From Gammaproteobacteria bacterium (GTDB taxonomy: Bacteria > Pseudomonadota > Gammaproteobacteria > Steroidobacterales > GCA-2729495), in assembly GCA_020853135.1 (NCBI GenBank), contig JADYZO010000005.1, forward strand, positions 422-64,421: 64,000 bases of DNA, written 5' to 3'. The position numbers and the translations under genes are program-made. Of this stretch, positions 1-64,000 are shown piece after piece. A model generated the notes under the pieces. It was not told where the DNA came from, did not search any database, and worked only from the letters and a program-made list of their open reading frames with translations. Position 1 is the first letter of the stretch. Each line of letters opens with the position of its first letter.

Positions 1-1
1 G

Positions 2-316
2 GTGGTCATGGATGATGAGGTCGTGACACGCATCGAGATGACGCTGGACCGCTTCAACGCCGGGCTGCCGCCCCTGCGCGATTTCATCCTGCCGGGAGGC
101 AACCCGGCCGCCGCAGCCTGCCACATTGCCCGCGCAGTGTGCCGGCGGGCGGAGCGGCGCGCCTGCACGCTGGCGTGCCTGGAACCGCTCAACCCCGCCT
201 CGCTGCGCTACCTCAACCGCCTGTCCGACCTGCTGTTCGTGCTGGCCCGCGTGCTCGCACGCGAGGGGGGCGGCAGCGAGGTACTCTGGCGCCCGCGCCC
301 CGCGCCACCCGGCTAG
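2..316 (+). CDS. pduO: PduO-type cob(I)alamin adenosyltransferase, 5'-truncated by the window edge
   Basis: FILPGG, HIARAVCRRAERR and YLNRLSDLLFVLAR motifs. Confidence 0.9.
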   Translation: MVMDDEVVTRIEMTLDRFNAGLPPLRDFILPGGNPAAAACHIARAVCRRAERRACTLACLEPLNPASLRYLNRLSDLLFVLARVLAREGGGSEVLWRPRPAPPG

Positions 317-1209
317 CCGCCAGGGCGCAACCGGGCGCGCGCCTCGTCCAGCCGCGTGCAGATCGCCTCGATGCCATCGAGCAGCCGTGGGCCCGGGCGC
401 GCCAGCAGGTCGGCATCGACCAGGAAGAGGTTCCCGGCCCGCACCGCGGGCAGTGCCGGCCAGGTCCGCCAGCCGGCAAGCGGGCCCGGCCCCGCGGCAT
501 GCATGTCGGTCGCGATGATCACCTGGGGTGCGGCATCGAGGATCGACTCCACCGACACGATGGCCGTCAGCCCGGGCAATGCACCGAACACGTTGTCACC
601 GCCACAGAGCCGCAGGCCCTGCCCGGCGAAATGCCGGTCGGTGACCGTGTAGTAGGGTTGCTCCGACAGCTGGAGGAACACCGACAGCGGCGGCCCCCGG
701 GCGGCATGGCCGGCGAGCGCAGCGAGGCGCGCCCGGAAGCCTGCCGCCGCAGCCTCGGCCAGCGCGCGGGTCCCGGTCAGCGCACCGATGGTGACCAGCT
801 GCCCGGCGATGTCCGCAAGGTCCGCGGGCTCGAGGGCCACGACCCGCAGGCCGAGCTGGCGCAGGCGCGCCAGCGTCTCCGGTGCATTGCCCGATGTCCA
901 GGCCAGGAGCAGGTCGGGCTTCAGTGCGGTGACCGCCTCGTAGTCCACGCGAAAGGCATCCCCCACGCGTGGCAGCTGGCGGGCAGCTGGCGGGTAGTCG
1001 CTGAACTCCACGACACCGACCAGGCGGTCGCCCGCTCCCGCCGCAAAGACCAGCTCGGCGAGGTGGGGCGAGAGCGTGATGATGCGTCGCGCGGGGGGCG
1101 CGTCTCCCGGGGCCGGCTGCGGCGGGGCCGCCGGGCTGCACGCACCGAGCACCAGCGCACAGGCCCATGCCGGCAGCCAGCGGTGGCGCATCGCTGCCGG
1201 CTGCCTCAC
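313..1209 (-). CDS. btuF: Cobalamin-binding periplasmic protein (BtuF-like), probable lipoprotein
   Basis: RIITLSPHLAELVFAAGAG, VGVVEFSDYPPAA and LLARPGPRLLDG motifs; lipobox-like LGAC; GTG start overlaps the ampD stop (alternative ATG at 1191). Confidence 0.8.
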   Translation of the reverse strand: MRQPAAMRHRWLPAWACALVLGACSPAAPPQPAPGDAPPARRIITLSPHLAELVFAAGAGDRLVGVVEFSDYPPAARQLPRVGDAFRVDYEAVTALKPDLLLAWTSGNAPETLARLRQLGLRVVALEPADLADIAGQLVTIGALTGTRALAEAAAAGFRARLAALAGHAARGPPLSVFLQLSEQPYYTVTDRHFAGQGLRLCGGDNVFGALPGLTAIVSVESILDAAPQVIIATDMHAAGPGPLAGWRTWPALPAVRAGNLFLVDADLLARPGPRLLDGIEAICTRLDEARARLRPGG

Positions 1210-1781
1210 CCGCGGCCCGCGCGCTCGAGCAGCCCCGCCAGCCGCCCCCAGTCGAATGCGGATCCGGGGTCGGTCTTGCGCCCTGGCGCGATGTCGCTGT
1301 GACCGACCACCGGGGCGCGCCGCAGCGAGGGCATCGCCTGGCGCAATGCCGCCACCAGCCGTGCCAGCACCTCGTACTGCACGGCCGCGTACGGCATCTC
1401 GTCGGCACCCTCCAGCTCGATGCCGATGGAGAAATCGTTGCAGCGCTCGCGGCCGCAGTGGCTCGACTGTCCCGCGTGCCAGGCCCGGCGGTGCAGCGGC
1501 ACGTACTGCACCAGCTCACCGTCGCGGCGCACCAGCAGGTGCGCGGAAACCCGCAGCGGGGCAAGGTCGGCAAAGGAGGGATGGGCGGCCGGATCGAGGT
1601 CGCTGGTGAACAGCGCATCGATCCAGGGCCCGCCGAACTCCCCCGCCGGCAACGAGATGCCGTGCACCACGATCAGCTCGGGCAGGCAGCCTGCGGGGCG
1701 TTCATCCTGGTTGGGCGAGGCCACCTGGCGGGCGCCGCGCACCAGGCCGGATTCCCCGTCGATCACGATCTGCGCGGTCAC
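1206..1781 (-). CDS. ampD: 1,6-anhydro-N-acetylmuramyl-L-alanine amidase
   Basis: LIVVHGISLPAGEFGG, VSAHLLVRRDG, RAWHAG, CNDFSIGIELEG and GHSDIAPGRKTDPG motifs; start placed at GTG 1781 (approximate). Confidence 0.93.
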   Translation of the reverse strand: MTAQIVIDGESGLVRGARQVASPNQDERPAGCLPELIVVHGISLPAGEFGGPWIDALFTSDLDPAAHPSFADLAPLRVSAHLLVRRDGELVQYVPLHRRAWHAGQSSHCGRERCNDFSIGIELEGADEMPYAAVQYEVLARLVAALRQAMPSLRRAPVVGHSDIAPGRKTDPGSAFDWGRLAGLLERAGRG

Positions 1782-1899
1782 CGCCACAGTGTAGCGAATC
1801 AGCCGGCAGCGGTACCCCGGTTTCGCGATGCCTGGCGGCAGACCGGATGCTGGTACGCTAGCGCGGCTTTCCGCAACCGAAGTACCGGCACCGTGCACC

Positions 1900-2631
1900 A
1901 TGAGCCTGCGACGGATCTACTCTGACCAGCGCCTGTGCGCCGGAACGGTCACGGTGCTCCGGGGCGATGCCGCCAACCACGTCCTGCGCGTGCTCCGGCT
2001 GCGCCGCGGTGACAGGCTGGTGGTGTTCGACGGCTCAGGCACCGACTTCGATGCCGGGATCATCGGACTCGGACGCGATGAGGTGCAGCTCGAGGTCGGC
2101 CCTGGCCGCGGGATCCACAGCGAGACGCCGCTGGCCGTGACGCTGTTCCAGGGCATCTCGCGCGGGCCGCGCATGGACACCGTGATCCAGAAGGCCACCG
2201 AGCTCGGCGTGGCCCGCATCCAGCCGGTGCTCACCGCGCGTGGCGTGGTGCGTCTCGACGGGGACGGCGCGGGCCGCAAGCGCGAGCACTGGCAGCGGGT
2301 GGCCGTCGCGGCCGCCGAGCAGAGCGGGCGCAGCCGGGTGCCCGAGGTTGCCGAACCAGGCCCGCTGGAGGTCCTGGTCCCGGCCAGTACCGCGCACCCG
2401 ACGCGCCTGCAACTCGATCCGCAGGGCGAGCCGGTCCGGGCACTTGGCGCGCTGGCCGGACCCGTGGCGCTGCTGGTGGGCCCGGAGGGCGGCCTCAGTG
2501 AGGCGGAAGTCCGCCTCGCTGCCGACTTCGGCTACCGCCGCCTGCGGCTCGGGCCGCGCATCCTGCGCACGGAAACCGCGCCGCTCGCGGCGCTGGCGGT
2601 GCTGCAGTTCGTGGCAGGCGACCTCGGCTGA
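1900..2631 (+). CDS. rsmE: 16S rRNA m3U1498 methyltransferase
   Basis: HVLRVLRL, KATELGV, VGPEGGLS and LGPRILRTETA motifs; ATG at 1900. Confidence 0.95.
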   Translation: MSLRRIYSDQRLCAGTVTVLRGDAANHVLRVLRLRRGDRLVVFDGSGTDFDAGIIGLGRDEVQLEVGPGRGIHSETPLAVTLFQGISRGPRMDTVIQKATELGVARIQPVLTARGVVRLDGDGAGRKREHWQRVAVAAAEQSGRSRVPEVAEPGPLEVLVPASTAHPTRLQLDPQGEPVRALGALAGPVALLVGPEGGLSEAEVRLAADFGYRRLRLGPRILRTETAPLAALAVLQFVAGDLG

Positions 2632-2642
2632 GGCCGCTGGCA

Positions 2643-3647
2643 CTAGATGATGAAGGTGCCCAGCCACCAGGCCAGGGCGGCAATCAGCGCCGAAGCCGGG
2701 ATGGTCAGCACCCAGGCCACCACGATGTTGCCGGCCACGCCCCAGCGCACCGCCGAGAAGCCCCGCTGCGCAGAGCCGACGCCGATGATCGAGCCGGTGA
2801 TGGTGTGCGTGGTGGAGACCGGGATGCCGAAACCGGAGGCCAGGAACAGCGCCATGGCGCCGCCGGTCTCCGCGGAGAACCCGCCCACCGGCCTGATCTT
2901 CGTGATGCGCTGGCCCATGGTCTTGACGATGCGCCAGCCGCCAAAGAGCGTGCCGCAGCCGATGGAGACATAGCAGGCGACGATCACCCACAGCGGCAGG
3001 TGGTCAGCGGCGGCATCCCCCGAGGCAATGAGCAGCAGCCAGATGACGCCCATGGTCTTCTGGGCATCGTTGCTGCCGTGACCGAGGCTGTAGAGCGCGG
3101 AGGACACCAGCTGCAGGCGGCGGAAGATGCGGTCCACGCGGTAGGGCGCGGCACGGAAACACAGCCAGGACACCGCCGTGATGAGGAGCGCGCTCCAGGT
3201 GAACCCGATGAGCGGCGAGGCACTGATGAAGATGCCAACCTTGAGGAGCCCCGGCAGCAGCAGCGCCTGGGTGCCGGCCTTGCTCACCACGGCACCGACC
3301 ATGCCGCCGATCAGGGCATGGGACGAGCTCGAGGGAATGCCGAAATACCAGGTGATCACGCTCCAGGTGATCGCCCCCACCAGGGCGCCGAAGATCACGT
3401 GGTAGTCGACGAGGCCCGGCTCGATGATGCCCTTGCCCACGGTGGCGGCCACCTTGAGCTCGAAAATGGCGATGGCGAGGAAGTTGAACAGCGCCGCCCA
3501 GGCCACCGCCTGGTGGGGCTTGAGCACGCCGGTGGACACCACCGTGGCGATGGAATTCGCCGCATCGTGGAAGCCGTTCATGAAGTCGAAGAACAGCGCC
3601 ACGGCAACCAGCAGCGCGAGGGTGTTGAACGTGATCTGGACTTCCAC
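2643..3647 (-). CDS. pit: PiT-family inorganic phosphate transporter
   Basis: Two PiT signatures, GFHDAANSIAT and GHGSNDAQKTMG; PVSTTHTITG. Confidence 0.93.
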   Translation of the reverse strand: MEVQITFNTLALLVAVALFFDFMNGFHDAANSIATVVSTGVLKPHQAVAWAALFNFLAIAIFELKVAATVGKGIIEPGLVDYHVIFGALVGAITWSVITWYFGIPSSSSHALIGGMVGAVVSKAGTQALLLPGLLKVGIFISASPLIGFTWSALLITAVSWLCFRAAPYRVDRIFRRLQLVSSALYSLGHGSNDAQKTMGVIWLLLIASGDAAADHLPLWVIVACYVSIGCGTLFGGWRIVKTMGQRITKIRPVGGFSAETGGAMALFLASGFGIPVSTTHTITGSIIGVGSAQRGFSAVRWGVAGNIVVAWVLTIPASALIAALAWWLGTFII

Positions 3648-3649
3648 GG

Positions 3650-4291
3650 TCAGCCGTTCTCGAGCACCACGCCCTCGATGATGTCGGCGACGTCCTGGCA
3701 GCGGTCGGTGGCGGTCTCCAGCAACTCGTACACCGCCTGCAGCTTGATCACCTGGCGCACCTCGGGCTCCTCGCGGAACAGCCGCGAGATGGCGCTGCGC
3801 ATGACGCGGTCGGCATCGGATTCCAGCCCGTCGATATCCTGGCAGAGCGCGAGGATGGATGGCGCGTTCTTCATCGAGGACATCAGTCCGACTGCCGCCT
3901 GCACCCGCTCGCAGCAGATCTTCACCAGGTCCGCCAGGTGCGCGGCCTCGGGCGGCAACTGCCGGACATCGTAGACCATGAGCGACTCGGCAGCGTCCTG
4001 GATCAGGTCCAGGATGTCATCCATGCGCGAGATGAGCCGGTGGATGTCATCGCGGTCGAAGGGCGTGACGAAGGTCTTGTGCAGCAGGGCGGTGGTCTCG
4101 CGGGTCACGCGGTCGGCGGCATGCTCGAGATCGCCGATGCGGGCGATGCCGCCCTCGCGACACTGCGCATCGTTGTAGCCATGGAGCAGCTCGGAGATCG
4201 CCACTCCGCCCTGGGCCACGAAGGCGGCATGCTGGTTGAAGAGGTCGAAGAAGCGCCCTTCACGGGGCATGAGGCGTGAGAAGAGCTGCAT
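3650..4291 (-). CDS. DUF47 family protein (PhoU-like phosphate transport regulator)
   Basis: LMPREGRFFDLF, LEHAADRV, FVTPFDRDDI and TDRCQDVADIIEGVVLEN; adjacent to the PiT gene; ATG at 4291. Confidence 0.9.
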   Translation of the reverse strand: MQLFSRLMPREGRFFDLFNQHAAFVAQGGVAISELLHGYNDAQCREGGIARIGDLEHAADRVTRETTALLHKTFVTPFDRDDIHRLISRMDDILDLIQDAAESLMVYDVRQLPPEAAHLADLVKICCERVQAAVGLMSSMKNAPSILALCQDIDGLESDADRVMRSAISRLFREEPEVRQVIKLQAVYELLETATDRCQDVADIIEGVVLENG

Positions 4292-4392
4292 GGCGTGCCC
4301 GACCGTGTCCGCTTTGTTGCGGGGCGCAGCGTACCAGAAAGCGGGCCGCCCGCGGGCGGCAAAAAGCCCCCGGGAGCCGGATTGCGCAGCGC

Positions 4393-4899
4393 TCAGGACA
4401 GCCGGCGGGCCGACCCGTCCAGGCAGTCGTGGAGCATTTCCTCGATGCGGGGCAGGTCGGGAATGAGCGGGTACTCGTTGATCATGCGGATCTGGCAGAC
4501 CACGGGGCCATCCGCCGGCCAGGCCTGGCGCTCGTCGGGCTTCATGACCCCGTGGTTGACGCGCACCAGCTGCGGGAAGCCTTCGGTGAGGATGCCGTAA
4601 TAGCCGGTCTCCAGCCTGCCGGACATGGCATTGACGATCGCAATGCGCGTCCGGCCGCCGGGCTCCCCAGCCTCCCGGCCGCAGAGTTCCTCGAAGGAGA
4701 TCACCGGCACGCGCAGCGTCGTCCAGGGGACCAGCCCGCGGAACCACCCGGGCTGCGGTCCCTGGCGTTGCGGCGGGACGTAGCGGATGACCTCGGCGAT
4801 GCAGATGCGCGGCACGATGAGGCGCAGCTGGCGCAGCGGGACCAGCTGGCAGTAGATCTCGTCGATGGCGGCCGGCGTGGCGGGGGTCATGACGTCCAT
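4393..4899 (-). CDS. chpC: CheW-like protein of the Chp system
   Basis: LIVPRICIAEVI and GLVPWTTLRVPVISFE; directly downstream of chpA; ATG at 4899 or 4890. Confidence 0.8.
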   Translation of the reverse strand: MDVMTPATPAAIDEIYCQLVPLRQLRLIVPRICIAEVIRYVPPQRQGPQPGWFRGLVPWTTLRVPVISFEELCGREAGEPGGRTRIAIVNAMSGRLETGYYGILTEGFPQLVRVNHGVMKPDERQAWPADGPVVCQIRMINEYPLIPDLPRIEEMLHDCLDGSARRLS

Positions 4900-4900
4900 G

Positions 4901-7900
4901 TCAGGCCTGGCCGAGCTGGCGGCGCACCGCCTCGAGCAGGGCGCGCTCCTGGTACGGCTTGCCGAGGTAATCGTTGACGCCCACCTCGATGGCCCGTGCA
5001 CGGTGCTTGTCGCTGACACGCGAAGTGATCATGACGATGGGCACCGCCGCGGTGGCCGCATTGTTGCGCACGTGCTTGGCGAACTCGTAGCCGTCCATGC
5101 GCGGCATCTCCACGTCGAGCAGGATGATGTCGGGCCGGTGGTCCTGCAACACGCTGATGGCCTCCAGGCCGTCCTTGGCGGTGACCACGCGGAAGCCGTT
5201 GCGCTCCAGCAGCCGCTGCGTGACCCGGCGCATGGTGATGGAATCATCCACCACCAGCGCGAGCGGGCCGCGGGCCGCGGGCTCGGCCACCGGCGCGCGC
5301 ACCGTGGCCTCCGGGCGCGCGGTGCGCACCAGGATGCCCATGTCGAGGATGACGGCAATGCGCCCATCGCCGAGGATGGTGGCACCGGCAATGCCCCGGA
5401 TGGTCGCGAGCTGCGGCCCCACGGGCTTGACGACGATCTCGCGGCTGTCCTGCATCTCGTCGACGATCAATGCGGTCGAGTGCTCGCCCGCACGCACGAG
5501 GATCACCGAGACGCGGCCCTGCTCCTCGGGAATGCGCGCCGGGCCGAGCCCCAGGTACTCGCCCAGGTGGCGGAACCGGTAGGCATGGCCGCCATACTCG
5601 ATGGCCGGTTGCGGCACCCCGAGCCGCGCCAGCAGCTCGCTGCGCGAGATGCGGATGACCCCCTCGACGGTGGGCAGCGGCAGGGCGTAGAGCTCGACCC
5701 CGCAACGCACGATCAGCGCCTGGGTGACGGCCAGCGTGAAAGGCAGGCGGATGGTGAAGGTGGTGCCGCGGCCGGCAGCCGAGTCGATGCGCAGCGAGCC
5801 GCCGAGCCTGGCGACCTCGCTCGTCACCACGTCCATGCCGATGCCCCGGCCGGCGGCCTGGGTCAGCTGGTCGGCGGTGCTGAAGCCCGGGCGCAGGATG
5901 AACTGCATCGCCTCCTCGTCGCCCACCGCGCTGCCGGGCTCGATGAACCCGAGCTCGGCGGCCTTGCGGCGGACGCTGGCGACGTCGATGCCGCGGCCAT
6001 CGTCGGCGATCTCCACCACCGCCTCGGAGCCCTCCCGGCGCAGGTTGATGAAGATGCTGCCGGTGGCGGGCTTGCCGGCGGCAGTGCGCTCCGCCGGCGC
6101 CTCGATGCCGTGGACCACCGCGTTGCGCAGCATGTGCTCGAAGGGCCCGAGCATGCGCTCGAGAACCTGTCGGTCGAGTTCGCCCCCCCCCTGCAGCTGC
6201 AGCTCGGCCCGCTTGCCGAGCTCAAGGGCGGTCTGGCGCACGAGCCGCGCCAGCCGGGGCGCGTGCTGGTGGAACGGCACCATGCGCGTGCGCATCAGGC
6301 CGTCCTGCAGCTCGGTGGCGGTGCGGGCCTGCTGGACCAGCAGCGCCTCGGTGTCCCGCGCCATGTTCTGCAGCAGGTCCTTGAGGCTGTTCACGTCCGT
6401 GGTGGTCTCGGCCAGGCTGCGCGACAACTGCTGGATGGTCGAATAGCGGTCGAGTTCCAGCGGGTCGAAATCCCCGCGGCCGCCCACGTCGTCCTGGTGG
6501 CGGAAGAGGATCTGTGCCTCGGTCTCGAGTTCCAGCTTGCGCAGCTGCTCGCGCAACCGCACCACCGTTGCGCCCAGCTCTTCGAGGTTGAACTGGATCA
6601 GGTTGACCTGCTGGCCGAGCCGCGACTGGAAGATGCTGATCTCGCCGGCGTTATTGAGCAGCTGGTCAAGCAGGACCGAATCGACGCGCGCCGTCTCGCG
6701 CCGCTCGGCCACCGGGCCACGCGCCGGCATGACCATGGCCGCCGGCTCGCTGGCCGGCGCGCTGGAGGCGGCGATGGCTGCCGGCTGTTCGAGCTCGCGT
6801 GCCAGCTGCCCGATGCGTTCGAGGGCCGGCAGGCTGATCTCCGGGAGCTCGGCACCGGCTGGCGTCTGCACCGGTTCCACTGTCCCGGCGATCGGCGGCA
6901 CCACCAGCTCGGGCGCTGGAGGCAAGACAGGCGCCGCCGCCACGGGTTCCACGGGCAAAGGCAATACGGGCGCTGCCACGGCTGCCGGCTCTGCGGCCGG
7001 GATCGGCTCGGCCGCCAGGGCGGCGCGCACCCGGGCTGCCAGATGCACAGCCAGCGGGCGCTGCTCGCCGGTGATGGCGTCCTCGCGCAAGCGGTGCAAC
7101 TCGTCGAGACTCGCCTGCAAGAGGTCGCCAAAGGCCGGGTCGCGTGGAATCAGGCCCTCACCCACGCGGATGAGCAGGGTTTCGAGGTCATGGCTGAAGT
7201 TGCCCATGATGCCGAGGCCCGCCATGCGCGCACCGCCCTTGAGCGTGTGCAGGTGTCGCTGGAGGTCGGCCATGGCCTGCTCGTCGATCGCCCCGCCGCC
7301 GTCGCCGGCCAGGCGGGCCACGGCCCCGTCGGCCGCCTCGAGCAGCTCGGCAGCCTCCTCGGCGAAGATCGCGGCGATTTCCGGGTCGTACGGCAGCACG
7401 GCCGGTGCGGCTGCCGCCGCCGGGAAGGGCGCTGCTGGCGCCAGTTCGGGCGCCGGGACGTGAAGCGGGCCGGCTTCCGGTTCCGGTTCCGGTTCCGGCT
7501 GCGACCACGGCTCCGGTTCCGGTTCCGGCGCCAGTTCCGGTTCCGGCTGCGGTTCCGGCTGTGGCTCCGGTTCCGGCTGTGGCTCAGGCTGCTCCCCGGC
7601 TGGCCAGGCCGCGACAGCGTCGGGCTCGACGAGATCCAGGGCGGCGGGAAACTCCGCCGTCAGCTCGATGACCTCCGGCAGCGGCAACTCCTCGACGACA
7701 ATGGAGTCCTCAGGCAGCTGGAAATCGGCGCCTGGCGCAGGCTGCAGCAGTGCGGTGACCTCGCCGGTGCGCTCCAGCGGTTCCTCCTGCGCATGATCGA
7801 GCACCCCGGCGTGGTCATGCAGGCGTTGCACGAGATCCGCCGTCTCCGGCACCGGGCGCCAGGGCTCGGCCAGGTAGGCCACCAGCGCCTCGATCCGCGC

Positions 7901-10621
7901 GGCCGCATCGCGCAGGGTCGCGATCACCTCGGGCGGCAGCCGTACGGGCCGGTTGTACGCCAGGCTTACCAGCGCGTTCAACGCCTCGGTCAGCGGCAGG
8001 CCGATCTCCACGCGGGCCATCGCGACACTGCCGTTGAGCGTGTGGCACGAGCGATGGAGTTCCTCGGTGACGGCATACGGCGGTGCCGACCCGTCGCAGC
8101 GGGCGATGAAGCGGCGCAGGTTCGCCAGATGCCCGCTGGCCTCGCGCAGGAAGATGTCCAGCAGCACCGGATCCAGGCCGGCTGGCGCCGCAGGCGGGGG
8201 CACCGCGGACTCCGGCGCGGGTGGCACTGCGGTTTCGGCCGCCGGCCGTGGCTCGGGAACCGGCACGGGAGCGGCTGCCACGGCCTCCTCTTCCGGCACC
8301 GCTGCTCCCTCCGGCTCAGGCTCGGGCTCGGGCTCGGGCTCCTCCTCCATCCCGGCCACCGGGGTCGCCTGTGGCTCGGCCAGGGTCTGGACCCGGGCCA
8401 TGAGCGCGGCGAGGCCTGCCGCCGGCGCGCCACCGGCTTCGAGCTGCTCGAGCAGCGCAGGCAGCACCCTGATGCACTCCTGCAGCGTTGCCAGCAATTC
8501 GCCGCTGCGCCCGACCGTGCCGTTGATGACCCGGTTGAGGAGCACCTCGACCTTCCAGCAGAACTCACCGATGACATCGGCGCCGACCATGCGGCCGCTG
8601 CCCTTGAGCGTATGGAACGAGCGGCGCAGGGCTGCCAGGGCATTCCCGTCGGCATCATCGCGTTCCCACGCGGGGAACGCCTGGCCGATCGCGGCAATTT
8701 CCTCGCGCGCCTCCTCGATGAAGAGCTCGAGCAGCTCGGGGTCGAGCCGCTCGGGGCCGCCGCTGAACACCAGGGCTGGCGATGTACCGGCCGGCGGCCC
8801 GGCCGCCGCCGCAATGACCTGGGTGGCCTCATACTCCTGCGGTATCGCCGCCACGGTGGCGGCGGCATCGAGGCCCGCGGCATGCTCGAGATCCGCCTCG
8901 GCCCTCGCCACCGATGCGGCCTCGCCCAGCCCGGCGAGGCAACGCTCGGCGTTGTCGAGCATGTAATGCGGCTCGCTGCGCCCCGCCTGCAGGGTCTCGA
9001 GGTAGTACTCGAGCGCCACCGTCGCATCGGCCAGCCGGTCCAGGCGCGCCCGATCGGGCCGCTCCGCCGCCCTGCTGAGCAGGCCGCGGATCGCCCGCTG
9101 CAGGCCATCGACCACGCTGGCCGCCCGTTCCTTGCCGAGCATCAGCAGTCCCGCAGCAATGCCCTGCAGCTGATCGGGCACGCTGTCCAGCGCCGCGCCA
9201 TCGCCGCTCCGGTCGGTGACCTGCGTGACCGCCTCCTTCACGCGCGCCAGGTTGACCAGGCACTCGCGCATGACGGCAGGCGTCACCAGGCCGATGCCGG
9301 CGCCGCCCTCCCGCGGCACGTCGAGCGACACGACCGTGGGATCGTCGGCCTGCGGGGTGATCATGCCGATGAGGTCGCCCTCGAGGCGGTCCTCGACGCC
9401 GAGGAGCGCGGCCGCAATGCCGACCAGGGCCGCCTCGTCGGGACGCCGGCCATGGCCGATCAGTTCCTGGAGTTCCTCGCGACGCGATTGCACGGCCTCG
9501 CGCAGGTCCCCGAGGCCGAGCACCCCGAGCGTGTCGCCGATCTTCTTCAGCAGCTCGATCTGCGGGGCAAGTTCCTCGACACGCTCCATCCCGGTACGCA
9601 CGAAGATGTCCAGCACGTCCTTCACCCGCCCGAGGTCCTCGCGGATCGCCTGGGCGACCGTCTGCATGAGCTTGACGCTCGGTGCCGAGAGGCTCTGGCG
9701 CGCCTGCTCCACCTGTGCATCGCCAGGCACCAGGCCGGCGAGGTTGAAGGCCGCACGGATGGCGGCCACACGGGTGCCGCCGGTGCGGGCCCGGGCCACG
9801 TAATACAGGAGGTTGTTGACCAGGTCGACGGGGGGAACCTTGGCGAACTGGACCTCGCCGAGCGTGCGCAGCCGGCGCATCTCCCGGTCCACCTGGCCCA
9901 CCAGGCGCTTGAGCGACACGCTGGTTTCCAGCCCGCCGTCGAGCAGGGCCTCGATGACGCCTGCGGCCACCCACCAGAGCTGGTGGACCTCCCCGGCAGA
10001 GGCCGCAGCCTCCAGCCGCTCCACCACCGCCTGCATCTGGCGCAGGCTGGCCGGCGCATCATCCCCGCGGATCCAGCCGAGCAGGGCCAGCTGGAAGCGC
10101 GGGCGCAGGTCCCCCGCCAGCCGCGTCACATCCTCGCCGTTCCCGCGAACGCTGGAAGGCTGGCTCATGGCACGCGGCTCGCCACCGACATTCAGGAGCA
10201 GCAGCGTGCTTTCCGACAGCAGCGGCCGCCCCCGCGCGGCGCGCAGGTCGTTGAGCAGCGGCAGCAGCACGAGCGGGATGTCACGCCCGCCGTTGAGCAC
10301 GCGTTCCACGTAGGCCGGCAGCTGCACGGCGGCGCGCGTCAGCGCCTCGAGCGGTTCCTCGGCACCGCCGTCACGCCGCCTGAGCCTGGCCAGGTGGGCG
10401 CAGGTCTGCTCCATCTCCTCGGCGAGCAGGCTGGCGCCGTGGGTCTCCGTCATGCGCAGCACGCCCCTGGCCGTGTGCAGCAGCGCGGCCACGCGCTCCA
10501 GCGCCTGCGAACCCCCGTCACCCTCGGCGTACTGCTCCAGCAGGACGCGCGCATCGTTCAGCGTGACCGCCAGCTCGTCGCTGACGATCTGCAGCGATGC
10601 CTGTGGGATCGCGGTGCTCAT
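4901..10621 (-). CDS. chpA: Chp chemosensory histidine kinase: multiple Hpt domains, HATPase, CheW and receiver (1906 aa)
   Basis: Hpt motifs LHTARG, FHTLKGSGRM, CHTLNGS and LHTLKGGARM; HMLRNAVVHGIE; DDGRGID; GRGIGMDVV; C-terminal VVDDSITMRR receiver. Confidence 0.96.
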   Translation of the reverse strand: MSTAIPQASLQIVSDELAVTLNDARVLLEQYAEGDGGSQALERVAALLHTARGVLRMTETHGASLLAEEMEQTCAHLARLRRRDGGAEEPLEALTRAAVQLPAYVERVLNGGRDIPLVLLPLLNDLRAARGRPLLSESTLLLLNVGGEPRAMSQPSSVRGNGEDVTRLAGDLRPRFQLALLGWIRGDDAPASLRQMQAVVERLEAAASAGEVHQLWWVAAGVIEALLDGGLETSVSLKRLVGQVDREMRRLRTLGEVQFAKVPPVDLVNNLLYYVARARTGGTRVAAIRAAFNLAGLVPGDAQVEQARQSLSAPSVKLMQTVAQAIREDLGRVKDVLDIFVRTGMERVEELAPQIELLKKIGDTLGVLGLGDLREAVQSRREELQELIGHGRRPDEAALVGIAAALLGVEDRLEGDLIGMITPQADDPTVVSLDVPREGGAGIGLVTPAVMRECLVNLARVKEAVTQVTDRSGDGAALDSVPDQLQGIAAGLLMLGKERAASVVDGLQRAIRGLLSRAAERPDRARLDRLADATVALEYYLETLQAGRSEPHYMLDNAERCLAGLGEAASVARAEADLEHAAGLDAAATVAAIPQEYEATQVIAAAAGPPAGTSPALVFSGGPERLDPELLELFIEEAREEIAAIGQAFPAWERDDADGNALAALRRSFHTLKGSGRMVGADVIGEFCWKVEVLLNRVINGTVGRSGELLATLQECIRVLPALLEQLEAGGAPAAGLAALMARVQTLAEPQATPVAGMEEEPEPEPEPEPEGAAVPEEEAVAAAPVPVPEPRPAAETAVPPAPESAVPPPAAPAGLDPVLLDIFLREASGHLANLRRFIARCDGSAPPYAVTEELHRSCHTLNGSVAMARVEIGLPLTEALNALVSLAYNRPVRLPPEVIATLRDAAARIEALVAYLAEPWRPVPETADLVQRLHDHAGVLDHAQEEPLERTGEVTALLQPAPGADFQLPEDSIVVEELPLPEVIELTAEFPAALDLVEPDAVAAWPAGEQPEPQPEPEPQPEPQPEPELAPEPEPEPWSQPEPEPEPEAGPLHVPAPELAPAAPFPAAAAAPAVLPYDPEIAAIFAEEAAELLEAADGAVARLAGDGGGAIDEQAMADLQRHLHTLKGGARMAGLGIMGNFSHDLETLLIRVGEGLIPRDPAFGDLLQASLDELHRLREDAITGEQRPLAVHLAARVRAALAAEPIPAAEPAAVAAPVLPLPVEPVAAAPVLPPAPELVVPPIAGTVEPVQTPAGAELPEISLPALERIGQLARELEQPAAIAASSAPASEPAAMVMPARGPVAERRETARVDSVLLDQLLNNAGEISIFQSRLGQQVNLIQFNLEELGATVVRLREQLRKLELETEAQILFRHQDDVGGRGDFDPLELDRYSTIQQLSRSLAETTTDVNSLKDLLQNMARDTEALLVQQARTATELQDGLMRTRMVPFHQHAPRLARLVRQTALELGKRAELQLQGGGELDRQVLERMLGPFEHMLRNAVVHGIEAPAERTAAGKPATGSIFINLRREGSEAVVEIADDGRGIDVASVRRKAAELGFIEPGSAVGDEEAMQFILRPGFSTADQLTQAAGRGIGMDVVTSEVARLGGSLRIDSAAGRGTTFTIRLPFTLAVTQALIVRCGVELYALPLPTVEGVIRISRSELLARLGVPQPAIEYGGHAYRFRHLGEYLGLGPARIPEEQGRVSVILVRAGEHSTALIVDEMQDSREIVVKPVGPQLATIRGIAGATILGDGRIAVILDMGILVRTARPEATVRAPVAEPAARGPLALVVDDSITMRRVTQRLLERNGFRVVTAKDGLEAISVLQDHRPDIILLDVEMPRMDGYEFAKHVRNNAATAAVPIVMITSRVSDKHRARAIEVGVNDYLGKPYQERALLEAVRRQLGQA
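7475..7592 (-). repeat. Degenerate 6-bp tandem repeat encoding a Pro-Glu/Pro-Gln linker in ChpA
   Basis: Runs of ttccgg/ggctcc units on the + strand encoding EQPEPQPEPEPQPEPQPEPELAPEPEPEPWSQPEPEPEPE. Confidence 0.9.
8310..8348 (-). repeat. Second Pro-Glu repeat in ChpA
   Basis: ggctcg hexamer run encoding EEEPEPEPEPE. Confidence 0.85.
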
Positions 10622-10650
10622 CGCCGGATGGAGTGCGTGCCAACCAGCCG

Positions 10651-12666
10651 TCAGGCCGATCTCTTGCCGATGACCCGCAGCCCGCGTTCCCCGTAGCGCG
10701 CCACCTCGCCGGATGGCGGCGTCCCGCGCGATCCCGGCTCGTGTTCATGACGCGCATCGATCACGCCAGCCGGCAGCCGGAAGCCGGTCACCGAGCGGCG
10801 CAGCTGGGCGGCCAGCTCGGCGAGCTTGCTGATCGACTCGCGGGTCGTGCTGGTGCCCGACGCGGTCTGGGCATTGATCTGCTGCAGCAGTTCGACGATG
10901 CGGATCACCGCCGCCGCGGCACCCGCCTGCTCGCGCGCCGAGTTGGAGATGTTCTGCACCAGGCTGGCGATCTGGCTGGACACCTGCTCGATTTCCTCCA
11001 GCGCGGCGCCGGCATTCTCCGCGAGCAGCGCGCCGCCCACCACGTCGGTGGTGCTGCGCTCCATCGAGACGATGGCCTCGTTGGTGTCGGCCTGGATGGT
11101 GCGCACCAGGACCTCGATCTGCTTGGTCGCATTGGCCGAGCGCTCCGCCAGACGCTGGACCTCGTCGGCCACCACCGCGAAGCCGCGGCCCGCCTCGCCG
11201 GCCATCGAAGCCTGGATGGAGGCATTGAGCGCAAGGATGTTGGTCTGGTCCGCGATGTCGTTGATGAGCTCGACAATGTTGCCGATCTCCTGCGAGCTCT
11301 CGCCCAGCCGCTTGATGCGCTTGGAGGTGTCCTGGATGGTCTCGCGGATCGCGTTCATGCCTTCGATGGTGCGCCGCACCGCCTCGCCACCCTTGTGGGC
11401 GACATCGACCGAATGGCGCGCGACGTCGGAGGAGCGCTCGGCGTCGCCGGAGACCTCCTCGATGGAGCCGACCATGCGGCCGATCGCCTGCGAGGCGGAT
11501 TCGACCTGCCGGGACTGGGCCTCGCTGGCCTGCGCCAGCTGGGTGGCCGTGCCCTCGGCGCTGCGCGCCGCGCCATCGAGCATGATGGCGCTCTCGTTGA
11601 TGGTGGTGACCAGTTCGCGCAGCGCCTCCACGGCATAGTTGATCGAGTCGGCAATGGCGCCGGTGATGTCCTCGGTGACGGTCGCCTGCACGGTCAGGTC
11701 GCCGTCGGCGAGGCTGGACAGCTCGTCGAGCAGGCGCAGGATGGCCTGCTGGTTGCGGTCCACCTCGTCGCTGACCAGTGGCAGCGGCGTGGCAGGCGGA
11801 GCCTGCAGGTACACCCAGGCCATCGCCGCAAGGATCACCGCCGCCAGCACCAGCAGGCCGATGACCAGCACGTCACGGGCCGGCGCGCCGCCAGCCCCCG
11901 CCGCGGCCTCCGGGGCACTCGCCAGGCGCAGGGCTGCCTGGTCGATCTGGCGCGATGCCTGGGCGATGAGGTCGAGCCGGTCCCCCAGGGCGCGGGCATC
12001 ACGCACCCGGGTGAACACCCGGTCCCGCGCAGCCGCCAGGCGGGCGAGGGCCTCCAGCGCGCGCGCGCCGCTCACGGCCTTCAGGTTGAGCTCGGGGTCA
12101 CCACCCTGCAGGCCGAGGATGATCTGCGCCACGTCGATCTCGGTCTGTCCCAGCGTGTTGGCGACGTCGGTCGGCTTGGCCGGACCCGTCACCAGCGCAC
12201 GCACCTGCGGTACGAGGCCGTCCATGATCGTGCCCAGGCGCCTGAGCTGGGCCCCCGTGGCGGCCTGGCTGCCGGCGGCGAACTGCAGTTCCTCCGCCTC
12301 CCGGCGCACCACCGGCGTGAGCTTTTCGAGGTCGGCGATGATCGCGTAGGTGCCGAGGATCTCCGGACGGCCCTTGCTGATGATGGCCGCACTCGAGCGC
12401 AGCTGCGCCAGGAGCGGTGAATCCCCACCCCCGGGCGCGGCCTCGAGCTGGGGCAGGGTGCGGGCCAGCGCATCGAAAGCCTGCGGCGACCCGCGCAACG
12501 CCTCCCGCGCCTGCACGATGACGGTCTGCAGGTCCGGCCCGGCGCCAGCGGCGCCCGCCGACGCACCCGGGCCCTTGAACACCAGCGCCATGGTGCCCAC
12601 CAGCACCAGGAACATGCACAAGGCGAGAATGACCAGATTCCGCGACCGGTTGCCGTTGTTCAACAT
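10651..12666 (-). CDS. pilJ: Methyl-accepting chemotaxis protein of the Pil-Chp system
   Basis: Two TM helices, HAMP-like segment LADGDLTVQA, hairpin QTNILALNASIQASMAGEAGRGFAVVADEV. Confidence 0.95.
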   Translation of the reverse strand: MLNNGNRSRNLVILALCMFLVLVGTMALVFKGPGASAGAAGAGPDLQTVIVQAREALRGSPQAFDALARTLPQLEAAPGGGDSPLLAQLRSSAAIISKGRPEILGTYAIIADLEKLTPVVRREAEELQFAAGSQAATGAQLRRLGTIMDGLVPQVRALVTGPAKPTDVANTLGQTEIDVAQIILGLQGGDPELNLKAVSGARALEALARLAAARDRVFTRVRDARALGDRLDLIAQASRQIDQAALRLASAPEAAAGAGGAPARDVLVIGLLVLAAVILAAMAWVYLQAPPATPLPLVSDEVDRNQQAILRLLDELSSLADGDLTVQATVTEDITGAIADSINYAVEALRELVTTINESAIMLDGAARSAEGTATQLAQASEAQSRQVESASQAIGRMVGSIEEVSGDAERSSDVARHSVDVAHKGGEAVRRTIEGMNAIRETIQDTSKRIKRLGESSQEIGNIVELINDIADQTNILALNASIQASMAGEAGRGFAVVADEVQRLAERSANATKQIEVLVRTIQADTNEAIVSMERSTTDVVGGALLAENAGAALEEIEQVSSQIASLVQNISNSAREQAGAAAAVIRIVELLQQINAQTASGTSTTRESISKLAELAAQLRRSVTGFRLPAGVIDARHEHEPGSRGTPPSGEVARYGERGLRVIGKRSA

Positions 12667-12750
12667 GTGCTCTGCATCCTCCAGACCGGGCGCGGCCAGC
12701 GCGCCACTCCTGTTGTCCTGTCCTGCATCGCCGGGTGGGCGAAACCCCGG

Positions 12751-13323
12751 TCAATCCTCAGCCGCCCGCTGGAACTCGCGGCTCAGCAGCAGCTTCTCCA
12801 CACGCAGCACCGGCCACACTTCCAGGCCGCGGCGGAAGGCCCCGTCGAGGTAGCGGGCCACCCTGAGTGCCGGCTGCGGGAACTCCGTCACGCGCTCGCG
12901 CGGCACGAACCTGCGAAAGCCATACACCTCGTCCACGATCAGGCCCACCGGGAACTCGCTGCTGTGGACCACCAGTACCCGCGCATTGCGTTCGGTGCCG
13001 CCAGCGCCAGCACCCAGGAAGCCACGCAGGTCGGCCAGCGGCAGCAGGTGTCCGCGCACGTTGGCCAACCCGCGCATCCAGTCCCTCGCCCCGGGCACCC
13101 GGGTGAGCGCCGGCGGCAGCATGAGCACCTCGCGGACCTCTTCCCGGGCCACCACGAAGCGCTCGTTGCCGAGCCGCAGGCCGATCCCGACCCACTCCTC
13201 GCCCTGGGCATCATCGCCAGGGCCGCCGGTGAGGGCCACCCTGCAGCGCCTTTCGATCTCGCGCAGGAGCTCGAAGGGGTGCTCCTTCAGGGTCCGCAGC
13301 CCGATGCCCGCCGGGGTTGTCAC
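12751..13323 (-). CDS. pilI: CheW-like coupling protein
   Basis: TRVPGARDWMRGLANVRGHLLPLADL; lies between pilH and pilJ. Confidence 0.9.
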   Translation of the reverse strand: MTTPAGIGLRTLKEHPFELLREIERRCRVALTGGPGDDAQGEEWVGIGLRLGNERFVVAREEVREVLMLPPALTRVPGARDWMRGLANVRGHLLPLADLRGFLGAGAGGTERNARVLVVHSSEFPVGLIVDEVYGFRRFVPRERVTEFPQPALRVARYLDGAFRRGLEVWPVLRVEKLLLSREFQRAAED

Positions 13324-13333
13324 GACGGCCAGG

Positions 13334-13699
13334 TCACGACCTGAGGTTGGCCCGCACCGCCGCCACCAGCTCGTCGTCCCCGACCGGCTTGGTGATGAAG
13401 CTGACGGCGCCCTGGCGCAGCCCCCAGATGCGATCGGTTTCCTGGTGCTTGGAAGTCACGATCACCACCGGGATGGACGCCGTGGCCGGGTTCTTCGTCA
13501 GGTGCCGGGTGGCCTGGAAGCCATTCATGCCAGGCATGACGATGTCCATCAGGATCACGTCAGGGTGCTCGCGCTCGGCAAGCGTGATCGCCTCCTCGCC
13601 CTCGCTCGCCACGAGCGTGTCGAAGCCGTGGCGCTGGAGCGCCTGGGAAATCACGTGCTGGTCGGTCGGGGAATCATCGACGATGAGTACCAATGCCAT
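13334..13699 (-). CDS. pilH: Single-domain response regulator
   Basis: VLIVDDSPTD, ILMDIVMPGMNGFQATR, WGLRQGA. Confidence 0.93.
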   Translation of the reverse strand: MALVLIVDDSPTDQHVISQALQRHGFDTLVASEGEEAITLAEREHPDVILMDIVMPGMNGFQATRHLTKNPATASIPVVIVTSKHQETDRIWGLRQGAVSFITKPVGDDELVAAVRANLRS

Positions 13700-13723
13700 G
13701 ACTGCATCCTCCGGCCAGCCGCA

Positions 13724-14161
13724 TCAGCGCGACATGTGACCCCTGATCGCCCCCAGCAGTTCGTCCTTGGTGAATGGCTTGGTGAGGTAGTGTTCCGAGC
13801 CGACGATGCGCCCCCTGGCGCGATCGAACAGGCCGTCCTTGGAGGACAGCATGATCACCGGCGTATCCTTGAATGTCCGGTTGTGCTTGATCAGCGCGCA
13901 GGTCTGGTAGCCATCGAGCCGGGGCATCATGATGTCCACGAAGATGACGTCGGGGCGGTGGTCGGCGATCTTGGCCAGCGCGTCGAAACCATCGACGGCC
14001 GTGTACACCTGGCAGCCTTCCCTGGAGAGCAGGGTCTCTGCTGTCCGGCGGATGGTCTTGCTGTCGTCGATCACCAGGATCTTCAGCCCATGCAGATCGC
14101 CGGAACCTTCAGCCGTCACCGAGCCCTCCGTGCGGAAAACCTGCTTTTGCCCTTTTAACAT
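13724..14161 (-). CDS. pilG: Single-domain response regulator
   Basis: VIDDSKTIRRTAETLL, FVDIMMPRLDGYQTCALIK, FDRARGRIVGS; the true start may be a few codons downstream. Confidence 0.95.
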   Translation of the reverse strand: MLKGQKQVFRTEGSVTAEGSGDLHGLKILVIDDSKTIRRTAETLLSREGCQVYTAVDGFDALAKIADHRPDVIFVDIMMPRLDGYQTCALIKHNRTFKDTPVIMLSSKDGLFDRARGRIVGSEHYLTKPFTKDELLGAIRGHMSR

Positions 14162-14404
14162 AACGATAGAGGCTCATCCACGCCTTGTGCCCGGCCGCCG
14201 GCGGGCAAACCCATGGCAGGCGGATGCGTCACGCCCCGGCGGGCGCTCCGGCCCGGCACGACAGCAACCCCTTCCGGATGCACACGACAACCCCGTGTGT
14301 GCGCCGTCGGGATCATAACGCCGCGCTGGTGATATTTCAGCAACCGTAGGTGAGAATTGCATTTTTGCCGTCTGCGTCACAATTCAGGGCGGGGAGAACC
14401 ACCA

Positions 14405-15364
14405 GTGGCCAGCACCGTTCGTCTCGGGGTCGTCATGGATCCCATCGGCAGCATCAAGCCGGCCAAGGACAGCACGCTCGCCATGCTGCTGGCCGCCCAG
14501 GCACGCGGCATGGAACTGTTCTACTTTGAACAGAATGACCTGCGCATCCGCGACGGCGAGGCGCTCGGTCATGCCCGCCGCCTGCGGGTCCATGACCATG
14601 AGCAGCGGTGGTTCGAGTTCGGCAGCAGCGAGGAGCTGCGGCTCGGCAGCCTCGATGTGATCCTGATGCGCAAGGATCCCCCGTTCGACACCGAGTACAT
14701 CTACACCACCTACATCCTCGAGCGCGCCGAACAGGCGGGCGCCCTGGTCATCAACCGCCCGGCGGCCCTGCGCGACATCAACGAGAAGGCCTTCACCGCC
14801 TGGTTCCCGCAGTGCTGTCCCGCCACGCTGATCACCCGGTCGATGGCCGACATGCGCAGCTTCCTCGCGGAGCACGAGGCGGTCGTCGTCAAGCCCCTGC
14901 ACAGCATGGGCGGGCGCTCGATCTTCGTGGTGCGCAAGGGGGACCTCAACGCCAACGTCATCTTCGAGACCCTGACCGGCGACGGGACGCGCCACGCCAT
15001 GGTCCAGCGCTATATCCCGGAGATCCGCCACGGCGACAAGCGCATCCTGCTGGTCAACGGCGGCATGCCGGCCCGGGTGCTGGCGCGGATACCGGCCGCC
15101 GACGACAATCGCGGCAACCTCGTGATGGGTGCCGCCCCCGAACTGCGCCCGCTGACCGACCGCGACCGCTGGATCGCCGGCGAGGTGGGCCCGGTGCTGC
15201 GCGAACGCGGCGTGCTGTTCGCCGGCATCGACGTGATCGGCGACTATCTCACCGAGGTCAACGTCACCAGCCCGACCGGCATCCGGGAACTGAAGAAATA
15301 CGGCGACATCGACCTGGCCGCCGAATTCCTCGATGTGGTGGCCGGGCGTCTGCGCGCGCGCTGA
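14405..15364 (+). CDS. gshB: Glutathione synthetase
   Basis: VMDPIGSIKPAKDSTLAML, MRKDPPFD, NEK, GIDVIGDYLTEVNVTSPT; GTG at 14405. Confidence 0.96.
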   Translation: MASTVRLGVVMDPIGSIKPAKDSTLAMLLAAQARGMELFYFEQNDLRIRDGEALGHARRLRVHDHEQRWFEFGSSEELRLGSLDVILMRKDPPFDTEYIYTTYILERAEQAGALVINRPAALRDINEKAFTAWFPQCCPATLITRSMADMRSFLAEHEAVVVKPLHSMGGRSIFVVRKGDLNANVIFETLTGDGTRHAMVQRYIPEIRHGDKRILLVNGGMPARVLARIPAADDNRGNLVMGAAPELRPLTDRDRWIAGEVGPVLRERGVLFAGIDVIGDYLTEVNVTSPTGIRELKKYGDIDLAAEFLDVVAGRLRAR

Positions 15365-16352
15365 GGCGCCCGCCGGCGCGGCGCTCCTCGCGACACTGCT
15401 CCTCGGCGGCTGCCAGGAGCCGACGCCGGTCCTCGAGCGCATCATCCCGGTCTTCGGCACGATCGTGCAGGTCGAGGTCGCCGGGGCCGACCCGGCGGCG
15501 GCCGATGCCGCACTCGACGGCATCGAGGCCCTGTACCGGCGCATCGACGTGGACTGGCGCTCGTTCGGACCCGGCGAACTCGGCCGGGCCAACGCCCGGC
15601 TGGCCGCCGGCGAGCCGGTGCTGCTGTCGGCCGGGCTGGCCCACCTCGTGGCGCGCAGCCTCGAGGTGCGCGAACTGTCCGGTGGCCTCTTCGACCCACG
15701 CGTCGGGCCGCTCATCCGCCTCTGGCGCTTCGACGACCTGGCGCATGCCACGCCGGCCGCCCCGCCGGATGAGGCCGCCATCGATGCGGCGCGTGCCGCC
15801 CTGCAGGCCGCGGTGCTGCACCTCGATGGCCGGCAACTCAGCACCGCTGCACCCGTGACACTGGAACTCGCGGGCATCGCCAAGGGCAGCGCACTGGCCG
15901 CGGGCGCAGCCATGCTGCGGGCTGCCGGCATCCACAGCGCACTCATCGTCGCCGGCGGCGACGTGCTGGCGCTCGGCAGCCGTGGCCCGCGGCCCTGGCG
16001 CATCGGCGTGCGCGACCCGCTCGGCCCCGGGGTGCTCGGCCGCATCGACCTCCTCGACGGCGAGGCCGCCGTGTCCTCGGGCAACTACGAGCGCCAGTTC
16101 AGCGCCGGCGGGCGGCGCTACCACCACATCATCGACCCGCGCACCGGCCACCCTGCACGCGGTGCAGCAGGCACCACCGTCATCGGCCGGGATCCGGAGC
16201 TCGCCAATGCCGCTGCCACCACGCTCCTGGTGGGCGGCCCGGCGGCATTCACCGGGCTGGCCCGGCAGCTCGGCATCGACTGCGCCCTGCTGGTCACCGA
16301 AGACGGCCAGCGCCTCACCACACCATGCATGGCCCGGCGCCTGCGGCCATGA
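15333..16352 (+). CDS. apbE: FAD:protein FMN transferase (ApbE family), lipoprotein
   Basis: Lipobox LGGC, GLFDPRVGPL, GIAKG, AGGDV, SSGNYERQF, HHIIDPRTG; ATG overlaps the gshB end by 32 nt. Confidence 0.9.
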   Translation: MWWPGVCARAEAPAGAALLATLLLGGCQEPTPVLERIIPVFGTIVQVEVAGADPAAADAALDGIEALYRRIDVDWRSFGPGELGRANARLAAGEPVLLSAGLAHLVARSLEVRELSGGLFDPRVGPLIRLWRFDDLAHATPAAPPDEAAIDAARAALQAAVLHLDGRQLSTAAPVTLELAGIAKGSALAAGAAMLRAAGIHSALIVAGGDVLALGSRGPRPWRIGVRDPLGPGVLGRIDLLDGEAAVSSGNYERQFSAGGRRYHHIIDPRTGHPARGAAGTTVIGRDPELANAAATTLLVGGPAAFTGLARQLGIDCALLVTEDGQRLTTPCMARRLRP

Positions 16353-16413
16353 CCCGCCCGTCGGGGCGGGCGCAATCCTGTGATGGAATACCGACTGGCG
16401 CAGACCCACCACG

Positions 16414-16419
16414 TATAAT
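16414..16419 (+). promoter_or_regulatory. Candidate sigma70 -10 element upstream of tonB
   Basis: Perfect TATAAT in a GC-rich intergenic gap; no clear -35. Confidence 0.45.
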
Positions 16420-16494
16420 GCACGGGTGCGCTGCACGGGGTGAGCGACCCCGGCGCGGGCGGTGGTGGTGGATCCACAGGTGCGACGGACAGCG

Positions 16495-17436
16495 ATGCGC
16501 AGTTCCCCCGGCAGGCCGCTGGTGATCGCGTCTGGCCCGGACGATGCGTCCTGGGCAGCGGCGGCTGCGCGCGACCGCCTGTCCTCGACGCTCTTCCTCG
16601 CCGCCCTGCTGCACGGCGTGCTGATCCTGGGCGTAACCTTCCAGGCCGTCGCCCCCGAGCGCAATCCCGCCGCGACCTCCCTCGACGTGGTGATCGTGAC
16701 CCGCGACTACGCGAAGATCGCGCCACCGCGCAATCCGGCGGCACTGCTGGCCGAACAGAACCTCGTGGGCCGCGGCAATGCGCCGCTCGAAGCCCGCCTG
16801 CGCACCGCGGTTGCCAGCGAGGCAATCCCCGCCGCCCCGGGCCCGGACCAGGACGGAGACCTTGCCAGCCCGGTGCATGCCGGCGATGCGGCACCGGCCG
16901 AGCCACGGCTGGCCGCCGCCGCGCGGGACCGGCCCGAGGTCCGCCCCGGCGAAAGCGGGGCGCCCCGGCCGGCACTGCAGCGCCAGGCACGCCCCACGCA
17001 GGCTGATGCCACCGACATCCTCGCCGAACCCGACGATGTCACGCGCATCCCCGATGCCAATCCCCGCGAATTGCTGGTCAGCGCCAGCACGCGCGAGGCA
17101 CGCATAGCGAGCTACCTCAACAGCTGGAAGAACAAGGTGGAGCGCATCGGCACCCTGAACTTCCCCGGTGCCACCGAGCTGACCACGATCCGCACCTACC
17201 CGGTTCTCGAGGTTGCCATCGCGGCCAACGGCGAACTGAAGGAGATCGTCGTGCGCAATTCCTCCGGTTACCCGAACCTCGACCGGGCGGCCATGGAGAT
17301 CCTGCGTATCGCCGCGCCCTTCGAGCCGTTCCCGAAGATGCTGCGTGACGACTACGACGTGCTGCGCTTTGCCTACGAATGGCACTTCGGTGTGGATGCC
17401 GGCAGGGGCCGCATCCGCACGGTCAACGGCGGCTGA
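16495..17436 (+). CDS. TonB-family energy transducer (TonB3-like)
   Basis: N-terminal TM ALLHGVLILGV, Pro/Ala-rich linker, C-terminal YLNSWKNKVERIGTLNFP and LDRAAMEILRIAAPFEPFP; conserved position between gshB and algH. Confidence 0.8.
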   Translation: MRSSPGRPLVIASGPDDASWAAAAARDRLSSTLFLAALLHGVLILGVTFQAVAPERNPAATSLDVVIVTRDYAKIAPPRNPAALLAEQNLVGRGNAPLEARLRTAVASEAIPAAPGPDQDGDLASPVHAGDAAPAEPRLAAAARDRPEVRPGESGAPRPALQRQARPTQADATDILAEPDDVTRIPDANPRELLVSASTREARIASYLNSWKNKVERIGTLNFPGATELTTIRTYPVLEVAIAANGELKEIVVRNSSGYPNLDRAAMEILRIAAPFEPFPKMLRDDYDVLRFAYEWHFGVDAGRGRIRTVNGG

Positions 17437-17460
17437 GCTGCCCGCCACGGCTGCGCTGTC

Positions 17461-18033
17461 ATGCAAGTGACGAGGGAAACCACCTGCCTCACGGGCCACC
17501 TGCTCATCGCCATGCCGGCAATGGCGGACCCGAACTTCGCGCGCAGCGTCACCTACCTCTGCGAGCACACCGAGCAGGGTGCGCTCGGCATCATCATCAA
17601 CCGGCCAATGGACATGGCACTCGGCGAGGTCTTCAGGCAACTCGCGCTCGAGCCCGTGGTTCCCGCGGTGGCGGAGCAACCGGTGCTGCGCGGCGGGCCG
17701 GTGCAGACCGAGCGCGGCTTCGTCCTGCACGAGCCCGCCGGCCCGTGGGATTCGACCGTCGAAGTGAGCGACTTCGTCCACCTGACCACCTCGCAGGACA
17801 TCCTCGCCGCCATGGCCAGGGGCGCAGGGCCAGGGCGGGCACTGATGGCCCTCGGCTATGCCGGCTGGGCGGCCGGCCAGCTCGAGATGGAAATCGGCGC
17901 CAATGCCTGGCTGAGCGTGCCGGCCACCGCGGCGCTGCTCTTCGAGACACCCTTCGAGGCACGCTGGGCGGCCGCGGCCGGCCTGCTCGGCATCAACCTC
18001 GCGACGATGAGCCCCGAGGCAGGCCACGCCTGA
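17461..18033 (+). CDS. algH: YqgE/AlgH family protein
   Basis: LLIAMPAMADPNFARSVTYLCEH, GGPVQTERGFVLH, LGYAGWAAGQLEMEI. Confidence 0.93.
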   Translation: MQVTRETTCLTGHLLIAMPAMADPNFARSVTYLCEHTEQGALGIIINRPMDMALGEVFRQLALEPVVPAVAEQPVLRGGPVQTERGFVLHEPAGPWDSTVEVSDFVHLTTSQDILAAMARGAGPGRALMALGYAGWAAGQLEMEIGANAWLSVPATAALLFETPFEARWAAAAGLLGINLATMSPEAGHA

Positions 18034-18080
18034 GGCAGCCCGGCCTTCTATGGCAGTCGCCGGGCCGTTACGCTGTGCCG

Positions 18081-18503
18081 ATGGCAGAGCGCGCCCTCGT
18101 CCTGGATTTCGGCACCCGCAAGATCGGCATCGCCAGCGCCAGCCGCCCGGCCGCGGCCGTCACCGCACTGGCCACCATCCCTGCCCGGGACGGCGTCCCG
18201 GAGTGGCGCGAGATCGCCGCCCTGATCCGTGACTGGCAGCCCGAGGTCCTGGTCGTGGGGTTACCGCGCAACACCGATGGGTCGGACTCGCCCATGACCG
18301 CGCGGGTCCGCGCCTTCGCCGACTGGCTCACCGCACAGTCCGGGCTGCCGGTGGAGGAAATCGACGAGCGCTGGACGTCGACGGAAGCCGAGGCGCTGCT
18401 GCGCGAGCAGCGCCGTGACGGCAGCCGCACGCGCCGCGTGCGCCCCGGGGACATCGACCTGATGGCTGCCTGCCTGATGGCCCAGACCTGGCTGCGCTCC
18501 TGA
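18081..18503 (+). CDS. ruvX: Holliday junction resolvase RuvX / pre-16S rRNA nuclease YqgF
   Basis: LDFGTRKIGIA, VVGLP, DERWTS, IDLMAA; ATG at 18081. Confidence 0.93.
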   Translation: MAERALVLDFGTRKIGIASASRPAAAVTALATIPARDGVPEWREIAALIRDWQPEVLVVGLPRNTDGSDSPMTARVRAFADWLTAQSGLPVEEIDERWTSTEAEALLREQRRDGSRTRRVRPGDIDLMAACLMAQTWLRS

Positions 18504-18581
18504 GGCCGGCGGCTGCGGCGACAAGCCACCGACGCTCTGCGAGAATGCCCCGGCCCACCCGCCCGCCGGACCGCAGGAGCC

Positions 18582-19475
18582 ATGGACCGCCCGCATCGCG
18601 ACACGATCTTCCTGGAGGAGGCCCGCATCACCGCGCTGCACGCCTTCCCCGCACACCAGTACCTGTTGCGGCTGGAAGCCCCGCGCTGCGCCGCCCACGC
18701 CACCCCCGGCACCTTCATCCACCTGCAGTGCGCCGCCGGCCTTCCCATGCGCCGCCCGCTGTCGATCCGCCGGGCGCACCCGGCCGGGGGCTGGATCGAG
18801 GTGCTGTTCAAGGTGGTGGGCGCCGGCCTGCACGCCCTCTCCCAGGCGCAGCCCGGAGAAACACTGAGCGTGCTCGGCCCGATCGGCCGCGGCTACGGAC
18901 CCGACCCGTTGCGGCCGCTGGCACTGCTGATCGGCGGTGGCGTCGGCATGCCGCCACTGGAGTTCCTGGCCGAGCGCCTCGCGGCGGACACCGGGCACGG
19001 CTGGAGGCCGGTGGCCTTCTTCGGCTCGGAAGCCCCCTTCCCGTTCAAGGCACGACGGGCCGCAACACCGTTGCATGGGCTGGATCACCGCATCGATGCC
19101 TGCCACCCGGACCTCGAGGCCCTGGGCGTGCCCTCCCGCCTGGCCTCGCTCGCCGGCTTCGACGGCTGCCATCCGGGCTACGTCACGGCGCTGGCCGGCG
19201 AGTGGCTGGCTGCGCTGCACGACGACGAGCGAAGCCGCGTGGCGCTCTATGCCTGCGGGCCAGAGCCCATGCTGCGGGCCGCAGCGCGCCTGGCACGGGA
19301 CTTCGGCCTGCCGGCCCAGCTCTGCCTGGAGGAGTACATGGCTTGTGGCGTCGGGGGCTGTGCCGGCTGCGCAGTGCCCGTCTCGACCGCCAGCGGACCG
19401 GCCATGAAGCGGGTGTGCGTCGACGGACCCGTGTTTGCGGCACAGGCCGTCTACCCGGAGCTGTTCGGCAGCTGA
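18582..19475 (+). CDS. pyrK: FAD/[2Fe-2S] oxidoreductase, dihydroorotate dehydrogenase electron transfer subunit-like
   Basis: RRPLSI, GPIG, GGGVGMPP, CGPEPML, EEYMACGVGGCAGC, VCVDGPVF. Confidence 0.85.
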   Translation: MDRPHRDTIFLEEARITALHAFPAHQYLLRLEAPRCAAHATPGTFIHLQCAAGLPMRRPLSIRRAHPAGGWIEVLFKVVGAGLHALSQAQPGETLSVLGPIGRGYGPDPLRPLALLIGGGVGMPPLEFLAERLAADTGHGWRPVAFFGSEAPFPFKARRAATPLHGLDHRIDACHPDLEALGVPSRLASLAGFDGCHPGYVTALAGEWLAALHDDERSRVALYACGPEPMLRAAARLARDFGLPAQLCLEEYMACGVGGCAGCAVPVSTASGPAMKRVCVDGPVFAAQAVYPELFGS

Positions 19476-19499
19476 ACCGGCCGGGGCATCCCCCGGGGC

Positions 19500-20582
19500 T
19501 CAGCCGAAGTGGATCTTGGCCTCGAGATTGGTGCGCGAATCCGCGCTCGCCAGCGCTTCTTCCATCGGCACCTTGCCGTCCTTGTACAGCCTGAGCAGGG
19601 CGTCGTCGAAGGTCTGCATGCCCTGCTCCGTCGAGCCCTGGAAGGCCTCCTTCACCTTGGCGATGTCGCCCACCTGGATCAGCTCGGCGATTCTCGGGGT
19701 GTTGAGCATGATCTCCACCGCGGCAACGCGCTCGCCCTTGATGCCACGCACCAGGCGCTGTGAAATGATCGCGCGCAGGTACTGTGAGAGATCCATGAAC
19801 ACCTGCGCATGCTGGTCTTCCGGAAACAGGTTGATGATGCGATCGAGGGCTTCCGGCGCATTGTTCGAGTGCAGGGTGGCGATGGCCAGATGGCCGGTGC
19901 CCGCCAGGTCGATCGCCGCCTGCATGGTCTCGCGGTCGCGGATCTCGCCGATCAGCACGACATCGGGCGCCTCGCGCATGGCACTCTTCAGGGCGCGCGC
20001 GTAGGACCGGGTGTCCGTGCCGATCTCGCGCTGGTTCACGATCGACTTCTTGTTGGCGTGCAGGAACTCGATCGGATCCTCGATGGTGATGATGTGCGAG
20101 GACGTCTTTTCGTTGCGGTGGTTGATCATGGCCGCGAGCGTGGTCGACTTGCCGCAGCCGGTCGAGCCCACCATGAGCAGCAGGCCACGCCGGAACATCA
20201 CCAGGTCCTTGAGGATGGGCGGCATGCCCAGCTGGTCGAGCTCGGGGATGGCCGAGGTGATGTAGCGCATCACCATGGCGACATTGCCGCGCTGGTGGAA
20301 GACGTTGACGCGGAAGCGGCCCAGTCCGGCCTTCGAGACGGCGAAGTCGATCTCCAGTTCGCGGGTGAATTCCTCCAGCTGCTGCTCGCTCATCAGCTCG
20401 ATGGCCGCCTGCCGGATCATCTTCGGCGTCAGCTCGAGCTTGTTCACAGGCATGATCTTGCCGTCGATCTTGATCTTGACCGGCGCGTGGGGCGTGAGGA
20501 ACAGGTCCGAGGCCCGCTTCTCAACCATCAGGTTGAAGAGCGGCTGCACGTTCATGGTTGCGAGTTCGGTGATGTTGTCCAC
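19500..20582 (-). CDS. Second PilU-like retraction ATPase
   Basis: ASDLFL, Walker A GSTGCGKST, TIEDPIE, IGEIRD, TLHSNN. Confidence 0.9.
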   Translation of the reverse strand: MDNITELATMNVQPLFNLMVEKRASDLFLTPHAPVKIKIDGKIMPVNKLELTPKMIRQAAIELMSEQQLEEFTRELEIDFAVSKAGLGRFRVNVFHQRGNVAMVMRYITSAIPELDQLGMPPILKDLVMFRRGLLLMVGSTGCGKSTTLAAMINHRNEKTSSHIITIEDPIEFLHANKKSIVNQREIGTDTRSYARALKSAMREAPDVVLIGEIRDRETMQAAIDLAGTGHLAIATLHSNNAPEALDRIINLFPEDQHAQVFMDLSQYLRAIISQRLVRGIKGERVAAVEIMLNTPRIAELIQVGDIAKVKEAFQGSTEQGMQTFDDALLRLYKDGKVPMEEALASADSRTNLEAKIHFG

Positions 20583-20606
20583 CTGGGTCTCTCTCCTGCC
20601 GGTCGC

Positions 20607-21770
20607 CTACAGGCGGATGGTGCCGCGGTCGCTGCCTTCGTCCTCGGCCAGCGCCAGTCCGTCGGTGTCGATGTTCTTCCGCTCGCGCCTGCCTTCCAGC
20701 TTGATGCGCAGGCGCAGCTCGTTCTTCGAGTCGGCATTGCGCATGGCTTCCTCGTAGGAGATCTGCCCGCGCTCGTAGAGCGCAAACAGGTCCTGGTCGA
20801 AGGTCTGCATCCCCATGCGCGTGGACTTCGCCATGATTTCCTTCACGCGCGCCACCTCGCCCTTGAAAATCAGGTCGGCGATCAGCGGCGACTGCAGCAT
20901 GACCTCCATGGCGGCGATGCGGCCCTTGCCGTTTTCCCGCGGGATCAGCCGCTGGGACACCATGGCGCGGATGTTCAGCGAGAGGTCCATGAGCAGCTGG
21001 CCGCGCCTGTCCTCGGGGAAGAAGTTGATGATGCGGTCCAGGGCCTGGTTGGCGCTGTTGGCATGCAGTGTCGCCAGGCACAGATGGCCCGTCTCGGCGA
21101 ACTGGATGGCGTATTCCATGGTGTCGCGGTCGCGGATCTCGCCGATGAGGATCACGTCCGGGGCCTGGCGCAGCGTGTTCTTGAGGGCCGCAGCCCAGCT
21201 GTCGGTGTCGACGCCGACCTCCCGCTGGGTGATGACACAGCGCCGGTGCGGGTGGACGAATTCCACCGGGTCCTCGATGGTGATGATGTGGCCGCGGGAG
21301 TTCTCGTTGCGGTGGCCCAGCATGGCCGCCAGGGTCGTCGACTTGCCCGACCCGGTGGCACCCACCACGATGGCCAGCCCGCGCTTGGTCATGACGATGT
21401 CCTTGAGCACGGCTGGCAGCTCCAGCTCATCGAGCGTGGGAATCCGGCTGACGATGGTGCGCAGCACCGCCCCCACCTGGCCCTGCTGGATGAAGGCGCT
21501 GACGCGGAAGCGGCCGATGCCCTGCGGGCTGATGGCGAAATTGCACTCCTTGGTGGCGTCGAACTCCTTCGCCTGGCGGTCGTTCATGATCGAGCGCACG
21601 ATGATGGCGCTGTCATCCGGGGAGAGTATTTCGTCCCCGGCGCGGTGCACCTCGCCGTTGACCTTGATGGCCGGGGGGAAGCCCGCGGTGATGAAGAGGT
21701 CGGAGCCCCTGGCATCCACCAGCTTCTTCAGCAGGCCCTGCATCAGCCTCGTTGCCTGGTCGCGTTCCAT
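20607..21770 (-). CDS. pilU: Type IV pilus retraction ATPase PilU
   Basis: GSDLFITAGFPPAIK, GATGSGKST, ALKNTLRQAPDVILIGEIRD, TLHANSANQALDRIINFFP. Confidence 0.95.
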   Translation of the reverse strand: MERDQATRLMQGLLKKLVDARGSDLFITAGFPPAIKVNGEVHRAGDEILSPDDSAIIVRSIMNDRQAKEFDATKECNFAISPQGIGRFRVSAFIQQGQVGAVLRTIVSRIPTLDELELPAVLKDIVMTKRGLAIVVGATGSGKSTTLAAMLGHRNENSRGHIITIEDPVEFVHPHRRCVITQREVGVDTDSWAAALKNTLRQAPDVILIGEIRDRDTMEYAIQFAETGHLCLATLHANSANQALDRIINFFPEDRRGQLLMDLSLNIRAMVSQRLIPRENGKGRIAAMEVMLQSPLIADLIFKGEVARVKEIMAKSTRMGMQTFDQDLFALYERGQISYEEAMRNADSKNELRLRIKLEGRRERKNIDTDGLALAEDEGSDRGTIRL

Positions 21771-21803
21771 GATGATCTCCCGGCGGCGGCCCTGGGTCCG
21801 CGC

Positions 21804-22844
21804 CTAGAACTGGTCCTTGTTCGCAGCCTTGAAGCGGGCTTCTTCCTTGCTGATGACGCCCTTGGAGAGCAGCTCCTGCAGGTTCTGGTCGAGCGTCTGC
21901 ATGCCGGCGGCCTGGCCGGTCTGGATCGCCGAGTACATCTGGGCGATCTTGCCCTCGCGGATCAGGTTCCGGATCGCCGGGGTGCCGATCATGATCTCGT
22001 GGGCGGCAATCCGGCCGCCGCCGATCTTCTTCAGCAGCGACTGGGAAATGACCGCCCGCAGGGACTCCGAGAGCATGGTGCGGATCATCTCCTTCTCCGT
22101 GGCGGGGAAGACATCGACGATGCGATCCACCGTCTTGGCAGCCGAACTGGTGTGCAGGGTGCCGAACACCAGGTGGCCGGTTTCGGAAGCCGTCATGGCC
22201 AGGCGGATGGTCTCCAGGTCGCGCATCTCGCCCACCAGGATCACGTCGGGATCCTCGCGCAGCGCCGAGCGCAGCGCCTCGGAAAAGCCCAGCGTGTCCT
22301 TGTGCACCTCGCGCTGGTTGATCAGCGACTTCTTGCTCTCGTGCACGAACTCGATGGGATCCTCGATGGTGATGATGTGGTCGGGCTTGTTGGTATTGAC
22401 GTAATCGATCATCGCCGCCAGCGTGGTGGACTTGCCCGAACCGGTCGGGCCGGTGACCAGCACCAGGCCACGCGGGTACATGGCGATGTCGCGGAAGATG
22501 CCCGGGGCCTTGAGGTCCTCCAGCGTGCGGATCTGCGACGGGATGGTACGGAACACCGCGCCCGCACCACGGGTCTGGTTGAAGGCATTGACGCGGAAAC
22601 GCGCGAGCTTGGGCACCTCGAACGAAAAGTCGGTCTCGAGGAATTCCTCGTAGTCCTTGCGCTGCTTGTCGCTCATGATGTCGTATATCATGCTGTGCAC
22701 TTCCTTGTGCGACAGCGGCGGCATGTTGATCCGCTTGACGTCACCATCGACGCGGATCATCGGCGGCACGCCCGCCGACAGGTGCAGGTCGGATGCGTTG
22801 TTTTTGACAGAGAAAGCGAGCAACTGCGCTATGTCGACAGCCAT
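21804..22844 (-). CDS. pilT: Type IV pilus retraction ATPase PilT
   Basis: ASDLHLSAG, GPTGSGKST, ALREDPDVILVGEMRD, AIRNLIRE; ATG at 22844. Confidence 0.97.
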   Translation of the reverse strand: MAVDIAQLLAFSVKNNASDLHLSAGVPPMIRVDGDVKRINMPPLSHKEVHSMIYDIMSDKQRKDYEEFLETDFSFEVPKLARFRVNAFNQTRGAGAVFRTIPSQIRTLEDLKAPGIFRDIAMYPRGLVLVTGPTGSGKSTTLAAMIDYVNTNKPDHIITIEDPIEFVHESKKSLINQREVHKDTLGFSEALRSALREDPDVILVGEMRDLETIRLAMTASETGHLVFGTLHTSSAAKTVDRIVDVFPATEKEMIRTMLSESLRAVISQSLLKKIGGGRIAAHEIMIGTPAIRNLIREGKIAQMYSAIQTGQAAGMQTLDQNLQELLSKGVISKEEARFKAANKDQF

Positions 22845-22951
22845 TTCGGTCCCCAGCTCAAGCCCTTGCCCCGATCCGCGGCGGAACCCGCACTTGCCAT
22901 AAGTCCGGTGTCCCAGTGGCGCAGAGTATAGGCGGCCAACCGGCGGCGACC

Positions 22952-23644
22952 GTGACACCAATCACGGAAAAACTCGCGGCTTTGCGCGAGCGCGTGGCGC
23001 AGGCCTGCCTGCATGCCGGACGCGATCCGGCCGGCGTGACCATCGTCGCAGTCAGCAAGACCCACCCGCCCGGAGCCATCCGCGCCGCCCATGCCGCGGG
23101 CATCACTGATTTTGGCGAAAACTACGTGCAGGAAGCCGTGGCGAAGATCACGCAATTGCGCGATGGCCTGCGCTGGCACTTCATCGGGGCGATGCAGGCC
23201 AACAAGACGCGGGCGGTGGCCGGGCACTTCGACTGGGTCCAGACGGTGGCCAGCGCCCAGGTGGCCGGGCGGCTGTCCAGCCAGCGCCCTGCCCACGGCA
23301 GCGCCCTGCAGGTCTGCATCCAGGTGCAGCCCGAGCCGGCCGCGGGCCGCGGTGGCGTGCCGGCCACGGAGCTGGCCGGTCTCGCCGACCACATCGCCGG
23401 CCTCCCGCGCCTGCGGCTGCGGGGCCTGATGTTCATGCCGCTCGGCGGACTCGACGAGGCAGGGCTGCGGGCGGAATTCCGCCGCGTGCGCGGGCTGTTC
23501 GAGGCGCTGCGCGCGCGCGGCCATGAGCTCGATACCCTGTCCATGGGCATGTCGGATGATCTCGGCATTGCGATCGCCGAAGGCAGTACGATGGTGCGCG
23601 TGGGCACGGCCCTGTTCGGCGAACGCCCGCGCCCCGCGCCCTGA
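22952..23644 (+). CDS. yggS: PLP homeostasis protein YggS
   Basis: VAVSKT, FGENYVQEA, WHFIGAMQANK, LSMGMSDD, VRVGTALFG. Confidence 0.95.
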   Translation: MTPITEKLAALRERVAQACLHAGRDPAGVTIVAVSKTHPPGAIRAAHAAGITDFGENYVQEAVAKITQLRDGLRWHFIGAMQANKTRAVAGHFDWVQTVASAQVAGRLSSQRPAHGSALQVCIQVQPEPAAGRGGVPATELAGLADHIAGLPRLRLRGLMFMPLGGLDEAGLRAEFRRVRGLFEALRARGHELDTLSMGMSDDLGIAIAEGSTMVRVGTALFGERPRPAP

Positions 23645-23654
23645 AGGCAGCGGG

Positions 23655-24512
23655 ATGGCATCAACCCCGGGAATGGCAGCAATGACGATCGGGACCCCCA
23701 GCATCGGCTTCATCGGCGGCGGCAACATGGCCCAGGCCATCATCGGCGGCCTGTTGCGGGCCGGTGTGCCGGCCAGGCAACTGGCCGTGGCCGAACCCGA
23801 CGACGGCTGTCGCCACCGCCTCGCCGCGCTCGCCGCAGGCATGAGGCTCACTGCGGCCAACCACGAGGTGGCGGCCCTGGCCGACGTGCTGGTCCTCGCG
23901 GTCAAGCCGCAGGTCATGCCGGCCGTCCTCGCCGGGCTGGCCAGCCAGCAACGGCCGCCCGGCCAGCTGGTGATGTCGGTGGCCGCCGGCATGCCGGTGG
24001 CCAGCATCACCGCGGCCCTGGGCGCGAACACCGCGGTGGTCAGGGTGATGCCGAACCAGCCCGCCACGGTCGGCGCGGGCATGTCGGTGCTGGTCGCCTC
24101 GCCCGCGGTGAACGCTGGCCAGCGGACGCTGGCACTGGAACTGGCCGCCACCACCGGCCGCGCTCTGTGGATCGAGGACGAGACGCTGATGGATGCCGTG
24201 ACCGCGGTATCCGGCAGTGGCCCGGCCTACTTCTACCTGCTGATGGAACTCATGGAGGCAGGCGCGGTGGACCTTGGCCTGCCGCGCGACCTCGCCCGGA
24301 CACTGGTGCGCCAGACGGCACTCGGCGCCGCCCGGACCGCAACGGACGAATCGCGCGACCTCGCGGACCTGCGCCGCAGCGTCACCTCCCCGGGCGGCAC
24401 CACGGCCGCCGCACTGGCGGTCATGGAGCAGGCCGGCATCCGCGAGACGCTGTGCCGGGCACTGGTGGCCGCCAGGGACCGCAGCATCGAACTGGGGCGT
24501 CCATCGCCCTGA
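23655..24512 (+). CDS. proC: Pyrroline-5-carboxylate reductase
   Basis: FIGGGNMA, LAVKPQ, VMPNQP, VSGSGPAY, VTSPGGTT; start at 23655 or 23682. Confidence 0.95.
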   Translation: MASTPGMAAMTIGTPSIGFIGGGNMAQAIIGGLLRAGVPARQLAVAEPDDGCRHRLAALAAGMRLTAANHEVAALADVLVLAVKPQVMPAVLAGLASQQRPPGQLVMSVAAGMPVASITAALGANTAVVRVMPNQPATVGAGMSVLVASPAVNAGQRTLALELAATTGRALWIEDETLMDAVTAVSGSGPAYFYLLMELMEAGAVDLGLPRDLARTLVRQTALGAARTATDESRDLADLRRSVTSPGGTTAAALAVMEQAGIRETLCRALVAARDRSIELGRPSP

Positions 24513-24543
24513 CTTCCGGCCACGGGACACGGGACCCCTTCTC

Positions 24544-25113
24544 ATGCAGGACGCCTTCACCTTCATCATCTCGGCGCTGCTCGACCTGTACGTGGTCGTG
24601 CTGCTGCTGCGCCTGGTCCTCGGCCTGCAGCGCGTGGACTTCCGCAACCCGCTGGCGCAGGCGATTCTCAAGGCGACGAATCCGCTGGTGTTGCCCGCAC
24701 GGCGGCTGATCCCGGCGACCGGCCGGCTCGACACCGCCACGCTGGTGGTCCTGCTGCTGGTCCAGGTGCTGGGGACCGGGCTGCTCGCCTCCATCGCCTG
24801 CCTCGGCCCGGTGCTGCCCGGGCAGCTGATGGTGCTCGGGCTGCTGCGGCTGGTGCACCTCGCGCTGCGCACCTGCTTCCTGCTGACCCTGGTCTACGTC
24901 ATCAGCAGCTGGGTCAGCCCCGGCGGCTACAACCCCGCCAGCGCCATGCTCGCCGCCATCGTCGAGCCGCTGCTCGCACCCTTCCGCCGCCTCATCCCGA
25001 CGCTGGGTCCGCTCGACCTGTCGCCGGTGTTCGCGATGCTGGCCATCGAGTTCTTCAACCGCCTCATCCCCAGCGGATTCGCGCTCGCGGGACTGGCCTG
25101 CGTGCCCTTCTGA
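24544..25113 (+). CDS. yggT: YggT family membrane protein
   Basis: DFRNPLAQAILKATNPLV, EPLLAPFRRLIP, LDLSP; follows proC. Confidence 0.9.
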   Translation: MQDAFTFIISALLDLYVVVLLLRLVLGLQRVDFRNPLAQAILKATNPLVLPARRLIPATGRLDTATLVVLLLVQVLGTGLLASIACLGPVLPGQLMVLGLLRLVHLALRTCFLLTLVYVISSWVSPGGYNPASAMLAAIVEPLLAPFRRLIPTLGPLDLSPVFAMLAIEFFNRLIPSGFALAGLACVPF

Positions 25114-25188
25114 GCCACCGGGCAAATAATCCTGCCCGTGGCTGCGCCGCTGGGCTATGATCGTTGCAGGCCAGCCGCAGGTGTCATC

Positions 25189-25695
25189 ATGCCCATGAGC
25201 ATCCGCACGTCGTGCATCATCATCGTCATCCTCGCCCTGGTATCCGGCTGCGGCCCGCAGCCCGGGCCGGCCGGCAATGCACCTGTCGCGGCAAGGCCGG
25301 CAGCCGAGCGTGCCGGGGCCACGTCCAGGGACTTCGGCAATTACGTCGTGCATTTTTCCGCGCTCTCCACCGACCAGCTCACACCGGAAATCGCCAGGAA
25401 CTACGGCATCGTCCGCAGCAAGAACCGCGCGCTGCTGAACATATCCGTGCTCAAGAAGGCCGAGGGCACCACCGGCACACCGGTGACGGCCAGGGTCACG
25501 GCGCTGGTGGCCAATGACACCGGCCAGGTGAAGGATTCCGCGATACGGGAGATCCGCGAAGGCGATGCGGTGTACTACATCGCCGATTACGCGGTATCCA
25601 GTGGCGAGACGCTGGTGTTCAGCGTGGACGCCATTCCCGAGGGCGAGACGGCACCGCTGTCGCTGCGCTTCACGCAGACGTTCTACGGCGACTGA
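25189..25695 (+). CDS. DUF4426 family lipoprotein
   Basis: Lipobox LVSGC; VHFSALSTDQLTPEIARNYGIVRSKNRALLNISV; conserved position after yggT. Confidence 0.8.
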   Translation: MPMSIRTSCIIIVILALVSGCGPQPGPAGNAPVAARPAAERAGATSRDFGNYVVHFSALSTDQLTPEIARNYGIVRSKNRALLNISVLKKAEGTTGTPVTARVTALVANDTGQVKDSAIREIREGDAVYYIADYAVSSGETLVFSVDAIPEGETAPLSLRFTQTFYGD

Positions 25696-25712
25696 GGCCG
25701 CGCGGCAGCCGT

Positions 25713-26186
25713 TCAGTCACTGCCGCCGGTGGCCCCGCCCAGCTGCTGCAGAGCCCGGTGCTTCATCCGCAGCACGTCGCCACGCGATACGTAGAGCAGT
25801 TCGGCCACCTTGCTGACGAGGTAGTCCTCGTACTTGTCCAGGCGGCGGTCCGCCAGCGCCACCAGCCAGAGCATGTGGATCAGCTCGCTCCTGCCGGTGT
25901 AATCCAGCGCCTCGTTCAGCGGCCGGGTGAATTCATCGAGCGAGACCGAGTTCTCGACCGCTGCACGCGCCCGGCGCACGAGGGCCTGCGCCGCGTCCGG
26001 CTCCAGTTCCAGGCGCAACGCCAGCAGGGTGCCCAGCTCCCTGAGCTCCTCCTCCTTGACGTTGAAATCCGCACGCGCGGCCTCGATCAGCAATGCCGCC
26101 ATCGCCAGCGGCACCTGGTCCGGACTCACCACCGGGCCCGGCCCTGCCGCAAGCTCCCGCAACAGCGCCTTCAGGCCGGCGATCAC
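25713..26186 (-). CDS. TerB-like family protein
   Basis: AALLIEAARAD, LWLVALADRRLDKYEDYLVSKVAELL. Confidence 0.8.
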   Translation of the reverse strand: MIAGLKALLRELAAGPGPVVSPDQVPLAMAALLIEAARADFNVKEEELRELGTLLALRLELEPDAAQALVRRARAAVENSVSLDEFTRPLNEALDYTGRSELIHMLWLVALADRRLDKYEDYLVSKVAELLYVSRGDVLRMKHRALQQLGGATGGSD

Positions 26187-26833
26187 GCGGGGCGGACCGC
26201 CAGGCGGGTGACCAGCGTCTCGCGCAGCTGCGTGAGGTTGCCGTGGAAGAAGTGGTCCACGCCGGGCAGCACCACCAATTCAGGGGCCGGCTGCAGTTCG
26301 GCGGCCCAGGCAATGACCTCGCCGCTCGGCACGACGCCATCGGCCTCGCCCTGCACCAGCAGCCAGGGCACTCCCGGATGCCGGCCGGCGAGCAGCCGCC
26401 GGGTGCGCTCCACGGGCGGCGCGATGCTGACCAGGTGCGCCGGGCGCACCGTCAGCGCCGCGGCGCAGGCCACCATGGCACCGAAGGAAAATCCCGCCAG
26501 CAGCAGCTCGCAGCCCGGGAAGCGCTCGCGCATCCAGGCACAGGCGGCCACCGCATCATCCACCTCGCCGCTGCCCTCGGCGTAGCGGCCCTCGCTGGCG
26601 CCAACTCCGCGGAAGTTGAAGCGCAGCGCCGGCGCGCCGAGGTCCAGCATCGCCCGCGACACCGTGTGCACGACCTTGTTCAGCATCGAACCCTGGTGCA
26701 GGGGGTGCGGGTGGCAGATCACCGCTGCCCGGCTGGAATGCCCGGCCTCCGGGCATTCCAGCAGCGCCTCGAGGACGCCGGCCGGACCGGTGATGCTCAG
26801 CGCTTCGCGTGCGGGCGCCTGGCGGTGGACCAT
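26183..26833 (-). CDS. Alpha/beta hydrolase superfamily protein
   Basis: CHPHPLHQGSMLNKVV, RFNFRGVG, nucleophile elbow GFSFG, DHFF. Confidence 0.88.
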   Translation of the reverse strand: MVHRQAPAREALSITGPAGVLEALLECPEAGHSSRAAVICHPHPLHQGSMLNKVVHTVSRAMLDLGAPALRFNFRGVGASEGRYAEGSGEVDDAVAACAWMRERFPGCELLLAGFSFGAMVACAAALTVRPAHLVSIAPPVERTRRLLAGRHPGVPWLLVQGEADGVVPSGEVIAWAAELQPAPELVVLPGVDHFFHGNLTQLRETLVTRLAVRPA

Positions 26834-26870
26834 CTGCAGTACCAGGGTTGGTGCGCCGGCGGGTGGCGGA

Positions 26871-27869
26871 TCAGCGCACGCTGGCGACGCTGTCGAGCTG
26901 CACCTGCGGCGTGAGGTAGCCGTCCTGCGGCGGCTCGGCCGAGGCCAGCGCCGTGGACAGGTACTTCTTGTTGCAATCGGCGAACACCGTGACCACGGTC
27001 GCCCCGGGTCCCATCTCCTCGGCCAGCCTGATCGCTCCCACGAGGTTGGCGCCCGAGGAAATGCCGAGGCCCAGGCCCAGCCGGTGGCAGGTCGCCTGTG
27101 CCATCAGGATCGCATCGCCATCCCAGACATCCACCACCTGGTCCAGCTCGGCCAGGTTCACGATGGAGGGAATGAACTCGTCGCTGATGCCCTGGATGCG
27201 GTGTGCACCGACCTTCTTGCCGGTGCGCAGGGTCGGGGAATTGGCCGGCTCCAGCGGGTGGACCTTGACCTGGCGGCCCTTGCGCCGCAGGTAACGCCCC
27301 ACGCCCATGACGGTGCCGCCGGTTCCCACGCCAGCCACGAAGGCATCGGCCTCCACGCCGAATTGCGCCAGCTGTGCCTCGATCTCCGGGCCCGTCATGA
27401 CCTCGTGGGCCTCGACATTGTCGGGGTTGTCGAACTGGCGCGGCAGGTACGTGTTCGGGTTCTCGGCGGCGAATTCCTGCGTCAGCCGGATCGAGCCCAG
27501 GAAGCCGCCCTGCGCCTTGGACACCGGCACCACCTCGGCACCGAGGCTGTGCATCAGCAGGACCCGCTCGTGGCTCATCCAGTCCGGCATGTAGATCCGC
27601 ACCCGGTGGCCCAGCGCCCGGCCGATGGCAGAAAAGGAAATGCCGGTATTGCCGCTGGTGGCCTCGGCAATGAAGGCCCCGGGCCTCAGCTCGCCGCGCT
27701 GCTGGGCGCGGCGCAGGATGTGCAGCGCCATGCGGTCCTTGACGCTGCCCGTCATGTTCATCATCTCGTACTTGGCAAATACCCGGCGCGGCTGGCCGTT
27801 GAAGCGGTACCTGATCTCGAGCAATGGCGTCTGGCCGACCAGCGCCGCGAGGGATTCAACCGAGTGCAT
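26871..27869 (-). CDS. PLP-dependent cysteine synthase family protein
   Basis: GQTPLL, GSVKDR (PLP lysine), [26 protein letters not shown]; ATG at 27869. Confidence 0.88.
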
Positions 27870-27995
27870 CTGTCCTGGGTCCTGTGCAATTCGTGGACGA
27901 TCCGGAAATTCTAGCGCAGCAGGAGCGCGCGCCGGTACCCGCGAGTCCCCGGCACCGGACACGCGTGGTGTCGCAGCGTCGATGATCCCGCGGTG

Positions 27996-29711
27996 TCAGG
28001 CGACCCGTTCCGCCGCCGGACCAGGCACCGCCAAGGCGGCAAGGAAATGCCGGCGCTCCTCGGCACCAACCCGGGCCAGCATGCGGTTGAGTCCCGCCAT
28101 GAGCGCGCGTACCGAGGCGGTGACGATGTTTGCATCGATCCCCGCACCGAAGGTGCTGCCCGTCACCCCCTGCAGGGCCATCTCGACGATGGCCAGGGCG
28201 CGCGAATCGGCACCCTGGTTCAGCGAGCGCTCCTCGTAGGACTGCACCTCCACCGGGATGCCAAGCGCGGCGATGACGGCATCGATGGGGCCATTGCCCG
28301 TGCCCTCCAGCACCCTCTGCGTGCCGCCGACGACCACCGTGAGCCGCACGCCCTGACGCGCCCCGCGCTCGAAGAGGTGGTGCTCGATGTAGTGCACCGG
28401 CTCGGTGCGCTCGAGGTATTCGGCCGTGAACAGGCGCCAGATGTCCTCCGCCGTGACCTCCGAGCCGGTGGTCTCCGCGAGGCGCTGGACGGCGCCGCTG
28501 AACTCCACCTGCATCCGCCGCGGCATGACCACGCCGCGCGACATCTCGAGCAGGTAGGCCACCCCGCCCTTGCCCGACTGGCTGTTGACCCGCACCAGCG
28601 AGTCGTAGGTCCGGCCGAGGTCCGCCGGGTCGATCGGCAGGTAGGGCACGTTCCAGCAGTCAGCGGGGCGCTGCGCCGCCATGCCCTTGCGGATGGCATC
28701 CTGGTGCGATCCGGAGAAGGCGGTGAACACCAGGTCGCCCACGTAGGGATGGCGCGGATGGATCGGCAGCTGCGTGCAGGCCTCGTAGGTCCGCGCAATG
28801 GCGTTGATGTCGGCGAACCGCAACCCCGGGTCGACGCCCTGGGTGCGCAGGTTGAGGGCGAGCGTGACCAGGTCCACGTTGCCGGTGCGCTCGCCGTTGC
28901 CGAACAGGCAGCCCTCGACCCGCTCGGCTCCGGCCATCAACGCCAGTTCGGCGGCCGCAACCGCCGTGCCACGGTCATTGTGCGGGTGCACGCTGATGAT
29001 GACGGAGTCACGCCGTGCAAGGTGGCGGTCCATCCATTCCACCTGGTCGGCGTACACGTTCGGCGTGGCCACCTCCACGGTGGCCGGGAGGTTGAGGATC
29101 ACCTTGCGCTGCGGCGTGGCACCCCAGGCATCCACCACGGCGTCACAGATCTCCCGGGAGAATTCCAGTTCCGTGGCCGAGAAGGTCTCGGGGCTGTACT
29201 CCAGCACCCATTCGGTGCCGGGCTGCCCGCTGCAGAGCTCGCGGATCAGGCGCACGCCCGACACCGTCATGTCCACCACGTCCGCGCGCTGCATGCCAAA
29301 CACGAATTCGCGGAACACGGGTGAGGTCGCGGTGTAGACGTGCACGATCGCCCGGCGTGCGCCGCGCAGCGCCTCGATGGTGCGCCGGATGAGCGGCTCG
29401 CGGGCCTGCGTCAGCACCCCGATGGTGACATCCTCCGGGATGTGGCCACCCTCGATCAGGGTGCGCACGAAATCGAACTCGGTCTTCGAGGCCGACGGGA
29501 ACCCGACCTCGATCTCCCTGAAACCGATGTCGCAGAGCATGCGGAACATGCGCAGCTTGCGCTCCGCGCCCATGGGCTCGAACAGCGCCTGGTTGCCGTC
29601 GCGCAGGTCGGTGCTGAGCCAGGCGGGCGGGCTCGTGATGACCCGCGCCGGCCAGCGGCGGCCGGGGAGGTCGATGGGCGGAAATGCGCGATAGCGGGTG
29701 GCGGGGGACAT
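27996..29711 (-). CDS. leuA: 2-isopropylmalate synthase (long, yeast/Pseudomonas type)
   Basis: STDLRDGNQAL, IEVGFPSAS, EYSPETF, HPHNDRGT, GNGERTGN, AFSGSHQDAI; ATG at 29711. Confidence 0.93.
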   Translation of the reverse strand: MSPATRYRAFPPIDLPGRRWPARVITSPPAWLSTDLRDGNQALFEPMGAERKLRMFRMLCDIGFREIEVGFPSASKTEFDFVRTLIEGGHIPEDVTIGVLTQAREPLIRRTIEALRGARRAIVHVYTATSPVFREFVFGMQRADVVDMTVSGVRLIRELCSGQPGTEWVLEYSPETFSATELEFSREICDAVVDAWGATPQRKVILNLPATVEVATPNVYADQVEWMDRHLARRDSVIISVHPHNDRGTAVAAAELALMAGAERVEGCLFGNGERTGNVDLVTLALNLRTQGVDPGLRFADINAIARTYEACTQLPIHPRHPYVGDLVFTAFSGSHQDAIRKGMAAQRPADCWNVPYLPIDPADLGRTYDSLVRVNSQSGKGGVAYLLEMSRGVVMPRRMQVEFSGAVQRLAETTGSEVTAEDIWRLFTAEYLERTEPVHYIEHHLFERGARQGVRLTVVVGGTQRVLEGTGNGPIDAVIAALGIPVEVQSYEERSLNQGADSRALAIVEMALQGVTGSTFGAGIDANIVTASVRALMAGLNRMLARVGAEERRHFLAALAVPGPAAERVA

Positions 29712-29809
29712 GGTCGGTCTTCCTGCAGATTCCCCGGGTGGGACGGCAGATACCTTAGCGGCGCACCCCGGGCTGCCGATTGCGAAATGCCGCGCATCCC
29801 CGGGCATGA

Positions 29810-29850
29810 TTGACATTGTATTGCCACATTTATTCAATATGCGCAATAAT
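29810..29850. promoter_or_regulatory. AT-rich divergent control region between leuA and lrp
   Basis: TTGACA at 29810 and inverted repeat ATTGC...GCAAT (29820-29847) in an AT-rich island. Confidence 0.45.
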
Positions 29851-29881
29851 CATTCAATCCTGTCGAACTGGAGGCTATCCA

Positions 29882-30358
29882 ATGCACATGGACCGATACG
29901 ACCGGCAGATCCTCGAGGCCCTCCAGGGCAATTCGGCGCTGAGCAACCAGGAACTGGCCGAGCGCATCGGCCTGTCACCCTCGCCCTGCCTGCGGCGCGT
30001 CCGTGCCCTGGAGGAGGCAGGGGTGATCACCGGGTATCGCGCACTGCTCGATCCCCGCAGCCTGGGGCTCACGCTGACGGCGCTGGTCCACATCGCCATG
30101 GACCGCCACACCCCGGACCGCTTCGGGCACTTCGAGAAGGAGGTGGCCCGCCTGCCGGAGGTGCTGGAGTGCCTGCTCATCACCGGGCAGGACGCCGACT
30201 ACCAGCTGAAGGTGGTGGTCACCGACATGGATGCCTACCAGGCGCTGCTGCTCAACAAGATCACCCGCATCGAAGGCGTGACCGGGGTGCACTCGAGCTT
30301 CGTGCTGCGCACGGTCCTCGACCGCACCGCACTGCCCCTGCCCGCAGTCCGGGCGTGA
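29882..30358 (+). CDS. Lrp/AsnC family transcriptional regulator
   Basis: MDRYDRQILEALQ, LAERIGLSPSPCLRRVRALE, ITGQDADYQLKV. Confidence 0.95.
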   Translation: MHMDRYDRQILEALQGNSALSNQELAERIGLSPSPCLRRVRALEEAGVITGYRALLDPRSLGLTLTALVHIAMDRHTPDRFGHFEKEVARLPEVLECLLITGQDADYQLKVVVTDMDAYQALLLNKITRIEGVTGVHSSFVLRTVLDRTALPLPAVRA

Positions 30359-30388
30359 TAACCTCGCCGGCACGGGAGTCCGCACGCC

Positions 30389-31339
30389 ATGCATGCCCAC
30401 AGCCACGATCACGACGAGCATGAGCACAGTCACGATCACGGGCAGGACCATGGCCATGCTCACCACCACCCGCCGCCGGAGAAGATGACCCGGGCATTTG
30501 CCATCGGCATCGCGCTCAATACGCTGTTCGTGCTGGTGGAATTCGGCTTCGGGCTGCTGGCTGACTCGCTGGCCCTGATCGCCGATGCCGGCCACAACCT
30601 GAGCGACGTGCTCAGCCTGGTCCTGGCCTGGGGCGCCATCGAACTGGCCAAGCGTGACCCCACCCCGCGGCGCACCTACGGCCTGCGCCGTGGCACCATC
30701 CTGTCCTCGCTGGTCAGCTCACTCCTGCTGCTGGTGGCCATGGGTGCCATTGGCTGGGAAGCCTTGCTCCGGCTGAGGGCACCGGCGCCGGTGGCCGGCG
30801 ACATCATGATCCTGGTCGCCGCCGCGGGAGTGGTCATCAATGGCGTGACGGCATGGCTCTTCGCGGCCGGCCGCCATCACGACATCAACGTGCGGGCCGC
30901 GTTCCTGCACATGGCCGGCGATGCCGGCGTGTCAGTGGGCGTGGCGCTGGGCGGCATCGGCGTGGTGCTCGCCGGCTGGGCATGGCTCGACCCGGTCATC
31001 AGCCTGGCCATTGTCGGCATCATCGTCTGGAGCACCTGGGGGGTGCTGATCGAGGCCATGGACCTGGTCTTCGATGCGGTGCCGAGGGGCATCGATCCCC
31101 ACGCCGTGCGCGGGTACCTGGAAGCCCTGCCGGGCGTCACCGGTATCCACGACCTGCACATCTGGGCGATGAGCACCACGGAAACAGCGCTGACCGCGCA
31201 CCTGGTCATGCCTGGCGGACACCGTGACGACCACTTCCTGCACGATGTCGCCCACGACCTCGCCGGGCGCTTCCGCATCGGCCACACCACCCTGCAGGTC
31301 GAACACGGCATCGGCCCGGCCTGCGACCAGAGCTGCTGA
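30389..31339 (+). CDS. Cation diffusion facilitator (CzcD/ZitB-like) with His-rich N-terminus
   Basis: DAGHNLSD, AFLHMAGD, HDLHIWAMS; His/Asp-rich first 28 aa. Confidence 0.92.
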   Translation: MHAHSHDHDEHEHSHDHGQDHGHAHHHPPPEKMTRAFAIGIALNTLFVLVEFGFGLLADSLALIADAGHNLSDVLSLVLAWGAIELAKRDPTPRRTYGLRRGTILSSLVSSLLLLVAMGAIGWEALLRLRAPAPVAGDIMILVAAAGVVINGVTAWLFAAGRHHDINVRAAFLHMAGDAGVSVGVALGGIGVVLAGWAWLDPVISLAIVGIIVWSTWGVLIEAMDLVFDAVPRGIDPHAVRGYLEALPGVTGIHDLHIWAMSTTETALTAHLVMPGGHRDDHFLHDVAHDLAGRFRIGHTTLQVEHGIGPACDQSC

Positions 31340-31442
31340 CACGGGCCACCCCGGGCCGCGGCGGCGGGCTGCGGGCGCTGAACCCGCGGTGATGCACCGC
31401 CGCGGGGCACCGTGCAGCGGTCCCCGCGCAGCCTGACGTCGC

Positions 31443-33302
<1,860 letters not shown>

Positions 33303-33360
33303 GTGTGTCCCTTCGTGCAGGCCGGCCGCCACGGACAGCGGCGGCGCGGGCTGCGCTAGG

Positions 33361-33387
33361 GTGGGGGCTGGCCGGCGCCTTTTCAAG
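33361..33387 (-). promoter_or_regulatory. Sigma32 (RpoH) promoter of htpG
   Basis: Minus strand CTTGAAA-N13-CCCCCAC, matching the RpoH consensus, about 60 nt before htpG. Confidence 0.75.
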
Positions 33388-33402
33388 GCGCTGGCTGAAG
33401 GC

Positions 33403-33567
33403 TCAGGACAGCGGCAGTCCCGTGGCAGCGGCGGCCAGCAGGAAGGCGCCGACCAGCGAGGCCGCCGCCAGCCAGTGGCGCCAGCGCCCTGCCCAGACCA
33501 GGCGCAACGCGCCGCCGAGGCAGTCGGCCTGGTCGAGCAGGCGCAGCATCCGTTCAGGACGCAGCAT
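33403..33567 (-). CDS. Small hydrophobic hypothetical protein (54 aa), absent from the ORF track
   Basis: Hand translation [54 protein letters not shown]; fills the gap exactly; one C-terminal hydrophobic helix. Confidence 0.5.
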
Positions 33568-33584
33568 CAGCGGCCTACCGCGGC

Positions 33585-33782
33585 TCAGCGCTCGTGGGCC
33601 GAGGGCACGACCGACAGCCGGGGCCGTGGTGGTGCCTCGGCGGCAGGGATGGGACCGGCAGACGGCATCTCGCCGCTTTCCAGTCGCCGGCGCACGCCCT
33701 GCAGCGCGCTGGCCACCCAGGCGCGGCGGGTGCGGGTCTCGGGGTTCTGGATGAGGTCGTCGTTCTCGTCTCGGTCTGACAT
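33585..33782 (-). CDS. Hypothetical protein (65 aa)
   Basis: GC-rich third codon positions; fills an intergenic gap; co-oriented with neighbours. Confidence 0.55.
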   Translation of the reverse strand: MSDRDENDDLIQNPETRTRRAWVASALQGVRRRLESGEMPSAGPIPAAEAPPRPRLSVVPSAHER

Positions 33783-33878
33783 CGCGCCGGTCTGTTGTGT
33801 GCTGGCTGCCTGGCCTGGCTGTTGTCGGGGTGGCCGTCCTGGCGGGGACGGTCCCGTGCCGTCGGTGATCTGGCGGGG

Positions 33879-34181
33879 TTACTCGTCCTGCTTCCAGTCG
33901 CGGCGGATCTTCTCCGACCAGTTGCGGTAGCCCTTCCAGGTGTACAGGGCGGGATCGACCACCGTGCGCCGCTTGTCCGGCGACTGCACGCGGTTCAGCC
34001 AGCGGCGGTAGGAATCCCAGCCGCCCACGTCCCTGCCCTCCGGATTGACCAGGTCATGGACCCGGCCCTTGCGCAGCGTGGACTCGTAGCCGGGTTTGCC
34101 GGGGCCGGCAGCGCTTGCGCTGCTGCTGGCGATCCCATTGCTGGCACCGGGGGAAAGACTGTTGTTCTTGTAATGACTCAT
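33879..34181 (-). CDS. Hypothetical protein (100 aa) with a repeated WxxYxxW motif
   Basis: Non-shadow composition (many K, N, W, Y); purine-rich leader GGAGGAACGGGG upstream; repeats GWDSYRRWL and TWKGYRNWS. Confidence 0.7.
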   Translation of the reverse strand: MSHYKNNSLSPGASNGIASSSASAAGPGKPGYESTLRKGRVHDLVNPEGRDVGGWDSYRRWLNRVQSPDKRRTVVDPALYTWKGYRNWSEKIRRDWKQDE

Positions 34182-34333
34182 GGCGAGCGTCCCCGTTCCT
34201 CCACAGTGGCGCCAGCTTATGGAGCAGGTTCATGGCCCACGAGGAACTGAGTCACAGGCACCCTGATTTAACAACGCCGTTATGAGAAGCCTCGCCGCCC
34301 GCGCGGCGGCGACCATCCACGCGCTGGTGCGCC

Positions 34334-35722
34334 TCAGATGTTCAGGCGATAACAGGGCTGGTAGGCGCGACCGGGGAGCTTCATGCGGTTCTGGGCGACG
34401 AAGGCCCCGAGCAGCTGGTCCAGGCGCGCCATGATCTCGCGGTCACCCGCCAGCTCGAAGGGTCCCCGGCTCTCGATGGCGCGGATGCCCTCGTCCTTGA
34501 CGTTGCCCGACACCAGACCGGAGAACGCCTTGCGCAGGCTGGCCGCGAGCCGTGCCGGCTCCTGGCCCCGGTGCAGGGCCAGTGCTGCCATGTTCTCGTG
34601 GGTCGCCTGGAATGGCTGCTGGAAATCCATGTCGAGGTGCAGCCGCCAGTTGAAATAGTAGGCGTCGTTCTTGGCATGGCGGAAATCGCGCACCTGGCGC
34701 ATGCCCTCGCGCAGCATCGTGGCGACGGCCGCCGGGTCACCGAGGCAGATGCGGTAACGCTGTTGCGCCTCGCGGCCCAGCGTGGCGCCGATGAATTCGT
34801 GGATCCGGGCGAAGTACGGCTCGCTGGACTGCGGGCCGGTCAGCACCACCGGGAGCGTGAGGTCGCGGTTCCGCTCGTGGAGCAGTATGCCGAGCAGGAA
34901 CAGGAACTCCTCGGCCGTACCCACGCCGCCCGGGAATATGACGATGGCATGCGCGATGCGCACGAACGCCTCCAGCCGCTTCTCCATGTCGGGCATGATG
35001 ACCAGCTGGTTGACGATGGGGTTGGGCGACTCGGCGGCAATGATGCCGGGCTCGGTGACGCCGACGTAGCGGCCATCGCCCACCCGCTGCTTGGCGTGCC
35101 CCACCGCGGCACCCTTCATCGGCCCCTTCATGGCGCCATTGCCACAGCCGGTGCAGACGTTCATCTCGCGCAGCCCGATCTCGTAGCCGACCTTCTTGGA
35201 GTAGTCATACTCCTCGCGGCTGATCGCGTGCCCGCCCCAGCAGACCACCAGGTCGGGCTCCCCGGCCCGCAGGGCGCCGGCGTTGCGCAGGATGTGGAAG
35301 ACGGCGTTGGTGATGCCGTCGCTGCTGCCGAGATCGAACTGCCCGCCGCCCGACACCTCGTTGTTGATGAAAACCACGTCGCGCAGGACCGCAAACAGCA
35401 GCTCGCGGATGCCGCGGATCATCCTGCCATCGACGAAGGCCTCCGGCGGGGCATTGCGCAGCGCGAGCTTCACGCCGCGGTCCTGCTGCACGATGAAGAC
35501 GTCGAAGTCGCGGTACTTTTCGAGCACCTCGCGGCTGTCGTCGGTCTGGCCCCCGACGTTGAGCACCGCCAGGGCGCAGCGGCGCAGCACCTCGTGCTGG
35601 CCACCCTCACCGGTCCTGCGCAGGCGGTTGACCTCGTGCTGGGAAAGCAGCTCCAGGCTGCGCTCGGGCATCACCTCCACCAGGGTCTCGGCCCCCTGCC
35701 GGGCAGGCATTCCCACGTTCAC
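34334..35722 (-). CDS. ppnN: Nucleotide 5'-monophosphate nucleosidase (LOG family, YgdH)
   Basis: LRRCALAVLN, VVCWGGHAI, CTGCGNGAMKGPMKGA, EKRLEAFVR, PGGVGTAEE. Confidence 0.93.
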   Translation of the reverse strand: MNVGMPARQGAETLVEVMPERSLELLSQHEVNRLRRTGEGGQHEVLRRCALAVLNVGGQTDDSREVLEKYRDFDVFIVQQDRGVKLALRNAPPEAFVDGRMIRGIRELLFAVLRDVVFINNEVSGGGQFDLGSSDGITNAVFHILRNAGALRAGEPDLVVCWGGHAISREEYDYSKKVGYEIGLREMNVCTGCGNGAMKGPMKGAAVGHAKQRVGDGRYVGVTEPGIIAAESPNPIVNQLVIMPDMEKRLEAFVRIAHAIVIFPGGVGTAEEFLFLLGILLHERNRDLTLPVVLTGPQSSEPYFARIHEFIGATLGREAQQRYRICLGDPAAVATMLREGMRQVRDFRHAKNDAYYFNWRLHLDMDFQQPFQATHENMAALALHRGQEPARLAASLRKAFSGLVSGNVKDEGIRAIESRGPFELAGDREIMARLDQLLGAFVAQNRMKLPGRAYQPCYRLNI

Positions 35723-36234
35723 GGCAGGATGTCGATGGGGGTGTTGCGGGCGGTCATCAGCCAGATGTCCACCATGTCGGCATTGGACACGGCGATGCAG
35801 CCGTTGGTCCAGTCGGTGCGCCGGTAGTACTCGGCCGAGCGCGTGGGCATGTTGGGCATGCCGTGGATCATGATCGCCCCACCCGGGGCATGACCGCGGG
35901 CCCGGGCGTCGCGCTGGTTGCGCTCATCGGGATAGGAAATGCGGATCGACAGGAAGAAATCGCTGTCAGGGTTGCGGTCGACGAGCAGGTAGCGCCCCTC
36001 GGGGGTGCGGAAATCACCCTCGCGCGTCTTCGGCCCCTCGGGCGAGAGCCCGAGCGCAATGCGGAAGCTGCGCAGCACCGTGTCGTTCTTCATGAGGTCG
36101 AGTCGGCGCTCGGCCTTGTGCACGACCACCCGGTCGGCCAACTCGGCCTCCGCCGCCTGCACCGGGGCCACCAGGGCGGCCAGGACCAGCACCGCCACGC
36201 AGGCGCAGCACACCCGCTTCATGGCCCCCGTCAT
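35719..36234 (-). CDS. L,D-transpeptidase (YkuD) family protein
   Basis: Signal peptide, EGDFRTPEGRY, catalytic IMIHG...TNGCIAV; ATG at 36234 or 36222. Confidence 0.88.
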   Translation of the reverse strand: MTGAMKRVCCACVAVLVLAALVAPVQAAEAELADRVVVHKAERRLDLMKNDTVLRSFRIALGLSPEGPKTREGDFRTPEGRYLLVDRNPDSDFFLSIRISYPDERNQRDARARGHAPGGAIMIHGMPNMPTRSAEYYRRTDWTNGCIAVSNADMVDIWLMTARNTPIDILP

Positions 36235-38216
36235 GCGACGTCCCCGCTGGCGAATGCCTCGGACTCCACGGCTGCCACGCGCGCCAGCTTCGGGAACACC
36301 ACGCGGGTGCCCGGGCGCACCTGGTCGAGGTCGAGCCTGGGGTTGTACTGTCGCAGCAGCCACACCGGCACCTTGTACTTCTGGGCAGCCAGGATCCACA
36401 CCGACTCGCCCCGGCGCAGCAGGTGCTCGGTCGTGTCGGTGATGCGGTAGTGGCTGAAGAACTCCTCCTGCATGTCGTGGTGGTAGGCCACGCGGCGCGA
36501 CAGGAAGACTTCGCGGCTGACCTTGCTGAACACCAGGCGTACGCGCTGGCCCATCACCAGCGCGCGCTTGTCCTGCCAGCCGTTGGCCTTGCGCAGATCC
36601 TCCGGACCGACCTCCAGCCAGCCGGCATAGTGGCTGAGGGTCTCGGCAGCCTGCACCTCGACGGTATCGTTGTCACCGACGAGGTAGTTGCTCGGATCGG
36701 CCAGCGAGGCGGAGATGCCACCGGCATCGCCGGCGGGCTGCTTCGCCTGCGCGGGGGTTTCGATGGCGGGCAGGTCCGGGCCGATGGCCGGGGGGGCGGC
36801 GGCCGCGGCAGGCACCGGGGCAGCTGCGGCCGGCTTCGGCGCCGCTCGCGGCGGCTGCGCCTTTGGTGCGGGTCCGGCACTGGCCAGCGTCGCCGGCGCC
36901 CGGCCTGGCAGCTTGAGCGCCTGGCCGACCCGGATGCGGCCGCCCGGTTTCAGGCCGTTGGCCTGGGCGAGCTGGCTGACACTGATGCCGTAGCGCGCGG
37001 CGATGCGCCCCAGCGTCTCGCCGCGCTTCACCTGGTGGACCTTGTCCGGCACCTGGCTGTCGAAGCGCTGCACAGACGGGATCGAGGCCAGCAGCTGCTG
37101 GGCCGGGGCGTCGATCACCTGGCCGGCTGGCAGGCGCAGGCGGAACCCGCGCGGCACGTACTTGGCGCCCGTCCATACCGGGGGCAGCAGCGCCGGGTTG
37201 TAGGTCTGCAGGGTGGAGCGCGACACGCCAAAGGCCTTTTCCAGCGCATCGACACGCATGTAATCGGGCATCTCCACCACCAGCGGCTCACGCGAGGCCT
37301 CACGACGGACCGGGCCGAAGAACTTCTCCGGATCCTGCTCGATCTCCAGCGCCGCCAGGAACGAGACATAGAAGTTGCGCGAGGCAAAGCGGAAGGCCGG
37401 CCCGTTGTAGCCCCGGATGATGGTCTCGATGTCACTGGTGCCCATGCTGTCCACGGCCCTGCGCATGCCGGCGGCACCGTGGTTGTAGGCGGTGATGGCC
37501 AGCGGCCAGGTACCCAGCAGGTCATGGTTGTAGCGCAGCAGGCGGGCGGCCGCCTCGCTGGATTCGTAGGGATCACGGCGCTCGTCCACGGCCTGGTCGA
37601 TGCGCATGAAGCGCCTGCCGGTGTCGCCGGTGAACTGCCACAGGCCGGCGGCGCCGATGAAGGACCGCGCGTTGGGGTCGAAGGAGGACTCCACGTGCGG
37701 CAGTGCCGCCACTTCTTCGGGGACACCCGCCTGGCGCAGGCTCCTGCGGATGTGGTCGCGCCACTGGCCCGAGCGCACCAGGCCGGCGTGGAAGCGCTCG
37801 GCGAGCCCCTGCTGGAAACGCACCCGCTCGGCGGCCTCGCGCAATTCGGCATTGCTGACGTCCGCCGGCCACAGGGCCAGCACCCGCCGGGACTCCGCGT
37901 CGAGGCCGCTGCGCTCGCCGGTGGCCAGCAGGCGCAGGATGCGCTCGTATTTCGCGCGGGCGGCCTCCGCGAGGCGCTGCAGCCGCGCCTGGCTGCCCTC
38001 GCCCGAGGCATCGATCTTCTCGTAAACGATGTCGAGGTGGCGGTTGTCGTGGACCAGGCCCTGCTCCGAGGTGCACTCGGCAAAGGCGCGCTGCCAGAAG
38101 ACCACCTCCGCCCTCAGGCCGGGGGGACGCGGCAAGGCATCGTCGGCCGACGCTGCGGCGACGAACAATACCAGCACGGCCGTGACAGCCGGCAGCACCC
38201 TGGTCAGAACGGACAT
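36231..38216 (-). CDS. Lytic transglycosylase with SLT and LysM domains (MltD-like)
   Basis: LPHVESSF, AAGLWQF, AITAYNHG; LysM HQVKRGETLGRIAARYG; ATG at 38216. Confidence 0.9.
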   Translation of the reverse strand: MSVLTRVLPAVTAVLVLFVAAASADDALPRPPGLRAEVVFWQRAFAECTSEQGLVHDNRHLDIVYEKIDASGEGSQARLQRLAEAARAKYERILRLLATGERSGLDAESRRVLALWPADVSNAELREAAERVRFQQGLAERFHAGLVRSGQWRDHIRRSLRQAGVPEEVAALPHVESSFDPNARSFIGAAGLWQFTGDTGRRFMRIDQAVDERRDPYESSEAAARLLRYNHDLLGTWPLAITAYNHGAAGMRRAVDSMGTSDIETIIRGYNGPAFRFASRNFYVSFLAALEIEQDPEKFFGPVRREASREPLVVEMPDYMRVDALEKAFGVSRSTLQTYNPALLPPVWTGAKYVPRGFRLRLPAGQVIDAPAQQLLASIPSVQRFDSQVPDKVHQVKRGETLGRIAARYGISVSQLAQANGLKPGGRIRVGQALKLPGRAPATLASAGPAPKAQPPRAAPKPAAAAPVPAAAAAPPAIGPDLPAIETPAQAKQPAGDAGGISASLADPSNYLVGDNDTVEVQAAETLSHYAGWLEVGPEDLRKANGWQDKRALVMGQRVRLVFSKVSREVFLSRRVAYHHDMQEEFFSHYRITDTTEHLLRRGESVWILAAQKYKVPVWLLRQYNPRLDLDQVRPGTRVVFPKLARVAAVESEAFASGDVA

Positions 38217-38392
38217 CGACAACCCAAGCCCTGTGTTGGCCGATTCATAGCCAATCGGCCCCGCGAAAGCAAGCCGTCGGCCGGCGGCCGCGGCCTTGCC
38301 CGCGGGAGCGGACACCATGGCCTGAGGTTAGCCCTGGCCACGCCCGCCGGGGACGAACCGATTCACATAATCGGCAATGGCCGGCCGGCCAT

Positions 38393-39295
38393 TCAGCCGG
38401 CCCGGGGCTGGCCCACGTTGCGCAGTGCCGCGATCCGCTCGTCGAGCGGCGGGTGCGACATGAAGAGCCGCGAGATGCCACCGCCACCGGAAATGCCGAA
38501 GGCCTTCATGGAATCCGGCAATGCCGCCGGCCCATGGGCCGTCTTCAGGCGCTCCAGCGCGGCGATCATGCCGTCACGGCCGGCCAGGCCCGCGCCGCCC
38601 GCATCGGCGCGGAATTCGCGCTGGCGGGAGAACCAGGCAACGATCATGCTGGCGAGGATGCCGAGCAGCACCTGGGCGACCAGGCTGGTGATGAAGAAGG
38701 CCGGTCCCTGTCCGCGCCGGCCACCGCTGTCGGAGCGCGACAGTGCGCTGTCGACCACGTAGCCGATCACCCGCGACAGGAACAGCACGAAGGTGTTCAC
38801 GACACCCTGGATCAGGGTCAGCGTCACCATGTCGCCGTTGGCGACGTGGGTGATCTCGTGCCCCAGCACGGCCTCCACCTCGGTGCGGTTCATGCGCTGG
38901 AGCAGGCCGGTGCTGACCGCGACCAGTGCACTGTCACGCCGCGCGCCGGTGGCAAAGGCGTTCATGTCGGGCGCATCGTAGACGGCCACCTCGGGCATGC
39001 CGATGCCGGCCTGGCGGGCCTGGCGCTGCACGGTCTCGAGCAGCCAGGCCTCGGTGGCATCCCGCGGCTGGGTGATGACCCGCGCACCGGTGCTGCGCTT
39101 GGCCACCCACTTGGACATCGCCAGGGAAATCAGTGCGCCGCCGAAGCCGAAGACCGCACAGAAGCCAAGCAGGGCCGTGAAGTCGATCCCGCCCTGCTGG
39201 TCGAGCACGCGATCGAGCCCGAGGACCCGCGCGACCACCGACAGGACCGCCAGGACCGCGATGTTGGTGGCCAGGAGCAGGAAGATTCGCTTCAT
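38393..39295 (-). CDS. htpX: Membrane Zn-metalloprotease HtpX
   Basis: [22 protein letters not shown] (HExxH), [18 protein letters not shown]; start at 39295. Confidence 0.96.
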
Positions 39296-39334
39296 CACGG
39301 CAAGGTTTCTCCGGAAACCGCAAGGACGGCTATT

Positions 39335-39362
39335 TAGTGGTGCCCGGCATCCACAATTCAAG
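39335..39362 (-). promoter_or_regulatory. Sigma32 (RpoH) promoter of htpX
   Basis: Minus strand CTTGAA-N14-CACCACTA upstream of a heat-shock gene. Confidence 0.65.
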
Positions 39363-39466
39363 CCCCCCGCGACGCGGGCCAGCACACTGGCCGGGCAGCG
39401 GGCCTTTCAAGGTCGGGAGCGGCCACCTAGCATAGGCGGCCTGGCCACCGGACAGCCGCCACCGCG

Positions 39467-40426
39467 ATGACCCCGCCCTCCCTGCTGCGCTTCTGGCAGC
39501 CACGCTTCTGGCCCACCTGGGCCGGCCTCGGCGTGCTGCGCCTGCTCACACTGCTGCCCTTCCGCGCGCAACGGGCGGCCGGCGCGCTGCTGGGGAGGCT
39601 CGGCCTGCTGCTGGCCCGCGAACGGCGGGTCATCGCCGCCACCAACCTGCGGCTGTGCTTTCCCGAACTCGGCAAGCAGGAGCGCGACGCCCTGCTGCGC
39701 CGTCACTTCGCCTCGCTGGGCCTGCAGCTGATCGAACTCGGCATGGCGCTCTGGGCCAGCGATGCACGCGTGCGCCGGCTCTGGCGCATCGAGGGGCTGG
39801 AACACCTCCGGGAGGCGCTGGCCCGCGGGCACGGCGCCATCCTCCTGAGCGGACACTTCGCCGCGGTGGAATACTCCGGCCGGCGCTTCTGCATGGAAAT
39901 CCCCCACACCGCGGCGATCTACCGGCCGAACCGCAACCCGTTGCTGGATGCCATCCTGCTGCGCATGCGCATCCGCACCATCCGGCGGCTCGTCCCCAAG
40001 GACAGCATCCGCAAGCTGATCCGCTGCCTGGGCGAGGGCGAAACCGTCTGGTATGCACCCGACCAGAGCTTCCGGCGCAAGGGCAGCGTGCTGGTGCCCT
40101 TCTTTGGCGTTCCCGCCATGACCAGCGGTGCGCTGACCGGGCTGGCGCGCGTCAGCGGCGCCCCCGTGGTGCCCTACTTCGCCACCAGGCGCGCCGACGG
40201 GCGGGGCTACGAGATCCGCATCGAGCCGGCGCTGGCGGATTTCCCGGGGGGCGACCCGACCGCCGATGCCGCGCGCATCAACGCAGTGCTGGAGCGCCAC
40301 ATCCGCCAGGCGCCCGAGCAGTACTATTGGGTGCACCGGCGTTTCAAGGGCCGGCCCGCACCCCTTCCCGATCCCTACACGGACGGTGGCGAAGGGGAAC
40401 CCCCGCCAGCCTCCGCGGCCGCGTAG
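39467..40426 (+). CDS. lpxL: Lipid A late acyltransferase (LpxL/LpxP family)
   Basis: GHFAAVE, YRPNRNP, WYAPDQ, PFFG, PEQYYWVHRRFK. Confidence 0.9.
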   Translation: MTPPSLLRFWQPRFWPTWAGLGVLRLLTLLPFRAQRAAGALLGRLGLLLARERRVIAATNLRLCFPELGKQERDALLRRHFASLGLQLIELGMALWASDARVRRLWRIEGLEHLREALARGHGAILLSGHFAAVEYSGRRFCMEIPHTAAIYRPNRNPLLDAILLRMRIRTIRRLVPKDSIRKLIRCLGEGETVWYAPDQSFRRKGSVLVPFFGVPAMTSGALTGLARVSGAPVVPYFATRRADGRGYEIRIEPALADFPGGDPTADAARINAVLERHIRQAPEQYYWVHRRFKGRPAPLPDPYTDGGEGEPPPASAAA

Positions 40427-41118
40427 CCCGCCAGCAGCGCCGACCACTCCGCGGCGCCGAAACCGCGGGCGGCCGTCGCGGCAACCTTCACGAGCGAACG
40501 GTGCAGCCGTGCAAGATTGCGCCGGCGCCAGGCACCGGATCGCGCCATGATGCGCCCGCGGTCGAAATCCAGCAGGAAGACCTCCCCACGGTCATTGACC
40601 TGCACGTTGTGGGCGTTGAGGTCCGCGTGGAACACGCCGGCCGCGTGGAAGCGGCCGATGCACGCGCCGACGCCCCGCCACAGCGCCTGCGGCAGCGGCC
40701 CGGCGGCCAGCACAGCGGAGAGCGGCATGACATCAGGGATGCGCCGGGTGATGAGGTCGGCCCGGTACAGCAGGCCGCGGCGCAGGTAGCGCGCTGCCAC
40801 CGGGCAGGGCACCGGCAGCCCCGCGGCACGCAGCTGCGCGAGCAGCCGCCATTCGCGAAAGCAGCGGGTACGGGCCTCACCGGTCCAGGCGAAGGCATCG
40901 CTGCTGATGCGTGCCGCCTGCCCGCCGCGGTGGTAGTGCCGCAGGACCCAGTCCTCGCCCGCGCAGCGGATGAACAGCGTGACGCCGCGGCCCTGGACAC
41001 GTGGCGCACCGGGCCACGAGGCCGGGTCGAACCAGGCCTCCTCGATATGGTTGGCGAGGGAAGCATCATATAGGATGACGCTCTCGCCGATCCGCGCTAC
41101 ACGCTCCACGCAAAGCAT
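40375..41118 (-). CDS. kdkA: 3-deoxy-D-manno-octulosonic acid kinase
   Basis: VLRHYHRGG, RCFREWRLL, FHADLNAHNV, LLDFDRG, NLARLHRSL; start at ATG 41118 or GTG 41109. Confidence 0.9.
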   Translation of the reverse strand: MLCVERVARIGESVILYDASLANHIEEAWFDPASWPGAPRVQGRGVTLFIRCAGEDWVLRHYHRGGQAARISSDAFAWTGEARTRCFREWRLLAQLRAAGLPVPCPVAARYLRRGLLYRADLITRRIPDVMPLSAVLAAGPLPQALWRGVGACIGRFHAAGVFHADLNAHNVQVNDRGEVFLLDFDRGRIMARSGAWRRRNLARLHRSLVKVAATAARGFGAAEWSALLAGYAAAEAGGGSPSPPSV

Positions 41119-42199
41119 GCCACCTACATCCGGTCGACCGCCAGGGAATGGGCCGGAGTCGATCTGCCTCGTGCGGCTCTCGGCCATCGGTGACTGCTGC
41201 CACACGCTCCCCGTCCTCAGGACCCTCCAGGCCGCCTGGCCGCACACGCACTTCACGTGGGTGATCGGCAGGACCGAGCATGGGCTCATGGACGGCGTGG
41301 ACGGCGTGGAGTTTATCACCTTCGACAAGCGCCACCCCGCGGCGAGCCTTGCGGGCATCCGCCGGCAACTGCGCGGGCGCCGCTTTCCGGTGCTGCTCCA
41401 CATGCACGCCTCGATGCGCGCCAACCTGGTGAGCTGCATGGTCAGCGCCGGGCGGCGCATCGGCTTCGATCGCGCGCGCGCGCGCGACTGGCAGTGGCTG
41501 TTCACCAACGAGCGGATCGCGCCGCAGGCGGGCCAGCACGTGATGGACGGGCTCCTCGGCTTCGCCGGGCAGCTCGGCATCCACGGGCGCGAGCTGCGCT
41601 GGGACATCCCCGTCAGCGAAGCCGACCGCGCCTTCGCCGCCGCCCAGGCCGGCGGCAGCGGCCCGGTGGTGGTCATCAGCCCCTGCAGCAGCCAGCGCCT
41701 GCGCAACTACCGCAACTGGCGGATCGGGAATTACAGCGCGGTCGTGGCGCACCTGCAGGAGGCCCACGGCGCGCAGGTGATCCTGAGTGGCGCCAGCAGC
41801 GCCATTGAAGCGCGCTACGGCGAGGCGCTGGCCGCCAGCGCCCCCCGCCCGCTCGTGAACCTCATCGGCCGCACCAGCCTGAAGCAGCTCCTGGCGCTGC
41901 TCGATCGTGCCGACCTGCTCATCTGCCCGGACTCCGGCCCCGCGCACATGGCCACCGCGGTGGGCACGCCGGTGGTGGGCCTCTACGCCACCTCCAACCG
42001 CCTGCGCACGGGGCCCTATTTCAGCCAGGACCTCGTGGTGGACCGCTACCCGGAGGCCGTGCAGCGCGAATTCGGCGTCCCGGTGGCGCAGCTGCGCTGG
42101 GGCCAGCGGGTGCGCGACCCGGGCGCGATGGACCTGATCTCCCCGGCCGATGTCATCGCCACGGTCGACCGGGCCCTCGGCCACCGGCCCCGGACGTGA
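41117..42199 (+). CDS. GT9 glycosyltransferase (OpsX-like heptosyltransferase)
   Basis: ICLVRLSAIGDCCH, RRIGFD, DSGPAHMATAVGTPVVGLYA; divergent from kdkA. Confidence 0.88.
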   Translation: MPPTSGRPPGNGPESICLVRLSAIGDCCHTLPVLRTLQAAWPHTHFTWVIGRTEHGLMDGVDGVEFITFDKRHPAASLAGIRRQLRGRRFPVLLHMHASMRANLVSCMVSAGRRIGFDRARARDWQWLFTNERIAPQAGQHVMDGLLGFAGQLGIHGRELRWDIPVSEADRAFAAAQAGGSGPVVVISPCSSQRLRNYRNWRIGNYSAVVAHLQEAHGAQVILSGASSAIEARYGEALAASAPRPLVNLIGRTSLKQLLALLDRADLLICPDSGPAHMATAVGTPVVGLYATSNRLRTGPYFSQDLVVDRYPEAVQREFGVPVAQLRWGQRVRDPGAMDLISPADVIATVDRALGHRPRT

Positions 42200-42217
42200 T
42201 GTGCCGGGCGCGGCGGC

Positions 42218-43222
42218 TCAGCCAAGCGAGGCGCGCACCGCCGCCACCGTGATGCCGCGCAGGCAGTGCAGGTGGCCGAGCGGGCACTCGCGCTGGAAGC
42301 AGGGACTGCAGTCGAGCGCGAGGTAGTGGATGCTGCACCGGTCGGTGAGCGGCGGGGTGAAGTGCGGCGAGCTCGAGCCATAGAGCGCGATGACGCGCGT
42401 GCCGGCGGCCGCGGCCACGTGCATGAGGCCGGAGTCGTTGGTCACCGCGGCACGCGCCGCCGAGAGCAGGTCGACGCTGTCCTCGAGCCGGGTCTGCCCG
42501 CAGAGGTTGTGCACCCCGGTGCCGGCCACGGCACGGATGTGCTCGCCGAGCGGCCTTTCGGCGGCCGAGCCGAGCACCCAGACCTCCTCGCCGCCGCTGA
42601 CGATGTCCGCCGCCAGTCCGGCGAAGTGCCCGATCGGCCATTGCTTGGCCGGCCCGTAGGCTGCCCCCGGCATGAGCGCCACTGCCGGCGCATGCCCGAG
42701 ACCCAGTCGTCCGAGCAGGGCGGCGCGGTTGTCGGCATCGACCGTCAGGACCGGGAACGGCGGAGGGTCGGGCAGCGGCGCGCCGCGCGGCAGGCCAAGG
42801 GCGAGGAAGCGCCTGACGGTCTGGTCGAGCAGCGCGCGATCCAGCGGGCGCGGATCGGTCAGCAGCCAGCGCCGTCCCTCCGTGGCAAAGCCTGTACGCA
42901 CCGGAATGCGCGCGAACCAGGGCAGCAGTGCCGCCTTCAGGGATCGCGGCAGCACGATCGCACGGTCATAGCCCGTGTTGCGCAGCTCGCGGCCGAGACG
43001 GCGGCGGACGCCGAACGCGAGCTCGCCGTGGCGGACATCCAGGGCGATGCCCCGGCGCACCTCCGGCATGCGTGCGGCCAGCGGCACCGACCACGGCGGG
43101 CCGGTGAGGTCGATCAGGGCCTGGGGGTCGCGCTGGCGCAGCAGCCGCAGGAGCGACTGCGCCATGACCATGTCGCCGATCCAGGCGGGGCCGACGACCA
43201 GGATCTTCTCGCCCGCGGCCAT
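42218..43222 (-). CDS. waaF: LPS heptosyltransferase II
   Basis: ILVVGPAWIGDMVMAQSL, PGAAYGPAKQWP, TNDSGLMHVAAA, TPPL, CSPCFQRECPLGH. Confidence 0.95.
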   Translation of the reverse strand: MAAGEKILVVGPAWIGDMVMAQSLLRLLRQRDPQALIDLTGPPWSVPLAARMPEVRRGIALDVRHGELAFGVRRRLGRELRNTGYDRAIVLPRSLKAALLPWFARIPVRTGFATEGRRWLLTDPRPLDRALLDQTVRRFLALGLPRGAPLPDPPPFPVLTVDADNRAALLGRLGLGHAPAVALMPGAAYGPAKQWPIGHFAGLAADIVSGGEEVWVLGSAAERPLGEHIRAVAGTGVHNLCGQTRLEDSVDLLSAARAAVTNDSGLMHVAAAAGTRVIALYGSSSPHFTPPLTDRCSIHYLALDCSPCFQRECPLGHLHCLRGITVAAVRASLG

Positions 43223-43235
43223 GGGTCCCGGCCGC

Positions 43236-44189
43236 CTATGCCGCGCTGGCCTTCAGCCAGTCGAGGTAGGCACGCACGCCCTCTTCCAGCCCGATGAAAT
43301 CGTGCGGATAGCCCGCCAGGCGCAGGGTGGCCAGGTCCGCCTCGGTGAAGCTCTGGTAGCCGGCCAGCAGGCCGGGCGGAAACGGCACGTAGCGGATCCG
43401 GCCCCGGCCGTGCCAGGCGATGACCGCGCGGGCCACGTCGTTGAAGCTGCGCGCACGGCCCGTGCCGAGGTTGAATATCCCGCGGCTGCCGCCATGCGCG
43501 AGGAACCAGAGGTTGGCACGCGCCACGTCATCCACATGGATGAAGTCGCGCCGCTGCTCGCCCGGGCCATGGCCATGGCTGCCCTCGAACAGGCGCAGCT
43601 CCTCGCCCTGCCCGAGCTGGTTGTGGAAGTGCCAGATCACGCTGGCCATCGCGCCCTTGTGGGCCTCGCCCGGGCCGTAGACGTTGAAGTAGCGCAACCC
43701 CACCACCGGCGACTGCGCGCTGGCAACGAGGCGCCTCACGTGCTGGTCGAAGACCAACTTGGACCAGGCGTACACGTTGACAGGCCGTTCGCACTCCGGC
43801 GCCACGCGCGACTCCCGGCCGGCGCCATACACCGAGGCCGAGGAGGCATAGACGAGCGCCACCCCCTTCTCCAGGCACCAGTGGAGCAGCTCGCGGGAGA
43901 AGGCGTGGTTGCGCTGCATCATCAGCCGCCCGTCCCACTCCGTGGTGACGGTGCAGGCCCCCTGGTGCAGCACGCCGGACACCCTGCCGCCGAAGTCCCG
44001 GCGGGCGGCCAGGTGTGCGAGGAACTCCTCGTGGTCAAGATAGTCGGCGATGCGCGCGCCGGCCAGGTTCATCGCCTTGTGCCCATCGGCCAGGTCGTCC
44101 ACCACCAGGATGTCGGTGACGCCGGCCTCGTTCAGGTGCCGGACGATGTTCGAGCCGATGAAGCCGGCGCCGCCGGTGACGATGATCAT
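43236..44189 (-). CDS. hldD: ADP-L-glycero-D-manno-heptose 6-epimerase
   Basis: MIIVTGGAGFIGSN, HQGAC, YASSA, YAWSK, RYFNVYGP, YQSFTEAD; ATG at 44189. Confidence 0.95.
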   Translation of the reverse strand: MIIVTGGAGFIGSNIVRHLNEAGVTDILVVDDLADGHKAMNLAGARIADYLDHEEFLAHLAARRDFGGRVSGVLHQGACTVTTEWDGRLMMQRNHAFSRELLHWCLEKGVALVYASSASVYGAGRESRVAPECERPVNVYAWSKLVFDQHVRRLVASAQSPVVGLRYFNVYGPGEAHKGAMASVIWHFHNQLGQGEELRLFEGSHGHGPGEQRRDFIHVDDVARANLWFLAHGGSRGIFNLGTGRARSFNDVARAVIAWHGRGRIRYVPFPPGLLAGYQSFTEADLATLRLAGYPHDFIGLEEGVRAYLDWLKASAA

Positions 44190-45250
44190 GTGCTGGCTGC
44201 CACTGCCCCGGGGAGCAGGCTCCGGTAGATGTTGACGTAGCGCCCGGTCATGGCCGCGGGCGAATACTCGCGGGCCCGGGCACGGTTCACCGTGGCCATC
44301 CGTTCGCGCAGCCCGGCATCCGCATGCAGGCGGAGCACCGCCGCGGTGAGGCCGGCGACATCGTCGACCTCGCAAAGCAGCCCGCCGCTGCCGTCGCTGA
44401 CGACCTCCGGTATGCCGCCCACCCGCGTCGCCACCACCGGCAGCCCGAACCCCATGGCGTCGAGCAGGATCGAGCCCAGGCCCTCGTGCCGCGAAGGATA
44501 GAGAAAGACGTCCATGGCAGCCAGATGGCTGCCGACATCGCGCACCTCGCCGGCGAAGCGCACGTTGGGCAGGGAGGCGGCCTCGGCCCGCAGCGCCGCC
44601 TCGTCGCGGCCCGAGCCGACCAGCAGGTAGCCGATGTCCGGGGCGCATTGCAGGGTCTCGCGGGCCACCGCCAGGATCTGCCGCTGCCCCTTGTGCGAGT
44701 CCACCAGCGCGCCGATGTGGCCGACGATGAAGCCGCCGCCGGACTGCCGGCGCAGCTCCGCCACCCGTCCGGGCGTGGCGGCCAGGCCCGCGCTGGCACT
44801 GGGGATCACTTCCCAGGCCAGCGCGGCATCCAGTGCCGAGATCGCGGCACCGATGGCCCGCGACAGCACCACGATGCGGGCCGCGCGGCGGTACAGGTCA
44901 CGGTTGAGGGCGTGGTGCCTGGGCCCCTGCTGCACGCGCCGCGTCACCAGGTAGCGCGCCCCGCCACCGAGCCGGTTGAGCCAGGCCGCCTGCAGCGCGC
45001 GGGCCTCATGCGCATGCACCAGGCCGGCACCGCGCAACGCCAGCGCCGCGGCCAGCACGTTGCCGGCCACCTGCCGCAGTTCCACCCCGGGAACATCCGC
45101 CAGGCAACGCGCAAGGCCTTCGCCACGCCGGACCACCACACGCTGTGCCCATCCCCCGGCCGCCAGGCCACGCACCAGCAGCTCGGTCTGCCGCTCGCCC
45201 CCGCGGAAACCGCGCGCCAGGTTGATGTGCGCGATCAGCGGCCCGGCCAC
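44186..45250 (-). CDS. GT4 glycosyltransferase
   Basis: FRGGERQT, KGQ, PSRHEGLGSILLDAM, TRVGGIPEVV. Confidence 0.88.
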   Translation of the reverse strand: MAGPLIAHINLARGFRGGERQTELLVRGLAAGGWAQRVVVRRGEGLARCLADVPGVELRQVAGNVLAAALALRGAGLVHAHEARALQAAWLNRLGGGARYLVTRRVQQGPRHHALNRDLYRRAARIVVLSRAIGAAISALDAALAWEVIPSASAGLAATPGRVAELRRQSGGGFIVGHIGALVDSHKGQRQILAVARETLQCAPDIGYLLVGSGRDEAALRAEAASLPNVRFAGEVRDVGSHLAAMDVFLYPSRHEGLGSILLDAMGFGLPVVATRVGGIPEVVSDGSGGLLCEVDDVAGLTAAVLRLHADAGLRERMATVNRARAREYSPAAMTGRYVNIYRSLLPGAVAAST

Positions 45251-45265
45251 GGCGGCGCGCGCGTG

Positions 45266-45475
45266 TCAGCGCACCAGGTGGTAGGTGGCACTGCAGTACG
45301 GGCACTTGATGGTGCCGCCCGCGGCTTCGATGGGCAGGAACACCCGTGGGTGCGAGTTCCACAGGTACATGCCCGGCATGGGACAGGACAGCGGCAGGTC
45401 CGCCGGGTTGACCTGGTAGCGGTGCTCGGCATTGGGCTGGATCAGCTGCTGGCTGCGGGCCTGCGGTGTGGGCAC
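45266..45475 (-). CDS. zf-CHCC zinc-finger domain protein
   Basis: CP...WNSHPRVFLP...CPYC pattern. Confidence 0.88.
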   Translation of the reverse strand: MPTPQARSQQLIQPNAEHRYQVNPADLPLSCPMPGMYLWNSHPRVFLPIEAAGGTIKCPYCSATYHLVR

Positions 45476-45550
45476 GACGGTCTCCGGTGAATCAGGTGGC
45501 TGGCGGGATTATAAGCGCTGCCGGCGCACTGGCCCGCGGCGCAGCAGGCG

Positions 45551-48409
45551 TCAGGAGGCGAAGACCTCGTCCCAGATGGCGTGGATGCGGCCGGCCAGGG
45601 CAGCCGCCGCCTCGCGCGGCATCAGCCCGGGCTGGCCGGCCAGCGCGAGGTGGTGCAACTGCTCGCGGTAGCCGCGGTAGGCATCGGCCAGCACCCCGGC
45701 GGTTGCGGTGCTGATCACGCCGGCTGCGGCCAGCGCCTCGAGCTGGCGGATGTTGTCCGACCAGCGCACCAGCTCCGCGTGATGGCGGGCCTCGCGCAGC
45801 ACCAGGTACTGCACGATGAACTCGATGTCGGTGATCCCGCCGCGGTCGTGCTTGATGTGGAAGCTCTCCGCAGTGCCCCGCGGCAGCTCCCGCGCCATGC
45901 GCTCACGCATCTCCAGCACATCGGCCCGCAGCCGTTCGTGGTGCACGTGCGTGGTGAGCACCTCGCGCCGGATGGCCTCGAAGGCAGCCAGCACGCCCGC
46001 ATCGCCGCCGATGCCCCGGCTGCGCAGCAGCGCCTGGTGCTCCCAGGTCCAGGCGTCCTGCTGCTGGTAGGCCCGGAAGGCGGCAAGGCTCGACACCAGC
46101 AGCCCCTGGCGCCCCTCCGGCTGGAGCCGGGTGTCCACCTCGTAGAGGTGGCCGCCCGGTGTGAGCATGGTGGCAAAGCTGATGATGCGCCGGGCAAGGC
46201 GCACGAAGAACACGCCGTTCTCCAGCGGGCGCTCGCCATCGGTCTGCTGGGACTCGCCGGCGGAGTCGTGGAGGAAGACCAGGTCGAGGTCGGAGGCATA
46301 GCCGAGCTCGAGCCCGCCGAGCTTGCCGTAGGCGACGATGCCGAACGCCGCGGGACGCGCCTGCCCGTCCACGACGCAGCGCGGTCTGCCGTGGCGGGTC
46401 TCGAGTTCGCGCCAGGCCTGGTCGCAGGCAGCCTGCAGCACCAGTTCGGCGGTCTCGGTGAGGCGGTCGCTCACCTTCATCAGGGGCAGCACGCCGGAGA
46501 GATCGGCCACCGCGACGCGAAACACCGCCGCACGCTGGAAATTGCGCAGCGCCTCGAGCCAGCGTTCGGGATCCTCGCCGCCGACCGCCTCCAGGCGCCT
46601 TTCGAGTTCCCCCGCCAGCTCGGCGCGCGTCGGCGGCTCGCCGAACATGCGGGGGTCGAGCAACTCGTCGAGCAGGATGGGATGGTCGGCGATCTGGCGC
46701 GCGAGGAAATCGCTCAGGCCGCACATGCCGACGAGGCGGTCGCGTGCCGCGGGGTTCTCGTTGAGCAGCGCGAAGTAGGCCGAGCGCCGGCCGATCGCCT
46801 CGATCACGCCGGCCACTCCATCGATGGCCAGCAGCGCATTGCGCTCGCGGCCGGCCGCCTCCAGCAGCGCGGGAACCAGCCTGTCGAGCCGCTGGCGGCC
46901 CGCGGCATCGAGCCGCTGCAGGCTCGTCGCGGCACGCAGACGCCGCAGGCGCTCGAGCACCGCCTCCGGTGCGGGGAACCCCGCCTCGCGCAGCAGGCCG
47001 GCCGCGGCCTCCGGGGCTGCCTCCTCCAGCCAGACCTGGCGCAGGCCTCCACCGGTGGCGGCCTTGCCGCCGCCCTCGCCGCGGAACACCACGGCGTGGA
47101 AATGGCTGCTGACGGTGGCGCGGTGGCGCTCGAGCCCGGCCGCCACCTCGCCCCACTCACCCGCCCCCAGCGCCAGCGCGAGGCGGGCCCGGTCGGACGG
47201 CTCGGCCGGCACGTTGTGGGTCTGCTGGTCGCGCAGGGCCTGGATGGCGTTCTCCAGCCGGCGCAGGTACAGGTAGGCGGCGGTGAGCGCATCCACGGCT
47301 GCGGCCGGCAGGCAGCCGTGGCGGGCGAGGGCGGGCAGCAGGCCCAGGATGTCCTGGCCCCGCAGGCCGGCCACGCTGCCCCCACGCACCAGCTGGAAGG
47401 ACTGCACGATGAATTCGATTTCGCGGATGCCGCCCGGCCCGAGCTTGATGTCGGCCGCGAATTCCCTGCGCCGCACTTCGGTCTCGATCAACGCCTTCAT
47501 CTCGCGCAGCGAGGCGAACACGCCATAGTCGAGGTAGCGGCGGTAGACGAAGGGGCGCACGACGTCCTGGTAGAACCAGGACGCCTCGCTCCACTCGTTG
47601 ATCACGCGGGCCTTGACGTAGGCGTAGCGCTCCCAGTCCCGGCCGTTCTGCATCAGGTAGTTCTCCAGCGCCGGCAGCGAGACCGCCAGCGGCCCGCTGT
47701 TGCCGAAGGGGCGCAGGCGCACGTCCACGCGGTAGACGATGCCCTCGGTGGTGGGCTGGCCGAGCAGGTTGACCAGGCGCTGGCAGAGCAGGCGGAAGTA
47801 TTCCTCGTTGCTGACCGGCTTCGCACCATCGGTCTGTCCCGCGTCGACATAGACGAAGACGAGGTCGATGTCCGAGGAGAAATTGAGCTCCCGGCCGCCG
47901 AGCTTGCCCATGGCGAGGATGCCGAGGTCGCAGGGCGCGCCGTCGGGGAGCCGCGGCCGGCCATGGCGCGCCTGCAGCGCCTCCCCCGCCCAGGCGAGCG
48001 CGGCAATGATGCAGGCATCGGCGAGGTCGGAGAGCTCGCGCAATGTCCCGGGCACGGTGGCCAGGCCTTCCAGCTCACGCCACAACACCCGCAGCAGTTC
48101 ACGGTGGCGGAAGAGGCGCAGCCGGGACATGAAGGCCGTCTCGGCGAGCGGCGGCTCGATGAACTCGCCGAGCGCAGCGGCCAGGTCCCCCGGTGCCGCC
48201 GCCCGGTCCACCCGGCCCGAGTCGAGCAGCTGCTGCAGCAGCCCGGGATGGCGGCTGGCGATGTCGGCGGCAAAGGGGCTGGCGGCGAAGAGCCGCAGCA
48301 GCCGCGGGGTGAGCCGGGGGTCCTCGCGCAGCGCTGCCGGCAGGGTCTCCAGCGCCTGCCTGGCTTCGCCGAGCAGGGATTCGGGGACAGGCGGCAATCT
48401 CGCGCTCAT
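45551..48409 (-). CDS. glnE: Bifunctional glutamine synthetase adenylyltransferase/deadenylase
   Basis: Two NT domains, MGKLGGRELNFSSDIDL and YGKLGGLELGYASDLDL; WERYAYVKAR; AWTWEHQALLR; ATG at 48409. Confidence 0.96.
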   Translation of the reverse strand: MSARLPPVPESLLGEARQALETLPAALREDPRLTPRLLRLFAASPFAADIASRHPGLLQQLLDSGRVDRAAAPGDLAAALGEFIEPPLAETAFMSRLRLFRHRELLRVLWRELEGLATVPGTLRELSDLADACIIAALAWAGEALQARHGRPRLPDGAPCDLGILAMGKLGGRELNFSSDIDLVFVYVDAGQTDGAKPVSNEEYFRLLCQRLVNLLGQPTTEGIVYRVDVRLRPFGNSGPLAVSLPALENYLMQNGRDWERYAYVKARVINEWSEASWFYQDVVRPFVYRRYLDYGVFASLREMKALIETEVRRREFAADIKLGPGGIREIEFIVQSFQLVRGGSVAGLRGQDILGLLPALARHGCLPAAAVDALTAAYLYLRRLENAIQALRDQQTHNVPAEPSDRARLALALGAGEWGEVAAGLERHRATVSSHFHAVVFRGEGGGKAATGGGLRQVWLEEAAPEAAAGLLREAGFPAPEAVLERLRRLRAATSLQRLDAAGRQRLDRLVPALLEAAGRERNALLAIDGVAGVIEAIGRRSAYFALLNENPAARDRLVGMCGLSDFLARQIADHPILLDELLDPRMFGEPPTRAELAGELERRLEAVGGEDPERWLEALRNFQRAAVFRVAVADLSGVLPLMKVSDRLTETAELVLQAACDQAWRELETRHGRPRCVVDGQARPAAFGIVAYGKLGGLELGYASDLDLVFLHDSAGESQQTDGERPLENGVFFVRLARRIISFATMLTPGGHLYEVDTRLQPEGRQGLLVSSLAAFRAYQQQDAWTWEHQALLRSRGIGGDAGVLAAFEAIRREVLTTHVHHERLRADVLEMRERMARELPRGTAESFHIKHDRGGITDIEFIVQYLVLREARHHAELVRWSDNIRQLEALAAAGVISTATAGVLADAYRGYREQLHHLALAGQPGLMPREAAAALAGRIHAIWDEVFAS

Positions 48410-48518
48410 GGCCGCGCATGCTAGCAGCACCCGTTCCGGCAGTTGAGCTGGCGGGACGGCACGATCGCGGCCGGCCGCGCCGGGTGGGTCCCGGCAGCCC
48501 GCGCGGCGGGTCCGGAGC

Positions 48519-48546
48519 GGCGGGCCCCGCAGCCGCGGGGCCCGCC
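48519..48546. terminator. 12-bp GC-rich hairpin between catalase and glnE
   Basis: ggcgggccccgc-agcc-gcggggcccgcc perfect stem; no U-tract. Confidence 0.35.
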
Positions 48547-48596
48547 CGTCGTTGACTGCGCCTCCCGGTCCACTCGCCGGACCGGCCCAGGATCCC

Positions 48597-50045
48597 TCAG
48601 CGCACCTCGGCCAGCGCGATGCCGAGTGCCCTGGCCACACCCGCGCCGTAGGCCCGGTCGGCCTTGAGGCAGTTGCCGATGTGCCGCAGCTGGATCTCGC
48701 GCGGCGCCGGGCCGATGGAGCGCGCGGTGTTGTCGAACAGCGCCTGCTGCTGTGCCGGAGTCATCAGGCGAAAGAGCGCGCCGGGCTGCGAGTAGTAGTC
48801 ATCGTCCTCGCGGTGGTTCCAGTGGTCCGCGGCTCCCGCGAGCGCGAGCGGCGGCTCGCGGAAGTCCGGCTGCTCCTGCCACTCGCCATCGCTGTTCGGC
48901 TCGTAGCCCAGCGTGCCGCCGTGGTTGCCGTCCACCCGCATGGCCCCATCGCGGTGGTAACTGTGCACCGGGCAGCGGGGCGCATTGACCGGGATGAGGT
49001 GGTGATTCACCCCCAACCGGTAGCGCTGCGCATCGCCGTAGGAGAACAGCCGCCCCTGGAGCATGCGGTCGGGCGAGAAGCCGATGCCCGGCACGATGTT
49101 GGCCGGATTGAAGGCAGACTGCTCGACCTCGGCGAAGAAGTTCTCCGGATTGCGGTTGAGCTCCATCACGCCCACCTCGATGAGCGGGTAGTCCTTGTGC
49201 GGCCAGACCTTGGTGAGGTCGAAGGGGTTGTAGGGCAGCTTCGCCGCATCAGCCTCGGGCATGACCTGCACCATCAGCGTCCACTTCGGGAAGTCGCCCT
49301 TGCCGATGCTCTCGTAGAGGTCCTTCTGGTGGCTTTCACGGTCCTTGCCGATCACCGCCTCCGCCTCGGCATCGCTCAGGTTCCTGATGCCCTGCTGGCT
49401 CCTGAAGTGGAACTTCACCCAGTGGCGCTCGTTCCCTGCGTTGATGAAGCTGAAGGTGTGACTGCCGAAGCCGTGCATGTGGCGGTAGGTGGCCGGGATG
49501 CCCCGGTCGCTCATGACGACGGTCACCTGGTGCAGGGCCTCGGGCAGCGAGGTCCAGAAGTCCCAGTTGTTCTTCGCGCTGCGCAGGTTGGTGCGCGGAT
49601 CCCGCTTGACCGCATGGTTGAGGTCGGGGAACTTCAGCGGGTCACGCAGGAAGAACACCGGGGTGTTGTTGCCGACGAGGTCCCAGTTGCCCTCCCCGGT
49701 GTAGAACTTCACCGCGAAGCCGCGGATGTCGCGCTCGGCATCCGCCGCACCGCGCTCGCCGGCCACGGTGGTGAAGCGCGCGAAGAGCTCGGTCTTCTTG
49801 CCCACGGCGGAGAAGATCTTCGCCCTGGTGTAGCGCGTGATGTCGTGGGTCACGGTGAACGTGCCATAGGCCCCGGAGCCCTTGGCGTGCATGCGCCGCT
49901 CCGGGATCACCTCCCGGTCGAAATGCGCGAGCTTCTCGAGGAACCACACGTCCTGCAGCAGCTGCGGGCCACGCGGACCGGCGGTCAGCACGTTCTGGTT
50001 GTCCGCCACCGGGCAGCCGGCGTTGGTGGTGAGTTTCTTGCCCAT
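48597..50045 (-). CDS. katA: Small-subunit monofunctional heme catalase
   Basis: [40 protein letters not shown]; ATG at 50045. Confidence 0.96.
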
Positions 50046-50161
50046 CGTCGTTCTCCTTCGGGTTGCTGCGGCCGGCGCCACGCGGCGGGGCCTGGTGTGG
50101 CCTTCCCGGCGGATCACCCGCCGGACGCAGGCATTGTGGACAGGCCAGACAAATTAAGCCA

Positions 50162-50187
50162 ATAGGATGTTCCTGTTGGAACGATAT
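50162..50187. promoter_or_regulatory. Candidate OxyR-binding site upstream of the catalase gene
   Basis: ATAG-N7-CTGT-N7-ATAT, matching three tetrads of the OxyR ATAG-N7-CTAT-N7-ATAG pattern with one mismatch in each of two. Confidence 0.5.
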
Positions 50188-50316
50188 TTAAAACAGAATG
50201 GTGGCCGCGCCTTGTCCGGCGGGCATCCGCCGGGACCACCCACTGCCGGCGGCGCATGTCGCACCGGCCGGCCGCTGGCCCTAGAATCGGGCGCGATACC
50301 CGATGCGAGAGAGCCG

Positions 50317-51600
50317 ATGCCGCAATTCCCGAACCAGCAGGTCCTCGCCCGCCAGGCGGCCGCCACGCCACGGGGACTCGCCGTCCTCGGCGATTTCTTC
50401 GCCGCGCGCGCGGCGGGCGCGGAGATCTGGGACATCGAGGGCCGGCGCTTCATCGACTTTGCCGGCGGGATCGCCGTGATGAACGTCGGCCACGGCCACC
50501 CGCGGGTGCTGGCGGCGGTGCGCGGGCAGCTCGAGCGCTTCACCCACACCAGCTACCAGACCGTGCCCTACGAGTCCTACATCGCGCTGGCGGAGAAGCT
50601 CAATGGGCTCACGCCGGGCAGCCACGCGAAGAAGACCGCGCTCTTCTCCACCGGCGCGGAGGCCGTGGAAAACGCGGTCAAGATCGCGCGCGCCCACACC
50701 GGGCGCAGCGGGGTCATCGCCTTCGGCGGTGCCTTCCACGGGCGCAGCCTGCTCGCACTCTCGCTCACCGGGAAGGTGGAGGGCTACAAGGCTGGCTTCG
50801 GGCCCTTCCCGGCGGAAATCTTCCACGTGCCCTTCCCGGACGCTCACACGGACCTTGCGCTCACCCGGGCTGCCGTGGAGCGGCTGTTCAGGACCGACAT
50901 CGAGCCCGCACGGGTGGCTGCCATGATCTTCGAGCCCGTCCAGGGCGAGGGCGGCTTCAACGTGATCCGGCCGGAAGCGGTCGGCTGGATGCGCGAGCTG
51001 TGCGATGAGCACGGCATCGTCCTCATCGCCGACGAGGTGCAGACCGGCTTCGGCCGCACCGGCCGGCTGTTTGCCATGGAGCACCACCTCGAACGCAGTG
51101 GCGTGGTCGCCGACATCATGACGCTCGCCAAGTCGCTGGCCGCGGGGCTGCCGCTCTCGGCGGTCACCGGCCGCGCGCAGATCATGGACGCCCCGGCGCG
51201 CGGGGGGCTCGGCGGCACCTATGCGGGCAACCCGCTGGCGGTCGCCGCGGCGCATGCGGTCATCGACATCATGCGGGAGGAGGACCTGCCCGCGCGCGGT
51301 GCCGGGCTCGGGCAGCGCCTGCGCACCCTGCTGGAAGCCGAGCGCCACGCCCTGCCGCGGATCGCCGACGTGCGCGGCCCCGGGGCGATGGTGGCGGTGG
51401 AATTCCGTGACCCGGCCACCGGCGCCCCCGATGCCGGCTTTGCCCGGCGCGTGCAGGCCGGAGCGCTGGACCGCGGGCTGCTGCTCCTCGGCTGCGGGAT
51501 GGATGCCAATGTCATCCGCTTCCTGTTCCCGCTGACCATCGCCGAGCCACTGTTCGAGGAGGCGCTCGGCATCCTGCGCGACAGCCTGCGGGCGGCCTGA
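50317..51600 (+). CDS. gabT: 4-aminobutyrate-2-oxoglutarate transaminase
   Basis: IDFAGGIAV, FSTGAEAVENAVKIAR, EPVQGEGG, IADEVQTGFGRTG, AKSL, GGTYAGNP; ATG at 50317. Confidence 0.9.
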   Translation: MPQFPNQQVLARQAAATPRGLAVLGDFFAARAAGAEIWDIEGRRFIDFAGGIAVMNVGHGHPRVLAAVRGQLERFTHTSYQTVPYESYIALAEKLNGLTPGSHAKKTALFSTGAEAVENAVKIARAHTGRSGVIAFGGAFHGRSLLALSLTGKVEGYKAGFGPFPAEIFHVPFPDAHTDLALTRAAVERLFRTDIEPARVAAMIFEPVQGEGGFNVIRPEAVGWMRELCDEHGIVLIADEVQTGFGRTGRLFAMEHHLERSGVVADIMTLAKSLAAGLPLSAVTGRAQIMDAPARGGLGGTYAGNPLAVAAAHAVIDIMREEDLPARGAGLGQRLRTLLEAERHALPRIADVRGPGAMVAVEFRDPATGAPDAGFARRVQAGALDRGLLLLGCGMDANVIRFLFPLTIAEPLFEEALGILRDSLRAA

Positions 51601-51619
51601 GACCCCTGACGGGCGACCC

Positions 51620-53500
51620 TCAGGGGCGATACCAGCCCTGACGATAGGCCAGCACCGGCCACTGCGTGTGGGCCAGCGCCTCGCGCTCCAGTTCCGTGTC
51701 GGGCGGCGCCGGCTCCAGGTGCTGGCCGCGGACGCGGAAGTGATGCGCAGTGCCATCGGGATCGAGGACCTCGACGTCGTCGCCCACGCGATAGGCGTTG
51801 GTGTCGTGGAACTGCATGAGGGCGCGGCCTGGTCCGGTCAGATCCGTGCGGCTCTGGTCCAGGCCGGGGGCCGGGATCACCACGCGCAGGCCCATGAGCG
51901 AGAGGGCCGTGGGCAGCAGGTCCACCTGGCTGGCGAGCCGTGTCACCTCGCGCGGCTGCACCGTCCCGCCGGCGATGAAGGCCGGGATGTGGAACGAGAG
52001 CACCGGCACCAGGCCTTCGCCGAGCGTACGGCTCTCGTGATCGGCGACGACCATGAACAGCGTATTGGCCCACCAGGGGCTGGCCGCGGCGGATTCGAGG
52101 AAGCTGCCGACCGCGAAGTCGGCGTAGCGCGCCGCATTGTTCTGCGTCTGCTTCGGCTGCTCGTAGAGTTCGATGCGCCCATCCGGAAAGTCGTAGGGTG
52201 GGTGGTTCGACGTGCTGAACACCAGCGTGAAGTGCGGCCGGCCGTCGGCGGCATCACGTTCGAGCTTGCGGGCCACCCAGGCGTAGAGATCCTCGTCGGA
52301 CACGCCCCAGGTGGTGCTGAATTTCGCGCCAGGCAGCAGCTCGCTCCAGTCCACCACCCGGTCGAAGCCGTTGCCAAGAAAGAACCGGCGCATGTTGTCG
52401 AAGCTGCTGTCGCCACCGTAGACGAATTCGGTCTGGTACCCCTGCGCCTTGAGCACCTGCGCGAGCGTGAAGAAATCCCGCTGGGCACGCTCGAGGCGCA
52501 GCACGCTCGGCGCACGGGTCGGCAGGAATCCCGTCACCACGGCCTCGAGCCCCCGGGCCGAGCGCGTGCCGCTGGCGTAGAGGTTGTCGAACCAGAAGCT
52601 GCGGCCGCGCCAGGTCTCGAGCTTCTGCGCCACCGGCAGGCCACCCAGGCTCTGGAAATAGTGCGCGCCCAGGCTCTCCTGCAGGAGGATCACCAGGTTC
52701 GGCCGCCCGCCCGGGCGCGCCGTCGGCACCAGTTCGTGCAGTGTCGGCCGCGCGGGATCGCTGAAGGCAGCGGGCGGCAACTGCATGCCGGAGCGCACGC
52801 GGGCGATGACCTCGGCCTCGGGGATGTTCCCGTAGCCCTTCAGGACATCCTTCTCGCGGGACATCTGCCAGAGCGCGTGCACCGCCGAGTACGTGGAGTT
52901 CAGCGCCAGGTCATTGACCAGCGGATCGGCCGACGAAGCCGCGAAACTGATGTTGAGCGGCCGGTGGCCGGTGCTGCCACGCACGCCAAAGGCGAGGGCG
53001 GCCACCAGCGGCGCCAGCACCACCAGGCGCAACCCCCAGTGCGGGGCATCGCGCAGCGGCCGGCGGCCCAGTGCCCGCCAGGCCAGGAAGCCGGCGGACC
53101 CGGTGAGCGCAATACCCATGAGCAGCGCCAGGCGATGCGCCTCCCAGATGGTCATGAACACCTCGCGGGGCGAGTCGAGGTACTCCACATAGAGGCGGTT
53201 CGGCCGCAGGCCGAACTCCGCCATGAAGTCGGGGGTCGCCGCCTCGTTCCAGACGATCAGCATCAGCCAGGCAGCCAGCCATGCGGCCAGCGTGCCCTGC
53301 CAGATCCCGCTGAGCAGCAACCGGCGCGGTGCGATCCATTGCACCAGGACCACCAGCAGGCACACCGCGCAGATCACCACGAGGTCGAAGCGCCAGGCGC
53401 GCCCGAGCACCTCCAGGAGGCTGGCACCCGCCGTGAAATGGCCGGCATAGCGCCACGCCAGCAGCAGGCGGCTGGCGCTGAACACCAGCAGTGCAGCCAA
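51620..53500 (-). CDS. LTA synthase family / alkaline-phosphatase-superfamily membrane protein (start uncertain)
   Basis: Several N-terminal TM helices, NLVILLQES, GTRSARGLEA, STSNHPPY, FMVVADH, SQVDLLPT. Confidence 0.88.
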   Translation of the reverse strand: MAALLVFSASRLLLAWRYAGHFTAGASLLEVLGRAWRFDLVVICAVCLLVVLVQWIAPRRLLLSGIWQGTLAAWLAAWLMLIVWNEAATPDFMAEFGLRPNRLYVEYLDSPREVFMTIWEAHRLALLMGIALTGSAGFLAWRALGRRPLRDAPHWGLRLVVLAPLVAALAFGVRGSTGHRPLNISFAASSADPLVNDLALNSTYSAVHALWQMSREKDVLKGYGNIPEAEVIARVRSGMQLPPAAFSDPARPTLHELVPTARPGGRPNLVILLQESLGAHYFQSLGGLPVAQKLETWRGRSFWFDNLYASGTRSARGLEAVVTGFLPTRAPSVLRLERAQRDFFTLAQVLKAQGYQTEFVYGGDSSFDNMRRFFLGNGFDRVVDWSELLPGAKFSTTWGVSDEDLYAWVARKLERDAADGRPHFTLVFSTSNHPPYDFPDGRIELYEQPKQTQNNAARYADFAVGSFLESAAASPWWANTLFMVVADHESRTLGEGLVPVLSFHIPAFIAGGTVQPREVTRLASQVDLLPTALSLMGLRVVIPAPGLDQSRTDLTGPGRALMQFHDTNAYRVGDDVEVLDPDGTAHHFRVRGQHLEPAPPDTELEREALAHTQWPVLAYRQGWYRP

Positions 53501-53746
53501 CGCGAACAGCAGCAGCGGCCTGAGCAGGGCGCCGAGGGCCGAGGCAGAACTTGCGGCGGACCGGCCCCTGCTGGCGGCCGCCGGGGAATTGCTGGAACGG
53601 ATGGCGCACCCCTGTCCGGGGCCTGATGCAGCCCCGTTTCAGTCATGTTGGACGGCCGCCGGCCGGCGGGTCAACCGTGCGTCAGGCCCCTGGCATGCTG
53701 CAGCCCGCCGAAACGCCCAGCGATGCCTGGGGCTGCCGCCGGCGGC

Positions 53747-54106
53747 TCAGGTACCGCGGACCGGCGCCTTGCGGCCGGCCTCGTCCACGCACACGAAGGT
53801 GATGGCCGTTTCGAACATCACCTCGGCCGGATCACCGGCCTGGACCAGCCCGAAGGCCCGCACCCGGTAACGCACCGAAGTGTGGCCGAGGTGCTCGCGC
53901 ACCACGGCAAAGCGCAGCACCTCGCCGACGGCGATGCGGCGCCTGAACTGCACGTTGTCCATGGCGATGGTCACGAAGCGCAGCCCCGGGAACTCCACGG
54001 TGACCGTGATGTAGGCGAACTCGTCGATCCACTGCAGCAGCCAGCCGCCGAAGAGGAAGCCGTAGTGGTTGATGTGCTCGGGGAGCACCAGCTTGTGATG
54101 GTCCAT
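53747..54106 (-). CDS. Hotdog-fold acyl-CoA thioesterase
   Basis: PEHINHYGFLFGGWLLQWIDE, GHTSV, FVCVDEAGR. Confidence 0.88.
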   Translation of the reverse strand: MDHHKLVLPEHINHYGFLFGGWLLQWIDEFAYITVTVEFPGLRFVTIAMDNVQFRRRIAVGEVLRFAVVREHLGHTSVRYRVRAFGLVQAGDPAEVMFETAITFVCVDEAGRKAPVRGT

Positions 54107-54134
54107 GGGAAATCCCGGCGTGCCGAGGCAGAGT

Positions 54135-55475
54135 CTACCGGTGTGCCGGCGGCCCGGGCGGAAATGTCAGCGTGACGGCCAGCCCGCCTCCGGACGCCCC
54201 CGCCCCGAACCCGACCGACGCCCCGTGGATCTCGGCGATGCGCCGGACGATGGACAGCCCGAGCCCGCTGCCCTCACCGGCAGCCTGGCCGCGGAAGAAG
54301 CGCTCGCCGAGCCGCGCCATCTCCGCAGCGGGCACGCCCGGGCCATGGTCGGACACGGTCAGGTGCACCCCGGCGCCAGTATCGACGAGGCTGACCTGCA
54401 CCGGCGGCGCACCATGGTGCAGGGCATTGGCCAGCAGGTTGCGCACCAGCGTGCCGAGCAGCAGGGCCTGGCCGGTCACGTGGGCATTGCCCGCGGACTC
54501 GAACGTGAAATCCGCGTCACTGGCGCCGGCCACCACCGCATCGGCAATGGCCTGGCGGACCGTGGCGGCCAGGTCGACATCGGCCGCGGCCGGGAGGCCA
54601 GCATCCTGGTCCAGCCGCGCCAGCGTCAACAGCTGGTCGATGAGCCCGGCCATGCGGTCACAGGCGCGGATGACCTTGTCCAGCGCCTCCCCGCGCGTGG
54701 ACACATCGCCGGTGGTGCGGGCCACCTCGGCCTGGGCGCGGACGGCGGCCACCGGCTTGCGCAATTCGTGGGAGGCGTCCGCGGTGAAGCGCCGCTGCAG
54801 GTCGGTGCTGTGGCGGATCCGGCTGAACAGCTCATTGAGTCGCTGCACGAGGGGCAGGGCCTCGGCAGGAATGCTGCGGGTGTCGAGGGCATCGAGGGCC
54901 TGTGGCCGGCGTCCGCGCAACTGCTCACCCAGGCCAGTCAGCGGCCGCAGCGTGTGGCTCACGATCCACCACACCAGGACCGCCAGCAGCGGCAGGGCCA
55001 GGGCGAGCGGCCGCAGGGCATTGAGCGCGGCACGCCCGGCGATACGCTCGCGGACGACGTGGTCCTCGGCCACCTCCACCAGCGCCCTGCGTTCGCGGTC
55101 CCGGGCCGTGAACACCCGCCAGTGCCGCCCGGCCACCATCGAATCGGTGAATCCGTGGTCTGCACTGCTCAACCGTACCCCGGGCGCATCCGCGGATTTC
55201 AACACCAGCCCGTGCCCTTCCTCCCAGACCTGGAAGGTGACGCCATGGCCGAAGTCCCCGGCATCCGGCAGGTCACCGGCGTCGAGTTCCAGCAGCTCGT
55301 GGCCCGCCTCCGCGGCCAGCACCGCGGTGGCCTGGGCCAGGTGTGCGTCGAGCAGCCGGTCGATGGCACGGTGCGCATCCACGTAGGTGGCCATCGCGGC
55401 CAGCGCCCAGACCGTGGCAACCGCCGTGACGAGAAGCGCCAGCAACCGCGTGCGCAGGGAGGGGTTATGCGTCAT
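54135..55475 (-). CDS. Sensor histidine kinase (QseC/PmrB-like)
   Basis: Two TM helices, FTADASHELRKP, LVRNLLANA, DHGPG, GSGLGLSIV; ATG at 55475. Confidence 0.93.
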   Translation of the reverse strand: MTHNPSLRTRLLALLVTAVATVWALAAMATYVDAHRAIDRLLDAHLAQATAVLAAEAGHELLELDAGDLPDAGDFGHGVTFQVWEEGHGLVLKSADAPGVRLSSADHGFTDSMVAGRHWRVFTARDRERRALVEVAEDHVVRERIAGRAALNALRPLALALPLLAVLVWWIVSHTLRPLTGLGEQLRGRRPQALDALDTRSIPAEALPLVQRLNELFSRIRHSTDLQRRFTADASHELRKPVAAVRAQAEVARTTGDVSTRGEALDKVIRACDRMAGLIDQLLTLARLDQDAGLPAAADVDLAATVRQAIADAVVAGASDADFTFESAGNAHVTGQALLLGTLVRNLLANALHHGAPPVQVSLVDTGAGVHLTVSDHGPGVPAAEMARLGERFFRGQAAGEGSGLGLSIVRRIAEIHGASVGFGAGASGGGLAVTLTFPPGPPAHR

Positions 55476-56145
55476 CGTCTTTCGCGGCATCCCGTGGCAA
55501 CAGGTAGCCGACGCCACGGATGGTGCGGATCACCTCCGGGGCGAGCTTGCGCCGCAGGCGATGGACGAACACCTCGATGGTGTTGCTCTCGGCCGCGCGA
55601 TCGAGGTCGTAGAGGCTGGCCTCGAGCTGCTCGCGTGTCAGCACCCGCCCGCTGTTGAGCATCAGCTCGCGCAGCAGCGCGAACTCGCTCGCATGCAGCT
55701 CGACCCGCTGGCCGCGGAAGCTGACCTCGCGCGAATGGGCATCGAGCGTCAGCCCGCCGACCGCCAGCAGGTTCGAACCGGCGCCATGGGCGCGCCGTAT
55801 CAGGGCCCGCAACCGCGCGGCCAGTTCGCTGATGGCCACCGGCTTGACGACATAGTCATCCGACCCGGTATCGAGCCCGGCGATGCGGTCCTCGACGGCA
55901 TCGCGCGCGGTGAGGACGAGCACCGGCACCCGGTCGCCGCGGGCCCGTGCCGTGCGCAGGACCTCGAGCCCGCCCCGCCGCGGCAGGCCGAGATCCAGGA
56001 CCACGGCAGCATATTCCCCGGTGCGCAGCATCGTGTCGGCGCCGATGCCATCGCGCACCCAGTCGATGACAAAGCCGCGATCGCGCAGGCCTGTCTGGAG
56101 CGCGCCGCCCAGCAGATCGTCATCCTCCACCACCAGCACGCGCAT
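55465..56145 (-). CDS. OmpR-family response regulator (QseB/PmrA-like)
   Basis: VLVVEDD, VLDLGLP, LTARDAVEDRIAGLDTGSDDY, SNTIEVFVHRLRRKL. Confidence 0.95.
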   Translation of the reverse strand: MRVLVVEDDDLLGGALQTGLRDRGFVIDWVRDGIGADTMLRTGEYAAVVLDLGLPRRGGLEVLRTARARGDRVPVLVLTARDAVEDRIAGLDTGSDDYVVKPVAISELAARLRALIRRAHGAGSNLLAVGGLTLDAHSREVSFRGQRVELHASEFALLRELMLNSGRVLTREQLEASLYDLDRAAESNTIEVFVHRLRRKLAPEVIRTIRGVGYLLPRDAAKDDDA

Positions 56146-56170
56146 GGATCAGCCCTGCGGCAGCACCGTG

Positions 56171-56707
56171 TCAATCCTCGCCATCGTCGCCTGCCTCCTT
56201 GTACCCGGTCACCATGGAGCGGACAAGGTTTTCCCGGTGCAGCACGCTCGAGAGCAGCACGCCGGCCACATGCACACCCACCACCAGCAGCCAGGCGCTG
56301 GCCAGGAACTCATGCACCTCTTCGAACGCCTCGCCGCCGATCTCATTGTACGTGGCGATGCCTGCGGCCCCGGTCAGGACGGCCAGCCCGAGGATCGCCC
56401 AGATGGCATAGCTGCCGGCGGGGTTGTGGCCGAGATAGCGGGGACTGCGTCCATCGAAGAGCCCGTGCAGGTAGCCAAGCACCTCGCGCGGACCGAACAG
56501 AAAGCTGCGAAACCGGGCATATCGCGTGCCGAGCAGGCCCCAGACGATGCGAAAGGCCACGAGCCCCAGCACGGTGTAGCCCAGCATGACGTGGACATCG
56601 CGCCAACGCTCGCTCTCGGAGAGCAGCCATGCACCGGCAAAGCTGCCGGCCAGCAGCCAGTGGAAGGCCCGCACGGGCAGATCCCAGACCATGATCCTGT
56701 CCTTCAT
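56171..56707 (-). CDS. Cytochrome b/b6-like membrane protein (CybB/HupC type)
   Basis: VWDLPVRAFHW, WRDVHVMLGY, GHNPAG, EEVHEF, VHVAG; ATG at 56707. Confidence 0.9.
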   Translation of the reverse strand: MKDRIMVWDLPVRAFHWLLAGSFAGAWLLSESERWRDVHVMLGYTVLGLVAFRIVWGLLGTRYARFRSFLFGPREVLGYLHGLFDGRSPRYLGHNPAGSYAIWAILGLAVLTGAAGIATYNEIGGEAFEEVHEFLASAWLLVVGVHVAGVLLSSVLHRENLVRSMVTGYKEAGDDGED

Positions 56708-57207
56708 CGCTTGTTTCCTCCAGGCAGGCGTATCTCGTGCTCGTTGAAACGGCCCTGTTCGGCCTGCGGATGGCAGGCGCCGCAGTTCGCGGCATTGCCG
56801 ACGGCGGCCGAACTGAACAGGCCGGCCACCTCGTCGTGCTCGCGCCGGAACCAGCCTGTTCCGGTGATGCGCAAGGCCGATTCGGACGAGGCCTGGCGCG
56901 CATTGGCGACAAGAAAGGCCTCGATGCCGCGCGCGCGCCCGGGCTCGAGGCTGGCGTCGGCATCGAAGTGCCGGTCCAGTGTGGCCATGATCCGCCGCCA
57001 GGACTGCGCCGGCAGCAGGCGCGGCGGGTAGGCCACGTGGCAACTCCCGCACTCCTCGCGCCAGGCCGGATCGTCGGGCGACCTGCGCCCGCCATCGGCC
57101 AGGACAGCGGCAGGGGCGGCAGGGATGGCCAGGGCCGCTGCGATCAGCAGGCCGGGAATCCACGCCGGGCGGGCCTTGGCCCTCTCATGTGAACGGGAAG
57201 CAGGCAT
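56704..57207 (-). CDS. Diheme cytochrome c (DHC)
   Basis: Two CxxCH (CGSCH, CGACH), YPPRLLPAQSW, HFDADASL; signal peptide. Confidence 0.9.
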   Translation of the reverse strand: MPASRSHERAKARPAWIPGLLIAAALAIPAAPAAVLADGGRRSPDDPAWREECGSCHVAYPPRLLPAQSWRRIMATLDRHFDADASLEPGRARGIEAFLVANARQASSESALRITGTGWFRREHDEVAGLFSSAAVGNAANCGACHPQAEQGRFNEHEIRLPGGNKR

Positions 57208-57216
57208 GTTGCCTCC

Positions 57217-57612
57217 TCAGCGGCCCATGGACCGCAGATAGGTGATGACGTCGCCCTTCTCCTGCGCAGTGCACTCGCGGGACAGGACGTCCTTGCAGTT
57301 GCGCCGGAACCATTTCTCGACCCTTGCCGGGTCGGTGAGACGGCGGGGGTTGACCGCCGGCGCCATGGGCTCGATGGGTTTGCCGGTCACGGCATGGCGG
57401 CCGGCCCGACGCGGATCGTCGCTGTGGCAGGTCGAGCAGCTCCAGCTGCCGCCGGGCGTGCGGAAGAACCGGGCACCGCGCTCGGCGGAAAACCCGGCAA
57501 AGCCCGGCACCGCATTCGCCGCCACGGTGATGTCGGCCAGAGGGTCCGCCGCCAGGGCTGGCAGGCCGCCCAGGGCCAGCGCTGCCGCAAGCAGGGCCAG
57601 GATCTTGTTCAT
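57217..57612 (-). CDS. SHP-like (DUF1924) cytochrome c
   Basis: Signal peptide, FSAERGARFF, CSTCH, VEKWFRRNCKDVLSRECT; ATG at 57612 after GGAGG. Confidence 0.88.
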   Translation of the reverse strand: MNKILALLAAALALGGLPALAADPLADITVAANAVPGFAGFSAERGARFFRTPGGSWSCSTCHSDDPRRAGRHAVTGKPIEPMAPAVNPRRLTDPARVEKWFRRNCKDVLSRECTAQEKGDVITYLRSMGR

Positions 57613-57664
57613 GCCTGTCCTCCATGGATCATCAGTGACCATGGGCGCAGGCTAGTAGGCGGGG

Positions 57665-57681
57665 ATGAATCGTCCCTTAAT
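57665..57681 (-). promoter_or_regulatory. Candidate PmrA/QseB-type direct-repeat box
   Basis: Minus strand ATTAAG-N5-ATTCAT, about 50 nt before the SHP start; resembles YTTAAK-N5-YTTAAK. Confidence 0.45.
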
Positions 57682-57712
57682 CAGCCGGCCGCAGAAACAG
57701 CACGCAGGATCC

Positions 57713-58819
57713 CTATTGCACGGGGCGCGCGAACCCCGCCAGCCGCACCGGCAGCCGGCGCGCACCCCAGGTGCCGGCGGCGGCGGCGAAGACCCCGGGC
57801 AACCGCGTCCCGCACCCGGGGCAGCAGCCCTCTGGCGTGAGCCTATAGGCGCCGATGCGGTACCCGTCACGCTCGATGAGGCGCGTGCCGCAGCCGGCGC
57901 AGTGGCTGCTGGCACCCTCGCTGTCGCGGATGTTGCCGGTGTAGACGTGGTGCAGCCCGTTGGCCCGGGCAATCTGCCGTGCCCGCATCAGGGTGGCGGC
58001 CGGGGTTGCCGGCCGGTCGGTCATCTTCCAGTCCGGATGGAAGGCGGTGAAGTGCAGCGGCACATCGGGGCCGAGCTCGCTGGCCACCCAGCCCGTCAGC
58101 GCCTGCAGCTCGGCATCCGAGTCGTTCCCGCCGGGAATCAGCAACGTCGTCAGCTCCAGCCAGGTGTCGGTCTCGTGGCGGACGTAACGCAGGGTGTCGA
58201 GCACCGGCTGCAGCCGCGCCCCGCAGACCCGGCGATAGAAACCGTCGGAGAAGGCCTTCAGGTCGATGTTGGCCGCGTCCATGTGCGCGAAGAACTCCGC
58301 CCGTGGCGCAGGCGAGATGTAGCCGGCGGTCACCGCCACCGTACGCACGCCCCGCCCGCGACAGGCCCGGGCCACATCGATGGCGTACTCGTGGAAGATC
58401 ACCGGGTCGTTGTAGGTGAAGGCCACGCTGGCGCAGCCGAGCGCGTGCGCGGCATCGGCCAGCTGTCCGGGGGTGGCCGCATCGGCCAGCGTGTCCATCT
58501 CGCGCGACTTGCTCATGTCCCAGTTCTGGCAGAACTTGCAGGCCAGGTTGCAGCCGGCGGTGCCGAAGGACAGCACGCTGCTGCCCGGCAGGAAGTGGTT
58601 GAGCGGCTTCTTTTCGATGGGATCCACGCAGAAGCCGCTGGAGCGGCCCCAGGTGAAGAGCTTGATGCGCCCGTCTTCGCAGCCGCGCACGAAGCACAGC
58701 CCACGCTGTCCCTCGTGCAGGCGGCACTCGCGCGGGCACAGGTCGCACTGCACCCGGCCGCCCTCGATGGCGTGCCAGTGGCGTGTCTCGACGACCGGGG
58801 AATCGGCATTCCCGTGCAT
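57713..58819 (-). CDS. amrS: AmmeMemoRadiSam system radical SAM enzyme
   Basis: CDLCPREC, DPIEKKPLNHFLPG, CNLACKFC (CxxxCxxC), AFTYNDP, HFTAFHP; start at 58819 or 58831. Confidence 0.93.
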   Translation of the reverse strand: MHGNADSPVVETRHWHAIEGGRVQCDLCPRECRLHEGQRGLCFVRGCEDGRIKLFTWGRSSGFCVDPIEKKPLNHFLPGSSVLSFGTAGCNLACKFCQNWDMSKSREMDTLADAATPGQLADAAHALGCASVAFTYNDPVIFHEYAIDVARACRGRGVRTVAVTAGYISPAPRAEFFAHMDAANIDLKAFSDGFYRRVCGARLQPVLDTLRYVRHETDTWLELTTLLIPGGNDSDAELQALTGWVASELGPDVPLHFTAFHPDWKMTDRPATPAATLMRARQIARANGLHHVYTGNIRDSEGASSHCAGCGTRLIERDGYRIGAYRLTPEGCCPGCGTRLPGVFAAAAGTWGARRLPVRLAGFARPVQ

Positions 58820-58918
58820 GGGCGACACCATGGGGACGGCCCGCTGCATTTGCAATGCAGCGACGCCGCGCTGGCCAGGGGGCTTTTGCAGGCACCGCGT
58901 TGCCCCCATAGTGTAGCC

Positions 58919-59743
58919 ATGACCCGCACCGATGCGATGTCACAGAGCAGCAGGAAACCCGCCGTGGCCGGCTTCTTTTACCCTGCCGCCGCCGATGCGC
59001 TGCGCCGGGATGTGGCCGGATACCTCGCGGCCGTCGCCGAGACGGGGCCGCAGCCCAAGGTGCTGGTCGTACCCCACGCAGGCCTCGCCTACTCGGGACC
59101 GGTGGCGGCCACGGCCTATGCCCGGCTGCGCGATGGAGCCACCTGGATCAGGCGGGTCGTGCTGATCGGCCCCACCCACCGTGTGGCCTTCCGGGGCATC
59201 GCGGTGCCCGCGGTGGATGCCTTCACGACCCCGCTGGGCGCGGTGCCCATCGACCGCGCCGCCCGCGACGCGGTTCTCGGCTGTCCGGGGGTGATCCGCT
59301 CCGACCGCGCCCATGAGTTCGAACACAGCCTCGAGGTGCAGCTGCCATTCCTGCAGCTCGTGCTGGACGACTTCACCCTCCTGCCACTGGTCGTCGGTGA
59401 TGCGCCCGCCGCCCAGGTGGCCGAGGTGCTCGACCTCATCTGGGGCGGCCCCGAGACCCTGGTGGTGGTCAGCACCGACCTCAGCCACTTCCACGGCTAT
59501 GAGGAAGCCCGCGCACATGATGCCGCCACGGCCCGGCGCATCCTGGCGCTCGACCCCGGACTCGACGGCGGGGACGCCTGCGGCTGCATGGGACTGAATG
59601 GCTTTCTGCTCAGCGCCCGCAGGCACGGCCTGCTGGCCCGGCAGCTCGACCTGCGCAATTCGGGTGACACCGCGGGCGACCGCTCGCGTGTCGTGGGCTA
59701 CGGGGCGTTCTGTTTCCATGAGCCGAGACGCGCCGCCGCGTGA
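58919..59743 (+). CDS. amrB: AmmeMemoRadiSam system protein B (MEMO1 family)
   Basis: RKPAVAGFFYP, VPHAGLAYSG, GPTH, EHSLEVQLPFLQ, STDLSHF, ACG, VVGY. Confidence 0.93.
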   Translation: MTRTDAMSQSSRKPAVAGFFYPAAADALRRDVAGYLAAVAETGPQPKVLVVPHAGLAYSGPVAATAYARLRDGATWIRRVVLIGPTHRVAFRGIAVPAVDAFTTPLGAVPIDRAARDAVLGCPGVIRSDRAHEFEHSLEVQLPFLQLVLDDFTLLPLVVGDAPAAQVAEVLDLIWGGPETLVVVSTDLSHFHGYEEARAHDAATARRILALDPGLDGGDACGCMGLNGFLLSARRHGLLARQLDLRNSGDTAGDRSRVVGYGAFCFHEPRRAAA

Positions 59744-60290
59744 CTATCTGCTGGGCCTGGCCTGGCGCTCCATCCGCCTTGGGCTGGATGGCATCGAGCC
59801 CGCCAGGCCCGAACTGGATGGCTGCCCGCCGGATGCCCTGCTGCCGGGCGCCTCCTTCGTCACGCTGACCGCAGGAGGCGGAGAACTGCGCGGCTGCCGC
59901 GGCATGCTCGAGCCGCACCGGCCACTGGCCGCCGATGTCTGGTACAACGCCTGGGCCAGTGCCTATGACGACCCGCGCTTCCCGCCGGTGGGCCGACATG
60001 AACTCGACCACATCCGGCTCGAGATCTCGGTGCTCGGCCCGCTCCAGCGGGTGGCAGCCGGGCGGGAGGCGGAACTGGCCAGGCAGTTGGTCCCAGGCCG
60101 GGACGGGGTCGTGCTCGGTTGGCGCAGGCACCGTGCCACCTTCCTGCCCCAGGTCTGGGAGAACCTGCCCGACCCGCGCGAGTTCTTGGCCGCACTCAAA
60201 GCCAAGGCCGGACTCGCGCCGGACTTCTGGGCCGATGACCTGGAGGTCCACCGCTACGAAGTGGAGAAGCTCCGTACCGCATCTCCCTGA
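59718..60290 (+). CDS. amrA: AmmeMemoRadiSam system protein A (AMMECR1 family)
   Basis: ASFVTL, LRGCRG, AYDDPRFPP, EISVL, ATFLPQVWE, LKAKAG; ATG at 59718. Confidence 0.93.
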   Translation: MSRDAPPRDYLLGLAWRSIRLGLDGIEPARPELDGCPPDALLPGASFVTLTAGGGELRGCRGMLEPHRPLAADVWYNAWASAYDDPRFPPVGRHELDHIRLEISVLGPLQRVAAGREAELARQLVPGRDGVVLGWRRHRATFLPQVWENLPDPREFLAALKAKAGLAPDFWADDLEVHRYEVEKLRTASP

Positions 60291-60313
60291 TGGGGCGGAA
60301 CCTGGGCCGTTGC

Positions 60314-60329
60314 TGGTTTGGACCTTGCA
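60314..60329 (+). promoter_or_regulatory. Candidate sigma54 -24/-12 promoter for the PEP-CTERM gene
   Basis: TGG-N8-TTGCA with exact GG-N10-GC spacing; the -24 flank (TGGTTT) departs from TGGCAC. Confidence 0.45.
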
Positions 60330-60492
60330 AGTCTTATGTTTAATCATGGGCTGCCGGCGCTGCAGCCAGTCCGATGAAAGGCTGGACGGCAGCCGGGCGA
60401 TTGGCTAGATTCAGCCTTGGTGGCCGGCCAACGGCCACGGGGAATCAAGACCACGAACAAGCGGCACCAGCCGCACGACGGGGGAAGCAATC

Positions 60493-61278
60493 ATGGGTAG
60501 CATCCGGACGAGCGTCGCCCTGGCGGCCGCATCAGTCATCCTGTGCGCCAGCGGCACCGCGCTGGCGACACCGATCTACACCAGCTGGGGTTCGCTGCCG
60601 GGCGCAACCTTCGGCGGTACGGGCATCCCGAACACCTCGGTTGCGAAGACCGAAGTCTTCGTCAACGGCTCGACCACCGTCACGCTCGCGCTGACCGCTC
60701 ACGCGCGTTACTCCAACCCCACGGTGACCGACAACGGCGCCGGCGACTATTACGCCGGGCCGGGCAGCAACTGCGGCATCGCGACCGATCCGGTCGGCTG
60801 TCCGAGCGCCACGCAGGGCGCGTTGTGGAACGTGGGCTACTACATCAGCGTCTCGGGCACAGATCCGAACTTCAACGACTTCGGCGACTTCACCTTCACC
60901 GTGTACTACGACTTCGATCCGGGTGCGGGCACGGCCTTCGGCAGCCTGGGCAGGATCAACGTCAACAACATGTTGATTGCCAACAGCATCAACCCCGCGA
61001 CCACAACCCTGGCGCAGGGCTCGGAGAACATGATGTTCTCCTACCTCGCCACTCCGGTGCCGTTCGTGGTCACGCCGCCGACCTATGGGGCGTTCAACCC
61101 CAACTCGCTGGGCGAGTACAACTTCTACATCGGCTTCACGGCGAACAACCTGCCCGCCTTCAGCGGCGCGGTGGGCGTTGACGTCAATGTCGTGCCGGTG
61201 CCGGGAGCGGTGTGGCTGCTCGGCTCGGGCCTCGGCCTGCTCGGCTGGGTACGTCGTCGGGCCAGCCAGGTCGCCTGA
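60493..61278 (+). CDS. PEP-CTERM (VPxP variant) exosortase-target surface protein
   Basis: Signal peptide, Thr/Asn/Gly-rich body, C-terminal VPVPGAVWLLGSGLGLLGWVRRR (motif, TM helix, basic tail). Confidence 0.9.
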   Translation: MGSIRTSVALAAASVILCASGTALATPIYTSWGSLPGATFGGTGIPNTSVAKTEVFVNGSTTVTLALTAHARYSNPTVTDNGAGDYYAGPGSNCGIATDPVGCPSATQGALWNVGYYISVSGTDPNFNDFGDFTFTVYYDFDPGAGTAFGSLGRINVNNMLIANSINPATTTLAQGSENMMFSYLATPVPFVVTPPTYGAFNPNSLGEYNFYIGFTANNLPAFSGAVGVDVNVVPVPGAVWLLGSGLGLLGWVRRRASQVA

Positions 61279-61303
61279 TCCCCTGCTGATTTCTCCCCTG
61301 TGC

Positions 61304-61336
61304 AAACCGGCCGCCACCAGGGCGGCCGGTTTTTTT
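61304..61336 (+). terminator. Rho-independent terminator
   Basis: aaaccggccgcc-accag-ggcggccggttt stem-loop running into a T7 tract. Confidence 0.85.
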
Positions 61337-61434
61337 CCGGCGGCTGCCTGCCCGCGCCGTGGCTCGCCCGAGGCCCTGTCACAACCGGCAGCAGCCTATA
61401 ATCACGGCTCGCCAGCCACCGGACATTCCTGCTC

Positions 61435-62427
61435 ATGAGCCAGAAGCAAACCGCCGGCGCGCCGGTCAGCGTGGTCGTGATCGGCGTCGGGAGCCTCGAT
61501 GCCTCACTCGGGTTCTACGCCGGCACGCTGGGGCTCGGCATCGGCGAAAGCGGCACGCTGGAGGGCGGTGAGTTCGAGCGCCACTGGCGGGTGCCGCCAG
61601 GCACCACGGCGCGTTACGCATTCCTTGGCCACGGCGCGCACCCGGTCGGGCGCATCCAGCTCATGGAGTTCAGCGGCAGCACCCGCCGGCAGGTCCGGCC
61701 GACGGAGCTGCGCCGCGCGGTCGGCCTCTTCAACCTCAACATCTACGCCAGCGACATCCGCCGCGACTACGGCAGGCTGCAGGCGCAGGGCTTCCGCTTC
61801 TGGAGCGAGCCGGCGCACAACAACTTCGGCCCGGCGGTGGGCGAAACCCTGGAGGCCGCCTTCGATGGGCCGGACGGGGTGGTCATCAACCTGATCCAGT
61901 TGCTGACCGAAGATCCGCAGACGGTGATTGGCCACATCACCCGCTTCATTGCCGGCTATGGGCGCACCCCGACCGGCTTCACCTCGGTGGTCACCACCGC
62001 CCACACCGTGACCGACATGGACAAGGCGCTGGCCTTCTACTACGGCCCGCTGCAGATGACACTGTTCCTCGAGTCGATCCTCCAGGGTCCCGTGACCAAC
62101 CGCGCGCTCGGCCTGCCCGAGGCGGCCCGCACCCGCAGCGTCATCGTCCAGGGCAGCCACGAGTACGGCAAGATCGCGCTGGCCAGCGCGCTGAACTACG
62201 AGATCCCCTCGCTGGTGGCCGACGCCGTGCCACCCAACATCGGCTACCTCGCGCAGTCCTTCCAGGTCGCCAACCTCGATGCCACGGCGCAGGCCTGCGC
62301 CGGCATCGGCGCCGAGGTCTTCTCGGGGCCGCAGGATATCGGCCTGCCCGGCCGCGGCCGCTGCCGGGCCATGGTCGTGCGCAACCCGGGCAGCGGGGCC
62401 CTGCAGGAACTGTTCCAGCCGCTCTGA
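61435..62427 (+). CDS. Tandem VOC (glyoxalase/bleomycin resistance/dioxygenase) family protein
   Basis: Two repeats, VGSLDASLGFYAGTLG and TVTDMDKALAFYYGPL; DGPDGVVINLIQ; TATAAT at 61397 upstream. Confidence 0.75.
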   Translation: MSQKQTAGAPVSVVVIGVGSLDASLGFYAGTLGLGIGESGTLEGGEFERHWRVPPGTTARYAFLGHGAHPVGRIQLMEFSGSTRRQVRPTELRRAVGLFNLNIYASDIRRDYGRLQAQGFRFWSEPAHNNFGPAVGETLEAAFDGPDGVVINLIQLLTEDPQTVIGHITRFIAGYGRTPTGFTSVVTTAHTVTDMDKALAFYYGPLQMTLFLESILQGPVTNRALGLPEAARTRSVIVQGSHEYGKIALASALNYEIPSLVADAVPPNIGYLAQSFQVANLDATAQACAGIGAEVFSGPQDIGLPGRGRCRAMVVRNPGSGALQELFQPL

Positions 62428-62444
62428 GACCCTGCGGTCCGCTG

Positions 62445-62486
62445 TTGATATTTGCCAAGTGCCGCTGCAGCCGGAATCCGTAGAAT
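62445..62486 (+). promoter_or_regulatory. Candidate FNR/CRP-family class II promoter
   Basis: TTGAT-ATTT-GCCAA (62445-62458) and -10 TAGAAT (62481-62486) place the box centre at about -41.5. Confidence 0.5.
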
Positions 62487-62511
62487 CGGCCCCAGCAGTT
62501 AGGAGACTGAC

Positions 62512-64000
62512 ATGAAGCTATCGGTGCTGCTGTGGGGCATCCCGCAGGCCATGCGGGCGGCGGCCAGGGTGTACCCGGAATACGCCGAGCGCCTGAAGGA
62601 ACGCAACCTCGTGGCGCAGTTCCGGCTGCGCGACCGGCCGGTGGGCCGCTGGATCCAGCTGGAGAATGGCCGCATCCGCACCAAGGCCGGCATCCACCCC
62701 AGGCCGGACCTCGACATCCACTTCAAGAACCAGGCCATCGCCGAGAGCTTCCTCACCCCCCCGGTGGACCTGCTCGAGCGCATCGACGCCGCGAAGAACT
62801 TCAAGATCGGCCTCGAGGGCCCGGACGACCTCGCGGTGTGGTTCATGGCCACCCTCACCCGCCTGGAAACGGTAACCTGGAAGGCCGGCACCGACATGGG
62901 TAATGGGGTCACCCGCTACACCAACGGCACCAACGGCGGGCCGATCTTCGTCTACGTCAAGGATGGCAGGATCATCCGCACCACGCCCATGGACTTCGAG
63001 GCGGATGACGCACCGTCCTGGTCGATCACCGCGCGGGGCAGGACCTTCACGCCGCCGCGCAAGGCCACGCTGGCCCCCCACGCGCAGTGCCAGAAGTCGA
63101 TGGTCTATTCGAAGAACCGCATCCTGCACCCGATGAAGCGGGTGGACTTCGATCCGGATGGCAACCGCAACATCCAGAACCGCGGCAAGTCGAAGTTCGT
63201 GCGCATCAGCTGGGAAGAGGCGCTCGACATCGTCAGCAAGGAGATCAAGCGCGCCAAGGCGGTGGGTCCGGGCGCCGTGTGCGTCGCCAACGGTTCGCAC
63301 CACCAGTGGGGCAACCTCGGCCATTACCTCTCGGCCTTCAACCGCTTCTGGAACCTGATCGGCGTCACCAAGCTGGTGCACAACCCCGACAGCTGGGAAG
63401 GCTGGTTCTGGGGCGCCATGCACCACTGGGGCAACAGCCTGCGGCTGGGCTGCCCCGAGTTCTACGGCACGGTCGAGGACTGCCTGAAAGAGGCGGAGAT
63501 GATCGTGTTCTGGTCCAGCGACCCGGATGCCAACTACGGCTTCGAGGGCACGCAGCGCCGCGCCTGGGCCAAGGAACTCGGCATCAAGATGGTGCACGTC
63601 GACCCGTTCTACAACCACACGGCGGGACTCCTCGGCGGCAAGTGGATCTCGCCGAAGCCGGGCACCGACGCGGCCTTCGCCCAGTCGCTCTGTTACGTCT
63701 GGATCACCGAGGGTCTCTACGACAAGGACTTCGTCGAGAAGCGAACCACCGGCTTCGACGAATGGCGGGCCTACATCCTCGGCGAGACCGACGGCGTGCC
63801 AAAGACGCCCGAGTGGCAGGAGAAGGAAACCGGCGTGCCGGCACGCGAAGCACGCGCGCTCGCCCGCGAGTGGGGCAGGAAGAAAACCTACCTCGGCGTC
63901 GGCGCCTGGGGCATGGGCGTGGGCGGCGCCTGCCGCGGCCCGATGGGCATGCAGTGGGCACGCATGATGGCCATCCTCGGCGCCATGCAGGGCTTCGGCC
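62512..64000 (+). CDS. DMSO-reductase-family molybdoenzyme, pyrogallol transhydroxylase large-subunit-like, with extra N-terminal domain; 3'-truncated by the window edge and absent from the ORF track
   Basis: Hand translation open from ATG 62512 (SD AGGAG) to the window end: GGPIFVYVKDGRIIRTTPMDF, APSWSITARGRTFTPPRK, SHHQWGN, HNPDSWEGW, AEMIVFWSSDP, GGACR. Confidence 0.88.
   Translation, partial: MKLSVLLWGIPQAMRAAARVYPEYAERLKERNLVAQFRLRDRPVGRWIQLENGRIRTKAGIHPRPDLDIHFKNQAIAESFLTPPVDLLERIDAAKNFKIGLEGPDDLAVWFMATLTRLETVTWKAGTDMGNGVTRYTNGTNGGPIFVYVKDGRIIRTTPMDFEADDAPSWSITARGRTFTPPRKATLAPHAQCQKSMVYSKNRILHPMKRVDFDPDGNRNIQNRGKSKFVRISWEEALDIVSKEIKRAKAVGPGAVCVANGSHHQWGNLGHYLSAFNRFWNLIGVTKLVHNPDSWEGWFWGAMHHWGNSLRLGCPEFYGTVEDCLKEAEMIVFWSSDPDANYGFEGTQRRAWAKELGIKMVHVDPFYNHTAGLLGGKWISPKPGTDAAFAQSLCYVWITEGLYDKDFVEKRTTGFDEWRAYILGETDGVPKTPEWQEKETGVPAREARALAREWGRKKTYLGVGAWGMGVGGACRGPMGMQWARMMAILGAMQGFG

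Follow-up and report, generated by a model that had tools for sequence, protein, structure and literature searches.

Sequence comparison identifies the gene that runs off the end of the window (the whole 64,000-nucleotide stretch of gammaproteobacterial DNA that was analysed) as that of the catalytic, or alpha, subunit of a cytoplasmic two-subunit enzyme belonging to the AthL/BthL and resorcinol hydroxylase branch of the DMSO reductase family. Enzymes of the AthL/BthL type are known, and what sets the clade of the window protein apart, at the level of sequence, is an N-terminal SCP2 fusion combined with an altered substrate pocket and a beta subunit holding two Fe-S clusters. We propose, at about even confidence, that the enzyme adds or transfers a hydroxyl group on a hydrophobic polyphenol independently of O2, with the SCP2 domain holding the tail of the substrate, a ring-cleaving VOC enzyme acting afterwards, and expression being under FNR-type control.

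The alpha gene occupies an uninterrupted forward-strand frame that begins at ATG 62512 and, at 496 codons in the ORF reading, is truncated by the window edge, as claimed in an earlier note made from the letters alone. The contig (C5) stops 51 nt further on, and its end forms a unique 127-nt overlap with the reverse complement of contig C79. The ORF joined across the two contigs encodes the full alpha subunit of 987 aa, the rest of the gene lying outside the window, and covers 100% of homologues of 985-987 aa. Met129 is found where the earlier note had placed it, at 62896-62898, and we considered it as the true start. This possibility was ruled out: hundreds of homologues share the preceding 128 residues in conserved form, some of them have V or P instead of Met at position 129, and a Shine-Dalgarno sequence stands ahead of ATG 62512. 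The features of the locus are collected in the table.

Features of the alpha locus, in window coordinates
Feature	Position	Strand	Evidence
Two-domain VOC/glyoxalase-family protein, 330 aa, upstream neighbour	61435..62427	+	Pfam PF00903
CRP/FNR-family (FNR/Anr-type) box TTGATATTTGCCAA	62445..62458	+	2 mismatches to TTGAT-N4-ATCAA
-10 hexamer TAGAAT	62481..62486	+	Near-invariant in 9-genome upstream alignment
Shine-Dalgarno AGGAG, 6 nt 5' of ATG	62501..62505	+	GGAG invariant in 9-genome upstream alignment
N-terminal SCP2-fold domain (predicted), alpha residues 1-128	62512..62895	+	AF2 model, Foldseek, weak PF02036 in relatives
AthL-like Mo-bisMGD catalytic part, first section, residues 129-496 (gene continues to 987)	62896..64000	+	PF21423, PF00384, 4v4c_A match
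His263-His264 = AthL His144-His145	63298..63303	+	Invariant in 84 long-form alphas
Asp293-Ser294-Trp295 = AthL Asp174-Ser175-Trp176	63388..63396	+	Alignment to AthL and long forms

Several lines of evidence place the catalytic part with AthL of P. acidigallici (PDB 4v4c_A). Residues 133-975 match it with an E value of 5.8e-280, the identity is 50% over 873 columns, and the alpha model superimposes on the AthL structure with a TM score of 0.93 and an rmsd of 2.2 A. In Pfam, PF21423 (AhtL-like_1st) is found above its cut-off at residues 143-197 (E 6e-29), together with PF00384. The earlier note had called the protein transhydroxylase-like and had named the generic DMSO, TMAO and biotin-sulfoxide reductases as the class that it might join instead, and the comparison favours the former: the bit score is 934 against AthL and 234 against the best reductase, the identity to DMSO/TMAO reductases is about 25%, and the NCBIfam reductase cut-offs are not reached by alpha for bisC_fam (309 of 1018 bits), torA (239 of 1465) or dmsA (267 of 778). 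The same note read no Tat signal and no N-terminal Fe-S Cys motif in the protein. This is borne out: there is no RR motif, and the N-terminal Fe-S (FS0) motif is missing because the first Cys occurs only at residue 193.

The active site follows AthL closely, and the two elements singled out beforehand, an SH pair and a Mo-ligating Ser within HNPDSWEGW, lie exactly where they had been reported, as Ser262-His263 at 63295-63300 and Ser294 at 63391-63393. We take Ser175 of AthL to be the Mo ligand and His144, Asp174, Tyr404 and Tyr560 to be its catalytic set; all five are kept in the window protein and across the 84 long forms, as are H145, W147, W176 and E177 (AthL numbering). The pocket around them has changed. 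The long forms show Y152 replaced by H, R153 by Y, H154 by L, W354 by V or L, and P562 by H, and in the window protein Tyr152, Arg153, His154 and Trp354 are H, Y, L and V, respectively; at the position of R153, Y or W occurs in 83 of the 83 tabulated long forms. These five replacements suggest a less polar pocket, and the substrate of the clade is probably not pyrogallol.

Residues 1-128 of alpha are an SCP2 fold in the predicted structure, as the earlier note had guessed. The AF2 model, which has a pLDDT of 80 when the domain is modelled by itself and of 87-95 for the domain in the full-length model, shows the element order alpha-alpha-beta4-alpha-alpha-beta-alpha, and the top 36 Foldseek matches in the PDB are all SCP2 domains (probability 1.00, E values of 1e-5 to 1e-3, TM scores of 0.5-0.65). 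These matches include alkylsulfatase C-domains, sterol carrier proteins and UbiJ-SCP2, the last being among the closest stand-alone SCP2 structures, with TM scores of 0.59-0.65. PF02036 gives no match to the window's own domain at E <= 10, and it matches 7 of 21 family members weakly, with a best E value of 0.023 and below the gathering score. Among homologues from several phyla, the domain is 35-95% identical, and it was found only when fused to AthL-like catalytic domains. Candidates for a stand-alone protein, matches of 130-150 aa, all run into the start of the catalytic part and are truncated by contig ends, and one match proved to be a spurious eukaryotic repeat protein.

Beyond position 64000, where the earlier note had thought an Fe-S beta subunit might follow, a BthL-like beta gene is found directly after alpha. 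Its ORF of 284 aa overlaps the alpha stop and shows matches to Fer4_11 and a CarboxypepD_reg-like domain; residues 4-276 match BthL (4v4c_B) with an E value of 3.9e-73, and the C-terminal Ig-like domain is kept. This gene accompanies alpha in 87 of 87 loci. Here V, W, D and A stand at the positions of Cys23, Cys126, Cys129 and Cys145 of BthL, so that 8 of the 12 cluster cysteines remain and one [4Fe-4S] cluster has been lost; the W126/D129 pair recurs in 45 of 55 long-clade betas. By homology with NarH-type subunits, we infer that the relay has lost its middle cluster. On the alpha tree, one change accounts for the loss, which marks one clade of proteobacteria-dominated lineages, while in long forms from anaerobe lineages the three clusters are all intact. 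A frame of roughly 200 aa that seemed to come after beta in 20 loci is a frame-shadow overlapping beta and not a gene.

The fusion is not a rarity of this window; it is shared by a very large clade whose members carry generic annotations. Relatives occur in at least 593 species genomes, and the SCP2 domain is present in all of the best 80 among them; the isolates that carry it include Burkholderia, Paraburkholderia, Ensifer and Pseudomaricurvus, and Cupriavidus is also among the culturable hosts. In the window's family, 25 of 25 sampled genomes contain the alpha gene, and the alpha-beta pair lies there in housekeeping-like neighbourhoods with at most one VOC gene. Orthologues of the VOC neighbour, for which no close solved relative was found, adjoin alpha in 9 near-clade loci, and a VOC protein stands beside alpha here and in 8 near relatives. 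A catabolic operon is seen only in relatives that are 56-58% identical. For instance, in B. stagnalis the order is TetR / VOC - FAA hydrolase - acyl-CoA synthetase - OmpW - alpha - beta, and this arrangement of TetR, VOC dioxygenase, FAA hydrolase, acyl-CoA synthetase and OmpW is repeated in 7-9 Burkholderiaceae loci. Neither a phloroglucinol reductase nor another downstream gene is found nearby. The catabolic cluster for sorgoleone was also considered as a possible connection and was dropped, since no molybdoenzyme is mentioned for that cluster.

Upstream of alpha, the FNR/Anr-type box is centred about 41.5 nt before the inferred transcription start. Within the window's family, 9 of 9 genomes keep the box and its spacing to the TAGAAT hexamer, whichever gene lies upstream, and among the proteins encoded by the genome is an FNR/Anr-type regulator that has the motifs C-x2-C-x5-C and ETVSR. 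This promoter site suggests that the alpha-beta operon in the window's family is probably switched on when O2 runs low. Upstream regions were read at 22 near-clade loci, and the box appears in only one of them; a pattern scan found it in 0 of 83 relative loci. As a trait beyond the window's family, the FNR-type promoter was rejected, apart from that one locus.

Put together, these elements could work as follows. The substrate would be a hydrophobic polyphenol with an alkyl, prenyl or acyl tail, for example a lipid resembling alkylresorcinols or acylphloroglucinols. The SCP2 domain would hold this tail and offer the ring to the Mo site, at which a hydroxyl group would be added or moved without O2. 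Given the apparent loss of the middle relay cluster, the chemistry would probably be redox-neutral or would use a co-substrate at the Mo site, with no electron export through beta. The product would then pass to a VOC-type ring-cleaving enzyme, and the whole system would be induced at low O2, when oxygenases fail. We favour a hydrophobic substrate because of the catabolic operon with OmpW and acyl-CoA synthetase in Burkholderia.

One rival is that we are dealing with an ordinary transhydroxylase of soluble polyphenols, converting pyrogallol to phloroglucinol as KEGG-style annotation assumes, in which the SCP2 domain is merely structural or tethers the enzyme to a membrane. The 50% identity to AthL and the retention of all catalytic residues speak for it, a lost relay cluster suits a redox-neutral reaction, and marine SAR116 homologues have already been read as PgthAB in the literature. 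Nevertheless, we consider it rather unlikely: R153, H154, Y152 and W354, which surround pyrogallol in AthL, are replaced clade-wide, no phloroglucinol reductase is encoded nearby, in Burkholderia the neighbouring OmpW and acyl-CoA synthetase genes indicate a lipophilic substrate, and the conservation of the SCP2 domain over several phyla suggests a ligand-binding role. A net hydroxylase like RhLS or DbhLS, with the SCP2 domain as a built-in quinone-binding or membrane-docking adaptor that takes up the electrons, seems distinctly improbable. It would fit with UbiJ-SCP2, which binds quinone intermediates, being among the closest stand-alone structures, and with the RhLS and DbhLS activities being membrane-associated with no known anchor. 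The earlier note had allowed for a hydroxylase with a quinone or membrane-docking module, and the beta subunit argues against such an electron-relaying enzyme: in the clade of the window protein, the loss of the four cysteines of one cluster should break the relay from Mo to the surface, which is retained only in long forms from anaerobe lineages.

It has also to be asked whether the enzyme hydroxylates the ring of ubiquinone intermediates without O2 under hypoxia, as a Mo counterpart of UbiU/V to which a UbiT-like SCP2 carrier is fused. All 25 sampled genomes of this small-genome family carry the gene, there outside catabolic operons and behind a conserved FNR-type promoter, the fold is UbiJ-like, and U32 (UbiU/V) genes are not present, being missing almost everywhere in the order. 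Furthermore, 13 of the 25 family genomes, this one included, have a single flavin Ubi hydroxylase and lack Coq7, whereas in the sister families two flavin Ubi hydroxylases and Coq7 are kept in 16 of 16 genomes. However, the enzyme is equally present with complete and reduced sets of Ubi hydroxylases, and the lone flavin enzyme may be of the multi-site UbiM/UbiL type. The Burkholderia homologues, moreover, belong to an operon of plainly catabolic character, the active site is made for polyphenols, and the interrupted Fe-S chain leaves no outlet for the electrons of a net hydroxylation, so that we regard a role in ubiquinone synthesis as highly improbable. Were it true, it would constitute a third, Mo-based solution beside the flavin and di-iron hydroxylases and UbiU/V/T, and it would explain the family-wide presence of the gene, the loss of UbiH/UbiI/Coq7 in half of the family and an order without UbiU/V.

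Turning back to the hydrophobic polyphenol, the question has consequences for annotation. Pipelines label the homologues 'TMAO reductase', 'molybdopterin-dependent oxidoreductase' or 'pyrogallol hydroxytransferase', and marine and soil genome studies already infer polyphenol turnover from such labels. Yet most homologues in aerobic or facultative bacteria have a distinct predicted architecture, consisting of the SCP2 domain, the altered pocket and the two-cluster beta subunit. This architecture is present in at least several hundred species, and the culturable hosts among them make the question directly testable. Should phenolic lipids prove to be converted in the absence of O2, the enzyme would represent an unrecognised low-oxygen degradation route for compounds of the alkylresorcinol or acylphloroglucinol type, and it would provide the first example of a molybdenum active site supplied by a lipid-carrier domain.

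Among known systems, the SCP2 domain has the same fold as UbiJ-SCP2 (6h6n/o/p), the C-terminal domain of SdsA1/PisA1 (2cfu, 2yhe) and sterol carrier protein 2, with a sequence identity of only 8-18%. In the alkylsulfatases SdsA1 and PisA1, the SCP2 domain is attached C-terminally to the catalytic domain and helps recruit the hydrophobic substrate, whereas here it is N-terminal on a molybdoenzyme. DorA, TorA and BisC share with the window protein the MopB fold, the Ser ligand and the absence of the FS0 cluster, but they are only about 25% identical to it and have no beta subunit. According to the literature, RhLS from Azoarcus/Aromatoleum anaerobium and DbhLS from Thauera aromatica AR-1 are Ser-ligated MopB enzymes of the same AthL-like branch (no record from Thauera or Aromatoleum was found among cluster names, in a profile search with long forms from anaerobe lineages, in a genome contig scan or among plasmids). 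Compared by description, both carry out O2-independent ring hydroxylation of meta-diphenols and require an electron relay, one that seems to be missing from the beta subunit here. The nearest system is AthL/BthL (PgtL/PgtS; EC 1.97.1.2; 4v4c/4v4d/4v4e), with 50% identity across the catalytic subunit and a common fold; neither has a Tat signal or FS0, both have a Ser Mo ligand and equivalents of H144, D174, Y404 and Y560, and the ferredoxin part and Ig-like domain are common to both beta subunits. In contrast to AthL/BthL, the window protein adds the 128-aa SCP2 domain, does not keep the Tyr152/Arg153/His154/Trp354 pocket set of the strict EC 1.97.1.2 enzyme, and is paired with a beta subunit holding 8 cluster Cys where BthL has 12. 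Finally, the host of AthL is a fermenting anaerobe, whereas the host here is a proteobacterium that probably uses O2, since it has O2-dependent Ubi flavin hydroxylases.

The forward frame that opens at ATG 62512 runs uninterrupted to the final base of the window (496 codons), and Met129, Ser262-His263 and Ser294 of HNPDSWEGW lie exactly where the earlier note had placed them. The window covers positions 422-64421 of contig C5, which extends 51 nt further, and its final 127 nt are identical to the beginning of the reverse complement of contig C79, an end shared by no other contig of this genome. The assembly break falls inside the gene, and a common end of 127 nt is typical of a k-127 assembly-graph junction. 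The joined ORF, here called alpha, encodes 987 aa; the join is confirmed by homologues of 985-987 aa that match it over its full length (75-94% identity, 100% coverage). The feature is real and its structure had been correctly read.

Alpha is a cytoplasmic protein with the active site of AthL, the Mo subunit of the Pelobacter acidigallici pyrogallol-phloroglucinol transhydroxylase (4v4c). Pfam places the AthL-specific first domain (PF21423) at residues 143-197 (E 6e-29) and also finds the molybdopterin domain, and a PDB sequence search aligns residues 133-975 with AthL residues 4-869 (E 5.8e-280; 50% identity over 873 columns). The possibility, raised in the earlier note, that the protein would cluster with generic DMSO, TMAO or biotin-sulfoxide reductases fails against the dominance of this match: TMAO and DMSO reductases come next in the PDB at only about 234 bits, and alpha reaches the cut-off of no NCBIfam model (bisC_fam, 309 bits against 1018). 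Likewise, the AlphaFold model of P0002, a protein 94% identical to alpha (pLDDT 82, pTM 0.84), superposes on 4v4c chain A with a TM-score of 0.93 and an rmsd of 2.2 Å, whereas DMSO reductases give 0.85 at about 25% identity.

Residues 1-128, which the earlier note had taken for an SCP2-type fold, match nothing in Pfam, but their modelled structure supports that assignment. The model (pLDDT 87-95 within the full-length protein, 80 alone) comprises helices 3-20 and 22-29, strands 33-39, 45-51, 54-59 and 67-71, helices 74-81 and 87-95, strand 99-102 and helix 105-120. In a Foldseek search of the PDB, its best 36 matches are all SCP2 domains, including the C-terminal domains of the alkylsulfatases PisA1, SdsA1 and YjcS (E 1.6e-5), AF1534, UbiJ-SCP2 (TM 0.59-0.65) and the insect, yeast and human SCP2 proteins; among 21 family members, the domains of seven match PF02036 weakly and those of two match Alkyl_sulf_C. 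The domain is conserved from residue 1 in all inspected homologues, and position 129 is not Met in every one. A phmmer search with the domain returned 349 matches among 1.84 billion representatives; each one read runs on into the catalytic start GT.M.DG..RYTN.TNGGP, so that the short ones are contig-truncated fragments, and no stand-alone version was seen among them. Our literature search found no paper linking SCP2 with this enzyme. P0233, a JGI metagenome protein of 730 aa, joins the SCP2 domain and the first ~190 AthL-like residues to a PAS/histidine-kinase/receiver protein, either as a chimeric assembly or as a genuine fusion. A tblastn match on a Sinorhizobium terangae plasmid (67% identity) begins only at alpha residue 137 and may represent an SCP2-less short form among rhizobia or a diverged N-terminus.

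The SCP2-fused enzyme is not unique to the window and belongs to a variant of the AthL/BthL type that is very large and uncharacterised. Among the 120 matches listed in each of three protein searches, nearly all measure 966-1053 aa, and their annotations go no further than "molybdopterin-dependent oxidoreductase", "TMAO reductase" or "pyrogallol hydroxytransferase large subunit". With each species represented by one genome, relatives turned up in at least 593 genomes, and the best 80 of these carry the SCP2 domain, since their matches begin at query residues 1-3 (except for three cut by a contig end). Isolates with the gene include Burkholderia stagnalis, B. ubonensis, several Paraburkholderia, Trinickia dabaoshanensis, Ensifer sp. 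R-19 and Pseudomaricurvus alkylphenolicus, and it lies on megaplasmids in P. hospita, Cupriavidus oxalaticus, Ensifer canadensis and Salipiger abyssi. A 2026 preprint reads the SAR116 homologues as PgthAB. Every sampled genome of the window's genus (15 of 15) and family (25 of 25; 2.3-3.6 Mb) has alpha, and identity drops steadily with taxonomic distance from 93% to 73%; among 16 genomes from the order's remaining families, only 3 have it.

The gene for the Fe-S subunit, beta, adjoins alpha in 87 of 87 loci. No close solved relative was found for the VOC protein upstream. For the flavoprotein downstream, no orthologue was found beside alpha-beta in the 86 other loci, and the CN-hydrolase recurs near alpha-beta in 6 loci of the Ca. 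Foliamicus group. Elsewhere among the window's relatives, the pair sits amid unrelated genes; marine Rhodospirillaceae loci add an ABC transporter, MsrA, a VOC protein and IclR, and Xanthobacteraceae loci add TctC and DoxX. In Burkholderiaceae, alpha-beta ends a co-directional operon in the order TetR (divergent), hypothetical, VOC, fumarylacetoacetate-hydrolase family, acyl-CoA synthetase, OmpW, alpha, beta. Its VOC protein is read as bearing an extradiol-dioxygenase signature, and the operon can be read as one that takes up a hydrophobic compound, modifies and then cleaves its ring, hydrolyses a C-C bond and activates the acid that is released.

Coordinates of features in the window, on other contigs of the same genome and in related loci
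Feature	Location	Strand	Remarks
Secreted protein, 261 aa	window 60493-61278	+	C-terminal PEP-CTERM-like sorting motif VPGAVWLLGSGLGLLGWVRRR
Two-domain VOC protein	window 61435-62427		5' of alpha; also in 8 near-clade loci
FNR-like box	window 62445-62458
Shine-Dalgarno AGGAG	window 62501-62505	+	6 nt 5' of ATG
Met129	window 62896	+
Ser262-His263	window 63295-63300	+
Ser294	window 63391-63393	+
FAD_binding_4 (VAO/PCMH-type) flavoprotein, 528 aa	C79 8244-9830 (coordinates of L004, the C79 locus)	-	26 nt after beta, same strand
CN-hydrolase (nitrilase superfamily)	C79 7068-8234 (L004)	+	convergent, after flavoprotein
CN-hydrolase, Ca. Foliamicus group	L008 13937-15061
Ubi-type flavin hydroxylase	C46 26983-28134		outside window
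DMSO-reductase-family alpha	C86 11060-12640	+
DMSO-reductase-family alpha	C48 7283-8863	-
S. terangae plasmid match	NZ_CP121660.1 793841-794935

The FNR-like box upstream of alpha has two mismatches and is weak taken alone. In an alignment of the 220 nt 5' of alpha from nine genomes of the window's family, however, the sole conserved elements are TTGAY-N3-TTG-N-CAR, a ~22-nt spacer, TAGAAT and the Shine-Dalgarno sequence, with or without a VOC gene upstream, and in several of these genomes the box is a good palindrome (TTGAC-N4-GTCAG). The box lies 30 nt from the -10 element, which excludes a role as the -35 element and places its centre near -41.5. The genome has genes for an FNR/Anr-type regulator, in which C-x2-C-x5-C and ETVSR motifs are present, and for a Cys-less FixK/Dnr-like one. 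Outside the family, the box was found upstream of alpha neither in the near-clade regions read, except locus L023, nor when 83 relative loci were scanned for the pattern. This promoter with a CRP/FNR-type box is family-specific, and it is reasonable to infer low-oxygen induction of alpha for the window's family only. The genome also carries two paralogous Tat-signal type-II DMSO-reductase-family alphas (open frames of 931 and 939 aa) whose N-terminal Cys motif is NarG/EbdA-like; the C86 copy is ~8 kb away from the gene of a CRP-family regulator.

The earlier note would have counted the lack of a following beta subunit against its reading; one does follow, as a 284-aa ORF on C79 that overlaps the alpha stop, with Fer4_11 and CarboxypepD_reg-like C-terminal domains, and it matches BthL (4v4c chain B) over its whole length (E 3.9e-73). 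However, BthL has 12 cluster cysteines, and four of these (C23, C126, C129 and C145) are replaced by V, W, D and A here, so that beta is a two-cluster subunit. Among 55 betas of the long clade, whose alphas carry the SCP2 domain, 45 have W126/D129 and 10 retain all 12 cysteines, the latter all from anaerobe lineages (Desulfobacteraceae, Desulfopila, Desulfofustis, other Thermodesulfobacteriota, Dehalococcoidia and one Actinomycetota MAG). With AthL as the root, a FastTree phylogeny of 84 long alphas has the complete-beta forms branching basally and gathers the cluster-less state in a single clade of 74 members (SH-like support 100), for which one change is enough. By homology with NarH/FdnH-type subunits, we assign the four lost ligands to the chain's second cluster; their loss should interrupt the relay between Mo and the surface of the protein.

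Our preferred reading, at about even odds, is that the SCP2 domain would hold the hydrophobic tail of a polyphenol, which would undergo hydroxyl transfer or hydroxylation without O2 and with no electron exit through beta, the product passing to a VOC-type enzyme. It is unlikely that alpha-beta is a plain transhydroxylase of soluble polyphenols with SCP2 as a tethering domain. A hydroxylase resembling resorcinol hydroxylase (RhLS), with an SCP2-bound quinone as acceptor, seems quite unlikely, being weakened by the presumably broken Fe-S relay.

A hydroxylase of quinone biosynthesis is very improbable; this idea was tested on phyletic patterns in 25 family genomes and 16 of sister families. All 16 sister genomes have two tandem Ubi flavin hydroxylases and Coq7, and it is suggestive that 13 of the 25 family genomes (the window's own and two closed ones among them) lack Coq7 and have just one Ubi-type flavin hydroxylase, and that 38 of the 41 lack U32 (UbiU/V) genes. 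Nevertheless, the Mo enzyme co-occurs with both the full and the reduced state, and a multi-site flavin hydroxylase accounts more simply for the loss.

The numbering of the AthL active-site and pocket residues was checked on the PDB alignment. H144, H145, W147, D174, S175, W176, E177, Y404 and Y560, to which the 2004 structure paper reportedly assigns roles in AthL, with S175 as the Mo ligand, are kept in alpha and in essentially all 84 long forms. In contrast, Y152, R153, H154, W354 and P562 of AthL become H, Y, L, V and H in alpha, and the R153 position is Y or W in all 83 tabulated long forms. Judged from these residues, the enzyme retains the chemistry-bearing part of the AthL active site in a pocket that is less polar than that of AthL.
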